Shown in pieces: positions 1 through 48,963 of a stretch of DNA of 48,963 nt. Where the stretch lies: positions 1 through 48,963 of the IMG/VR virus record IMGVR_UViG_3300037467_000240; one strand, written 5' to 3'. The position numbers and the translations under genes were made by a program. A model generated the notes under the pieces. The model was not told where the DNA came from and did no database searches. It saw only the letters and a list, made by a program, of their open reading frames with translations. Every line of letters starts with the position of its first letter. Position 1 is the stretch's first letter. This DNA is from a virus (taxonomy: Duplodnaviria; Caudoviricetes).

Positions 1-608
1 ACGCCGTAGCCGGTCAGGTGGTTGATGTCCCAGGCGATCATCGAGCGGATGCTGACGCCGGTCCAGGGCTTGCCGTTGCGGGCAGCCTTGAGGGTGTCAT
101 ACATCTCAGCGAAGGTGGCGCCTTGAGGACGGGCCAGCAGGTCCACCAGGGCGGCCTGAGCAGTGCCCTCCTTGCGGGGGAACACGCGGGTCTTGGCCTT
201 CAGGTCGGTGAGCCGCACGACCTTGCGCAGCACCGGCATCTGGCTGTCCTTCTCCTTGTCATCGCTGGCGATGGGGAGCGACGGACCAACCGGCGGGGTC
301 GGCGTCTGGTCCTTGGCGGCGGCCTTCGCCGCAGCAGCTTCCGCCTTCAGCCGATCCTTCTCGACCTTGGCGGCTTCCTTGGCCACATCCTTCTCGGCCT
401 TGGTCGGGCCGCTAGCCGGAGCCGACGCCGCCTCGGTGAACGGAGCGGGGCGCTTCTCGGGCGCAACCATGCTCAGTACCTTGCGGGTCCGGTCCTCGGC
501 GGTCTTGCGGTCGGCGAACTTGGTCACCGGCTTGTGGCCGAGCGCGTCAGCCAGGCCGTTGTAGGTATCGACCAGCACGTTGGTCGGGATGTCGTTGAAA
601 TTGATCAT
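1..608 (-). CDS. DUF3489-like putative DNA-binding protein, 3' end truncated by the window
   Basis: Not in the ORF track. Hand translation from ATG at 608 (SD GAGG, promoter at 669-696) gives MINFNDIPTN..., an Ala/Lys-rich linker, then RKEGTAQAALVDLLARPQGATFAEM, which resembles DUF3489. The frame stays open to position 1. Confidence 0.65.
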   Translation of the reverse strand, partial: MINFNDIPTNVLVDTYNGLADALGHKPVTKFADRKTAEDRTRKVLSMVAPEKRPAPFTEAASAPASGPTKAEKDVAKEAAKVEKDRLKAEAAAAKAAAKDQTPTPPVGPSLPIASDDKEKDSQMPVLRKVVRLTDLKAKTRVFPRKEGTAQAALVDLLARPQGATFAEMYDTLKAARNGKPWTGVSIRSMIAWDINHLTGYG

Positions 609-668
609 GCGATTGTCCTCGGCTTCTTGATTCAGGGAGGGGTTAGGACCGCCTCAACGAGAACCATT

Positions 669-696
669 TGTAGTGCCACTCCGGGGATAGGTCAAG
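669..696 (-). promoter_or_regulatory. sigma70-type promoter containing the TGACCTATCCCC box
   Basis: Minus strand reads cTTGACctatccccggagtggcACTACA. The same 14-mer occurs at 44951 and 45402. Confidence 0.7.
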
Positions 697-722
697 AGCC
701 TTTCGGAGTAATTCTTGTCGCC

Positions 723-923
723 TCAGATCAGGTCCTTGACCTCGCACAGCCAAGCCGGAACTTCCAGCTTGATCTTGGTGCCCTCCAACGGCTCATCCGG
801 GACTTCGATTTTGCTGAGGGGGAGGTTCACCCTCACGTTGTGGTGGTTCATCACCCACCAGTTCAGCGCGTCGGCACGCATGAAGCGCACCTCCACTTCC
901 ACGAGTTCGTCACGTTTGGACAT
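723..923 (-). CDS. hypothetical protein (66 aa)
   Basis: ATG with GGAGG SD, directly downstream of the RNR gene. Confidence 0.7.
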   Translation of the reverse strand: MSKRDELVEVEVRFMRADALNWWVMNHHNVRVNLPLSKIEVPDEPLEGTKIKLEVPAWLCEVKDLI

Positions 924-932
924 GCTGTCCTC

Positions 933-2903
933 CTAGCGGATGGGGCAGACGCCGCTGGCGCATTCGTCGGCCAGCTCGTCCAGGTCCAGAGCCCCACCGA
1001 GCTTGGCGCTCCAGTCGATGGGCTGGAGCCCGGCGGTGTAGGCCTTGAATGTCTTTTCGTCCACGACTTCCTGCGGCAGGTAGGCTGCGCCGAAGTCCTT
1101 GGCCGTCTTGGTGGGGTCCGTGCGGAACGCCCACGACACACCAACGTAGCTGTCCCAATGCTGTAGCATCCAGTCGATGATGCCGGGGACCTCATCAGCG
1201 TCGTAGCTGATCGTGATGGAGCAGTTCTGATCAACGAAGTTGTCCATCAGCAGCCGGTAGCGCTCCAGCTGGCTGATCGCAGGCTCAAGGTTCACCGGCG
1301 TGCCGTGGAAGTCCTCGAACACCACCCCGGCGCTCTCCACCGGGAACTTGATCAGCACCTGCGTCTCTTGCGTCGGGTGCGGTCGCACCTCATAGCCGGC
1401 AGCCTTGAGGACATCCACCAGAGGGTCCATGCGGCCGTACACGATGGAGTTGAACACATACCGACCCAGCGGCTTGTGGGCTCCCTCGGTCGTGTCCATC
1501 ACCTTGCTCAGCGTGCCGGACGGCTTGACGCAGGTGACGTTCTTGGGGCGCGGGGTGCCCAGATCGTCTGCCATGCTCCAGGCCCCCATAGTGGCCGCGA
1601 TCCGCAGCTGCTTCAGGTCGTGTGCACCGAGGTCAGGGCGCATAGCCCAGCCAGTCCCGGACACACCGCAGAGGTGGAGGAATTCATTGTTCTCGTGCCA
1701 GGCCCGCTGCAGGATGCCGTCATCCAGGTTCACGAGTGTCTGGCGGTAGTTGGCGCGGCCGATCAGGTAGAATGTCCGACTGAGTGCTGCCAGGTGTTGG
1801 TGGGCTTCGTGGGCCGTGTTCACTTCGGCCAGGTTGCAGAAGCCCTTGTCAGCCAGGAGGATTTCGACGCAGGGGTTGGCCGTGTCGAACCAAGGAGCGC
1901 GCCGACGCGCGGCGGCGGCGTTGATGAACCCTGGCTCGTTGCCGCCGGAGGCCACGATCAGGTCGAAGATGGAGGTGAGTTGTTCCCTGGTGGGCTTCTC
2001 CCAGAACAACAGGGAGTTGTTGGACTGCTGGCGCTGGAAGCGCGTCGGGTCGCTGTAGCAGTTCGTCTTGAACTTGATGAAGTCGCCCACCTCATCATCG
2101 TCCGCGTCCATCAGGAGGATTTCCGCGCCGCGTCGGCCAGTCTGGATCACCCCCATGTGGTTGATGATGTCCATGATGTCCACCTTGCGGAGCAGCTGTC
2201 CGGCCCGGCGGCTCATGATGGCGGCGATCTTGGGAAGCTCCTCACTGATCACCGTGTCACCGGAGGAACGCCAGCCGTACCGGCTGAGCATGCTGCCCTC
2301 CGGTCGCAGCTGGCTGAAGTCCAGCACCAGCTTGACAGCTGGGTATTTGCCAGCGAGCAGCTTGCCGATGGTCTTGGCCCAGGCCTCGCCGCTGTCCCCC
2401 ACCTGGATCGTCCAGACCTTGGTCTCTGGGTCCCAGGTCTCGGTGTTGGTCTCCTTGCCGCCCTTTTCAGTGCGCTTGGAGCGGATGATCTCGATGTCTT
2501 GGATCGGCCTCATGAAGCCGTTGAGACAACCGGTCTGAGGCTTCGCCCCGACGCCGCAGCCGTTGAGCAGCAGCCACATCATGTCAACCATGTCGTACAC
2601 GGTCTTGGCGACCGCACCCGAGCAATTGAACATGCTGCACTCTCGGGTGTAGGCAATCTCGGTGCCACCCAGCCACATCGTGCGGCCTGCCGGTGCTGCT
2701 CGCCGGTCTGCAAACATAGCCTGGAGCTCATCCAGCTCTTGATCCTCGACAGTATTCAACACTCGTCCAAGCTGTCGTTCCCATAACCAACGCTGATGAC
2801 GAATGACCCTTGAGATAGTTTGCTCGTAAGTCTCATGTCCGTCGCCCAGCGGACGGGAATACGTGCGCATGAACACCGCCGCTGCGCGAGCTGACATAAG
2901 CAT
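933..2903 (-). CDS. nrdJ: class II (adenosylcobalamin-dependent) ribonucleotide reductase
   Basis: FNCS, NPCVEI catalytic loop, VKPSGTLS and C-terminal CASGVCPIR redox pair. No class I beta subunit gene nearby. Confidence 0.92.
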   Translation of the reverse strand: MLMSARAAAVFMRTYSRPLGDGHETYEQTISRVIRHQRWLWERQLGRVLNTVEDQELDELQAMFADRRAAPAGRTMWLGGTEIAYTRECSMFNCSGAVAKTVYDMVDMMWLLLNGCGVGAKPQTGCLNGFMRPIQDIEIIRSKRTEKGGKETNTETWDPETKVWTIQVGDSGEAWAKTIGKLLAGKYPAVKLVLDFSQLRPEGSMLSRYGWRSSGDTVISEELPKIAAIMSRRAGQLLRKVDIMDIINHMGVIQTGRRGAEILLMDADDDEVGDFIKFKTNCYSDPTRFQRQQSNNSLLFWEKPTREQLTSIFDLIVASGGNEPGFINAAAARRRAPWFDTANPCVEILLADKGFCNLAEVNTAHEAHQHLAALSRTFYLIGRANYRQTLVNLDDGILQRAWHENNEFLHLCGVSGTGWAMRPDLGAHDLKQLRIAATMGAWSMADDLGTPRPKNVTCVKPSGTLSKVMDTTEGAHKPLGRYVFNSIVYGRMDPLVDVLKAAGYEVRPHPTQETQVLIKFPVESAGVVFEDFHGTPVNLEPAISQLERYRLLMDNFVDQNCSITISYDADEVPGIIDWMLQHWDSYVGVSWAFRTDPTKTAKDFGAAYLPQEVVDEKTFKAYTAGLQPIDWSAKLGGALDLDELADECASGVCPIR

Positions 2904-2905
2904 GA

Positions 2906-3352
2906 CTACTTAACCTTTGTCTGATATCGACCGTTCAGCCAACCATCTTTACAAGATTGACGCTGCTTGGCCTTAGTTTGCGGTGAGGTGATATGCTTCA
3001 GCACCTCCTGACGCCGCTCAGGATCGGCCCACCGACGCTTTGCTGCTTCAGACATGCGCTGTTTGATCTCTGCAGTAAAGCCAACGTGCTTTCCTCCAGA
3101 GGCCATGTTGTAACCACCTGGCTCGATAGTTTGGAAGCGCTCTATCAACAACGCCTCCATCTCATAGCAGTATGACTCAGGACCTTCCAGCAACCTCTTA
3201 AGCGTCATGTTCATGGCGCCGTGCTTGCGTATGGCTCGGCCAATCAACCAATTCGACCTAGCATGTTCCTTGAAGCGGCCTTCGGGATCGATAGACACGC
3301 CTATGTACTGCTGACCGTTGGGGGCCGTTATGCAGTACACAAACGCCATCAT
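2906..3352 (-). CDS. free-standing GIY-YIG homing endonuclease with NUMOD3-like DNA-binding tail
   Basis: FVYCIT...QYIGVS...RFKEH, GYNMASGG, TAEIKQRMSEAAK; lower GC than the neighbouring genes. Confidence 0.85.
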   Translation of the reverse strand: MMAFVYCITAPNGQQYIGVSIDPEGRFKEHARSNWLIGRAIRKHGAMNMTLKRLLEGPESYCYEMEALLIERFQTIEPGGYNMASGGKHVGFTAEIKQRMSEAAKRRWADPERRQEVLKHITSPQTKAKQRQSCKDGWLNGRYQTKVK

Positions 3353-3546
3353 GGTTCCTTACGCTTAAGACGGGCAGAGGCCTCGCGACACAGTTCAGCG
3401 GCGCGGGCGTAGTTCGTAGCCGCGAGGTCGAGCGCGGCGATAGATGCACGACGTTGAATCACCATCCTGAGCAAAGGTTGCTCAGCGCTCAGCGCCAGCT
3501 TGCGGGCCTGATCAACAATCGCACCCAGGTCAGACGGCTCACTCAC
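3349..3546 (-). CDS. hypothetical protein
   Basis: Likely GTG start at 3546 overlapping the upstream stop; its stop overlaps the GIY-YIG start (ATGA). Confidence 0.55.
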   Translation of the reverse strand: MSEPSDLGAIVDQARKLALSAEQPLLRMVIQRRASIAALDLAATNYARAAELCREASARLKRKEP

Positions 3547-3724
3547 ACCCCACGTCCTTGTAGTGGATGCCCTGCCTGATCTTGTAGATCGTGCTCTCAC
3601 CGCACTGGAAGTGGTAGGCCCAGCTCTGGGCTGTGCCGCTCGCACGGATCATGCGCACCTCCTCAGGCGTGAACGTGCGTTTGCCGCCGCTCACTGGCTT
3701 CCGGGGTGTGAGCTTGTGGTTCAC
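3539..3724 (-). CDS. small HTH-like DNA-binding protein
   Basis: FTPEEVRMIRAS...WAYHFQCGESTIYKIRQG resembles the HTH tail of HNH/NUMOD endonucleases. Confidence 0.6.
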   Translation of the reverse strand: MNHKLTPRKPVSGGKRTFTPEEVRMIRASGTAQSWAYHFQCGESTIYKIRQGIHYKDVGCE

Positions 3725-4929
3725 CGCTGAACAACCGTCAGTCTTTCAGCCGCTCTTGTTATACCTGTATACAGCCACTTGGCGTGGTTCTCCGCACGCG
3801 GCCAATCATCGAACAGCAGGACCTCATCCCACTGCGAGCCCTGCGACTTGTGGACGGTGAGACACTCGCCGAAGGTGAACTGGTTGTTGTTCGAGAACTG
3901 CGGCTTGGTGGTCTCGTCCAGGAAAATGGTCGCGTCACAGGGGATGCCGATCACAGCCCCGCCGCTGTCCGGCCGGATGCGGAGGTGGACCGTCTGGTCA
4001 CCGGCCTCATAGTGGGTGTTGGCGTCCTCGTCAGCGATCCAGAGCGTGCCGTTGAGCAACCCCAGGTCGTGATTGTTCCGCAGACACACCAGCCGCTCTC
4101 CAGCCTCTGGCATTGGGCTGGTATGGCCGTCCAGCTGACGGTGACGCATGTTGATCGACATCCGCAGCTTGTTCGTGCCGCAGAGCACCATGTCGGCTTC
4201 GCGAGCCGTCTTAGCGTCCACCGAGCCCCAGCGGACCACGCGAGCTGCACCCAGATCACAGAAGCTCAGACGCCTGCCCTCCCGCACATCCGTAGCCAGA
4301 CGGATGATGGGGCTATCCTTAGCCTGGCGGTGGACTTCGGTGAGCAGGAACTCGCACTTGCCGTCCACCATGAAGCCTGCGTCACCCACCGGGTCCAGCT
4401 GACCAGGGTCGCCCAGCAGCAAGACCTTCACGCCGAAGCTCAGCAAGTCCTCACCCATGCGGACCCCGACCATGGACCGTTCGTCCACGATCACCACCTG
4501 GTAGCTCTGGATGGCCGAGCCTTCCGCCAGCACGAAGGTTGGCCGCCCGGCTTGGGCTTCCGCCTCACGCAGCGAGCGGCGCACCGCGTCCATCCGGGCC
4601 AGCAGACCCTTGGAGGGCGTGCGAACCCGCTCCAGCATCTCCAGCTCGTTCTTGAGCTCAACCACCCTGGTCTTGTCGGAGCCGGTGGGCACGTAGATGA
4701 GCCGGTGGATGGTGGTGGCGTTGCCCAGACCCTTCGACGCGAGGACGCTCGCAGCCTTGCCGGTGAAGGCGCAGGCCACCGCATTGAACTCGTTGTAGAT
4801 GTCGCGGGCGAGGGTGGTCTTGCCGGTGCCGGCAAAGCCGTCCAGGCGGAACACCTGAGGGCTGGACGGATCGTTGAGCCAGACCCGAACCTTGGCCAGC
4901 GCGTGCTGTTGCTGAGGTGACCACTCCAT
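3721..4929 (-). CDS. RecD/Dda-like superfamily 1B DNA helicase
   Basis: GFAGTGKTT Walker A, TIHRL, VIVDERSM, LGDPGQL, LTEVHRQ, TVHKSQGSQW, YTGITRA. Confidence 0.92.
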   Translation of the reverse strand: MEWSPQQQHALAKVRVWLNDPSSPQVFRLDGFAGTGKTTLARDIYNEFNAVACAFTGKAASVLASKGLGNATTIHRLIYVPTGSDKTRVVELKNELEMLERVRTPSKGLLARMDAVRRSLREAEAQAGRPTFVLAEGSAIQSYQVVIVDERSMVGVRMGEDLLSFGVKVLLLGDPGQLDPVGDAGFMVDGKCEFLLTEVHRQAKDSPIIRLATDVREGRRLSFCDLGAARVVRWGSVDAKTAREADMVLCGTNKLRMSINMRHRQLDGHTSPMPEAGERLVCLRNNHDLGLLNGTLWIADEDANTHYEAGDQTVHLRIRPDSGGAVIGIPCDATIFLDETTKPQFSNNNQFTFGECLTVHKSQGSQWDEVLLFDDWPRAENHAKWLYTGITRAAERLTVVQR

Positions 4930-4932
4930 GGC

Positions 4933-5208
4933 TCAGACCTTCAGCCCCGGACGCATCAGCGTCGCTTCGACGTGGGGAGGGCCGTCAATCTGGCGGACCA
5001 GGAGCGCGCACCGCATGCCCCAGCAGGTCACGCCTTCCAGGCTCCTGGGCTCAGTCACCCACGACCGAGACAGGACCACGTAGGCCCGTCCCTCGTGCGA
5101 GAGGTTGTCGCCCTTGATCGGAGCTTCCGGGAGGTCCACCGACAGGACCTTGGGCGGGTCCTCATCATCGGGACCACGCATCAACAGCAGCTCAACCTTC
5201 ACGCTCAT
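4933..5208 (-). CDS. hypothetical protein
   Basis: ATG at 5208 preceded by GAGGAG; the longer ORF-track start runs through an intergenic hairpin. Confidence 0.6.
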   Translation of the reverse strand: MSVKVELLLMRGPDDEDPPKVLSVDLPEAPIKGDNLSHEGRAYVVLSRSWVTEPRSLEGVTCWGMRCALLVRQIDGPPHVEATLMRPGLKV

Positions 5209-5323
5209 CTCCTCAGCTTCTACGGCCTCAGGCTCCCCACCTGCAGATGGGGAGCCCTTTTGTCGCCGTCCTCCTGAGGGGGTCAAATCCCTCACCCGTC
5301 AGGCGTAGGTCGTGGTTGACGCC

Positions 5324-6232
5324 CTAGTAAGGCGCGTCAGCCGCGTTGACGTCACCCTTCTGCGGCGCGGCGTCGCCGGTCTCTTCACGGGTCAGGCTGG
5401 AGGTGTCGGCCTTGGTGCGGCCGGTGCTCACGCCTTCATGGACCGACTTGGCCAGCTCGTACAGAGCCGAACCAGCCGGGACGCGGCTGTCCACAGCGTC
5501 CTTGCCGGCGAAGCCGACGCTGATGCCGTACCACTTGAAGCCGTTCTTCTCGGTCCAGACGGTGCGGATGCTGTAGGCGAACGCCCAGAGCGGCATCTGC
5601 TTGGCGGTGATCTTGGCACCAGTCTTGGGGTTGGTGAGGACGATGGAGCGAGCCCTGAACATCCAGTCCTTGTAGGGCTTGATGTGCGTGGACTGGAAGC
5701 CCATGACCGCCGGCACGCCGTTGCCGTCACGGTCCACGGCGACGCCGTACACGGTGAAGGTCTCGATGAGGTCGTTCTTGTTGTCTGGGTGCACGTACTT
5801 GCCCAGGGGCTGGGACTCCCGGACCTGCTTGATCAGATCGCTGTCGATGGCGTGCATGCCGACCAGGCCGCCGCCGTTGTCCCGAGGAATGAACTCCAGG
5901 AACGTGTGTTCCGTGTAGGACGGGATGAACGTCATGCCGGTCTTGGCGTCGCCGTACACATCATCGGTGGTGTTGTTGATGATCTGACCGGCCTTGACAG
6001 TCGCGTCGGGCTGCTGGACCTTGGGCGAGCCCGGCTGCAGCACGATGAAGAACGGAACGCTGACGTCCTCGGCGGTCTGGTTCTCAGTGCCCAGCCCGGC
6101 GTCGTTGCCGTAGTCCCATTCATCGGTCACGGCCAGGGCCGTGCCGGGGGCACCAGCGACCAGATCGGTGCCGGGCGTTTCTTCGATCACTTCGCCGGTG
6201 GACTGGTCCACCTTCTCTTTGGCCGCAGCCAT
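5324..6232 (-). CDS. conserved phage protein, putative ssDNA-binding/annealing protein
   Basis: DAGLGTENQTAEDVSVPFFIVLQPGSPKV pattern, acidic C-terminal tail (DADAPY-like) and location in the replication cluster. Function is inferred. Confidence 0.55.
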   Translation of the reverse strand: MAAAKEKVDQSTGEVIEETPGTDLVAGAPGTALAVTDEWDYGNDAGLGTENQTAEDVSVPFFIVLQPGSPKVQQPDATVKAGQIINNTTDDVYGDAKTGMTFIPSYTEHTFLEFIPRDNGGGLVGMHAIDSDLIKQVRESQPLGKYVHPDNKNDLIETFTVYGVAVDRDGNGVPAVMGFQSTHIKPYKDWMFRARSIVLTNPKTGAKITAKQMPLWAFAYSIRTVWTEKNGFKWYGISVGFAGKDAVDSRVPAGSALYELAKSVHEGVSTGRTKADTSSLTREETGDAAPQKGDVNAADAPY

Positions 6233-6294
6233 GCTTGTATTCCTTTAGTTGAATTGAGGTGGTCTCTTTACCGTGCACCAGCTCTTGGCACGTC

Positions 6295-6909
6295 TCAGCT
6301 GCCAGACGGTTTCCCGACCATGACACCTTTGATCTTGACGGTCTTGCGGACGTAAGCCCCCAGGAGTGCCATGGGGACTTCCTTGCCCTCCTTGATCATC
6401 TCCCGCAGAGCCGCCGCAAGGCTCATGGCGTGGACGGACTGCGTGTCGGTGGGCGTGAACCCAGCCTCCAGGATCAGGTCCAGGACCTCAGCCGCCTTCT
6501 GGTTCTCACCAGCGTCGAAGCCCAGCTCAATCTTGCGCTTGATGATGGCGCTCTGGTGGTTCGCCGTCAACCACATGATGGCCTGCGGCAGGTTGGCCTT
6601 CGGAATGGACGCATACAGCGTCTCGTCCAGTTCGATCTGGTCGCCGTCCGACGTCTTGAGCTTATCCTGCTCAGCCTCGGACATGGCCTCCGGCAGCAGG
6701 AACTCCACCAGGTTGCGGTAGGCGTCCTGCTTGGTCTTCAGCTCCTCCAGAGCCCTGTTGACCTCGATGGCCGCCTGCTTCGCTTCCCGCGTCAGCCGGG
6801 TGATCTTGTTGAGGATGTTCTCAGACTCAGCCGGAGCCTGTTGGGCGTCTGCCTCATAGGCGGCGAAGTCATCCTCAGCCTCGCCGCCAATGCCTGGAAT
6901 GGCCGACAT
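6295..6909 (-). CDS. conserved phage replication-cluster protein
   Basis: LLPEAM...LKTSDG...ASIPK...WL...SVHAMSL pattern typical of a widespread phage family found next to helicases. Confidence 0.6.
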   Translation of the reverse strand: MSAIPGIGGEAEDDFAAYEADAQQAPAESENILNKITRLTREAKQAAIEVNRALEELKTKQDAYRNLVEFLLPEAMSEAEQDKLKTSDGDQIELDETLYASIPKANLPQAIMWLTANHQSAIIKRKIELGFDAGENQKAAEVLDLILEAGFTPTDTQSVHAMSLAAALREMIKEGKEVPMALLGAYVRKTVKIKGVMVGKPSGS

Positions 6910-6910
6910 G

Positions 6911-7306
6911 TTAGCGAGCCGCCCGGAAGCGGCGCTTGGCCTTGCTGTCGGGGGTCCGGTTGGCCTTGGAGAAGGCGTGCTCAGCCGGGGTCATGCCATA
7001 ATCCTCATGGCCACGGCCGATGTTGGCGAACACCAACGGGCGACCGGACAGCTTCAGCTGTTGGCGTGCCTTCAGCAGTCCGCCGCGCTCGTAGTAGCTG
7101 CCGTTGTTGCCGACGACGTGTTCCACCTTGACGCTCCCCATGTAGAGTTTGTGGCCCTTGTACTTGCGGAACGTCTTGGACGGCTGGCGATGCTTCGGCA
7201 CCGGGCGCGGGTTGGTACGCCGCATGAGGATGGAAGCCTCACGCTGGCTGACGCCCATCTTGTCAAGCACGCTCAGCGACGGACGGTTGCGGTTCAGACT
7301 TCCCAT
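6911..7306 (-). CDS. basic hypothetical protein
   Basis: Fills the gap, very Arg/Lys rich, SD GAGG. Confidence 0.6.
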   Translation of the reverse strand: MGSLNRNRPSLSVLDKMGVSQREASILMRRTNPRPVPKHRQPSKTFRKYKGHKLYMGSVKVEHVVGNNGSYYERGGLLKARQQLKLSGRPLVFANIGRGHEDYGMTPAEHAFSKANRTPDSKAKRRFRAAR

Positions 7307-7354
7307 GGTAGGCTCGCCTCAGTTTCTCTGCACAGTGTTAAGGGAAGCCGCAGC

Positions 7355-7732
7355 CTATCCCCGGCCGGTGAGACCAGCGAGCCCTGGCAGTTGTACCTCA
7401 ACCGGCCGATACTGTCTGTCCGACCGGCTCCACTGGAGCACCCGCAAGGAGCCCACCTGACTCGCGGCCACAGCTGACACGACGGCGATCAGGGCAGGGT
7501 TGCCCACCAACACCAGGAAGTCGTCACGGCAGAAGCCGCGCTGCACCAGGTAGTTGTGGACCCGGCGGGCCGTCCCGGTCAGGTCCTTGAAGGGGTTCTC
7601 AGTCTCGGTCAGGATGAAGTGCAGCTCGCCGTAATCGGCAGCTGGGGTGAGGTCCATGGTGTTGCGGACGGTCCCACTCTTGGGATCGCGACCTGTGGGT
7701 TGTTGGACCGCAAACACACGCGGCTTATTCAT
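7355..7732 (-). CDS. conserved hypothetical protein
   Basis: Overlaps the end of the helicase; DFLVLVGNPALIA...LQWSRSDRQYRPVEV. Confidence 0.65.
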   Translation of the reverse strand: MNKPRVFAVQQPTGRDPKSGTVRNTMDLTPAADYGELHFILTETENPFKDLTGTARRVHNYLVQRGFCRDDFLVLVGNPALIAVVSAVAASQVGSLRVLQWSRSDRQYRPVEVQLPGLAGLTGRG

Positions 7733-9209
7733 CTGACAGAGCCTCCATGAGCCAGGCTCTGAGCGTTTCCTGCTTGTCGCCGAGAATTGAACCGGTGACG
7801 TCCCGCTTCTCCTTTAGGTCCCGAAGGGTCTTGGCGTCAAGGGTCCTCTCGGCAAGAAGGTCGATGTATGTCACATGGTTCGCTTGTCCGATCCTGTGAT
7901 TACGATCCTCGGACTGAAGACGGTTCAACAGTTTCGGCGAATTACTATAATAGATTGTCGTGTCGGCTTCATTCAGAGTGAAGCCTTCTCGCATGTTACT
8001 ATCAATGTTCGCGATCAGTACATCAACCTTACCTTCGTGGAAGGCGTCGATGGACAGATGCGGCTTGGTGCCGTCAAAGATCGCGGTGCGCAGCTTGGCC
8101 GCCTTCGCCACCTGAGCCGCCAGCTGGCAGTCGAAGGTGTACCGTCCCCAGATGATGGCAGGCCTGTACAGGTCCTCCAGGATCGTCTGCAGCAGCCTCG
8201 CTCGCGGGTTCGGGGCGAAGGGGATGGCTGCCTGTCCAGCCTCAGGGATGATGAACCCGCAGCCGATCTGGGTCAGCTTGTTGTGAAGGTTCATAGCCAT
8301 GTCGGCTGTAATCAGCTCGCCAGACTCAAGGAACGTCATGGTTTCGGACTTGAGCTGCTCATACGCCGTGCGCTGAGAGTTGGTCAGCTCGTGGAACATC
8401 CGCTTGTAGGTCTTGGGCGGAAGGTCCAGCGCCTCATCCTTCGTCACCCGGCTGCCAATCTCCTTGAGGTTCTCCTCAAGCTGGTCCAGGTCTCTGTAGC
8501 TCTGAATCTTGGGGAATTCACGACCCTCGTTGGTCTTGATCTTGATGATGTTGGCGAAGCGGTTCTTGAAGGCTGTGAAGCCGCCCACCGAGAACGACCG
8601 CACCCACCAGTGGGCGTCCAGGAACCGCACCTGGCTGTAGATGTCGAAGGGGGTGTCCATAGGAGTGCCCGAGGCAATCCGGCGGTACTTGGCGTACACC
8701 GAGCTGGCGATCACTCGCTTGGTGCGGCTCGTGTCTGGGGTCTTGAAGCGCTGGCTCTCATCCCCAATGTACATGAACTTGCGGCTGCGGATGAAGTCCC
8801 AGGACGCCCGCTTGCCTGCGTCTGTCATCAGGGCGTCGTAGCTCATACACAGCACGGCGCAGGGTGGCGACAGGCTGAGGAACCGCTTCCAGGCGGCCTG
8901 GAAGCTCTTGTTGTTCGCCTTCTCGGTATCCCAGCAGAACGCCTCATAGGCCGGGACGTCCTTTGGCCAGTGCTTGGGAAGCTCCTCCACGTACCAGTTG
9001 CGGTGAACCCCATTGGGGGCGAGGACGAACACCGCATCAATCTCCTGCTCGACCAGGAGCATCGCGACATTGTCGATGAGGGCCTTGGTCTTGCCGGTCC
9101 CCTGCTCCCAGAACAGCGCATATGAAGCGCGGCGAGCAGCAACAGCCAGAAACTCTGCTTGGTGCTTCAGAGGTGGGAATACAGGCGTGAAGGGGATTTC
9201 TTCTGACAA
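7725..9209 (-). CDS. SNF2/DEXD-family helicase
   Basis: EQGTGKT, GDESQRFK, SGTP, EGFTLNEA, QSEDRNHRIGQ. Confidence 0.92.
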   Translation of the reverse strand: MSEEIPFTPVFPPLKHQAEFLAVAARRASYALFWEQGTGKTKALIDNVAMLLVEQEIDAVFVLAPNGVHRNWYVEELPKHWPKDVPAYEAFCWDTEKANNKSFQAAWKRFLSLSPPCAVLCMSYDALMTDAGKRASWDFIRSRKFMYIGDESQRFKTPDTSRTKRVIASSVYAKYRRIASGTPMDTPFDIYSQVRFLDAHWWVRSFSVGGFTAFKNRFANIIKIKTNEGREFPKIQSYRDLDQLEENLKEIGSRVTKDEALDLPPKTYKRMFHELTNSQRTAYEQLKSETMTFLESGELITADMAMNLHNKLTQIGCGFIIPEAGQAAIPFAPNPRARLLQTILEDLYRPAIIWGRYTFDCQLAAQVAKAAKLRTAIFDGTKPHLSIDAFHEGKVDVLIANIDSNMREGFTLNEADTTIYYSNSPKLLNRLQSEDRNHRIGQANHVTYIDLLAERTLDAKTLRDLKEKRDVTGSILGDKQETLRAWLMEALSDE

Positions 9210-9286
9210 GACGGACCTCAGTTTCTGTAGGCTGTCAGATTACCTCGACCGCGAGCCCAGACGCGAGGGCGTGGTCATTGGGTGCC

Positions 9287-9558
9287 TACTTACCTTCTTA
9301 GGTTCGTGGATCATGGATCAATTGAACATAAGAAGGAAAAGGTCGTGTGAATTCAGGGCTCTAAATACTGGTTTCTTACCTTCTTAGGATTAGGGGGTTA
9401 AAATTCCTGGACATAATCGCGGTGTCTGTCTCGGAACTGCAAATCCACCTAAGTAACCTAAGAAGGTAAGAAACGTGCCATTTATCCCTGGAGCTTCCAA
9501 CTGTTAGCCCTACTTAGGAACAATTGGTGCTCGACAGGTGAACCTAAGAAGGTAAGTA
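9287..9558. repeat. AT-rich region with four CTTACCTTCTTAGG repeats in nested inverted arrangement (origin candidate)
   Basis: Forward copies at 9289-9302 and 9375-9388; reverse copies at 9457-9470 and 9543-9556. Confidence 0.85.
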
Positions 9559-9562
9559 ATTC

Positions 9563-9868
9563 CTAGCTATCCGGTGGCGGGAGAGGACAATTGAAAGATA
9601 GCTTCGCGCCATTGGCGACAGCCCAACGGCACAGCCGAGCCTTCGCGCGCTCTGCGTCTTCACCCCAACGCTCAACAGCGCGGTTCCACGCCTCGTAGGC
9701 GTCCTCATCGCTCAGTCCGGCATCACCAAGGATCGGCTTGGCCACCGGCCGGAGGTCAGCAGGGTCTGGGTACGCGGCCAGCCTCGGTGTCTTGTCTGCG
9801 CAGGACGACACAAGCACGGCCACGCTGACGAGCAGTAGTGCTGCTGGGCGGAAGGTCTTTGACAGCAT
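9563..9868 (-). CDS. o-spanin (Rz1-like lipoprotein)
   Basis: MLSKTFRPAALLLVSVAVLVSSC lipobox; Pro-rich; overlaps the 3' end of the i-spanin. Confidence 0.75.
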   Translation of the reverse strand: MLSKTFRPAALLLVSVAVLVSSCADKTPRLAAYPDPADLRPVAKPILGDAGLSDEDAYEAWNRAVERWGEDAERAKARLCRWAVANGAKLSFNCPLPPPDS

Positions 9869-10160
9869 TGGCTTGCTCCTGTTCGGCCGCCGACGTGATA
9901 AGCATGTCGGCAGTCCTCTCACGCGCCGCGACCACTTTGGAAGCAGCATCACGTTGTATGACGCGGGTCTCAGCCTCAGCTGCAGCGATGGCGGCCCTGG
10001 AGCGCTCGGCCTTTGTGCCTTCGCACTTGCCGAGGGAGAAGGCCGCAAGGCCAACCAGGAGGGCTGTAGGGAGGGTGCGCTGCCAATCGGCCACAAGTGG
10101 CTTCAGGAAGCCCCAGACCAGGCCTCCTAGCGTGCGCAGGATGGCAAGGGCTTGGAACAT
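9756..10160 (-). CDS. i-spanin (Rz-like)
   Basis: N-terminal hydrophobic segments, Ala-rich coiled coil, C-terminal Cys; SD AGGAG before ATG 10160. Confidence 0.72.
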   Translation of the reverse strand: MFQALAILRTLGGLVWGFLKPLVADWQRTLPTALLVGLAAFSLGKCEGTKAERSRAAIAAAEAETRVIQRDAASKVVAARERTADMLITSAAEQEQANAVKDLPPSSTTARQRGRACVVLRRQDTEAGRVPRPC

Positions 10161-10195
10161 GGCAGGCTCCTGAGTCTTGTGACACACCATAGACG

Positions 10196-10227
10196 CAAAG
10201 AGCCCAGACCGCGAGGCCTGGGCTCTT
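10196..10227 (-). terminator. rho-independent terminator
   Basis: AAGAGCCCAG...CTGGGCTCTT stem followed by a short T run on the minus strand. Confidence 0.55.
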
Positions 10228-10251
10228 GAGGCAACCTTGGGGGAGGTGTGT

Positions 10252-10671
10252 TTAGTGCTGGAGTGCCTGTTCCAGTTCGCGGACCACCACGGCCCGGCGA
10301 CGGCCCTTGGAGGGGCCTTTCAGTTCAGCCAGGGCGTGCTGGGCCGCTGTTTCGAGGTCCAGCACGCCTTCTCGCGCGCTGCCGAAGTCAGCGGGAGCCT
10401 TCTGCGGAGCTAGGGCCACGTCCAAGGCGTTCGACACCGGCGTCAGATCGACGCCTTGGAGTTGCTTGAGAGCCTGTCCCAGCTCCTTGACAATCCGATT
10501 GGCCTCGACGGCCTTCAAGCTGCCGGTGAGCGGCTTCGGGATGGAGCTGACATAATCAGCCTCAGCCTGCAACACGGCTTGGATCGTCTTGACGGCGATG
10601 GGGAGTAGCTGGTTGATTGTATCCAGCTGATCCGCCGCATCCGCCAATTGGCGGCGACGTTGATAGTTCAT
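10252..10671 (-). CDS. hypothetical helical protein inserted in the lysis cassette
   Basis: SD AGGAG; has its own upstream intergenic region and a downstream terminator. Confidence 0.7.
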   Translation of the reverse strand: MNYQRRRQLADAADQLDTINQLLPIAVKTIQAVLQAEADYVSSIPKPLTGSLKAVEANRIVKELGQALKQLQGVDLTPVSNALDVALAPQKAPADFGSAREGVLDLETAAQHALAELKGPSKGRRRAVVVRELEQALQH

Positions 10672-10769
10672 CGTGACAACTCCTAGATGCTCAGTTTCTG
10701 ATGCTCCACAAAACCTGTAGAAGCACTCACAAGTTCCCCTAAACTTGATGACTTATCCCCTCTTAGAGA

Positions 10770-10796
10770 TTGACGGAACAACGCTTAAGCTACAGC
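10770..10796 (+). promoter_or_regulatory. sigma70-type promoter, antisense to the endolysin
   Basis: TTGACGG-N12-GCTACAGC on the + strand; TGACTTATCCCC box just upstream at 10749-10760. Confidence 0.5.
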
Positions 10797-10808
10797 TGAG
10801 GTGGTTGA

Positions 10809-11594
10809 TTACAACCAGCTACCGGCCTTAAGCGCAGCCTCGAAATGCAACGCGTGACCAGCGATCTTGGTGGCCTTGTCTGTGCCGTTTACCACATAGC
10901 GCGCATTGACATACTGCTGCGCCGTTGCGGGGTTGAAGAGGTAGCGCCGCAAGCCTCGGCCGGTGAACCAGCCGTCGCGCATCCCATAGATCATGATCGC
11001 AACGGCGATGTCGAGCCGCAACGCGAGGTCCGGCGTGCGTTCCAGGTCCTCATCCGCCTTCAGGATGCCTAGCTTGTGGAGCTCAACAGTGGCACGACGG
11101 TAGTTGGCACGGCCGGTGAGTTGCGGGAAGCCTCGACCATGGAACAGCCCACCATCAGCAAGCGAGAGGTTGCCCAGGTCCTTGGCCTTCTGGCCCCGGC
11201 CATACTTCTCAAACCAGTCATCCACACCATTGTGGTCGCGGTCCCCCATGCCCTTCTCATGCACCGGCTGCATGGTCATGCCGGTCTCATGGTAGGCTGT
11301 GGCCAGGACGTAGGCCATCCAGGTCAGCGGGAGCACCCCAGCTCCAGCAGCCAGCATGCAACGCATCCCGTCGATTTGGGCGCGGGTCAGGACCCCAAAC
11401 AGCGTCGCATCCACAGATGCGAAGAAGCCGTCAGGGTTCTGCAAGCCAGCGGTGGCCGTAGGGGCAGCCGGAGGTGGCGTCGCAGCCGGAGGCACAGGAG
11501 CGGGTGGCGCTCCAGACTCTAGCTCGCCTAGGATGCGATCCAGGACAGCCTGGACTTCCTTGACCTGCGCACGTATGCGCTCAGGATCGATCAA
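10809..11594 (-). CDS. endolysin, glycoside hydrolase family 19
   Basis: YVLATAYHETG, FHGRGFPQLTGRANY, ARYVVNGTDKA. Confidence 0.9.
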   Translation of the reverse strand: MIDPERIRAQVKEVQAVLDRILGELESGAPPAPVPPAATPPPAAPTATAGLQNPDGFFASVDATLFGVLTRAQIDGMRCMLAAGAGVLPLTWMAYVLATAYHETGMTMQPVHEKGMGDRDHNGVDDWFEKYGRGQKAKDLGNLSLADGGLFHGRGFPQLTGRANYRRATVELHKLGILKADEDLERTPDLALRLDIAVAIMIYGMRDGWFTGRGLRRYLFNPATAQQYVNARYVVNGTDKATKIAGHALHFEAALKAGSWL

Positions 11595-11956
11595 GGCAGC
11601 CTCTGGCTCTCCGGCAGCTCGGCCGCCTCTGGTCCCACCGGCTGAGGTTCGGTGGGGGCAACGGCCTTGGGACCGAAGTGTGGGATGATCTGCTTGAAGA
11701 CCGATCCGGCCTGGATCACCCGCGCAAGGTCCACTGAGTTGGCCCCACCGAAGTACAACAAGAGCACGAAGGCTTGGCTCAGCAGTAGCCAGAAGCAGAG
11801 CGTGAGGGCGTCCTTGTCCGGCAGCTTGAACCAGATGAGGACGCCGATGAACACGTTGACGCAGAGGCAGACCAGGAAGGCCCCGAACCGCCTCCAGCCC
11901 ATGTTGGGTTCCGGTAGTGGGTCTTGAAGATCAAGCCCAGGAGGAAGCTCGTTCAT
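11591..11956 (-). CDS. putative holin/antiholin (2 TM)
   Basis: Two hydrophobic segments, immediately upstream of the endolysin. Confidence 0.6.
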   Translation of the reverse strand: MNELPPGLDLQDPLPEPNMGWRRFGAFLVCLCVNVFIGVLIWFKLPDKDALTLCFWLLLSQAFVLLLYFGGANSVDLARVIQAGSVFKQIIPHFGPKAVAPTEPQPVGPEAAELPESQRLP

Positions 11957-12351
11957 CTGACTATCACCCTGAGACCCCTGCGCTCCACCTGGCCGCGTCG
12001 ACAGCGGGCGAGGTCCATGATAGTCTGAATGCGCTTGTGGGTTTGTGCCGGCAGCCTGGACCGGAGGTGGTGCTCAAGCAGTGCGGTTTGCGCTACAGCC
12101 ATGGCGATGGAAACGCACAGCGCCCCGGCCGTGACGTATACCGGCGTTGATTGGTTGGCCAGAGAGAACATCTCCAGGCCACGGTAGGCTAGGAACACCG
12201 ACCATGCGAACATAGCCAGGCGCACGTGCAGGCGCATTGTCGGGTAGTTTATGCGCTCGGGTCCAGCCATGATCTCCAGGAGGCCCACACAGAAGGCCGA
12301 CCAGAGCACAGCCGTAGCGGCAACAACGGTCAGGATCAACGGGAAGTTCAT
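11953..12351 (-). CDS. membrane protein (about 3 TM), holin candidate
   Basis: Hydrophobic segments plus a basic C-terminus. Confidence 0.55.
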   Translation of the reverse strand: MNFPLILTVVAATAVLWSAFCVGLLEIMAGPERINYPTMRLHVRLAMFAWSVFLAYRGLEMFSLANQSTPVYVTAGALCVSIAMAVAQTALLEHHLRSRLPAQTHKRIQTIMDLARCRRGQVERRGLRVIVR

Positions 12352-12710
12352 CAGTCATCTGCTCCTTGGCTCAACGACGCCCCTAGGTCGGACAGCCATC
12401 CTCCGAGTGCCTTCTTAAAGGCAGGCACCACACCTTCAACGATTACTGGCCACAGAACGTTCGCCATCAATCCGACCGCCACAGCTGCCGGGTACACCTT
12501 GACGTGAGGGAAAAGCTCGGCCAGCCACGGTGCGAACGCCATGGCAGCCACTGGACCGAAGAACATAGACACCCAGAACTGAACCCAGGCTCGTGCCAAC
12601 TGGCGCGATGTGGGCGTATCGTCTGCGTACAACGCTGCGCTGAGACGCGTGGCGGCGTTGACGAAGGCCCCCGACAACCCCAGCAAGGCCACAATGATGA
12701 AGTGCGTCAC
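12351..12710 (-). CDS. membrane protein (about 3 TM), holin candidate
   Basis: Hydrophobic segments; first gene of the lysis block. Confidence 0.55.
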   Translation of the reverse strand: MTHFIIVALLGLSGAFVNAATRLSAALYADDTPTSRQLARAWVQFWVSMFFGPVAAMAFAPWLAELFPHVKVYPAAVAVGLMANVLWPVIVEGVVPAFKKALGGWLSDLGASLSQGADD

Positions 12711-12823
12711 TCAACTGGCACCCTTTGCAGCCTGCGGTAGCTTCAGATGAGGGCCAGAACCTAGTGCGAACCTAGTAGCCAGGGCAACGCCATCGTACAC
12801 GAAACATTCCCCATTCGCAACGA

Positions 12824-13267
12824 TTAGATAGCTTGCGCCTCAGCCCACATCGCATCGATTTGAGCTTCAGTGATGCCCAGGCCTGCGGCCACCTTGGCGA
12901 ACAAGGGACTGGTGCGGTGGAAGTCGGGAGCATCAGCCCACCACAGCGCCAGCTCGCCGTCATCATCAGCGCTGTTGACAAAGGACGTCACTGCAGTCAG
13001 CAGTCCATGGCGACGCAACACCTCCTTGGCCTGGAGCCGGGTGACGGACGCGGCAGGCAGTGTGATGACGTCCCAGCCGTCCGTGCCGTTCCACTTCACC
13101 TCTTGAGTGGCAGGATCATGGGACGGGATCGGCGGAGCCTCGATCAGACCGCAGGCTTCAATCCCCTCAGGGTTCTGATCCAGATGCGACCACACGCTGC
13201 CATCCTCGCTGATGGCAAAGCCGGGCAGAGGCCCCGGTTCTTGGCCAAGCTTGTACCAGAGTGCCAT
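12824..13267 (-). CDS. tail fibre assembly-like protein
   Basis: SVTRLQAKEVL...WWADAPDFHRTSPL...LGITEAQIDAMW motif common after tail fibre genes. Confidence 0.6.
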   Translation of the reverse strand: MALWYKLGQEPGPLPGFAISEDGSVWSHLDQNPEGIEACGLIEAPPIPSHDPATQEVKWNGTDGWDVITLPAASVTRLQAKEVLRRHGLLTAVTSFVNSADDDGELALWWADAPDFHRTSPLFAKVAAGLGITEAQIDAMWAEAQAI

Positions 13268-14094
13268 CAGTCAAACGCTCCCAATTCGTCGATCAGATTG
13301 GACAGAATGGCCAGGAACTTGGCTCCTTGGACCGCCGTTGCCGTGTAACTGAGGAAGCCATACGCACAGAGCCTCCCTGCATTCAGAGCGTTCTTGCTAT
13401 CTGACGAGGTGATGTAGTTGGAGCTTGGGGCAGAGAATGAGGCCGATCCAAGACGCCCAACGCCGCCGGGCATGAAGGCATCTATGTAACGACTACCGAG
13501 GATGATTTGTGTGGCGGAGAGGAAGGTACCGCCTGCAAAGCGGACGCCAGGAAGGATTTGTCCATTGCCGCCCTGAAGGGTGGTCTCCCACACGCCGGGG
13601 ATTTGATAGCTGGACCCCGCATCGCAGGTTATGAGACTGGTGGCTGCGAACTCGTCACCCGTTTCTGGTGCTCCATCTGCGTCTCCATAAAAATGGGACA
13701 TTTTTGCTGCCAGAAAGGTACAAGTTTGGTAATTGTTATCCAGGATCGTCGCCGTGATCGGAAACTTGATCCGATGCGTGGCGTCAAATCCAGTAAAGCC
13801 CTTGAGCGCCACGAAGGGGGGCTGAGAACCTACAATCACAGCATCTCGCGCCGTGTCGCCGATGACGCTTAGCAGCGAGGCGTTGTATGTATGGGCGCAT
13901 GTAACCCACAGACCCTTGATCAATACCCATAGCCCGGCCGCTTTCCAGCGGTAGATCGCCTTGTTCATGGCGTTACGATATTCGTTTGGAGGCGGAGTAG
14001 TCATACGCGCAAACAGCGCGATGGCTTCGGCCTGTACAGGCGTACCGTCCGTGTTCGAGGTAATGCCGCCGATGTAGCGGTTGTTCTTAGGCAT
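13267..14094 (-). CDS. minor tail / receptor-binding candidate
   Basis: Position at the end of the tail module; EAIALFARMTT...KAAGLW N-terminus; lower GC. Confidence 0.55.
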   Translation of the reverse strand: MPKNNRYIGGITSNTDGTPVQAEAIALFARMTTPPPNEYRNAMNKAIYRWKAAGLWVLIKGLWVTCAHTYNASLLSVIGDTARDAVIVGSQPPFVALKGFTGFDATHRIKFPITATILDNNYQTCTFLAAKMSHFYGDADGAPETGDEFAATSLITCDAGSSYQIPGVWETTLQGGNGQILPGVRFAGGTFLSATQIILGSRYIDAFMPGGVGRLGSASFSAPSSNYITSSDSKNALNAGRLCAYGFLSYTATAVQGAKFLAILSNLIDELGAFD

Positions 14095-14425
14095 CGTCGT
14101 CCACGCTGGTTAGGCTGAAGTCCGCAGCACTGTTGGCCGATGCACGCACCTGGACTTTCCAGCCCGCCGTCAGCAGCAGTCCTGACTCCAGGTCGGGCGC
14201 ACCTCCGGTCTGAAGATAGGTCACAGGGTAGTTGCGGCACCGGTAGTGGTTGTTGGAGGGATTGGCGGTGTCCACCAGATACACGTCCACGTACACGTCG
14301 GACGTGGTGATGTTGGCGCACCGGAGGTCCACGCTGCGCACCTTGCCAGTCGGCACCTCGTTGCCGATATCCGTCAGAGAGGTGGTGCCGGTCAGGCGAA
14401 CCGGGGCGTTGATTGTGTCAGCCAT
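14087..14425 (-). CDS. minor tail protein
   Basis: Small all-beta protein in the tail-tip cluster. Confidence 0.55.
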   Translation of the reverse strand: MADTINAPVRLTGTTSLTDIGNEVPTGKVRSVDLRCANITTSDVYVDVYLVDTANPSNNHYRCRNYPVTYLQTGGAPDLESGLLLTAGWKVQVRASANSAADFSLTSVDDDA

Positions 14426-15001
14426 TTAGCGAAGCTCCCGGTTGTAGAAACGACTGCGCGACTTCAGACGGGCCAGCTCAGTTTCGAGCGCGACCATGCG
14501 GCCGGTTAGCGAGGCGTCGATTGGTGCGGCGACAGATATGTTCCAAAGGGCCTGGGAGCCGCTGCCAGACTTCAGCAGCACGCGAACGGTCATCGTCTTG
14601 GCTGTAGCATCGAAGGCCAGGATGGGTCCGACCATCTGAACGGTGGGGTCCGTGTCATACGCCACGCAGACCGTTTGTCCCTTGGTGAAGGCCTTCCCAG
14701 CCTGCAACAACGCGAGACTGATGTCAGTTGGCACCGAGGCCGGAATAGCAATGGTGGAGGTTGAGGTGGCGGAGGTTCCTGGAGCATTGACTGCTGACGC
14801 GGCGTAGCCCTGGATTTCCACGGCTTTGCCCTTGACCCAATTCGCTACGCCCACCAGCACGGTGATGAGCGGAATGAACCACAGGCGATGCCCACCGCCA
14901 TCCATGCCCCGAACCGGAGAGCTGGAGGCGTATACGCCATCACTGTATGTGTTGTTGTCGCCGCCGATGTCTGAGGAGATTGTAACCGTGTTGACGGTCA
15001 A
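14426..15001 (-). CDS. minor tail protein
   Basis: DGGGHR...PGTSATSTS...WNIS pattern; synteny. Confidence 0.6.
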   Translation of the reverse strand: MTVNTVTISSDIGGDNNTYSDGVYASSSPVRGMDGGGHRLWFIPLITVLVGVANWVKGKAVEIQGYAASAVNAPGTSATSTSTIAIPASVPTDISLALLQAGKAFTKGQTVCVAYDTDPTVQMVGPILAFDATAKTMTVRVLLKSGSGSQALWNISVAAPIDASLTGRMVALETELARLKSRSRFYNRELR

Positions 15002-15885
15002 GGCACTGACTCCTTCACTTCCCAGGCGGTTTGAACGGCCTGTTGTCCATCAACGTAGGCTTGCGGGAACTCCAACGCCTCCAGCTTGCGCAGGCGTCCC
15101 AGATACTGGCGACGGATGGCGTGCCGGGTGTCGGTGGGGTTCCACATGAACACGACTTCCTTGTCGATACCCGACAGCCGCTGAATTTCAAAGGCCTTGG
15201 ACATTGCTTCATCCTCAGTCATACCACGCGTGACGAAGCGGGTGACTCGGTATGTGATGCCCTCGTTGAAGAACTCAGCGCCAGAGTGAGCCAGAGACAC
15301 CTCAGCAGTCGTCTCCAGCTGGATGACCGCGCCAAAGTCCATGTTGTATTGGGGCTGCCAGGACGGTGCTTGGAACAGGCGACCGATCTGGATGTACGGC
15401 TTGACGTTCTCTTGATCGTTGAATTCGAACAGCCAATACAAAGGTCGCACAGCAGCTGGCAGATTGTGGATCAGCGTCCAGACGTAAGCCTTCCGGTCAC
15501 GCTCCAGGTAGCGGCCAGACCACCAGTTGGGAGAGCCCCAATCAAGATCGTATGAGTCGAAGGGCGCTGGCCATACGTCCATCCATCCGCTGTCATAGTC
15601 GAATGTGGTCAGCGTCGGATCATCAGTGTAGCGCACCCTGTACTGCGCCGACAAACTCATGTTATGGTTGGCCAAGGCGATGTTGGAGATGAGATTGTCG
15701 TCAGGATACTGAGCCACGAACTTGGTGTGGTCAGGATTGAGACTAGTAGAGCGGGCCACCTGCTCAAGCTCTCGCACTTGGAGATTGCTCAACGGCAGCG
15801 TGGACGTCCAGGAGCCGCCAGACAACGTAGCATTGTCAACCAAATTGTCATAAGCAATCAGGACTTCTTCAGTTTGGTTGACCAT
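14998..15885 (-). CDS. tail tip protein (distal tail-like)
   Basis: LSGGSW...LPLSNLQ...YIQIGRLF...WQPQYNMDFG; synteny after the TMP. Confidence 0.65.
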   Translation of the reverse strand: MVNQTEEVLIAYDNLVDNATLSGGSWTSTLPLSNLQVRELEQVARSTSLNPDHTKFVAQYPDDNLISNIALANHNMSLSAQYRVRYTDDPTLTTFDYDSGWMDVWPAPFDSYDLDWGSPNWWSGRYLERDRKAYVWTLIHNLPAAVRPLYWLFEFNDQENVKPYIQIGRLFQAPSWQPQYNMDFGAVIQLETTAEVSLAHSGAEFFNEGITYRVTRFVTRGMTEDEAMSKAFEIQRLSGIDKEVVFMWNPTDTRHAIRRQYLGRLRKLEALEFPQAYVDGQQAVQTAWEVKESVP

Positions 15886-15887
15886 GC

Positions 15888-17405
15888 TCAGCCCCAGATC
15901 GTGAGAACTACGTCGTTGGTGTACAGCTGAAGCGACACACCCAGCACCACAAACAACTTGCCATCGTCCAATCCGTACCTCGGATATTGTACACTGACAA
16001 CATCATTTAATTGAGTGGTGCCCAGCACAGAGGCGTCGATGGTGACCTCATACATGTCACGGTGGCGCGAATACAGATCGAAGTCCCGCAAGGCTTGCGT
16101 CCGAGCATCAGCCTCGTTGATCAGCAGCGTGTCCAGCTGGTAGTCGTCTGCCAGACGATACTGCGTCTTGATCGCTGCGTTGGACGCCGGTTGCGCAGAT
16201 CGACGCTCCCTCGTGAGATAAGCCTTGCGCGCCGCCGTCAGCGAGCCTGCGAGCGTGGCGAGCGTGTGCTGCGTATACAGCTTGCAATAGTTGGTTGTGG
16301 CACGCCACAGCGGCCGATCCCCGTCAGCCGGGGTGATGCGCTCCAGCTCCTTGACCCGGCTGTTGGTGATGGTCAGAACCGGCGTGGCGGTGGGCTCATG
16401 AAGCCGCCCCACCTTCATGGCTCCATCGTTGTTGAAGATCGCGAACGCGCCGACGCTCTGAAGCACCTGGTTGATCGCTGAGCGCACAGTCGAGTTATCG
16501 TTGATGTGGATGCCCACCTGAGCAGGCACCTCAGTATCCAGGGCTGTGAACGAGGTTTCCTCAAACAACGTCACCCCAGCCAGTGCGCAGAGCCGTTTGG
16601 TGACCTGGGCGACCGTGCGGGATGCGACCGTGGACCCTTCAATCACATCAGCCGTCAGCACACCCTGCGGTGTGGCGCTGAGCTTGAACAGGCCTTCAGC
16701 CAGACACGTCTGGTAGTAACCTGGAGTATATGGGGCGGCCAGGAGTAGGGCGCTCGTGGCATAGTCTGAACCACGCGTGAGCGGCGAGCCCTTGTCGTAC
16801 ACAGCTGCGATGTCGTACACAGCGCCGTCGTTGACACGGTACACTTCAACGTCTGTGTTCACGCAATCAGCCGGGACCTGGTACACGGTTCCGAACAGGC
16901 GCGGCTTCATCTTGCCTTTGATGTCGTTGGCTGTGCCCTCAATGCCAGCTGGAAGCGCGTTGTCACCGCGATAGGGATTGGTGCAGACCGGCACTTCCAA
17001 GACCTGCTGTAGATCGCGCAGGCGCATGGTCACCTTCTTACGGTCCACCTGCGGCGGTCCATCAGTGGTGCCTGAGTACAGGATCGGCATTGACGCGTAA
17101 GGCAGGCCCTTCACATAGCGACGCAGCAGGATGCGCTGGCCATCCCAGCCGTAGTTGATCCAGCTGTCAAAGCGCCCATCATTCTTCAGGCTCAACGCAC
17201 CAATGTCGAGATCGCCAGTCCCACCAGCTCGCGTGGACCCGTACACGCTGCGCGTGATGTCTCCAGGATCATCCAGGGCGTTGGTGAACGCAACCGATCC
17301 AGGTGTGTCAGAGGGCTCAGTGGCGTAGCTGCCATTGCTGACATAGAACGTCTTCAGAGTGCCCAGAGGATCGATGATGGCGTCAATCTCGGCGAGGATC
17401 ATCAC
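15888..17405 (-). CDS. tail tip / baseplate hub protein
   Basis: Directly follows the TMP; KGKMKPRLFGTV, VYDKG motifs. Confidence 0.7.
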   Translation of the reverse strand: MMILAEIDAIIDPLGTLKTFYVSNGSYATEPSDTPGSVAFTNALDDPGDITRSVYGSTRAGGTGDLDIGALSLKNDGRFDSWINYGWDGQRILLRRYVKGLPYASMPILYSGTTDGPPQVDRKKVTMRLRDLQQVLEVPVCTNPYRGDNALPAGIEGTANDIKGKMKPRLFGTVYQVPADCVNTDVEVYRVNDGAVYDIAAVYDKGSPLTRGSDYATSALLLAAPYTPGYYQTCLAEGLFKLSATPQGVLTADVIEGSTVASRTVAQVTKRLCALAGVTLFEETSFTALDTEVPAQVGIHINDNSTVRSAINQVLQSVGAFAIFNNDGAMKVGRLHEPTATPVLTITNSRVKELERITPADGDRPLWRATTNYCKLYTQHTLATLAGSLTAARKAYLTRERRSAQPASNAAIKTQYRLADDYQLDTLLINEADARTQALRDFDLYSRHRDMYEVTIDASVLGTTQLNDVVSVQYPRYGLDDGKLFVVLGVSLQLYTNDVVLTIWG

Positions 17406-20400
17406 GCAGCCTTGTTGTTACGCAGCACCCGCTTGATATCCTGGAGCGTGCGGTTCAGCTCGTCCGACTTCTTGGCATCTCGGTTGCTGGCTTCGACGCC
17501 CAGCAAAGCCGCCCCCTTCTGAGCAGCCAGCAGTTCGGTCAGGAGCTGCTTCACCTCCGGGTCCATCGCCTGGCCACCAGAATTGCGCGAGGACACAGCT
17601 CGGACACCGAGATGGCCCGAGGATGTGCGGGTGAGCGGCATGATGGCCTCCGGGTCAGCCTCGCCCATCTCACCGATGTTGAACTGCGTCCGGGTCTTGA
17701 CAATGGAGCCGCCGTCGAAGGCGCTGCCCAGAGCGAACGGCACCACGCTCCGGTCCTCGTTGGAGCCGAAGTGGTTCCAATGGAACTTGCCGTATTGCTC
17801 CAGCGACATCCCGAGCTGCGACTTGTTGGCTTCATAGTACGAAGCCAGATCAGCATTGCCCTGGACATAGCCACTGTAGCTCCCGGCCGTCTGCGGACCA
17901 GTCGCGGTGGCAGGCGTCGTCGTGGCCGGAGCAGGGTCAGCAGGCTTCTGCTGGGCGGCCAGCGCTGCAGCTTCGGCTGCGGCTCGCGCCGCTTCGGCCG
18001 CCTGAGTAGCGGCAGCCTGCGCCGCCGCTTGAGCTGCGGTCGCCGAAGCCAGAGACGCAATGGCGTCGCGGACGCTCAACACGGATTGATTGACCGTCAG
18101 CAGACCTTCGACCTGCTTGTTGAGCGCGGCGAGTTGCTGAGTGGCTGTGTCCACCTGGGTTTGAGCGAATTGCGTGGCCTGGTCCACAGCATTCTTGACC
18201 TGTTCCAGGTCCTTGAAGTACTGCTCGCTGCTAGCATAGTAATCCTTGCTGGCGTCCAGATAGTCCTGGCCGACCTGCTGAAGATCAGCCAAGGCCTTCT
18301 CATCGCCAGTGAGCGCCTTAGCACTGGTGGTCTCGAACAGAGACTTGGAGCGCTTGTAGCGTTCCTCAGGCGTCAGCAGCGCGGACGGTCCAGTTTCAAG
18401 GGTCTGGCGGAACGCCTTCAGGGTCTCCACAAAGCCTTCAAACTTCTCTTTGACCGCCGTGATGGCGTCAGCCTCACGCTCGTAGGCTTCCTGTAGCCGA
18501 TCCCTGGCGTCCGTAACCTTGTCGCTCTCCTCAGAGAGACTGGCCATGTAATCCACAACAGAGGAGAACGCCGGGGCGATCTTCAGCAGTTGAGCATAGG
18601 TCTCAGCTCCCTTCTCCGTGGTCAGGTCCAGACCAAGAACCAGCTTCTTGAATTCCTCCTTGGTCTTGATAGTGCCGTATCCGAGCTTGCCCAGCTCGGT
18701 ATACACAGCCGTGATCACCGGCTTCATGCGCTCATCAACGCTGAGGAAGCTCTCACCGAACTCCTGCGTCATGCTGACGAGTTCGTCCATGCCACCGGCG
18801 AGGTCGATCAGATACTGACGCGCCTTCAGGGAGGAGACACCCACAGCGCCGAACGTCTTGCCGATGGCGGACAGCGTGATGTCAAGCACCTGGTATTCGC
18901 GTGCCACCCTGGTGAGGGTCTCAAACGCTCCCTCACCGACCTTCTGCAGCTCCGTGATGAACGGCGCAGCCGTGGTGGCCATGTCGTCGGCCGCCTTGCT
19001 GAACACCGAGGCTAGGGCTTCCTCAATCTCCTCTCCGGTCATGTCCTTGAACGACAGCTTGCCCAGGTTCAGGGTCATGGCGTCGATCAAGCTCTGGGCT
19101 CCCTCCAGACCCAGGACCTTGGCAGCCTCCAGGACCCCGCCGCGCAGGCTGCTGATGACGTCCGTGATCTGGTCCTTCAGGTCGCCGTCCAGGGTATCAG
19201 TGAGGGTGCTGACCTTGGTCTTGTTGCTGTAGGTGATCCCAAAGGCTTTCTTCTTGGTCTGGGTGGCGATCTGCTGGTAAGTGTTCCCAGAGACGCCATT
19301 GGCCAAGATGTCCGACAACGTGCCGGAGTTGAAGTCAATCCCTTGATCTTGTAGCGTGGTCTTCTTGGTGGTGCCAAACAGCCCAGGTAACAGCACCGAG
19401 AACGGGTTGGCAATCTTGGTAAAGGTGCCGGGTCCTTGGCGTGTGGTGCCGAGATTGAGGTCTGAGGTGTCAAACGCACCGCCAGGTATTTGGAGCTGGC
19501 GAGCGATCAAGGCGGCCAGGGAGCTGATCTGCGTGTCGATAGACCGCAGGGCCTTCAGCATGCCATTGCTGTATTCAAGCTCCTTGTTTGTGTTCTTGGA
19601 CACGGCGTCCAGGGCTCGCTGGATGCTCTCAGACTTGGCTGTGGGATCGCCCAGCACAGACCCGGCACCCTGAGCCTTCTGGCGATCCTCAGCGTCAGTG
19701 ACCCCCTTCTGAGAGCCACCGCCGCTCAGGCCCTTAACTCCAACGCCTACCATGAAGGCGACAGCAGCAGCTGCGACGGGGAAGGCCCATGGGCCGAGAG
19801 CTGCGAAGATGCCCGCGATGCCCTCTGCGGCCTTCGCACTGGCACGAGCCGTGGAGCCTGCGACCACAGCCGTGGTCTGGGTGGTTTCGCTAGTGACCGT
19901 GGCCGCCGTCTCAGCCGTCTTGAAGAAGATGGATTTGACAGCCATGGCGAACTCAAACAGCCGGTAAGCCTTCTCAGCGCCTTCCAGCACCTTGTATGCC
20001 GCAGACTTCTCGCTGAAGAACTCCTTGGATGCACTCAGCATGTCGCCGTAGTGCTGAATCTCAGCATCGCGAGCGTCCTTGCTGAAGGCAGCCAGACGCC
20101 GGGCGTCATTGCCGCCTTGGTCGGTGTAAGCCTTCTGAGCGCGAGCGATCTCAGCTTGCTTGCGGTCGTAGGCCGTGAGCGTCGTGATCAGCTTGCCCAC
20201 CGCCGAGCCAATCCGGCCGAACGAGCTGGTCAGGCCGGTGGCCATCTGGGAGGCAATAGCGTCGATGCGGCTGAGCGCGTCCACCTGGTAGTCCAGGCCC
20301 ATGTTGTAGTTGAACGTAGCCTCGTTGAGTTTGACCTGCGCAGCGGCTGCGGCAATCCGAGACTGCACGAAGGCTTTGCCATCCGGGTCTGCGGTGGATT

Positions 20401-22702
20401 GACCGCGCTGCTTCAGCTCCTGCTCGGCCTGAAGTTGAGCAATGCTCTTGGCACGTTCCAGATTGGTAGCGGTCAGCAGGCTGACCTCGCGCTCCATCAT
20501 CTGGATATTGTCGTTAGCCGCACGCGTACCAGCCAGGGTCTGTGACCTATCCAGCTCGGCGTTGTATTCCTTGGTGCTCTTGCGAAGCCCAGCGATCACG
20601 CCCAGCAGGACCTTCTTGGCATCACTTTCAGCTGCCGTCGCCTGAGCAATCAGCGGACGCAGAGCCGCCTCAAGCTGCATCTGCTCGTTGGCTTCTGCCT
20701 GAGTGGTGGTGCCGGCAGCCACGGCCGAGTTGGCAGCCTTCAAGGCAGTCGTCTTGAAGGTGATGTCCGACAGCTCCTTGGCTCCAGCAGCCGCAGCCTT
20801 GGCAGCATTGGCTTCCAGCTGGCGAGCCACGAAGGCGTCAATGTCACCCTTCTTGGTGATCGCTTTGCCAACCGCCTCAGTGGATGCTTGAGCCTTCAAG
20901 GCTGCCACATCGCTCACACCGTAGGCCTTGGCCAGCTCCAAGGTCGCTGCCGTGGTGGCTTCGACGGCCTGAGCCTCGCGGGCCAGTTGTTCAGCCCGGC
21001 GGGCCGCCGCACGCGCGGCCGACTCAGCCTTGTTTTCGGCCTTCGTCGCGTTCGGCGTGTAGCGCTTCATGATGGCTTCTTTGGTCTCCTTGATCTGCTG
21101 TGCGCTGGGCAGCAGAGCAGAGCCAGGATTGGCCTTCTTGAGCTTGGCAATGTCAGCCTCATAGGCTTGGACCTCACGACGCGCCCGCGCCGTGTTGTCT
21201 GCCATGTCGCCCCACTTGGTGGAAAGACGTTCAGCCGCACCCACACCTTCGGTCTGGGCCAGCGCCTTGGCCGACTTCTCGTCGGCCGCTGCGATCTTGG
21301 TCTTCAGCTCGGCTTCGCGCTTCAGCAGCTCTTGACGCACCGGAGCCAGCTGGTTGCCGATAGCCTTGGAACCTAGCTGCTCCTGGACCTTGGAAAGCTC
21401 CTGTTGAAGGCCCGCCGTGCCCTGTGCTCGTCCAAAGCTCTTCAGAGCATCAATGGCAGACGAGATGGCGTTGGTCACGCCCCGCCACGCCCGCTCCAGA
21501 TACCCGAGGTTTTCTGGGCCGACCTTGCCCAGGTCCTCGTGGACCGCCTTCGCCAGGCTCAGCTGGGCTTCCGTCGTGCGGCCCTGCTCCTCAAGCAGGC
21601 GGATGTGCTCGTATTGAGCCGCCGTCAGGATGTGGTATTGCGAGTTGAAGTTGGACGCGAAGTCGCTGACCTTGTCCCCCATCTTGGAGAACAACGCAAC
21701 GAACTCGTCAGCTGACCGGCCGGTGTACTGGCTCAGCTTCACGATATCCTCAGCCAGGAAGCGCATGGTCTCCCCGGTGAACTTGCCGGTGCTGGCAAGC
21801 TCCATGAGCACCTTGCGGGCGTTACCAATGCTGGTGTCCGTCGCGCGCGAGACGCTGACCGCCATATCATCAAATTGCTTCGCTGTGATCCCGGCGAAGT
21901 TGCCGGTGATGGCCAACGTGTTGTTGAGCTTGGCTGCCTCCTTGTTGCCAGACAGGAAGCTGCCCACCAGGACCCCGAACACAGTGGCCAGGGAGGCCAC
22001 GAGCACCACGGTAGGACCGATCAGCCCAGCCAAGGCGCGCAGCGATCCGCCGACGCCACCCGGCCCCATCTGGAGGACCTGGAACACCTGACCGCCCTGC
22101 TGAGCCAGGATTTGGAAGGCAGACTGACCCGAGGCCAAGCCGGTGACAACGTCGTTGAGCTGGAACGACATCTGCCCCAGCATCTGAGTCGTCTTGCGAC
22201 CGGACGTCGTGAGGTTGTCGTTGGCCTTCGCCGCCTTCGCGGTGTGCTCCCGCCATGCTAGGACGTGGCTGTTCAGGTCCTGCTGTGCGACGGCCTGGGC
22301 TTTCGCCGAAGCTGCAACCTGCGTGGCTCCTTTCGCAGCGTCCACTGAGGCCTTGTACTCAGCCTTGAGCGCCGTCTCGGCGTCGCGGATGCTGGCAGCC
22401 ATCTCAGTGAAGGCACGACTGGTGCGCTGCGTGTTGGTCTCAAGCGTCTTCTCGGCTTGAGCTGTGGTGTTGGCTGAGGCAGCCACCTTCGTGGTGGCGT
22501 TCGCCAGCTCATTGGCCGACGCGGCCATATCAGTCAGGGACCGCTGGCCTTCGCCAGCGGTGCTGAAGTCCAGAGCGCGGTCCAGGACTGCCTTGAGGCG
22601 GTCTGCGGCCTTCTCGATGGCGCGCAGCTTCTGCTCGACCGCATCCCCGCCCTGCTTTGACTTGGCGGGATCAATCTCAACGACAATCCGATAATCAGTC
22701 AC
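17402..22702 (-). CDS. tape measure protein
   Basis: 1766 aa, Ala-rich and helical; lambda-type QLNDVVTGLASGQ...QQGGQV domain; GEADPEAIMPL near the C-terminus. Confidence 0.93.
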   Translation of the reverse strand: MTDYRIVVEIDPAKSKQGGDAVEQKLRAIEKAADRLKAVLDRALDFSTAGEGQRSLTDMAASANELANATTKVAASANTTAQAEKTLETNTQRTSRAFTEMAASIRDAETALKAEYKASVDAAKGATQVAASAKAQAVAQQDLNSHVLAWREHTAKAAKANDNLTTSGRKTTQMLGQMSFQLNDVVTGLASGQSAFQILAQQGGQVFQVLQMGPGGVGGSLRALAGLIGPTVVLVASLATVFGVLVGSFLSGNKEAAKLNNTLAITGNFAGITAKQFDDMAVSVSRATDTSIGNARKVLMELASTGKFTGETMRFLAEDIVKLSQYTGRSADEFVALFSKMGDKVSDFASNFNSQYHILTAAQYEHIRLLEEQGRTTEAQLSLAKAVHEDLGKVGPENLGYLERAWRGVTNAISSAIDALKSFGRAQGTAGLQQELSKVQEQLGSKAIGNQLAPVRQELLKREAELKTKIAAADEKSAKALAQTEGVGAAERLSTKWGDMADNTARARREVQAYEADIAKLKKANPGSALLPSAQQIKETKEAIMKRYTPNATKAENKAESAARAAARRAEQLAREAQAVEATTAATLELAKAYGVSDVAALKAQASTEAVGKAITKKGDIDAFVARQLEANAAKAAAAGAKELSDITFKTTALKAANSAVAAGTTTQAEANEQMQLEAALRPLIAQATAAESDAKKVLLGVIAGLRKSTKEYNAELDRSQTLAGTRAANDNIQMMEREVSLLTATNLERAKSIAQLQAEQELKQRGQSTADPDGKAFVQSRIAAAAAQVKLNEATFNYNMGLDYQVDALSRIDAIASQMATGLTSSFGRIGSAVGKLITTLTAYDRKQAEIARAQKAYTDQGGNDARRLAAFSKDARDAEIQHYGDMLSASKEFFSEKSAAYKVLEGAEKAYRLFEFAMAVKSIFFKTAETAATVTSETTQTTAVVAGSTARASAKAAEGIAGIFAALGPWAFPVAAAAVAFMVGVGVKGLSGGGSQKGVTDAEDRQKAQGAGSVLGDPTAKSESIQRALDAVSKNTNKELEYSNGMLKALRSIDTQISSLAALIARQLQIPGGAFDTSDLNLGTTRQGPGTFTKIANPFSVLLPGLFGTTKKTTLQDQGIDFNSGTLSDILANGVSGNTYQQIATQTKKKAFGITYSNKTKVSTLTDTLDGDLKDQITDVISSLRGGVLEAAKVLGLEGAQSLIDAMTLNLGKLSFKDMTGEEIEEALASVFSKAADDMATTAAPFITELQKVGEGAFETLTRVAREYQVLDITLSAIGKTFGAVGVSSLKARQYLIDLAGGMDELVSMTQEFGESFLSVDERMKPVITAVYTELGKLGYGTIKTKEEFKKLVLGLDLTTEKGAETYAQLLKIAPAFSSVVDYMASLSEESDKVTDARDRLQEAYEREADAITAVKEKFEGFVETLKAFRQTLETGPSALLTPEERYKRSKSLFETTSAKALTGDEKALADLQQVGQDYLDASKDYYASSEQYFKDLEQVKNAVDQATQFAQTQVDTATQQLAALNKQVEGLLTVNQSVLSVRDAIASLASATAAQAAAQAAATQAAEAARAAAEAAALAAQQKPADPAPATTTPATATGPQTAGSYSGYVQGNADLASYYEANKSQLGMSLEQYGKFHWNHFGSNEDRSVVPFALGSAFDGGSIVKTRTQFNIGEMGEADPEAIMPLTRTSSGHLGVRAVSSRNSGGQAMDPEVKQLLTELLAAQKGAALLGVEASNRDAKKSDELNRTLQDIKRVLRNNKAA

Positions 22703-23054
22703 GCCGCGTCCCCAGAGTTACGCTCCAGGTCCTTGGGCGGTGGATTTTCGTGGTGCCACTTCCGCTCGGCTGCATCCAGCGTCTGGATGATGCCCCAAAG
22801 AAGGTCAACCACGTCACTGGCCAAAGACTTGTGTTCACCGTATAGCTGAACAGCTGTCCAAGGAATAGGCCCATCCATGGACCTGCAGGTGCTGAGGTCG
22901 TTGAATGCCTTCAGCCAGAAGACGTCATCTTCATCAATTGGTGGCTCGGCCAGATACCAGTCTGGGAGGTCCCGTTTCTTCGCGAGGGCAGCCTCAACAC
23001 TGAAGCCGTCCCTCGCGAATTTGAGCTCCCAGCAGACCCGAGCGGCTAGCGCTC
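22699..23054 (-). CDS. tail assembly chaperone, C-terminal (GT) extension reached by -1 frameshift
   Basis: Not in the ORF track. Hand translation gives GALAARVCWELKFARDGF...FWLKAFNDLSTCRSMDGPIPWTAVQLYG...NSGDAA*; the stop overlaps the TMP start (GTGA). Confidence 0.8.
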
Positions 23055-23471
23055 CCCCAGCGCCGTCCCGTCCACGGCGACCTTGACGAAGTTGGTGGGA
23101 TCGGTCAGCCAGACCCGGAAGTCATCGAACACCCAGTCAGGCAGGGCGGCGAAGAACTCCATGCACTCGTCAGCGCTGAACTCCACATCGTTGCTGTCGA
23201 TTTTCATCGACCAGCTCCGCACGCAGAAGTTTGCGATGATTTCCTTGTCCTCCTCACGGGAGGCCTTCACCGTGTCGGCGTTGGTGACCTTCACGCGCCG
23301 GGCACGTCGCACCGCCGCACGCCGCAGGCTCTCGTTCATGAAGGGCTTGTTGTCTTCGGTCGCCGGCAGGCAGAACAGCGTCGGCTGGTTTGGCAACATG
23401 TCGAAGTGGTAGGGCAGCGGCTTCTCGCCGTCAACGTTCAGGCCATCGGCCAACTTGCCGTACTTGCTCAT
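23046..23471 (-). CDS. tail assembly chaperone (G)
   Basis: Between tail tube and TMP; ends CTG GGG GAG CGC TAG. Confidence 0.8.
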   Translation of the reverse strand: MSKYGKLADGLNVDGEKPLPYHFDMLPNQPTLFCLPATEDNKPFMNESLRRAAVRRARRVKVTNADTVKASREEDKEIIANFCVRSWSMKIDSNDVEFSADECMEFFAALPDWVFDDFRVWLTDPTNFVKVAVDGTALGER

Positions 23472-23503
23472 TCGTTCAATCCTCAGGTTTCTCAGCCAGA
23501 TAC

Positions 23504-23532
23504 AGAAAAGGCCCCGCCGCTAAGCGGGGCCT
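23504..23532 (-). terminator. rho-independent terminator after the tail tube gene
   Basis: AGGCCCCGC-ttagcg-GCGGGGCCTTTTCT on the minus strand. Confidence 0.8.
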
Positions 23533-23551
23533 CGCGCTTCTGTAGATTGCC

Positions 23552-25048
23552 CTACGCCGGCAGATAAGGGAAGAAGCTGGCGCTGAGGCTGTAGCCCAGC
23601 GCATCGTCCTTACGGGCCTGGAGCGTCGAGTTCAGCGTCACCGACTGGTTGACCGGGAAGGCGCGGTCACCACCGTCCAGCTCGCCGGACGGGATGTCGA
23701 AGTACACGCCGCCGTCGCCGTTCTTGATGCAGAAGTCCAGGCCGACCGTGGTGTTGCCACGGATGCGGGCCACGACCGCGCCGTTGGAGAACAACAGGGT
23801 GGATTGAATGTCCACTTCGAAGTTGCCGACGTTCATGTAGGCCGCGCCGAGCTTCCCCAGCACCTTCTCAGGCGAGACGTTGTTGGTCAACGTCAGGGTC
23901 ATGGACTTGAAGTCCGTGGTCAGGCCTGACTCGTCAACGTCCTGGATGCGCAGCCGCGCCAGGTCCGTGGCCGAGGACAGCGCTGCCGTTGCCGTCTGCG
24001 ATTGGGCGTTGCCCGAGTTGGTGGCGGGGGTGGCAGACGGCGACTGCGTATCCGTGCCCACGAAACCGAAGCTGGCCGTGGCCTTGTCCGTCAGGTTGAT
24101 ATTGAGCGTGATCGCGTCGGCGTAGTTGCCCAGCGCCTGCTCGTAGTTCGTGGCGCCACCGGTGCCCAGGTTCGGGCTGGTGAGCTGGAACTGCGTGGAG
24201 GTCTCCTGGTAGTCGGCATCACCCACGTCCACGTTGCGGCAGAACTCGCCGAACAGGATGTCAATGTCCTTGCCGGTGCCGGCGTCGGTGACGAAGGCTT
24301 GACCCTTCTTTTCCAGCGTCAGCTTGTTGGCCGCGATCACCCGGATGCGGGCGAAGCCGGTGTTGGCCGCGTTGGCGAACTGGTTGCCCACCGCAGCGCC
24401 GCCGACCCAGATGAACTGGCCGACGTACAGGCCGAGCGTGGTGAAGTCCAGAGCCGTGCTGATCAGGTTGCCCTGGGCATCGATCTGGAGGTCAGCGGTG
24501 GCGCCACGGACCCCGGCGATGCTGACCATGGCCGACTTGGTGGCAGCCACGGTCTCAGCCGTGAGGCCGGTAACCGCGATGGTGGTCGCCGCGTTGGCCA
24601 CCGCACCGGTGATGACCTTCAGGCCGTTGTTAGCCGCGATGACGAAGCCGCGAGCATAGACCAGGGTCTTGGCAGCGCTGGCGCCGTAGGTGAACTTGGT
24701 GTTAGTGACGGCCGGAACCGTGTAGCCGCTGGAAGTCACCGCGCTCGGGATGTAGGTGGGCGGGCCAACGTACTTGGCGTAGAAGAACGCATCCAGGACG
24801 TCGCGCAGCTGCTCATACGTGGCGTCCGCTTCGAACTCCACGCCGCTGTTCAGGTCGGTGACGACGCCCTTCCGACGCTGGCGGGCCTTCTGGATCGGCG
24901 TCCGCGCAACGCGGCTGATCTGAGCCCCGAAGCGGTTGATGTTGTTCGGTTCCGCCTGCTTCCAGACAGGGGAGCCGCCGGGCAGGACGCCCAGAGAAGC
25001 CTCACGCGTGTACGCGAGACTGATGCTGTTGGTAGTAACGCGTGCCAT
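23552..25048 (-). CDS. major tail tube protein
   Basis: 498 aa, strong SD, followed by a terminator and the chaperones; RQRRKGVVTDL motif. Confidence 0.82.
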   Translation of the reverse strand: MARVTTNSISLAYTREASLGVLPGGSPVWKQAEPNNINRFGAQISRVARTPIQKARQRRKGVVTDLNSGVEFEADATYEQLRDVLDAFFYAKYVGPPTYIPSAVTSSGYTVPAVTNTKFTYGASAAKTLVYARGFVIAANNGLKVITGAVANAATTIAVTGLTAETVAATKSAMVSIAGVRGATADLQIDAQGNLISTALDFTTLGLYVGQFIWVGGAAVGNQFANAANTGFARIRVIAANKLTLEKKGQAFVTDAGTGKDIDILFGEFCRNVDVGDADYQETSTQFQLTSPNLGTGGATNYEQALGNYADAITLNINLTDKATASFGFVGTDTQSPSATPATNSGNAQSQTATAALSSATDLARLRIQDVDESGLTTDFKSMTLTLTNNVSPEKVLGKLGAAYMNVGNFEVDIQSTLLFSNGAVVARIRGNTTVGLDFCIKNGDGGVYFDIPSGELDGGDRAFPVNQSVTLNSTLQARKDDALGYSLSASFFPYLPA

Positions 25049-25060
25049 GGGGTGGCTCCT

Positions 25061-25486
25061 CTATTTGATCTGGATATAGTCGAAGTTGGCTTGAATAGTC
25101 GAGCCCCACCAACGTCCATCTTCGACATTGCCGATTTCACGCGGTATGACGTCCTTGAAGCGGATGCTCGTGCCAGGGATCGTGCGACCTTCGAACAGAG
25201 CCTGACCGGCCACCATCAGAGTGTCAGCCAGCTTGGTGCCCTTATCAGGCAGCACAAAGACTTGAAGAAAGGCCGCAGCCTCCCTGTAGAACTTGCGATT
25301 ACCTTGTTGCCCCAGCGTTTGCTGACCGGCATACAAGTGACGCACAGAGAGGCGCACCCAGCCATCAGCATCACCTTGATACTGCTCGTTGTCGAAGCGA
25401 TACGGGCTGATGTCATTCCACTCGGCCAGGAACCGCTGGATGATGGCTGCCTTGACTTCAGGAAGCGTGCTGCTGTTGTCGCTCAT
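25061..25486 (-). CDS. tail terminator-like protein
   Basis: GWVRLSVRH...QVFV...GT; synteny. Confidence 0.65.
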   Translation of the reverse strand: MSDNSSTLPEVKAAIIQRFLAEWNDISPYRFDNEQYQGDADGWVRLSVRHLYAGQQTLGQQGNRKFYREAAAFLQVFVLPDKGTKLADTLMVAGQALFEGRTIPGTSIRFKDVIPREIGNVEDGRWWGSTIQANFDYIQIK

Positions 25487-25881
25487 CGTTGCGCTCGCTG
25501 CGCCACAGCCTGGATGATCGCGGCCTGGATGAAGGCCGCTGGTGCTTGGGCAGACCAGCCGTCATTCAAGCGCCGGATGTACGGAACGCCATTGGTGCAG
25601 AACACCGGGCCTTCCGCCATGGTGTAGGACGCCAGCTGCGCCTGAGCTGCCGCCGACTGCTGAGCTGCCCGAGCTACATCAGCCGGGGTGGCTTCGCTCG
25701 CCAGCGCCGGGACCGGCGGAGCAGGCACCCCGATGCTGGGCACCCAATTGGCGGCAGCCCAACCGGTCTTGCGAGGCGTGGTCTCGCGCAGGGTGGCTGT
25801 GATATCGAACGCCAGCCCAACCACCTCAGCCTCGGTATACCGGGCCAGGTCGCCGATGATGGCAGCTACCTGGTCCGCCAT
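25483..25881 (-). CDS. HK97 gp10-like tail completion protein
   Basis: TPRKTGWAAANW, NGVPYIRRLNDGWSAQAPAAF. Confidence 0.75.
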   Translation of the reverse strand: MADQVAAIIGDLARYTEAEVVGLAFDITATLRETTPRKTGWAAANWVPSIGVPAPPVPALASEATPADVARAAQQSAAAQAQLASYTMAEGPVFCTNGVPYIRRLNDGWSAQAPAAFIQAAIIQAVAQRAQR

Positions 25882-25884
25882 GCC

Positions 25885-26424
25885 CTACTCCTGCGGAGGA
25901 TCGGCCGGAGCTTCGGAAGTGGTCTCCGGCTGCGTCTCGGCGGTCGGCTGCGTCTCCGGCTGCTCCGTCTGCTCCGGTGCATCCTCGGTGGCTTCCGGCT
26001 GCGTCCCGGCTGGCTTCGGAGCGTCGGCCAGCATCTCGGCTTGGCGAGCCTCAGCAGCGGCCTTACCGCGCACCTTCTGCATCTTGGAAACGTCCCACGA
26101 CGGGGTGAGCTGGTAGAAGCCCGCGCCGGTGTGGACCATCTCGACCGAATGGACGGGACCAGCATCAAGCGCCGCCGCAGCCGCCTCCACTTCAGCGACG
26201 TCCACGATGGGGTCACCCGCCATGTCGTCCTGCGTGGGGCTGGGGCGGTAGTCCTTGGCGTACACGGCGCGCCCAGAGGTCCAGAGCCTCAGCTTGTTGC
26301 CGACACCCAGGTCATCCGGGATGGGATCGCCAGGGTTGAGGTCCGTGCCGTTGAACAGCAGGACCTTGCGGGCCACCAAAGGCTCATCCTTGAGGAAGTA
26401 GCGGGGCGACAGGCGACGGTCCAC
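25885..26424 (-). CDS. hypothetical virion-associated protein with acidic Pro/Glu/Thr tail
   Basis: Directly after the MCP; QPET repeats at the C-terminus. Confidence 0.6.
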   Translation of the reverse strand: MDRRLSPRYFLKDEPLVARKVLLFNGTDLNPGDPIPDDLGVGNKLRLWTSGRAVYAKDYRPSPTQDDMAGDPIVDVAEVEAAAAALDAGPVHSVEMVHTGAGFYQLTPSWDVSKMQKVRGKAAAEARQAEMLADAPKPAGTQPEATEDAPEQTEQPETQPTAETQPETTSEAPADPPQE

Positions 26425-26513
26425 AGGCAGGCCTCATTGTCAGTTTCTGACGCCTCAGGCCCGGACTGAACTAGCCAGCCGGGCCTTCGGCGACACAGGC
26501 TCTGGCGAACCTG

Positions 26514-27545
26514 TTAGGCGATGATGCCGTTGAAGAAGTAGCCGAGGTCAGCGCCGACCAGCTTCTGGTCATACGCCGCTTCGATCTCCACCCGGTCGGA
26601 AGCCAGGTGTTCCATGCGGAACTTCTTCATGCGGGCACCTTGCTGGGTGGCGGCCAGGTAGCCGGTCCAGCTGAAGGTGTAGCCGGCAGAGGGGGTCAGC
26701 ACGGACGGGGTGGGGTTGGCGTAGTACAGCCCCGCGTGCTTGCCGCCGATGAAGGCGTTGGTCTCGGTGTCGGTCGTGCCCTTCTTTTTGGCGCTGTTGT
26801 AGATGGCGTCCATGACCACCACTTCGTCCAGCTCCAGGATCGCGGCGATGGCGGCGCGGTTGGCCATGGCGGCCCCTTGCGTCTGACCACGGTCCATCCG
26901 GGCGATGAAGTCCGGGTGGTCCACGAGCACATCGAACACCGGGCGGCCGAGGACCAGCTTGTTCGGCCGGAAGCCGGTGCGCTCCTGCATCTTGGTCATG
27001 CCTTGGCGCATGTCCTCGATGGGGTTGCTGGCGCCATCGTTCCACCGCAGCTTGTCGTTGGACGACAGGTTGGTGGGATCGAAGCTGCCGGCCGCCGTGG
27101 CGCCGCTGTCAACGCCGTCAGCCTGGAAGGTCCAGACGCCGGTGGTGAAGTAGCGGGCAGCCCAGCGACGCTCGCGGTTGAGCCGGAACTTGTGCGACAG
27201 GAACATGGTCGCGTCGCGGTCCAGGTTCAGCGGATCGTCGGCGTTGCCGCGCAGCTGGTCCGGGATGTCCTTGTGGAGGGCCTTGACCGGAGCGTAGTAG
27301 GCGTTGGTGCCCAGCTCGTAGCCGCTGCCGGCGCTCTCCGCGCCAGGGGCGCGCTCCTCCATCTCGTCACGGTTCCAGTCATCCCGGTCGTATTCGAAGT
27401 AGGCGTCAGCCTGCTTGGTGACCGGGATGTTCGGGAACACCTTGTCGGCGACAAAGGCGCTTTCCGGCTGCATGTAGCCGACCAGGATGTTGGTCAGCGG
27501 CCGGGAGACGTGGACGTCACCGGGCGTCGGGCTGATATAGGGCAT
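26514..27545 (-). CDS. major capsid protein
   Basis: HVSRPLTNI..GY, FVADKVFP, GFRPNKLVLG, PSAGYTF; strong codon bias; SD AAGGAG. Confidence 0.9.
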   Translation of the reverse strand: MPYISPTPGDVHVSRPLTNILVGYMQPESAFVADKVFPNIPVTKQADAYFEYDRDDWNRDEMEERAPGAESAGSGYELGTNAYYAPVKALHKDIPDQLRGNADDPLNLDRDATMFLSHKFRLNRERRWAARYFTTGVWTFQADGVDSGATAAGSFDPTNLSSNDKLRWNDGASNPIEDMRQGMTKMQERTGFRPNKLVLGRPVFDVLVDHPDFIARMDRGQTQGAAMANRAAIAAILELDEVVVMDAIYNSAKKKGTTDTETNAFIGGKHAGLYYANPTPSVLTPSAGYTFSWTGYLAATQQGARMKKFRMEHLASDRVEIEAAYDQKLVGADLGYFFNGIIA

Positions 27546-27605
27546 TCTCGTCTCCTTGGGCTACGCCCGGTGGGGTTACAGATCAGGTCTCAGCTGGTCC
27601 AGGCC

Positions 27606-28049
27606 TTACGGCACCAGGCCCGCGTAGCCCACGAATTCGATGGCGATGACCTCGCCCACAGCGCCGGTCTCCAGCGCATAGGCCACGATCACGTCGCCGG
27701 TTGCGTCGGCCAGGTAGCCAGCGCCGTCCACCTCGGTGGAGTTGCCGCCGACGCGGATGGCCTGGCCGGGAGCCGTGACCGCCTCGCCCAGCTCGATCAG
27801 CGCCTGGCAACCGTCCGGCAGCACCATGGTGCTGGAGCAGACCGCGCTCTTGACGTTCTGGTCCGTCTTCATGCCCAGGATGCCGCGAGCAGCAGCACCG
27901 TTGGCGCCAGGGACGTGAGTGATCACTTCCTTGAACGCACCGGAAGTCTTCCAGGTGCAGAAGCGGAACGGCAGGGCCGCACCCACGCCGCTGGAGTCAT
28001 TGGTGACCGCCACCGTGATGGAGCGGCAGGCCTCGTAAGTCGCGGACAT
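27606..28049 (-). CDS. head decoration / capsid cement protein
   Basis: Small Gly/Ala-rich beta protein between scaffold and MCP; YALETGAVGEVIAIE ending. Confidence 0.72.
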   Translation of the reverse strand: MSATYEACRSITVAVTNDSSGVGAALPFRFCTWKTSGAFKEVITHVPGANGAAARGILGMKTDQNVKSAVCSSTMVLPDGCQALIELGEAVTAPGQAIRVGGNSTEVDGAGYLADATGDVIVAYALETGAVGEVIAIEFVGYAGLVP

Positions 28050-28143
28050 GATTGTCTCCTGATCCGGTGGCTATCTTCTGACACCTTAGGCCCGGACTGC
28101 CTGCGCAGCCGGGCCAGAAGGCTGGGCGTTGAGCCCTGAGTGG

Positions 28144-29088
28144 TTAGGCGAGCGCCTTGTACAGCGCCCGGCCTTCGTCGGTGTCGAGCACGGCACTGTA
28201 CGCCTTGGCAAAGTCCACCTTCGTCGCCGTCGCGTGGGCCTTGGCCAGCTCGTCCAGCTTGGCTTCCGCCTCAGCCTTGGACATCTTGGTCGGGTCCGTC
28301 TCGTCCTTGTCGTCCGCACCACCGGTGCGGCCGTTCTTCGCGAAGGCTCCACCCATCGCCGCGTTGGCGGCGCGCAGGCTCTTCATGACTTCGTCGCGGG
28401 TCTTCTGGTCAGCGATGCCGTCCACGGCCTTCAGCAGGGCCTTGCGGGTGTCGATGTCACCGGCCATCTTGCTGATGTCGGTCTCAGCGCGCTTGGCCAG
28501 GTCCTGGTCCGTGCGGGCCGCCTTCTCCACCAGCAGGTCCTTGCGGAGCTGGTCGTTGGACTTCGCGAGCTGGACCACCAGATCACCGGCCGACTTGCGG
28601 ATGTCGGTACCGTCCAGCGTGGTGTAGACCACCGGGTCATCGCCCTTGGTCAGGGCGATGGCGGCGTCACGGCCGGAGGCGTCCTTGGCCAGGAAGGCGT
28701 CCTTGGCGGCGTCGTCGGACAGGCTGTCGTAGTGGGCCTTGTGGATGGCCGACAGCGCGATGATCTTGTCCGACTTCTCCAGACGGGCGATCAGCGCCGG
28801 GTCGGTGGCCGGAGCCGCCTTGCTGATGGACTGCGGCACCACGTCCAGCGCGTTCAGCGTGGTCGCGGCCTTCATGATCTCAGCTTGGTTGGCCGTGGCA
28901 TAGGCCGGGTCCGTCAGGGACTTGGCGATGGCGGCCAGCAGTTCTTCGCGGGTCTTGAACATGGGGGTCTCCGGCTCCTTGGGCGGTTCAGCCCGCTTCA
29001 TCAGTTGAACAGTTGCGCCGGGCTGAGCCGGACGGTCCACGCCGCTGATCTCGCTGAGCTTCAGCTTGGTGATACGATGCTTGGCCAT
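28144..29088 (-). CDS. capsid scaffolding protein with N-terminal protease-like segment
   Basis: Helical and Ala/Lys/Asp-rich; N-terminal SEISGVDRPAQPGA; internal SD+ATG at 28962. Confidence 0.7.
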   Translation of the reverse strand: MAKHRITKLKLSEISGVDRPAQPGATVQLMKRAEPPKEPETPMFKTREELLAAIAKSLTDPAYATANQAEIMKAATTLNALDVVPQSISKAAPATDPALIARLEKSDKIIALSAIHKAHYDSLSDDAAKDAFLAKDASGRDAAIALTKGDDPVVYTTLDGTDIRKSAGDLVVQLAKSNDQLRKDLLVEKAARTDQDLAKRAETDISKMAGDIDTRKALLKAVDGIADQKTRDEVMKSLRAANAAMGGAFAKNGRTGGADDKDETDPTKMSKAEAEAKLDELAKAHATATKVDFAKAYSAVLDTDEGRALYKALA

Positions 29089-29498
29089 CAGGCAACCTCT
29101 TCAAGGTTGCCGACGCCGCCGATGCTGAAACCCTTGTATTCGCCGGAGACGAACTTGGCCAGCAGCGCCGCATCGGGCTTCATGGCGATCATCAGTCCGG
29201 TCTTGGGCGGGTCAGGCAGGCCGAAGGTCTTGGCGATCTCACCGGTCAGGGGGAACATGAAGGCGATCTCGCCAGTGATGTCGTCGCCCCGGTCGGACTT
29301 GCCGTGCATGTCCTTGGCCACACGGCTGTTCACGGCGAAGTCAGTGGCAGCCTCCAGCATCACGTCCTCGGGGATGTGGTGATCCTGAAGGTCGTAGTGG
29401 TCCTGACCGTTCTCCTTGCAGACGATGGCGAAGCCGAAGACAAGACCAAGGGTCTCATCGGCTTTCAGCACTTCGACTGAGGAAAGGACGTCAGGCAC
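29088..29498 (-). CDS. XkdF-like prohead serine protease
   Basis: GLVFGFA, DLQDHHI, DMHG, GEYKGFSIGG. Confidence 0.8.
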   Translation of the reverse strand: MPDVLSSVEVLKADETLGLVFGFAIVCKENGQDHYDLQDHHIPEDVMLEAATDFAVNSRVAKDMHGKSDRGDDITGEIAFMFPLTGEIAKTFGLPDPPKTGLMIAMKPDAALLAKFVSGEYKGFSIGGVGNLEEVA

Positions 29499-29559
29499 AG
29501 GCGCATCGCAGCTTGGACGTTGGCGATGCTATGAGCCAACTGAATGATGAGCTGATCGT

Positions 29560-30555
29560 CTACTGTACCTTGATCCGTCTCGTCAAGAGGCACCGGCATT
29601 GAATTACTTCCTCAGCTGGTGCATTCGGATCGCCGGGATACCTGATATCACCATTCTTGGTCTGAAACGGGACACCGAACGGACGTGTCTGACCGTTGAG
29701 ATTATGGTGGGTATCACGCTCATGACCATCAAGGTGGGTGCTCCACTTTGATATCAAGTTATCAGGGCTGAGCATGCCTTGATCAATCGCTTGATTGTAG
29801 GCTTCCTCTGTGCCTTCGTGTACAGCCCGAAGGGCCTGCGTCCGCGCGATTACCTCAGCCCGATACTTGACATATCGCTCGCTGTAGCGCTGGACCATGC
29901 GGTCGATTTGCGTGGGTGTCAGAGGTTGCCCGCGACGGATGGCTGCTTCAACTGTGCGGTCGAAGCGGCCATCACGCAGCGCGCGGCTGAGAGCCTCACG
30001 CTGGTCCCCCACGGAAAGGTTGGCGTCCCCAGCTTGCTCAAGGAGACGCCTGTAATTGAGCACGGCCCCGGCTTGACTGTCAGTGAGCCCAACGACATCG
30101 CGGAAGTTGCGTGCCTGGTCAATAGGGTTCAGCCCAGCCTGGACGCCGTTCATCAGCACCCTGTGGACGGCCAGCTGCTGGTCAGCCGTAAAGCCCCGGA
30201 TCAGGTCCAGCTGCGTCTGCTGCATAGCAGCTAGCGCGCGGGTGTTGATTACATCGAAGGCTACACGGCCGACATCGGCAGCGGTCAGAAACGCCGCCGT
30301 GTCCACCCCGGCAGAGATAAACGTGAGCGTCGATGCTTGCGCAAGTTGTTCAGAGACGCCTTTAACGATGTCCAGAGCTTCATAGTAGCGACCTTGCTCC
30401 AGTAGTTCAGCGATCAGCTCAAGATCAAGATTGGCCTTGAGTTGCTCAATAGCAGTCGTGAAGATGCGCGATATGCGCGCCTCTCCTTGAGAGAGCAGCG
30501 CGCGGATGCGTTCTTCAGGATCGACAACATCAGGCACTGGCAGCCGTCCGGTCAC
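29560..30555 (-). CDS. head morphogenesis protein (Mu gpF / SPP1 gp7-like)
   Basis: RAEVIART, ERDTH..LNGQ, YPGDP...IQCRC. Confidence 0.85.
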   Translation of the reverse strand: MTGRLPVPDVVDPEERIRALLSQGEARISRIFTTAIEQLKANLDLELIAELLEQGRYYEALDIVKGVSEQLAQASTLTFISAGVDTAAFLTAADVGRVAFDVINTRALAAMQQTQLDLIRGFTADQQLAVHRVLMNGVQAGLNPIDQARNFRDVVGLTDSQAGAVLNYRRLLEQAGDANLSVGDQREALSRALRDGRFDRTVEAAIRRGQPLTPTQIDRMVQRYSERYVKYRAEVIARTQALRAVHEGTEEAYNQAIDQGMLSPDNLISKWSTHLDGHERDTHHNLNGQTRPFGVPFQTKNGDIRYPGDPNAPAEEVIQCRCLLTRRIKVQ

Positions 30556-30925
30556 GACACTGGATCGTGAAGGTGGAGCCAGCCGGGTCTGAGCCCACCA
30601 AGCGCACAGCGGTCAAGGACGTCTGTGCGTTGCGGCCAGCGTCGAATATGGTGATAACGTCCTCAGCCTGGGGCACCAGGTCCACCTTCATGATCAACGC
30701 CTTACGGTCCCCAGCGAGCACCAGCGTACCGTCCACCTCGTTGTTCTCATAGTCCACCCAGATGCCCTTACAAGGGTGGTCGGCGGGGTCCCGCACTAGG
30801 CCGCCAGTGGGGTCGCCCGGATCACGGGTGCCTTCGCTAAGGCGCGTGATCTTGGCGTCATACAGGCCAGTGGCCACGTGTTTGTCAAGGATCGCCTTGA
30901 TGTCAACGCCGAACAGCTTGGCCAT
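30530..30925 (-). CDS. head-tail joining/closure protein
   Basis: VDGTLVLAGDRKALI...SDPAGSTFTIQCR. Confidence 0.7.
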   Translation of the reverse strand: MAKLFGVDIKAILDKHVATGLYDAKITRLSEGTRDPGDPTGGLVRDPADHPCKGIWVDYENNEVDGTLVLAGDRKALIMKVDLVPQAEDVITIFDAGRNAQTSLTAVRLVGSDPAGSTFTIQCRDRTAASA

Positions 30926-31618
30926 CTAGACCACCGTACACTCGAATTGGTGCCAGCCAGCGTTGATCCGACAACTGTCACACCACACCTTGCCATAGAA
31001 GGTGGGATCGCGCCGGATACGCTCCTTGAAGTGGTCGTGAATCACGTAGGTTCGGCCACAGGCCTTGTGCCTAAGATCGTAGGGACCGCCTTGGACCTCA
31101 ACAACCGTGTAGTTGTACGATGTGTTGCGGTTGCGAGTCAGGTGTCCACCCCAGTGCCCCCCTTGGGCAGCCCTCAATACATTCTCACCGTTGTGACCGT
31201 GGCGGGCATCATCCCTGTGGGCTTCGATCAACGGATCAGCGTCATCCAGCGCCTTCGCAGCTCGCTGGATCAGGGCCTCCACACGCTCACGGGTCTGTGG
31301 GGTCCACTTGATCGTGGTCACGTCGTCGGTCATGTCATGGCAGGCTTCGATCAGCGCCGTGGTCACGTCGATCACCTCTTGGATGATCGGGTGGTCTGAT
31401 TTCAACTTCAGGATGTCAGTACCGAACCGCCGGAGGTCATTGAGCTTCACCCATGCTTTGCCCTCGCTGATACGACCAGCTTGGACGTCGCAGCGGTTGA
31501 GGAAATTGTGTACGTAGGCGAAGGCTGCGTGCCCATGGAACAGAATGCATGCCGGGCACGGCTCGCTCTGATCATACGGCGGGTTGTACAGGCGCTGAGG
31601 TTGCATGGTTGGGCTCAT
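30926..31618 (-). CDS. hypothetical protein with C-terminal Cys/His metal-binding motif
   Basis: HKACG...RDPTFYGKVWCDSC; also an N-terminal CPAC. Confidence 0.65.
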   Translation of the reverse strand: MSPTMQPQRLYNPPYDQSEPCPACILFHGHAAFAYVHNFLNRCDVQAGRISEGKAWVKLNDLRRFGTDILKLKSDHPIIQEVIDVTTALIEACHDMTDDVTTIKWTPQTRERVEALIQRAAKALDDADPLIEAHRDDARHGHNGENVLRAAQGGHWGGHLTRNRNTSYNYTVVEVQGGPYDLRHKACGRTYVIHDHFKERIRRDPTFYGKVWCDSCRINAGWHQFECTVV

Positions 31619-32124
31619 TGGTAGATGTCCGGCTTGTATTCGTTGCAGTCGAAGCGCGAGGGGAAGTCCGTGCCGCCAGCGTAGCCGTACAGGCCTTCCA
31701 CTGTGGCTCCGCTGCCAAGCAACGCGCTGATGAGGTCGAAGGCAGCCTGCGGCAGAGGCGTGCCGTCCACCGGCCTGAAGAACTCGACCTTGGCAGGACC
31801 AGCCCCCGCGCTCTTGATGTTGGACGCAGACGACGGATTGCTGAACAGGTCAGGCTGCGTCAGCATGTCCGCCGCAAGGAGCGCGCAGGCCTGAGAAACT
31901 GCCGCAGGAGCAGTCTCGTCAGTCGGGGGTGCCGTCCCTGCAGCCCACTTCAGCCGTTGCAGCAGGCGCGTGGCGCTAGCCAGTCCGCGACCCTTCTCGT
32001 CAGCTGACCGGGCTGCCCAGGCCGCGAACCGCTCCACGTCCGCCAGCAAATAGGTGGATGCGTCAGTCACGGTGATGTAGGAAGGGAACTGCGTGGCAGC
32101 GACGGTGACAGTGATAGCGGTCAT
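31615..32124 (-). CDS. head-tail adaptor (DnaT-like annotated family)
   Basis: SYITVTDASTY, L.SATRLL..L.W, AVSQACALLA; follows the portal. Confidence 0.7.
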   Translation of the reverse strand: MTAITVTVAATQFPSYITVTDASTYLLADVERFAAWAARSADEKGRGLASATRLLQRLKWAAGTAPPTDETAPAAVSQACALLAADMLTQPDLFSNPSSASNIKSAGAGPAKVEFFRPVDGTPLPQAAFDLISALLGSGATVEGLYGYAGGTDFPSRFDCNEYKPDIYQ

Positions 32125-33620
32125 TTGGCCCCAGCCTCTCCAGACTTGACGTCTTTGCCCTTGCCCTTGGACTTGTCGTCCGCAGGCGGTTTGCCCATGG
32201 CAGCCTGGGCCTTCGCCGTCAGGGCCTCCAGCTCAGCGCCGGTCTTGAGGGCTGCGTTCTCCATCTCCCGGTCCAGCATCTCCTGGGGCGTGCGCGACAG
32301 CCCAAGCAGGTCACGCATCTCACCAATCGCCGGATCGTCGGGCGGCAGGACCGCTCCGGCCGCAGCCATGTCCTTCAGCGTCGTCGCCATCATGGCCACA
32401 TCCTTGAATTGGACATCTTCGGTCTTGAGCTTGGGCCACAGCTCCTTGGGAATGCCGTTGAGCGTACACAACGCCCCCACGAAGTCCCGGTTGTAGGCAT
32501 CCCGGATGTCGTTCTGGCACGACGTCACGGTCATGTAGAAGTCCGTCACCTTCATGGTGCCGAGTGCTAGGGAGCCGGTGCCATCACTGCCGAGCAGCAG
32601 GTGGTCAGTCCCGAGGACAGTGGCCAGCTCCCGGTTGAGTCGATTGATGGCGTTGGCCACCTCGCCTTGGCCGGACGCGTCACCCTGGAGCAGGCTGACG
32701 TCCCACATCTTCTCATTGGATGGTGCTTGCTTGTCATCCGTCGTGATGAAGGTGGCGCTGTCCATCAGCAACCCGGACTTCTCATTGCGGATGTGGTTGC
32801 CGAGGAACCGGGTCAACGGCCCAAGGAGCTTGGTGGCCTCAGGCGCGGTCAGCTTGCCTTGGCGCTCCATCTCCCGCAGCTGCGTCAGTGGCGCGCGGGC
32901 GATGGGAATGCCACGCAGGTCTGTCTCATAGCCGACCTGCTCAAGCTCCTCGTACGCTGTGAGGCGTTCCACGGTCTTGACAAGGTGACGCAGGATGCCC
33001 AGGCCCTCAGGGCTGTCATTGAGCGAGTCATCCACCAGGTGGATGATCTTCTTGCGCGGCAGGTAAATCTCACCGGCCGCCAACTCCGGCAGCTGCCAGC
33101 ACCCGAGGACTGACCCGTTGTCGTCCAAGTCCCAACGTTCGATGGTAGATTGGGGCCGTGCCTCCACGTCCAGCATGCCGAGCTTGCCGTCAACGTCGCG
33201 GCGCTTGGCGGTCCACTCCTGGATGCTGAAGCCGAAGTAGCGGAACATGGCAGCCCGGCGGATGACCTTCGACCAGGGGGTGGTCATGTCGCACATACAT
33301 GACTCAATGAAATCCGCGACTTCTTTCGCGCCGTTGAGCTCTTTGCCCTGGCTATCGGTCGCAGGCTCCACGCTCCAGGAGGACTTGCCGAGGATGTTGA
33401 GGAAGTAGCGGGTGCCAGCGGCCACGATGGACGTGTTGGCCAGGATGTCGCTGTAGGTGCGGTACTTGGCCTTGCCAGCGATGGAGGGGGAGCGCTCACG
33501 CTCAACCAGGTATCCACCGTAGGCCGTGGCCCCGCCCTTACCGGCTGTCACTGTGGGAGCGACGGCCTTGCGGCCAGGGCTGACGGCCTTCAGAATGTTG
33601 GTGAAAAGGCCGTCAGCCAT
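32121..33620 (-). CDS. portal protein
   Basis: About 500 aa; YFGFSIQEW, RPQSTIERW, PEGLGILR, GSLAL; SD GAGGAG before ATG 33620. Confidence 0.88.
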   Translation of the reverse strand: MADGLFTNILKAVSPGRKAVAPTVTAGKGGATAYGGYLVERERSPSIAGKAKYRTYSDILANTSIVAAGTRYFLNILGKSSWSVEPATDSQGKELNGAKEVADFIESCMCDMTTPWSKVIRRAAMFRYFGFSIQEWTAKRRDVDGKLGMLDVEARPQSTIERWDLDDNGSVLGCWQLPELAAGEIYLPRKKIIHLVDDSLNDSPEGLGILRHLVKTVERLTAYEELEQVGYETDLRGIPIARAPLTQLREMERQGKLTAPEATKLLGPLTRFLGNHIRNEKSGLLMDSATFITTDDKQAPSNEKMWDVSLLQGDASGQGEVANAINRLNRELATVLGTDHLLLGSDGTGSLALGTMKVTDFYMTVTSCQNDIRDAYNRDFVGALCTLNGIPKELWPKLKTEDVQFKDVAMMATTLKDMAAAGAVLPPDDPAIGEMRDLLGLSRTPQEMLDREMENAALKTGAELEALTAKAQAAMGKPPADDKSKGKGKDVKSGEAGAK

Positions 33621-33694
33621 ACCGAGGCTCCTCAAATCAGACGAGCAGCCTTACCCTGAACGATGGCGGATCGTCTAGGGAACAGGACCTGATG

Positions 33695-34699
33695 CTAGCA
33701 GGCCGGATCAACGATGCTGGGGCGATTGGCGCCAGCTTCCACTATGTTGCCGCAGCGCTTCACGTAGGTGGAGCGCTCGGTGTTGATGCTGGTCCGCCAC
33801 TGAGCAAGCGGCAGCGTCGCCACGCGATTGTTGGTGAGCTGGCATTGGCGGCAGTCATACAGGGCGATGCCCTGCGGATAGCTGCCCAGCACGTAGTTGT
33901 CGCTCACCGTGATCCGGTCGAAGCCGCCATCATCCACGCCGTCCCGGACGTGATTGAAGCCGCTGAACCCCTGGCTGTCGCCAAAGGAGCTGTTGAACCG
34001 GATCGTGATGTCGGCCACCGGCGGGAAGGTCGGACGGCTGTACATCTGGATGCAGTCGGGGTGTTCCAGGCTGGTGATGCGCGTGCCGTCGCAGACGTTC
34101 CGCTCGATCAGGCCCTTGTTGCTGCCTGGGCCAACGTTCACGCCATCCGACCGCATCGTGGTGAAGCGATTGCCCGCAATCCTGAAGTCGTGCGAGCCGT
34201 TGTCCATCACGATGCCGATCTTGAAGCCGTGGAACACGTTGTTGGTGATCGACATGTTGGCCGTGGCGTTGGACCGCAGCCCGTAGCCGTCGCCCTTGGC
34301 CCCCATCACACCGGCAATGCTGACCTCCGGTCCCTTGAGGAAGGCACCATTGAGGCTGAAGCCGGAGCCACCCGTGAGGATGATGGCATAGTTGTAGCAG
34401 TTCGTCAGAGCGCCGGGCACGCAGCCGTTGAGGAATGTGCCGCCCGTCACCTTGAAGTTGTTGACGTTCTTGAGGCTCATGCCGTTGATAGTGGAGCCGC
34501 GAGCGTCCACGGTCACGCTGGTGAAGGGGCGATCCTGGAGGACGATGGCGCTGTATGTCCCAGGAGCCAGGATGACAGTGTCACCGTCCTTGACAGCAGC
34601 CCAGGCCGTCCTGGTCGCTGTCTCAGGCGTGAAGTTGAGCGTTGCAGCGAGCGCAGGCGCTGCTAACAGGGTGAGCAGGAAGGCGAGCAGAAGTCGCAT
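33695..34699 (-). CDS. right-handed beta-helix (pectate-lyase-like) protein with Sec signal peptide
   Basis: MRLLLAFLLTLLAAPALA/A signal; GDTVILAPGTY; repeated I.NN.F turns; HPDCIQ. Confidence 0.8.
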   Translation of the reverse strand: MRLLLAFLLTLLAAPALAATLNFTPETATRTAWAAVKDGDTVILAPGTYSAIVLQDRPFTSVTVDARGSTINGMSLKNVNNFKVTGGTFLNGCVPGALTNCYNYAIILTGGSGFSLNGAFLKGPEVSIAGVMGAKGDGYGLRSNATANMSITNNVFHGFKIGIVMDNGSHDFRIAGNRFTTMRSDGVNVGPGSNKGLIERNVCDGTRITSLEHPDCIQMYSRPTFPPVADITIRFNSSFGDSQGFSGFNHVRDGVDDGGFDRITVSDNYVLGSYPQGIALYDCRQCQLTNNRVATLPLAQWRTSINTERSTYVKRCGNIVEAGANRPSIVDPAC

Positions 34700-34708
34700 G
34701 TGGTCTCC

Positions 34709-37654
34709 TTACGAGGCGAGGTCGAAGGCACCGGGGCACCCGTTGCCGTTCGTCGCTCTCGTAGTCCCGCTCAGGTCTTCAGGGAAGCACTGATCAGTGG
34801 CACTGATCATCCCCTTGTGCGGCGAGAGGCTGGTGGGGTGGTAGTCCCCGCCACCTGCCTTCGCACCGCTCGGTGCCGACCAGGACTGATCGTTGACCCA
34901 TTTGGGATCAAGGTTGACGCCGGTCAGCGTGGTGGCCTCGAACACCTCGCCTGCGTTGTTGCCTGGACCAGCCACGTTGTTGAAGCTGCCAGCCCCAAAC
35001 AGCGCATTCTTGTAGCGGTCCACGCTGTGGATGGAGTGCCAGTTGCCCACGCGGAAGCGGTTCATGCGAGGTGTGGCACTGTCGTACAGGTCCGACTTCG
35101 CGTTGCGGTCCATGTAGGCGTTGCAGCGGTCGATCACGCGCTTTTGGACGCAGCCGAGGGCGCTGGGCGAGGTCTCGTTGATCGCCCCGTTGGAGGCCAC
35201 GCTGTTCTCGTTGTACACGAGGTTGATGCCTTCACCAGCGTAGGTGTTCCAGAGGTGGTACAGGAGCGGGATCGGCCGGATGGTGCCGTCAGCTGACAGC
35301 TCGCCGCCCTTCGAACTCGCGACGCCAGCATTGCTGTACACCTCAACGAAGTTCATCATCCAGCAGCCTGCGCGAGCGAGGTCACCCGTGGTGCCGGTCT
35401 GGTTGAAGTCCTTGGGCGTGGCCTTACACGTCGGGAAGCTGTTGAAGGCACGCATGCTCGTCTGGAGCTGAGGTCCAGGAAGCGTTGTACTGCCCGTCCC
35501 CTCAGCGCAGTAGTACTGCGACGGGTTGAACATGTTGGCGCCGTTGCTGAAGATGATCCCAACAACGTTGACCGCGACCGTGGTGCAGTTGGACGACTGC
35601 CCGGTCAGGTTGCTGGCGCTCATGGTGCCGCCCGCAACCAGCTTGATGTTGCTGAATGCGTCGATGCCCAGAGCCGGGCCACAGCCGTCGAAGATGCAGT
35701 TGGTGAACCACATCAGGCCCATGCGAGCCATACAGCGCTGTTGACTGGTCCCCGCGCCGGTGAGCTTGCAGCCTTCGAACCACGTCTCAAAGTTGTACTC
35801 AGAGGCGTTCGAAGGCGCGAGCGACTGATTGTCCAGCGCCGCCGTGGTGGTGTTGCCTTGGATCGTGACTTCCACGAACTTGACACGGCGACCACCGGTC
35901 TTGAGCGAGGTTGAGGCCGCAGGCGTGATGACCACATCCGCATAGGAGGACGTGGTGGACGGGTGGCGCTGGATGATCATCCAGGTGTCGCCCTTGGTGC
36001 CAGAGCTCATGTTGCTCGTGGTGCCGTGGTACCCGACGTAGGTGCCGCTCTTGAGGTAGATGACAATGTTGCCGGTGTCGTTCTTGTTGCGACCGCCCGA
36101 ACCGGTTGCCAGAGCGCTCTTGGTCAGGGCCGCGACCTTGGCCGCGCTGATCGTCGCGAACGGCGAGGCGTCGGCTGTGGCCTGGGTCAGGCTCGCCACC
36201 CCGGTGCCATCGTTGCCTGACGTCGGGTCCACGGTGGCATACATGGGAGCCCAGGCCGCCGAGGCATCCTTGCGGAACGGGATGCGCTTGGTGTTGTTCG
36301 TGGGCGCACCACCCGCCTGCGTCGGGATCGCGAGGCCATAGCCGTGCGTGTTGGACAGGAACGAAGCGCCCCGGAACGGGAACACATCGTACTCCAGCCC
36401 GTACCAACCATCAGAAAGGCTGCTGATGTCGATGGTCTGGCCGAACACCTGCACGATGTTGCCAGCCGTGCTGATCGTGGAGCGGACCATGCTCGTGACT
36501 TTGGCAGGCGTCAGCACCGTGTTGCCGTTGGACAGGTCGATCACGCGGAACTGGACGCAAGCGGCCATGCGGCCTGACTGGCCAAAGGGATGCCCAACGA
36601 CAAGCTCCGCACGCAGGCTGGAGGTCACACGCTGGTAGGGCTGCGTCAGCTCGGTGATGACCGGCTGGTATTGGGCTATGGTGCTGTTGTTGGTCTTGGT
36701 GATGATGTTGACGTTGCCAGCACGGCTCGCGCCGTACAGGTTGGCCGACGCATTGACAGCCGTGATCGTCTCACCGGCATGGATCGTCTGGTCAAGCACC
36801 ACGTAGATTTCAGCATCAGCCCCGTTCTGGATTTCCATCTTGGGGAGGGTGAAGCCGCCGCTGGCCGAGCCGATGCACTCCCAGCTCACGCCACCGTCCG
36901 TGACCACCTGGCCAACCGTGGTGTGCGTGGGGGCGGTGGCGCCGCAAGTCCCGGCCGTCGTGGCCCGGTAGAACTTGGTGGAGCCGCTGAAGTCCCGGAT
37001 GCGGCGATCATTGATGGCCACCACTTCACCGGTGGTCCAGTCGGGGTCAACCGGGAGGCGCAGGGCAATGGTCGGCTTGACAGTGCGTGACGGCGTAGTC
37101 GCACCGCCGGTGCTGTCGAAGCCCGCACCCTGGACCGTGAGCGTCAGCTTGGTCGGATCGAAGGTCTGCCCGATGGACATGCCCTTGAACACCAGCTTCA
37201 GGCCGTAGCCGTTGAGGTTCACCAGGTTCGTGGGGCTCGTGACAACCGGCGTGGCGTCCATGACCGTGACGGACAGCAGGTCGTTGTTGACAGCGCCGAC
37301 TGCGGTGCTGATGGAGAACGTGTCGCTGGTGGTGCCGATGTTGAGCACCACGTCCACGGTCGTGTCAGGATCGGTGCTGGAGTTGCGTCGCACCGAGAAC
37401 TGATCTCCGTTGACAGCCGTTCCGGCCGACGAGGTGTAGGCTCCACCGTTCTTGCTGTACGTGCCCCCGGTGACCGTGACCGCAGCCGTGCCATTGATGC
37501 CGGTGACGGTGATCGTGTTCGAGGTGTATTGCGTGTTGAGGGTGGCGCCCGTGACGTCGTTGAAATGGTAGGGGTCGGGCAGCACGTCAATCTGCCCTGA
37601 GACCTTTCCACCAAGCTGGCCGAGCCGTCCGAGGGAACCGGGACCTTTGCGCAT
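34709..37654 (-). CDS. large fibre/spike-like protein (Ig-like + carbohydrate-binding-like + beta-helix)
   Basis: 981 aa, Thr/Gly/Ser-rich; N-terminal Ig-like repeat (PDPYHFNDVTG...SNTITVTGIN); YRATTAGT..APTH..VTDGGVSW module; VDPTSGNDG...PFATI start of beta-helix; GDYHP..SP...GAFD end. Confidence 0.7.
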   Translation of the reverse strand: MRKGPGSLGRLGQLGGKVSGQIDVLPDPYHFNDVTGATLNTQYTSNTITVTGINGTAAVTVTGGTYSKNGGAYTSSAGTAVNGDQFSVRRNSSTDPDTTVDVVLNIGTTSDTFSISTAVGAVNNDLLSVTVMDATPVVTSPTNLVNLNGYGLKLVFKGMSIGQTFDPTKLTLTVQGAGFDSTGGATTPSRTVKPTIALRLPVDPDWTTGEVVAINDRRIRDFSGSTKFYRATTAGTCGATAPTHTTVGQVVTDGGVSWECIGSASGGFTLPKMEIQNGADAEIYVVLDQTIHAGETITAVNASANLYGASRAGNVNIITKTNNSTIAQYQPVITELTQPYQRVTSSLRAELVVGHPFGQSGRMAACVQFRVIDLSNGNTVLTPAKVTSMVRSTISTAGNIVQVFGQTIDISSLSDGWYGLEYDVFPFRGASFLSNTHGYGLAIPTQAGGAPTNNTKRIPFRKDASAAWAPMYATVDPTSGNDGTGVASLTQATADASPFATISAAKVAALTKSALATGSGGRNKNDTGNIVIYLKSGTYVGYHGTTSNMSSGTKGDTWMIIQRHPSTTSSYADVVITPAASTSLKTGGRRVKFVEVTIQGNTTTAALDNQSLAPSNASEYNFETWFEGCKLTGAGTSQQRCMARMGLMWFTNCIFDGCGPALGIDAFSNIKLVAGGTMSASNLTGQSSNCTTVAVNVVGIIFSNGANMFNPSQYYCAEGTGSTTLPGPQLQTSMRAFNSFPTCKATPKDFNQTGTTGDLARAGCWMMNFVEVYSNAGVASSKGGELSADGTIRPIPLLYHLWNTYAGEGINLVYNENSVASNGAINETSPSALGCVQKRVIDRCNAYMDRNAKSDLYDSATPRMNRFRVGNWHSIHSVDRYKNALFGAGSFNNVAGPGNNAGEVFEATTLTGVNLDPKWVNDQSWSAPSGAKAGGGDYHPTSLSPHKGMISATDQCFPEDLSGTTRATNGNGCPGAFDLAS

Positions 37655-37666
37655 GGCGGATGATCC

Positions 37667-37993
37667 TTACAGGACGCCGCAGGGAGTGATATACAGCGTG
37701 CCAGAGCCACTGAGGGCAGCGGCGGCGATCTTGTCTTCACCCCGCTTGACCTGGATGAAGTGGCGCTCGCCGGCAGCCAGCACGAAGTTGTAGGCTGCGC
37801 CGGTGTCAGGGGTCGGCCCCCGAGCGATCTTCATGTCAGCGCCCATGGCGTGGAGCATGACTTCATCAGCGTCGATCACGGCGCTGGTGGGAGTGCTGGA
37901 GGTGGTGATGGCCAGCGCCTCTTGGATGTTTCCATACAGACGGGTGCCAGCTTCATAGGGATCGAACACAGACGACGCTCCTGGATTGGACAA
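37667..37993 (-). CDS. small all-beta virion protein (head spike base candidate)
   Basis: 108 aa, ends KIAAAALSGSGTLYITP; TTG start uncertain. Confidence 0.55.
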   Translation of the reverse strand: MSNPGASSVFDPYEAGTRLYGNIQEALAITTSSTPTSAVIDADEVMLHAMGADMKIARGPTPDTGAAYNFVLAAGERHFIQVKRGEDKIAAAALSGSGTLYITPCGVL

Positions 37994-38089
37994 GCGCCGA
38001 GCAATGCTATGAGCCCGGTGAACATCGCACCCTTACTGCGGACCTCAGCCCAGAGGCAAGGCGGTTCACAGCCTCTGGGCGTTGGTCGG

Positions 38090-39775
38090 TCAGCCGAAGG
38101 CTCCAAGCGCCCTGTCAAGAGCGGATTGGTTTTCTTCGCTCGGCATTGATCCGGCTTTCACCTCTCGCGGACCCTCGGGCACCTGCGTGGTCGGCACGCT
38201 GATGAGGCGCTGATAGGCGCGGCTGGCGGCGTCCACCTGGTCCTTGTATGCGCCCCTAGGGAACGTGGCAAGCTCGTTGAGGAAGGCGTCATTCCACGGC
38301 CCCTTGACGATCTTGACGTTGCCATTGTTCCACTGCGAGGCGAGGGGGATGGCGCGGTCAGCCTTGTCGCCTGACTCAGGCGTGATGCTGAACTTGCGGC
38401 CGTCCAGGGCCTTGCCGAGGTGAGCCTTCTGCGACTTGCCGGCCGAGCCGGGGTCTTGGGGCAGGTCCTGGTGCACGCCAAAGTCGTCATCGCGAGCGGT
38501 GTCAACGATGTGTTGCTCAGCCGCTTCGATCTCAGCCCTGACCCTGGTGACGTGCTTCACCACGTAGCCGCCGGTGGGCGTCTTGCCAAGCATCACGCTG
38601 GCTGTGTAGGGGCTGGTCTTGCGCGTGGAACCGGCGATGTCCCAGCCTCGCACCCATTCGCAGTTGGCAGGGGCGAACTCCAAAGGCTCACCGCACGCAT
38701 CCCGCTTGAACATGCCGCCGCCACGAGGCGCGGGGCGCTGCTGCAGCTGACCAGCAACAGCGTAGTCGCCGCCCCATGAGCTGAGCGTGCGCTTGAGGTC
38801 CGCGACCCCCTTGGCAGTGAAGCGCTCAGGGAACAGCAGCTCATCCTCGACCGTGCGGGGGTCAGTGAAGGTCAGCTCCTCCGGCTGCGCAGGATCAGCG
38901 CCCGCTGGTCGCAGGACCGTGTGGCAGCGTCGGCTGGGTTCGAACTCCATGGGCAGCTCTAGGTGCACGTAGGGCAGCCCCTCGGCCAGGATCAGGCCGG
39001 ACACGTCCCGCTCGTGGACGCGCTGCATGATCACCACGAAGGCTGACTCATCCAGATCGTTCACGCGTGAGGGGACAACTTCGGTGAACCACTGCGCCTT
39101 GCTGTCAAGATCCACCTCGCTCTCAGCGGTCTTGACGTTGTGGGGGTCGTCGATGATGAACCTGTCGCCCCGCTCGCCGGTCGCTGTACCGCCGACCGAG
39201 GTGGCAATGCGGAAGCCCCTGTGGTCGTTCTCATACTTCACCTTGGCGTTCTGGTCGCTTGCCATGGCGAAGCGATCACCCCAGAGGTGTTGATACATGT
39301 CGCTTTCGATCAGCTGTCGAGCCCGGCGGTTGTCCCGGATCGTCAGTGACTCGCTGTACGAGGCTGACACGTAGCGCAGGAAGGGCTGGTTGCGTGGCCC
39401 CCACTCCCAGCTGGGCCAGATCACCTGCGTGAGCAGCGACTTCATCATGCCCGGCGGGACGTTGATGAGGAGCTTCTTGATGTGGCCGTAGCTGACCGCC
39501 TCAAGGTGGTCGCAGATCGCCCGGATCGCCCAACCATCCTTCATCTCGCGGCCAGGCTCCAGGACGGGCCACATCATCTTGGCGTAGTCGATCAACGACG
39601 CCTCTGCGATGTCCTGGTTGAGCAGCGCCAAGGCCTTCTGCGCATCGCTGAGGGCATGCGTGACCTTGGTGTGGATCGCGAGCCGAGCGCGCTCCTCCGG
39701 TGGCATGGGGCCGCGCCCCTGCTTGGTCTTGCCGATCAGGTGGTGGCGTCCGTTGTGGGGGTCCTTGAAGGTCAT
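38090..39775 (-). CDS. terL: terminase large subunit
   Basis: NVPPGMMKS Walker A, GERGDRFIIDDP Walker B, IMQRVHERD, WDIA, FPRGAYKDQVDA nuclease motif. Confidence 0.95.
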   Translation of the reverse strand: MTFKDPHNGRHHLIGKTKQGRGPMPPEERARLAIHTKVTHALSDAQKALALLNQDIAEASLIDYAKMMWPVLEPGREMKDGWAIRAICDHLEAVSYGHIKKLLINVPPGMMKSLLTQVIWPSWEWGPRNQPFLRYVSASYSESLTIRDNRRARQLIESDMYQHLWGDRFAMASDQNAKVKYENDHRGFRIATSVGGTATGERGDRFIIDDPHNVKTAESEVDLDSKAQWFTEVVPSRVNDLDESAFVVIMQRVHERDVSGLILAEGLPYVHLELPMEFEPSRRCHTVLRPAGADPAQPEELTFTDPRTVEDELLFPERFTAKGVADLKRTLSSWGGDYAVAGQLQQRPAPRGGGMFKRDACGEPLEFAPANCEWVRGWDIAGSTRKTSPYTASVMLGKTPTGGYVVKHVTRVRAEIEAAEQHIVDTARDDDFGVHQDLPQDPGSAGKSQKAHLGKALDGRKFSITPESGDKADRAIPLASQWNNGNVKIVKGPWNDAFLNELATFPRGAYKDQVDAASRAYQRLISVPTTQVPEGPREVKAGSMPSEENQSALDRALGAFG

Positions 39776-39936
39776 TGCTCGCCGTCCTTGAGCGGCACGA
39801 TGCGGAACCGTTCTCCAGTGGGCAACGTAGCAACCAAACCGCGCAGCTTGGTGCCCTTTGGGAACCGGATCGCTGCCATGATTGCTGCTAGGCGCACTGC
39901 GTCCTCAATCCACTCGTCATTGGGCCGTTCAAACAT
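39772..39936 (-). CDS. small hypothetical protein
   Basis: ATG 39936 overlaps the terS end; its stop overlaps the terL start. Confidence 0.55.
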   Translation of the reverse strand: MFERPNDEWIEDAVRLAAIMAAIRFPKGTKLRGLVATLPTGERFRIVPLKDGEQ

Positions 39937-40483
39937 CGCTGTGATCCTCCAGCTTCTGCTGCGAGATGACCTGATGCTGCTCAGCGGCCTTGACGCGTTG
40001 AGCTTCCAGGTCCTCCATGATGATGTCCCGGATGCGCTTCTTGGCGTCCAGGCTGAGCTGCTTGAAAACGTCCAGGCCGCCGCCGAGCTGACCCTGGTGA
40101 TTGACCGTGATCTCGCTCTTGTTGGCGAACTCAGGATGGAGCTTGGTCGCCATGAGCTCAAGCAGCCGGTCGGACTTCTTTTGAACGTACCCGACCACCT
40201 TGCCCATGTGGAACACCGGCTCGTTCCAGCCGTCCACGGCCCGGCTGCGCACCTCAGTCTTCACGCTCTCAAGGAACTTGGCGTAGGACTCATCCCACAG
40301 CTCTTGCCACTCAAGATCGCCGATAGCCGCTTGCGCGTTGATGGCGTCCATCACGCCGCCATACTTGACGCCGGACAGCTCACAGCTCTTGTACTTCGCC
40401 CCTGTGAGCTCAAGGTTGGTGCATATCTCCTGGAACAACGCCCAAGTGATCTTCACCCTGCTCTCGTCTGGCCGCTTTGCCAT
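39929..40483 (-). CDS. terS: terminase small subunit
   Basis: EVRSRAVDGWNEPVFHMGKVVG...SDRLLELM...PEF; upstream of terL. Confidence 0.82.
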   Translation of the reverse strand: MAKRPDESRVKITWALFQEICTNLELTGAKYKSCELSGVKYGGVMDAINAQAAIGDLEWQELWDESYAKFLESVKTEVRSRAVDGWNEPVFHMGKVVGYVQKKSDRLLELMATKLHPEFANKSEITVNHQGQLGGGLDVFKQLSLDAKKRIRDIIMEDLEAQRVKAAEQHQVISQQKLEDHSDV

Positions 40484-40872
40484 GTGTCGTCCCTAAACGT
40501 TGGTAGCAATGAGGCTCCGCGCCCGCATGCTAATTGAGTCATGAGTTGGAGGGGAGTGGTGTTTCATTGCCCAGAACACGCGCTCACCATTCTCAGCCTA
40601 CTTAGGTTCGTACTTAACGCTGACAATTGAACGTAAGTACACTGAATGCCATCATAAAACACACATAAATATATGTTTCTCTTTACGTTAGTTAAGTAGA
40701 GATTGATATACTTATGTTCTTGTGGGCTATCGGTGCCGGAGCTAGGGAATTCCCTGTCTCGGAATACCCGAGTACCCACGAGCGTGTCAAGTAAGGTAAG
40801 AAAGCCTGGGCAACGCAGCATAATACAACGCTTACCTTTATAGCACTCGTTAAGCCAAAAGTCGCCGTTCGC

Positions 40873-41290
40873 TTAATAACGTGGCCGAATGCCCATGATC
40901 CGGGGGTTTAGGCACCTCCACTCGTATCCCCAATCAAGGTTGGTCGCCCACCCGAGCTTCCGGCTGCTCACTAGCCAGTCCGGCATATTGAGCTTGGCCC
41001 TCAGCTTGTGGATCATTTGATGGAGAGTGTTCGCCGGGTTCGATGGTCGCGGTCTCCCGGCCCAAAGCCCAGCAATCAGGTCCTCCTTGCTGATGTATCG
41101 CAAGTGGTGAGAGCTGGATAGGCTCGCGAGGTGTCGAGCCATGATGAGCTCAATGAGCTCGCCTTCCATGGGCGTCACGTCCACGACCCTTGGATATTGT
41201 CCGATGAATATGTGGACCTTGGAACAAGTGAGCTTTCGCAAGTCGATGTCTCCGCAAGATGCGGCTCTTACATAACTCGCAAAGGATAAT
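40873..41290 (-). CDS. receiver-less OmpR/PhoB-type winged-helix protein (start uncertain)
   Basis: VTPMEGELIELI...ISKEDLIAGLW...NTLHQMIHKLRAKL...LVSSRKLGW. The ORF-track start at 41340 lies inside a terminator, so the true start is downstream. Confidence 0.75.
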
Positions 41291-41324
41291 GGCGCTTCAC
41301 TTATTAAGTGACCTATCCCCGCAC

Positions 41325-41400
41325 AAGAAAAAGCCCCCACCGCTTCACAGCAGCAGGGGCCTAGTCAGGGAGGAAACGCTCAGGGGTGAGCCTGAGCACA
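41325..41400 (-). ncRNA. alpha-r8 / suhB / MmgR-like small RNA
   Basis: Hairpin (41377-41398), then single-stranded UUUCCUCCCU (41367-41376), then GACU and a GC-rich terminator with a U run (41325-41362). Confidence 0.72.
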
Positions 41401-41436
41401 TCGCCCAGGTAACATCGCCCAGGACAGGCTGCCCGT

Positions 41437-41937
41437 CTACTTAGGAGGATTGTCCAGCCGGGGGCCGATGTCTGCTAGTACAACCCCAGCCAGACCGCCT
41501 GTATGGCCGAGCAACCACCAGCTGCCATCTGTTTCAAGCTCAGCAGGTTGCCAACCCTCGCCTTTAACACGCTTCACCCAATAGAACCCCGGCTCCCGCT
41601 TCGGAGGAGGATCAAGGAAGTCAGCCGCGTCCAGGAACATCTGCGCAGCTGGTGCGCCAACACGCGCAGACATACCTCTCAAGGCTTCAGCCAATGAGAC
41701 AGCCTCCACCGACCTCGGCAGCCCCTCCACCATCCAACGCACCATCTCGGTCGCCTGCGTCGCGGTGAACAGGTTCGTCCCGTTGGGCTCATGCCTCATG
41801 GGAGGTTTGCCCTGCTTGGCCATGTACTCCGCGCTGTGCTCAGGCTCGAATACGATCCCACAGTCAGGTGAGAAATTGGCAGGCAGCTTCCACCCTAGGA
41901 AACGGCTCACCATGTGCTTGATTTGTCTGTCATCCAT
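41437..41937 (-). CDS. hypothetical protein
   Basis: SD-preceded ATG 41937; C-terminal EPGFYWVKR module. Confidence 0.65.
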   Translation of the reverse strand: MDDRQIKHMVSRFLGWKLPANFSPDCGIVFEPEHSAEYMAKQGKPPMRHEPNGTNLFTATQATEMVRWMVEGLPRSVEAVSLAEALRGMSARVGAPAAQMFLDAADFLDPPPKREPGFYWVKRVKGEGWQPAELETDGSWWLLGHTGGLAGVVLADIGPRLDNPPK

Positions 41938-42178
41938 CCTTGTTCTCCTTCGATTTAGCTTCCAACTCGGCCACGCGATCAATCAAGCGTTTCTCACCGT
42001 CTAAATCCAACAACGGACTCAGTACAGTTAGCTCATTGTCGTACCAGGTGAACTGCGTGCCGATCAGCTTCCACAGGCCTTGACCGATGTGCTGGGCAAT
42101 CCGGGTTTCACCATGCTTGGCGAACTCGTTGGGCAGCAGCTGCACCCAATACAGGCCCTTCGATCGCTCAGTCACCAC
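41930..42178 (-). CDS. hypothetical protein
   Basis: KGLYWVQ module; coupled to its neighbours. Confidence 0.6.
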   Translation of the reverse strand: MVTERSKGLYWVQLLPNEFAKHGETRIAQHIGQGLWKLIGTQFTWYDNELTVLSPLLDLDGEKRLIDRVAELEAKSKENKDG

Positions 42179-42300
42179 TGAGCCTTATACACGCGATCTC
42201 CATTTACATAACAATCTTGATGTGGATCGCACCTCTCGTAGATTTGCGACCGATTACAAGCCGTCAGTCCCAGCATCACAACAATCAAGATGATCTTCAT
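42172..42300 (-). CDS. small lipoprotein (42 aa)
   Basis: Not in the ORF track. MKIILIVVMLGLTAC NRSQIYERCDPHQDCYVNGDRVYKAQW*; LTAC lipobox; ATGA coupling upstream. Confidence 0.65.
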   Translation of the reverse strand: MKIILIVVMLGLTACNRSQIYERCDPHQDCYVNGDRVYKAQW

Positions 42301-42626
42301 GACTCGTCTGCCTCCTTCATCGCTGATGATTCATCCAACACTATCATTCGCGCTCGCTTACCGCCGACGTGGGCCATGACATGCGCTGTCATGGCAGCCT
42401 CTATCCGGCTGTAGTCCAGCTCCGGCAGCTCCGAAATCGGAGTGGTCATCCTCACCACGATAGGCATCTGCGGCACCATATCAAAGGTCCGTAGCTGGCC
42501 TGCCATGACGCGATACACCCCAGCCCACCGACCAACGCCAGGCTTCATCGTCCGACGACAGAACCTGGCACGATACGCCGGCAGCCTCCGCTTGGCCCGC
42601 TTGTTGACAGTCCTCAGTCGTGGCAT
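42297..42626 (-). CDS. hypothetical protein
   Basis: ATG 42626 with SD AGGAG. Confidence 0.55.
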   Translation of the reverse strand: MPRLRTVNKRAKRRLPAYRARFCRRTMKPGVGRWAGVYRVMAGQLRTFDMVPQMPIVVRMTTPISELPELDYSRIEAAMTAHVMAHVGGKRARMIVLDESSAMKEADES

Positions 42627-43102
42627 CCCTGCTCCTTTGCTAGGCGCTCGGTGAACGCCTCCATCTGCTCCAGCGTGTCGAAGCTGATGCTGTCGTACAT
42701 CGCTCCCTCGCCCACGGTCGCACCGCACTCCACCGCGATCCGGCGCATGGTCTCCATCTCAGTGGCGCTGTTCCGATCCTGGATCAGGCGCTGTGTGAAG
42801 TCCATCCTCAGCAACGGCTCCACAGCAGGTGAACTTGCGACATACGCCCACGCTCCACCTTGGATGGGTCCATCCCATCTGGCGTAGCTTCGATTGAACA
42901 CATCGCTGTGCTTGTAACCGTGGTGTACAGATTCAATCAGGCCAGCCCAGACCTCATCAGCGCTCGCGCCATCCCACCTGACATAGCTCGTGTTGGACAC
43001 GCCCCACACCTTGGACGTCCGGCGGCGCGTGAAGGCCTTGTGAGACCATTCCCACGACAGCAGTCGCCTCAACCGGCGCTTGTTCGCCGTCCGCAGCCTC
43101 AT
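42614..43102 (-). CDS. hypothetical protein
   Basis: ATG 43102 overlapping the upstream stop. Confidence 0.55.
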   Translation of the reverse strand: MRLRTANKRRLRRLLSWEWSHKAFTRRRTSKVWGVSNTSYVRWDGASADEVWAGLIESVHHGYKHSDVFNRSYARWDGPIQGGAWAYVASSPAVEPLLRMDFTQRLIQDRNSATEMETMRRIAVECGATVGEGAMYDSISFDTLEQMEAFTERLAKEQGCHD

Positions 43103-43335
43103 CGTTTGGCCCCCTTCATGTAGGCCCACGGCCAGACGTTCCTGATCCTATAGCCGTCCAGCGACATGCGTTTGGCTTCAGCCAACGGCAGCTTCATCAG
43201 CCCCACAGCGCTACCGGATTGGTAGATGCTAGCCGCAAGGGCAAGGTGCAGCGTCGTTAGCACCCCTCTGCGCTCCAGATAGATGTTAGCAGGCAGCCCC
43301 TCTTCAGGGCCGACGTTGAATGTCCGCAGCCTCAC
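43099..43335 (-). CDS. hypothetical protein
   Basis: Coupled GTGA/ATGA overlaps at both ends. Confidence 0.55.
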   Translation of the reverse strand: MRLRTFNVGPEEGLPANIYLERRGVLTTLHLALAASIYQSGSAVGLMKLPLAEAKRMSLDGYRIRNVWPWAYMKGAKR

Positions 43336-43820
43336 GACGCACTCACCGACATCAGCTCGCTCACCTTCCCCGGCTGGATGCGATCAAAGGCGCGCTCCAT
43401 GCCCGTGTACTGGAAGGATTTGTTGCGGTTGCGCACCAGCTCGGCGCGGAGATAGCCGTGGTCCTCCACCACCGGCGACAACACGGTGATGTTGCTAACC
43501 CATCGCAGCTGGTAGAGGTCCCCGGCTGCGTCGGTCACGTAGTCCCCGGCCTGGGCCGGGAGGCTGGTGTTCATGTAGCGCTGGACCGCCGCTTCCAGCG
43601 CCGTGACCCACGCTAGGGTGAACGCGTTATCCACACCCTTGCTGGTCAGGAGGCTCTGGGTCAGCTCACGGCCCAACACCGTCACGATGCTCTCAAGAGC
43701 ATACAGCTCCATCAGGTCCGGCAGGTCTGCGTCCTCCCGCCGCCTGAGGTCTTGGGCCATCGTGGTGAAGGCGTCAGCCATCCGACTGATCACCGTGATC
43801 GAGCTGTTGTTCTGAATCAT
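43332..43820 (-). CDS. hypothetical protein
   Basis: Coupled ORF. Confidence 0.6.
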   Translation of the reverse strand: MIQNNSSITVISRMADAFTTMAQDLRRREDADLPDLMELYALESIVTVLGRELTQSLLTSKGVDNAFTLAWVTALEAAVQRYMNTSLPAQAGDYVTDAAGDLYQLRWVSNITVLSPVVEDHGYLRAELVRNRNKSFQYTGMERAFDRIQPGKVSELMSVSAS

Positions 43821-44005
43821 TTCTTGTCCCTCTGCTCTGTTCTAGCTCTACGGATACAAGTTGCATGGGCGTAGGCAATCGCACCAGCTGGCACTTCGTA
43901 CCCAAGGAATTTCAAAATCGTGGTTGAGCCTATGCCTCCTGGCTTCCCACAGATGCCGCAGCACCGGACGTTCGGATCAGATCGCTTGAGCGGGATGCCC
44001 ATCAC
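43817..44005 (-). CDS. small Zn-finger-like protein
   Basis: CGIC...HATC. Confidence 0.5.
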   Translation of the reverse strand: MMGIPLKRSDPNVRCCGICGKPGGIGSTTILKFLGYEVPAGAIAYAHATCIRRARTEQRDKK

Positions 44006-44250
44006 TTCCCCTCCAAATGCTTCCGCATCACACGGTCCTGCTCTGCGAGCTGCGTCTTGAGATTGGCTAGCCGCTCAGCCTTCGCCTGCCGGATCGGTAT
44101 GTCCATTCCCATGTCGATCAGCCTGCGGCAGGCCGCCCCCTCTCCTGCAGCGTGGACCATCACCGGGCCACGGTTCGGCAGGTTCGCATACCGAAGCCCA
44201 CGACCGCACCACTTGCAGCGAGCACGCATCAGGTTTGAGGGGATGTCCAT
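44002..44250 (-). CDS. small Zn-finger-like protein
   Basis: CKWC...H...C. Confidence 0.5.
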   Translation of the reverse strand: MDIPSNLMRARCKWCGRGLRYANLPNRGPVMVHAAGEGAACRRLIDMGMDIPIRQAKAERLANLKTQLAEQDRVMRKHLEGK

Positions 44251-44903
44251 CAGATGTACATAAGCTGCTTGGGGCTCAACGGCGTGGCGTACTGCGGCGA
44301 GGGATCGCGGAGCCAGGCGACCACCTGCTGAGCGAGCTTCCGGCGGAATTCGCTCTTGAGACGCTTGCTCTCGACCTGCTTGGCGAGCTTGATCACCCGC
44401 TCCAGATCGTCCTTGCGATAGGCCGCTTCTAGCCGCTTCACAGCAGACGGACGCACCCCGAACTCCCGAGCCAGCTCAGCGCGGCGCTTGGACGCCGACC
44501 GGCGCGACTGCACGTCGTACACCCGCTGACGGCGCTTGATCCAGGCTTCGTGGGCTGCCCGAACCTCAGGCGTCGCGTCTACATAGGAATTGTAGGATGG
44601 ATAGGACCAGCCACGAGTGGAGGCAAAGCAGATGTCTTCAGGCGATTGCGTTTCCGGGTTCCACACGACCATATGGAAATCACTGTCGTCATAGCCGTTG
44701 CGCTCATAGTCCTTGAGGCACAGGCCGATGTGGGTTTCATAGGTCCATAGACCAGTGGGGCCTGCGTGGTCCACGTAGACGTACTTGCGGCCGGTCTCAT
44801 CCCACTGGCCCAACTGGTAACCAGCCCCACGATGCGAGGCCTGGACGTTCTGCGCCCCTTCGGGGAGCTTGTCCGGGGTGAATTCGAAGCGAATGATCGC
44901 CAT
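44250..44903 (-). CDS. hypothetical early protein
   Basis: First gene after the promoter at 44937-44964; NGYDDSDF motif and a ..TPLSPKQ end. Confidence 0.7.
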   Translation of the reverse strand: MAIIRFEFTPDKLPEGAQNVQASHRGAGYQLGQWDETGRKYVYVDHAGPTGLWTYETHIGLCLKDYERNGYDDSDFHMVVWNPETQSPEDICFASTRGWSYPSYNSYVDATPEVRAAHEAWIKRRQRVYDVQSRRSASKRRAELAREFGVRPSAVKRLEAAYRKDDLERVIKLAKQVESKRLKSEFRRKLAQQVVAWLRDPSPQYATPLSPKQLMYI

Positions 44904-44936
44904 CTCAGTAGCTCCAACTCAGTTTCTAAGACAACT

Positions 44937-44964
44937 TGTAGCCTCACTCAGGGGATAGGTCAAG
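44937..44964 (-). promoter_or_regulatory. sigma70-type early promoter with TGACCTATCCCC box
   Basis: cTTGACctatcccctgagtgagGCTACAag. Confidence 0.75.
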
Positions 44965-44996
44965 CCCCAACGACAAATTAATTTTGCCGTTGGCAC

Positions 44997-45035
44997 GAAA
45001 AGGCCCCACCTGTGCGGGGAACACTGGCGGGGCCT
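44997..45035 (-). terminator. rho-independent terminator
   Basis: AGGCCCCGCC...GGTGGGGCCTTTTC on the minus strand. Confidence 0.7.
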
Positions 45036-45087
45036 CAGGGCAACTTCATTCAATGGGGGAAAGTAAGTGCAAGACCAGAACACTACT

Positions 45088-45351
45088 TCATGCGTCACCT
45101 CCCGGATCGCCGACGACCAGGTGAGCATCCGACTCAGCACCGGCGGGGTCTATCCCCGCTGCCTTGGTCGTCAGCGAGAGGAGCACCTTGTGGGCGTCAG
45201 CCTCGGTGTCGTGAGGTCCCTTGTACTTGAACCCCCACTCAGCGGCGTCGTCCACGACATGCCAGCCCTCAAAGATGGACTCCCGCAGGCCGCTCTCGTG
45301 GAACAGGTCTTCAGCCTCGCGCTCGCTCAGGTGTACCACTCGCAGAGTCAT
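45088..45351 (-). CDS. hypothetical acidic protein
   Basis: ATG 45351 after GAGGAG; the ORF-track TTG start is part of the promoter. Confidence 0.6.
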   Translation of the reverse strand: MTLRVVHLSEREAEDLFHESGLRESIFEGWHVVDDAAEWGFKYKGPHDTEADAHKVLLSLTTKAAGIDPAGAESDAHLVVGDPGGDA

Positions 45352-45388
45352 CCCGTCCACTCCTCTGTTTCTGCCACAGACATAGTGC

Positions 45389-45415
45389 TGTAGCTTGAGG
45401 CGGGGATAGGTCAAG
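45389..45415 (-). promoter_or_regulatory. sigma70-type early promoter with TGACCTATCCCC box
   Basis: cTTGACctatccccgcctcaaGCTACAgc; overlaps the stop of the GcrA-like gene. Confidence 0.72.
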
Positions 45416-45746
45416 AGGATTGATTGTCAACCCACCTCCGCACCAGGCGGCCCTTCCCGTCCCTCTGGGCAGTCTGGGAGAACTCTCGGGCACCGCCGCC
45501 CGCGTGGTGTAGACCCAGCCTATACGCACGTCCCACAACCGCGTTGTGGGTAGCTCCAAGCCGAGCGGCGATCACACGTACGGGCACGCCCTGCGCATAC
45601 CAGCGTCGCAGCTTCCCGTCCCTGTCGTCAGTGTGCCAGAAGGGGTGGAAGCGCTGCTGCTTGAGGATGACATGGCTGCGATCCTCCTGACCTTCCTCAA
45701 GCATGTGGAGATGGTCATCAGCAACATCAGGGTCTAGGATACGCAT
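45411..45746 (-). CDS. GcrA-family DNA-binding-domain protein
   Basis: WHTDDRDGKLRRWYAQGVPVRVIAARLGATHNAVVGRAYRLGL aligns by eye with the GcrA N-terminus (WTDERV..L..LW.EG.SAS.IA..LG.TRNAVIGK.HRLGL). Confidence 0.8.
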   Translation of the reverse strand: MRILDPDVADDHLHMLEEGQEDRSHVILKQQRFHPFWHTDDRDGKLRRWYAQGVPVRVIAARLGATHNAVVGRAYRLGLHHAGGGAREFSQTAQRDGKGRLVRRWVDNQSS

Positions 45747-45748
45747 AA

Positions 45749-46021
45749 CTACAGTCCAGCAGCTCTCTCAATCGCAGCTTTTACCATAGACTGCCAGACC
45801 CTGTACATAAGCCATCCAGCCTTGAGATCGCGGGTTACGTAGGTCCCGGCCTCGTATGTCAGTCTCTCACGTCGGTGGAGCATCCGGGCCAAGGCTGCCC
45901 GACGACGCTTCAGCTTCTTGGGCACCAGCCTGTAGTGTCTGCTGCATAGGTATTCCTGCCCAACGAACTTGGCCGACGTGTTGGGACACCCAGGGACCTC
46001 ACAGCAGACCCGGCTCACCAC
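45749..46021 (-). CDS. Cys/His-rich hypothetical protein
   Basis: CEVPGC...LCSRHY. Confidence 0.6.
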   Translation of the reverse strand: MVSRVCCEVPGCPNTSAKFVGQEYLCSRHYRLVPKKLKRRRAALARMLHRRERLTYEAGTYVTRDLKAGWLMYRVWQSMVKAAIERAAGL

Positions 46022-46341
46022 ACCACCAACACAAAGCGGTCAGCCTGCTCAAACTCAGCCTTGTCCCGAACCCAGAGCCCTGGAGGGTGAGGATAGAGGT
46101 GCTTGTACAGCACACGTTCCCGGCCGTCGTCAGCATCCCTGATAAGCTGCAGACGTGCGTACAGGCCGCCTTTCTTGTGCTTGAACAAGTTGCCGAAGGC
46201 TATCCAGCAGTTCACCTGGTCCATGCCGTACAGGTGGTCCAGCGCCTTCTGCTCATGCGGCTCTAGCCGATAGGTCGGACGCGAGGCTGTCCGTTGGACA
46301 TAGGTGTCGTCCTTTGGGTATGGACCCGGACCGGCCATCAC
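46015..46341 (-). CDS. DUF1653-like protein
   Basis: FKHKKGGLY...VLYKHLY...LWVRDKAEF...RF. Confidence 0.7.
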   Translation of the reverse strand: MMAGPGPYPKDDTYVQRTASRPTYRLEPHEQKALDHLYGMDQVNCWIAFGNLFKHKKGGLYARLQLIRDADDGRERVLYKHLYPHPPGLWVRDKAEFEQADRFVLVVW

Positions 46342-46772
46342 GGACCACTCCCATGAGCCGGCACCGCCCGGCCGATGTCGGCGCTCAGGGTGGACAGCTC
46401 GACCCCCAACATCCCCGCCAGCTTGCCCAGCGCTCGCTCCAGGGCCGTGACCCGAGCCTTGGTCCGCTCCAGCTCCTCACCGCCGAACATGTCCGGCTGT
46501 ACCGGTCCAGACGGCTGAGGCCTCCACAACAGCCCGAACTCCTCATTGCGTAGCTTGCCGACCGCCTTGGCGCCATGGCCAGGGTAGTCCGGGAAGGCCT
46601 CCCGAGCCACACGAGCATCGTCCCAGCCCTCGGCATACATGACGGTCCTGGGCTCATGAAGCATCAGGACCGTATGCTGCTCCAGCAGCTTCATCGCCGC
46701 GAAGCTCTGTCCCCGCGTCAGCTTCTTGAAGGATGGTTCGGGTCTGTTAGTTGCCATTGTAGTCCCTCTCAC
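46338..46772 (-). CDS. hypothetical protein with C-terminal coiled coil
   Basis: Coupled ORF; the start may be ATG 46757. Confidence 0.6.
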   Translation of the reverse strand: MRGTTMATNRPEPSFKKLTRGQSFAAMKLLEQHTVLMLHEPRTVMYAEGWDDARVAREAFPDYPGHGAKAVGKLRNEEFGLLWRPQPSGPVQPDMFGGEELERTKARVTALERALGKLAGMLGVELSTLSADIGRAVPAHGSGP

Positions 46773-47158
46773 TTGATGGTGACGGTCACGTTCCCAATCA
46801 CTGCGACGTCAACCGGTTTGATGCGATCCCTGATCCGGGTCCACAGGTGGTGCTCAGTCTTCCAATACGGTTGACCAGCCTTGGCAGCAATCCTGCGAGT
46901 GATGTGCTCCACGTCACTCCAAACATACCAGATGGCATGCCAACGCGGAGGGCGACCAAAGTCGAATAGACGCGGCTTGAAGATGCTGACCTCAAGGTGC
47001 AGTCCGCTGAAGATCACGGTGCCATCGTCACGCGACGTCATCAGATCGCGGCGGGTGAACAGCATCAGCCAGACCAGCCAGCCTGAATCGTGGTATATGT
47101 TGCGTCCAGCATAGAAACTGAACAGTTGTGGCTTGCGCTTCTTCACTTCAGCACCCAC
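46769..47158 (-). CDS. hypothetical protein
   Basis: Coupled ORF, Trp-rich. Confidence 0.5.
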   Translation of the reverse strand: MGAEVKKRKPQLFSFYAGRNIYHDSGWLVWLMLFTRRDLMTSRDDGTVIFSGLHLEVSIFKPRLFDFGRPPRWHAIWYVWSDVEHITRRIAAKAGQPYWKTEHHLWTRIRDRIKPVDVAVIGNVTVTIK

Positions 47159-47517
47159 GCCTTGTCGCAGTTGGGGCAGTAGCCGATCTCACGGTGGAAG
47201 CCCTTAGCAGACCTGACCCCGCTCAGCACGGTCAGGTCAGCATGCTCACAGTGATCCTCCGCCAGGCTCGGGGACACGCCTAGAAACACCGGAGGATGGC
47301 TGTAGCCGAGCCCCGTGATACCGAGCACAGCCGGATGGCCCGCGTTCAGCAGGCGCAGCTCCTCCGGCGTCGGCTCCCAGGCGGAACACTGAGCGTTGCC
47401 CGCAGCAGTCTGGATGTCTCGAACAGCCAGACTGCTGCACTCCCCGTGCTCCTCCGGGTTCCAGCCAGGAGGCTTGCCCAACCAACGGGTGAAGCCAGCG
47501 ATACGAGCGGGGATCAT
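47143..47517 (-). CDS. conserved hypothetical phage protein
   Basis: LGKPPGW..E.GEC..L..RD...SAWEPTPEEL..LNAG. Confidence 0.65.
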   Translation of the reverse strand: MIPARIAGFTRWLGKPPGWNPEEHGECSSLAVRDIQTAAGNAQCSAWEPTPEELRLLNAGHPAVLGITGLGYSHPPVFLGVSPSLAEDHCEHADLTVLSGVRSAKGFHREIGYCPNCDKAWVLK

Positions 47518-47999
47518 AGATTCAACGTTCCTTGTTGAGACGGCGGCACGTAGCGGCCCTTGTGAGTCACGGCGTCGCCGTTGGGCAGGATAACTGTCAG
47601 AGGTTTGCCAGCTTCAATGGTGTAGCGGATCGTGGCCCAGGTCCCAGATCGCAGCTGCTCCGTCATCTCGAATGGCAGCGCATACATCTGGAACGCAACC
47701 ATGACGATGTCCCGGTTGCGTGCGAGCGGTGGCTTGGGTGGATATCTGAAGTTGGCATTGACATACGCCCGGTGGTCCGGCGGGTCCATGGGGTGAGCGT
47801 AGCTCAGCCAGCCGAGCGACTTGATCATGTGGTGGACCTGCTCGTCAGCCCCTACGCAATCGCCGTGGTGGGCAACGAAGGTCTGGTTGCCACGATACCC
47901 GGACCAAACATGGAGCACCTTGCTCAGCCGCCGCAGCTGGGCTTCCGTCGCGCCGTGCCGGGTTCCAGTGAACCCGAAGTGAGTGAGCTGGGTCATCAC
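47514..47999 (-). CDS. SLOG-superfamily (DprA/YspA-like) nucleotide-binding protein
   Basis: GFTGTRHG, HHGDCVGAD, PLARNRDIV, SGTWATIRY. Confidence 0.75.
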   Translation of the reverse strand: MMTQLTHFGFTGTRHGATEAQLRRLSKVLHVWSGYRGNQTFVAHHGDCVGADEQVHHMIKSLGWLSYAHPMDPPDHRAYVNANFRYPPKPPLARNRDIVMVAFQMYALPFEMTEQLRSGTWATIRYTIEAGKPLTVILPNGDAVTHKGRYVPPSQQGTLNL

Positions 48000-48640
48000 A
48001 CGTCCAGAAGCACGCCACCAAGGCCGGAAAGTCCCCGGCCGAGAAGCAGCATATTGATGGTGTTCAGACGGGACCGGGCGTGGTCCGCGTCCATACGGTT
48101 GTACAGTCCGTCCAGCGACGGTTCCTGGCGGGAGCCCGGAGGACGCCAGAGCTGCGTAGGCTCATCCATGGCCACCACGTCAGGCCCCTGGCTCAGCATG
48201 ATGACCGTCTGGTCACTGGCCACAGCTATGGTGTGGATTTCCTCCGCCTTGTGAGCGTGGACCGATCCTGGCGGATACGTCTCAGCCGGCAACCTGTACA
48301 GGCGCGTGCGCCCGGCCCAATCGAACCCCTTGCCGCCGTTGAGCGGCGTCATGTAGTCGAAGCGCTCATACAGCTCGCTGAAGGGGTCCGGCTTCATCAC
48401 CCGTTCGTAGCGCCAGTTGCGCAGGCTACCGGCCAGCACCATGGTGGTGAAGTTGTAGCGGTGGTTGTGTGGTGCCAGGACCTCCGTGAGGTGGGCGATG
48501 TCGCCATCAAAGAAGTACACCTTGATGGTTTCGGTGGGGCTGCGCTTCAGGCAGATGTAGTCAAAGCCCTTGACGTGGAAGTCCCGGAAGCTGTTGTCCA
48601 GCACCGTCTTCAACGACACCACTGTTGGTATCCAGCCCAT
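47996..48640 (-). CDS. cupin-like protein
   Basis: PHNHRYNFTTMVLAG...EIHTI His pattern. Confidence 0.6.
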   Translation of the reverse strand: MGWIPTVVSLKTVLDNSFRDFHVKGFDYICLKRSPTETIKVYFFDGDIAHLTEVLAPHNHRYNFTTMVLAGSLRNWRYERVMKPDPFSELYERFDYMTPLNGGKGFDWAGRTRLYRLPAETYPPGSVHAHKAEEIHTIAVASDQTVIMLSQGPDVVAMDEPTQLWRPPGSRQEPSLDGLYNRMDADHARSRLNTINMLLLGRGLSGLGGVLLDV

Positions 48641-48854
48641 CCCTGTATTCCCTCAATGCTTTCTCAGCTTCTGCGTAGTCGGTGTACAGATTGTCTTCAG
48701 AAGGGATCAACGGCTGGGTCAAAATGTCCCAGCCCCACCTCTCCAGAACCCATTGCTGCAGGGTCAGTTTCCATCCCCCGTACACCGTCGTGATCCCCGG
48801 CTCCGGCTGTTCCGCTCTCTGGACGCGCAGGATATGGCCGAGGATCGTCAGCAC
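48561..48854 (-). CDS. hypothetical protein
   Basis: Fills the gap but overlaps the next ORF by about 80 nt; boundaries uncertain. Confidence 0.4.
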   Translation of the reverse strand: MLTILGHILRVQRAEQPEPGITTVYGGWKLTLQQWVLERWGWDILTQPLIPSEDNLYTDYAEAEKALREYRDGLDTNSGVVEDGAGQQLPGLPRQGL

Positions 48855-48963
48855 GCTTCAACTTCTCAAACAATCCCAGCTGGTGCAGCTGGCGCAGTTC
48901 GATCACCCTAAGCCGTTCGGGGATAAGCCGCCTCCGCTGGTCGATGAAGCGACATCTTCCAGC

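Follow-up and report, generated by a model that had tools for sequence, protein, structure and literature searches.

A virus genome carries on its minus strand, at the end of its early and middle genes, an element that by published sequence and structure traits is to be classed as a diverged phage-borne alpha-r8 RNA, and neither as an Rfam member nor as an MmgR ortholog. The window analysed here is the whole stretch of 48,963 nucleotides, a linear virus record that is 73% complete (IMG/VR IMGVR_UViG_3300037467_000240). The sequence of the element, its predicted structure, its family match, its gene context and the wide carriage of such elements by phages are direct observations. On balance the RNA would most likely be an Hfq-dependent, SisA-like repressor of host mRNAs that doubles as an operon terminator. 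The RNA family is already known; new here is a leader that is complementary to the upstream coding sequence.

An alpha-r8 element on the minus strand

Inspection of the sequence located the hairpin, the decamer, the terminator and the tandem repeat of the first-pass annotation, all on the minus strand and where that annotation had placed them (Table 1). The decamer occurs once in the window (0.024 copies expected). The terminator at 41361–41325 is also picked up by a terminator scan, and it is the first terminator-like site past the upstream ORF and the sole one on the minus strand in 39000–44000. In the family register hairpin 1 has a 4-bp GCUC/GAGC stem, the family consensus being GCCC/GGGC. 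The fold of the 112-nt stretch first annotated has z = -2.27 against 200 shuffles. Five exact tandem repeats of at least 11 nt with a period below 30 are found in the window, and the pair at 41423–41398 is the only one with a period of 14; it is not listed by Tandem Repeats Finder, and as a sequence feature it appears modest on its own.

Table 1. Coordinates of the RNA element and its neighbouring features
Feature	Position	Strand	Details
Alpha-r8 (suhB/MmgR/SisA-type) sRNA core	41325..41399	minus	~75 nt; 5' end inferred; RF00519 match and fold
Hairpin 1	41378..41397	minus	Arms 41397-41391 and 41384-41378; 7-bp stem, -12.2 kcal/mol
Conserved seed block	41363..41379	minus	Includes decamer UUUCCUCCCU at 41376-41367
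Intrinsic terminator	41325..41361	minus	Stem 41361-41332 (13-14 bp), U-rich tail to 41325, -24.8 kcal/mol
Exact 12-nt direct repeats, two copies, period 14	41398..41423	minus	Copies 41423-41412 and 41409-41398
5' leader and 5' arm of hairpin 1	41388..41426	minus	Complementary to upstream coding sequence 41847-41808
Long-range stem partner	41808..41847	minus	Within upstream ORF; protein-level conserved stretch
CCTAAGTAG motif	41437..41445	minus	Overlies stop codon of upstream ORF; putative promoter or binding element of the phage
Upstream ORF	41437..41937	minus	~166 aa
Winged-helix DNA-binding protein, OmpR/PhoB-type, stand-alone	40873..41241	minus	PF00486, 27.3 bits (cut-off 26.2)
Terminase small subunit (terS)	39929..40483	minus	phrog_4044, E 8e-22; opens packaging/structural run
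7-1-7 palindrome	41297..41311		Between terminator and winged-helix gene; seen in sequence; candidate operator

The Rfam search that the first-pass annotation had proposed came out as expected in part. At relaxed thresholds the best family is suhB (RF00519), matched over the full length of its model (1–77) at 41318–41398 on the minus strand with 35.9 bits and E-values of 6e-6 (local search) and 2e-7 (genome), but the score lies 5 bits short of the gathering threshold of 41 bits. Rfam would not annotate the element, and no family passes its gathering score anywhere in the window. The weak matches to NsiR1 (24.6 bits, next best), CRISPR-DR33 and ctRNA reflect the terminator and were rejected. Alpha-R8 RNAs are described as having a terminator and a single-stranded UUUCCUCCCU located 3' of a weak hairpin, with the decamer as the core of the family (Vogt et al., PMC12559287). 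In the present element the decamer is exact (41376–41367) and is predicted to be single-stranded (0.93–0.99 unpaired for 5' ends at 41399–41392), the hairpin in the Rfam register is the weak 4-bp GCUC/GAGC stem, although folds prefer the stronger 7-bp register, and a Rho-independent terminator follows at 41361–41325. The seed block equals the family consensus, and the loop and terminator stem differ from every aligned homolog.

Covariation in hairpin 1 was assessed on the 86 terminator-bearing sites out of 112 distinct sites. Of the 52 sites with a GGGC arm, 45 carry GCCC upstream and none carries GCUC alone; for GAGC arms the corresponding sequence is GCUC in 9 of 21, GCCC in two and neither in ten. 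We take the change from GCCC/GGGC to GCUC/GAGC to be compensated. A 20-row alignment, hand-picked to contain both stem variants, has 10 C-G and 5 U-A at the hairpin 1 pair, with slid controls not clearly worse. The alpha-r8 assignment of the first-pass annotation is thus supported by the match along the whole Rfam model, by the published traits, all three of which are present, and by the compensated hairpin 1 pair. Where that annotation speaks of a mimic of a host sRNA, a captured homolog is the better reading. The element bears the decamer itself and not its complement, unlike a CrfA-type sponge, and no covariance match to the CrfA sponge (RF01527) is found in the window at E<=0.1.

Linkage to an N-formylglutamate amidohydrolase (FGase) gene is typical of the main chromosomal alpha-r8 copy, i.e. 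the MmgR/SisA orthologs, and the subfamily carries the name alpha-r8s1. The neighbours here are an ORF of unassigned function and the winged-helix gene; because FGase adjacency is absent, the element is by synteny not an MmgR/SisA ortholog but rather an extra, phage-borne copy. SisA-D of Caulobacter crescentus, as described in PMC12559287, have the hairpin, UUUCCUCCCU and the intrinsic terminator in the same order and are of similar length (SisA is 83 nt by its coordinates), whereas the present RNA, known from its sequence, is phage-encoded, has no adjacent FGase gene, a hairpin 1 that can be extended to 7 bp and a leader complementary to the upstream gene. MmgR of Sinorhizobium meliloti, reported as a 77-nt RNA under NtrC and AniA control, shares the full-length covariance match to RF00519 (PMC1273637, PMC7143759); the present RNA differs in scoring below 41 bits, in its GAGC/GCUC stem variant and in having no evident promoter of its own. 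Multiple suhB copies without fixed neighbours were reported by Corbino et al. (PMC1273637). In Sphingopyxis granuli TFA, SuhB is described as homologous to MmgR and as a repressor of the translation of thnR; it is chromosomal and LysR-activated, and the word 'phage' is absent from the main text of that report (bioRxiv 10.64898/2025.12.09.693200).

Gene context and distribution among phages

The virus belongs to the RDJL-like siphoviruses and encodes GcrA. PHROGs matches in the window comprise ribonucleotide reductase, Dda-like and other helicases, endolysin, tape measure, capsid, portal and both terminase subunits, and the capsid protein is 56% identical to that of Roseobacter phage RDJL Phi1. 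The GcrA domain (PF07750; 31.6 bits against a cut-off of 26.9) lies in the protein encoded at 45411–45746, a homolog of the host cell-cycle regulator. This domain and the endolysin homologs with an organism name, five of six of which are alphaproteobacterial, point to an alphaproteobacterial host, which bears out the setting assumed in the first-pass annotation. No integrase was seen in the 73%-complete record.

The gene layout bears out equally that the RNA lies at the 3' end of an early/middle gene run. This run is followed by the RNA with its terminator, a transcription factor gene, an AT-richer gap (47% GC) and the packaging genes; the RNA sits between the last early ORF and the OmpR-type DNA-binding gene, ~840 nt ahead of terS. 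The upstream ORF, 38 nt past whose stop codon the alpha-r8 element begins, is without Pfam or PHROG match. Its N-terminal domain, whose function is unassigned, is common to 45 other proteins and CcrColossus gp101, and an atlas search with this domain returned no named family. The winged-helix gene encodes 122 aa if it starts at a TTG behind a GGAG site, or 98 aa from an ATG as called in the protein collection; its product may regulate the late genes, and the protein search returned no close homolog for it.

Several other features of the genome were noted. A GIY-YIG homing-endonuclease-like gene (2906–3352) lies immediately 5' of the ribonucleotide reductase gene. The non-coding stretch 9287–9558, between helicase and lysis genes, contains several inverted repeats of 14–19 nt built on a CCTAAGAAGG unit, making it by sequence a candidate origin or operator array; a similar element recurs ahead of terS at ~40640–40598. 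AGAAACTGA is present in six copies (0.1 expected), five of them on the coding (minus) strand at 44927, 26448, 10699, 9226 and 7327, each 17–28 nt ahead of a start codon, and is a candidate phage promoter or translational operator.

An exact search of IMG/VR with the 17-base seed pattern gave at least 120 loci. We dropped 49 of these, a single near-identical group of 38–44% GC in which the 17-mer lacks hairpin context; L002, the member of this group that was scored, does not match RF00519. Fifty records were scored, namely 49 of the other 71 listed loci and the one from the dropped group (16 proviruses, whose edges may hold host DNA, three records with terminal repeats and 31 linear ones). RF00519 is matched at E<=0.001 in 47 of the 50, 28 of them over the 41-bit cut-off; because the records were chosen by the exact seed pattern, this proportion is no frequency among phages. 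Cultured phages also have matches: ppBeUSDA76-1 (62.8 bits), ppBdUSDA122-1 (32), BDU-MI-1 (37), Mwe-JY08 (62.8) and vB_MweS-yong2 (47). These five copies lie among phage genes, in neighbourhoods that differ from the present one, and carry no RNA annotation in the stretches inspected. PP395640.1 (62.8 bits) and OM681334.1 (47 bits) are deposited as Microcystis phages and have alpha-r8 copies over the cut-off, which suggests that their hosts are alphaproteobacterial. Judged by these sequences, carriage of alpha-r8 by phages appears common.

The flanks were surveyed at 43 loci, for which 95 of 159 picked ORFs were scanned. A PHROG neighbour was found at 26 loci, and at five a NusG-like antiterminator gene (phrog_6386; Pfam NusG) precedes the RNA. 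Elsewhere the RNA follows capsid, terL, endolysin or polymerase genes or lies opposite repressors or integrase, with the seed kept, and in two Bradyrhizobium phages it is ahead of HNH and terL, a late-leader position. A recurrent prophage layout (L020, L022, L046, L053, L077; L123, L125) has the NusG-like gene, the alpha-r8 RNA and in some cases HNH and terminase genes, resembling a late leader.

Within the phage's own kin the RNA appears sporadic. None of 40 IMG/VR records of the same capsid family (43–59% capsid identity; two complete) matches at E<=0.01, so phage terminators do not by default score this high. RDJL Phi1 and RHph_Y52 have no RF00519 match at E<=0.001, nor do RHph_X3_2, R6L and Tedan at E<=0.01; Pkon1, with 17.7 bits, scores highest among these six cultured relatives. 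The conservation of the decamer in related phages, which the first-pass annotation had named as a test, therefore fails in distant ones (0/40 records; six cultured relatives at 17.7 bits or less). The exact element is found elsewhere only in a 99.99% identical contig (L122), and scans for kin with terL, terS, capsid and helicase returned only near-identical contigs (L122, L236) or distant ones. A contig of 73.8 kb encodes the same proteins. A degenerate alpha-r8-like element of 20.8 bits lies just past a stop codon in L228 (G092:C1:8253-8337, minus strand), whose terS is 36% identical.

No close bacterial copy is present among 22 exact-pattern matches in 185,579 species genomes. The metagenome pattern scan gave 31 matches, none akin to the window by blastn, and one of these (L200) resembles bacterial alpha-r8. 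Contigs of four DNA runs contain no variant letters; a run without coverage over ~41214–41583 (X12) carries no weight either way. The lack of a close bacterial copy and the consensus seed amid a diverged loop and terminator stem fit an element long resident in phages whose seed is under selection. The same picture would arise with no selection at all if the element had been acquired recently from a host not yet sampled.

The 5' end and a leader antisense to the upstream gene

The accessibility of the decamer depends on where the RNA starts. The first-pass annotation had the decamer unpaired, which holds if the RNA starts near 41399 (mean 0.98), but over the 112-nt extent it gave, the probability is ~0.5. 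The predicted unpaired probability is 0.47–0.82 for longer 5' ends, and in long precursors the seed is mostly paired (0.19–0.51 unpaired). Because long precursors mask the seed, a processing step or a promoter must be assumed. Around the RNA the promoter scan detected no sigma-70 consensus. By eye, an extended -10-like site (41414–41406) and a -35-like hexamer (41439–41434) are weak candidates, neither of which passes the scan; CtrA-type boxes are absent. The CCTAAGTAG motif has three copies in the window (0.035 expected), all on the minus, i.e. coding, strand (41445, 40606 and 9518), one of them ahead of terS. Candidates for the origin of the 5' end are release by cleavage, possibly at the long-range stem described below, and a start near the CCTAAGTAG motif. 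An alternative hairpin between the tandem repeat and the 5' arm was rejected (pairing probability <=0.09), as was the tandem repeat as a specific mask of the seed, since 26% of 200 shuffled leaders mask equally.

A repeat finder detected a 16/17-nt inverted match between 41404–41388 and 41847–41831 in the upstream ORF. In the fold of 41940–41320 it extends to 34 pairs between 41426–41388 and 41847–41808, most with a probability above 0.9 and 13 of them contiguous Watson–Crick pairs. The pairing of the 39-nt leader takes in both tandem repeats, so the repeat, to which the first-pass annotation gave no role, belongs to a leader that can pair with the upstream gene. The duplex ranks second of 2783 windows, first on the coding strand, and none of 150 random local controls is as strong. 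Its energy of -55.3 kcal/mol compares with -41.7 ± 2.9 kcal/mol in 300 dinucleotide shuffles, none of which reaches it, and the cofold gain of -24.6 compares with -7.3 ± 3.1 for 148 random fragments, again with none reaching it. The residues that the partner stretch encodes are conserved among homologs (21 of 45 aligned); given this conservation at the protein level, it is the non-coding side that matches. Pairing is equally good in 4.7% of random synonymous versions of the partner, which leaves the coding side with no clear mark of tuning. Perfect inverted repeats of at least 12 nt within 1.5 kb are not rare, 20 being listed in this phage genome. A further seed pairing at 41896–41886 in the upstream ORF ranks 28th on the coding strand and was rejected.

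The same leader test at 48 phage loci puts the present locus at the extreme, the other 47 having -2.2 ± 3.9 kcal/mol relative to shuffles. The antisense leader was found post hoc and is not general among phage alpha-r8 copies; the four cultured-phage copies tested have no comparable one (yong2 lies outside the pattern set). Long-range stems processed by RNase III exist in T7 early mRNA and in lambda sib. The present stem, with 34 predicted pairs, 13 of them contiguous, is stronger than controls and is a candidate for such cutting. In origin the complementarity is likely to be genuine, an inverted copy being one example, and the phage may or may not make use of it.

Function of the RNA

Throughout the alphaproteobacteria, alpha-r8 RNAs are reported to govern how nutrients are taken up and carbon is stored (PMC12559287, PMC7143759). 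Together with Hfq, SisA represses genes for carbon scavenging, TonB-dependent receptors among them, through the decamer and is itself sponged by CrfA (PMC12559287), and MmgR limits PHB (PMC7143759). We propose that an alphaproteobacterial alpha-r8 gene was captured by the phage and kept at the end of the early/middle run, where its terminator would close the early transcript and supply the U-tail for Hfq. The ~75-nt RNA (~41399–41325) would arise by processing of a longer transcript or from a weak local promoter. Its exposed UUUCCUCCCU would pair, as in SisA, with GGAGG-rich ribosome-binding regions of host mRNAs; repression of host mRNAs, also put forward in the first-pass annotation, is reasonable to expect from the intact seed. 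Scavenging transporters, alternative carbon use and carbon storage, which make up the alpha-r8 regulon of the host, would then be held repressed during infection, independently of the host's own nutrient control. Expression, the 5' end, Hfq binding, the targets and the benefit to the phage are what we infer in this scheme. Taken together, the analysis makes it somewhat probable that the phage makes its own alpha-r8 copy and imposes this repression on the host during infection. There are precedents for parts of the scheme. A partial SdsR carried by a prophage illustrates phage transfer of a host sRNA (PMC5913331). In Shiga-toxin lambdoid phages, the terminator ahead of the late genes is described as giving rise to StxS, an RNA that binds Hfq, matures by processing into a stable form of 74 nt and has host and phage mRNA targets (PMC7547250). 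StxS, which comes from the late promoter of an E. coli prophage, is a functional analogue and no homology is claimed; the present RNA is of a captured host family and is parted from terS by a transcription-factor gene, in a 73%-complete record in which no integrase is seen.

Control of the upstream gene could instead be the main job of the RNA, with the leader (41426–41388) pairing with 41847–41808 either in cis or in trans, as a ~106-nt RNA from near CCTAAGTAG; an RNase III cut would silence the last early gene and free the core with a 5' end at ~41400–41392. The 16/17 inverted match with its 34 pairs exceeds the local, shuffle and cofold controls, its partner is conserved as protein, so that the matching side is the non-coding one, it starts roughly where an RNA from CCTAAGTAG would begin, and folds from 41399–41392 free the seed (0.93–0.99). 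The pairing was, however, found post hoc in a genome where 12-nt inverted repeats are not rare, 4.7% of synonymous partner versions pair equally and the locus is the extreme of 48 rather than typical; moreover, ribosomes translating the upstream ORF would open the cis stem, and template switching would leave an inverted copy of identical appearance that needs no function. We consider this unlikely, though ahead of the readings that follow. It is rather improbable that only the terminator matters, i.e. that a captured or relic element terminates the operon and gates the late genes in front of the winged-helix gene and terS, with the seed as passenger. Its position 38 nt past the stop codon as the sole minus-strand terminator-like site in 39000–44000 is consistent with this, as are the sub-threshold score, the absence from relatives, the NusG-like antiterminator gene ahead of the RNA at 5 of 43 loci and the copies before HNH and terL in two Bradyrhizobium phages. 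Yet a terminator needs neither the seed block nor the compensated hairpin, both of which are intact here, other phage copies keep the seed in varied positions, no close bacterial donor was found, and StxS, as described, is a terminated late-leader RNA able to be both (PMC7547250).

A decoy role, in which the RNA occupies Hfq or soaks up a host sponge RNA such as CrfA and thereby spares the host alpha-r8 RNAs, has parallels in CrfA, reported to bind the same decamer in SisA-D (PMC12559287), and in the VP882 RNA VpdS, reported to compete for Hfq (PMC12197685). The sponge is described for Caulobacter only in the literature examined, however. Because an intact seed would repress mRNAs directly, such a role supplements the preferred explanation, repression of host mRNAs, more than it replaces it, and taken as the main function we regard it as a long shot. 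Self-repression, in which the seed blocks the phage's own late ribosome-binding sites, is very improbable despite the location just ahead of the late genes and a few late starts whose duplexes with the 17-nt seed block have energies of -13 to -16.5 kcal/mol. The first-pass annotation spoke of GGAGG-led late genes, which the analysis does not bear out: with starts assigned from ORF lists, some of which may be off, none of 28 late genes carries GGAGG in -25..+3 and none pairs over more than 5 nt with the decamer. The longest Watson–Crick match of 5 nt is reached or exceeded by 9% of random windows (469/5000). GGAGG occurs in 9 of 23 late genes of RDJL Phi1 and in 0 of 35 of RHph_Y52; since the latter has no alpha-r8 match, these counts speak neither for nor against avoidance of GGAGG as self-protection.

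The preferred repressor function and the antisense leader may also be combined in one model. The RNA would be two-headed, with a captured host regulator at its 3' end and a 5' leader antisense to the last early gene. Cutting of the stem would silence that gene and unmask the seed, timing the take-over of the nutrient regulon to the early-to-late switch, and alpha-r8 would have been captured repeatedly by unrelated alphaproteobacterial phages. As a whole this model is speculative, and we put its chances as low.

We found no phage-borne alpha-r8 RNA in the literature searched, a claim limited by the fact that the 2016 work of Lagares et al., which reportedly defined the alpha-r8 family, may list prophage copies. 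The main text of a 2025 review of phage sRNAs has no Caulobacter, Sinorhizobium or Alphaproteobacteria (PMC12197685). The proposal can be tested directly with validated SisA reporters, a sisA-D deletion strain and three cultured Bradyrhizobium phages that carry a copy. If true, phage-borne copies would be RNA-level auxiliary metabolic regulators that protein annotation has overlooked, and the antisense leader, if it works, illustrates the way in which an sRNA, once captured, is built into the timing of the phage.
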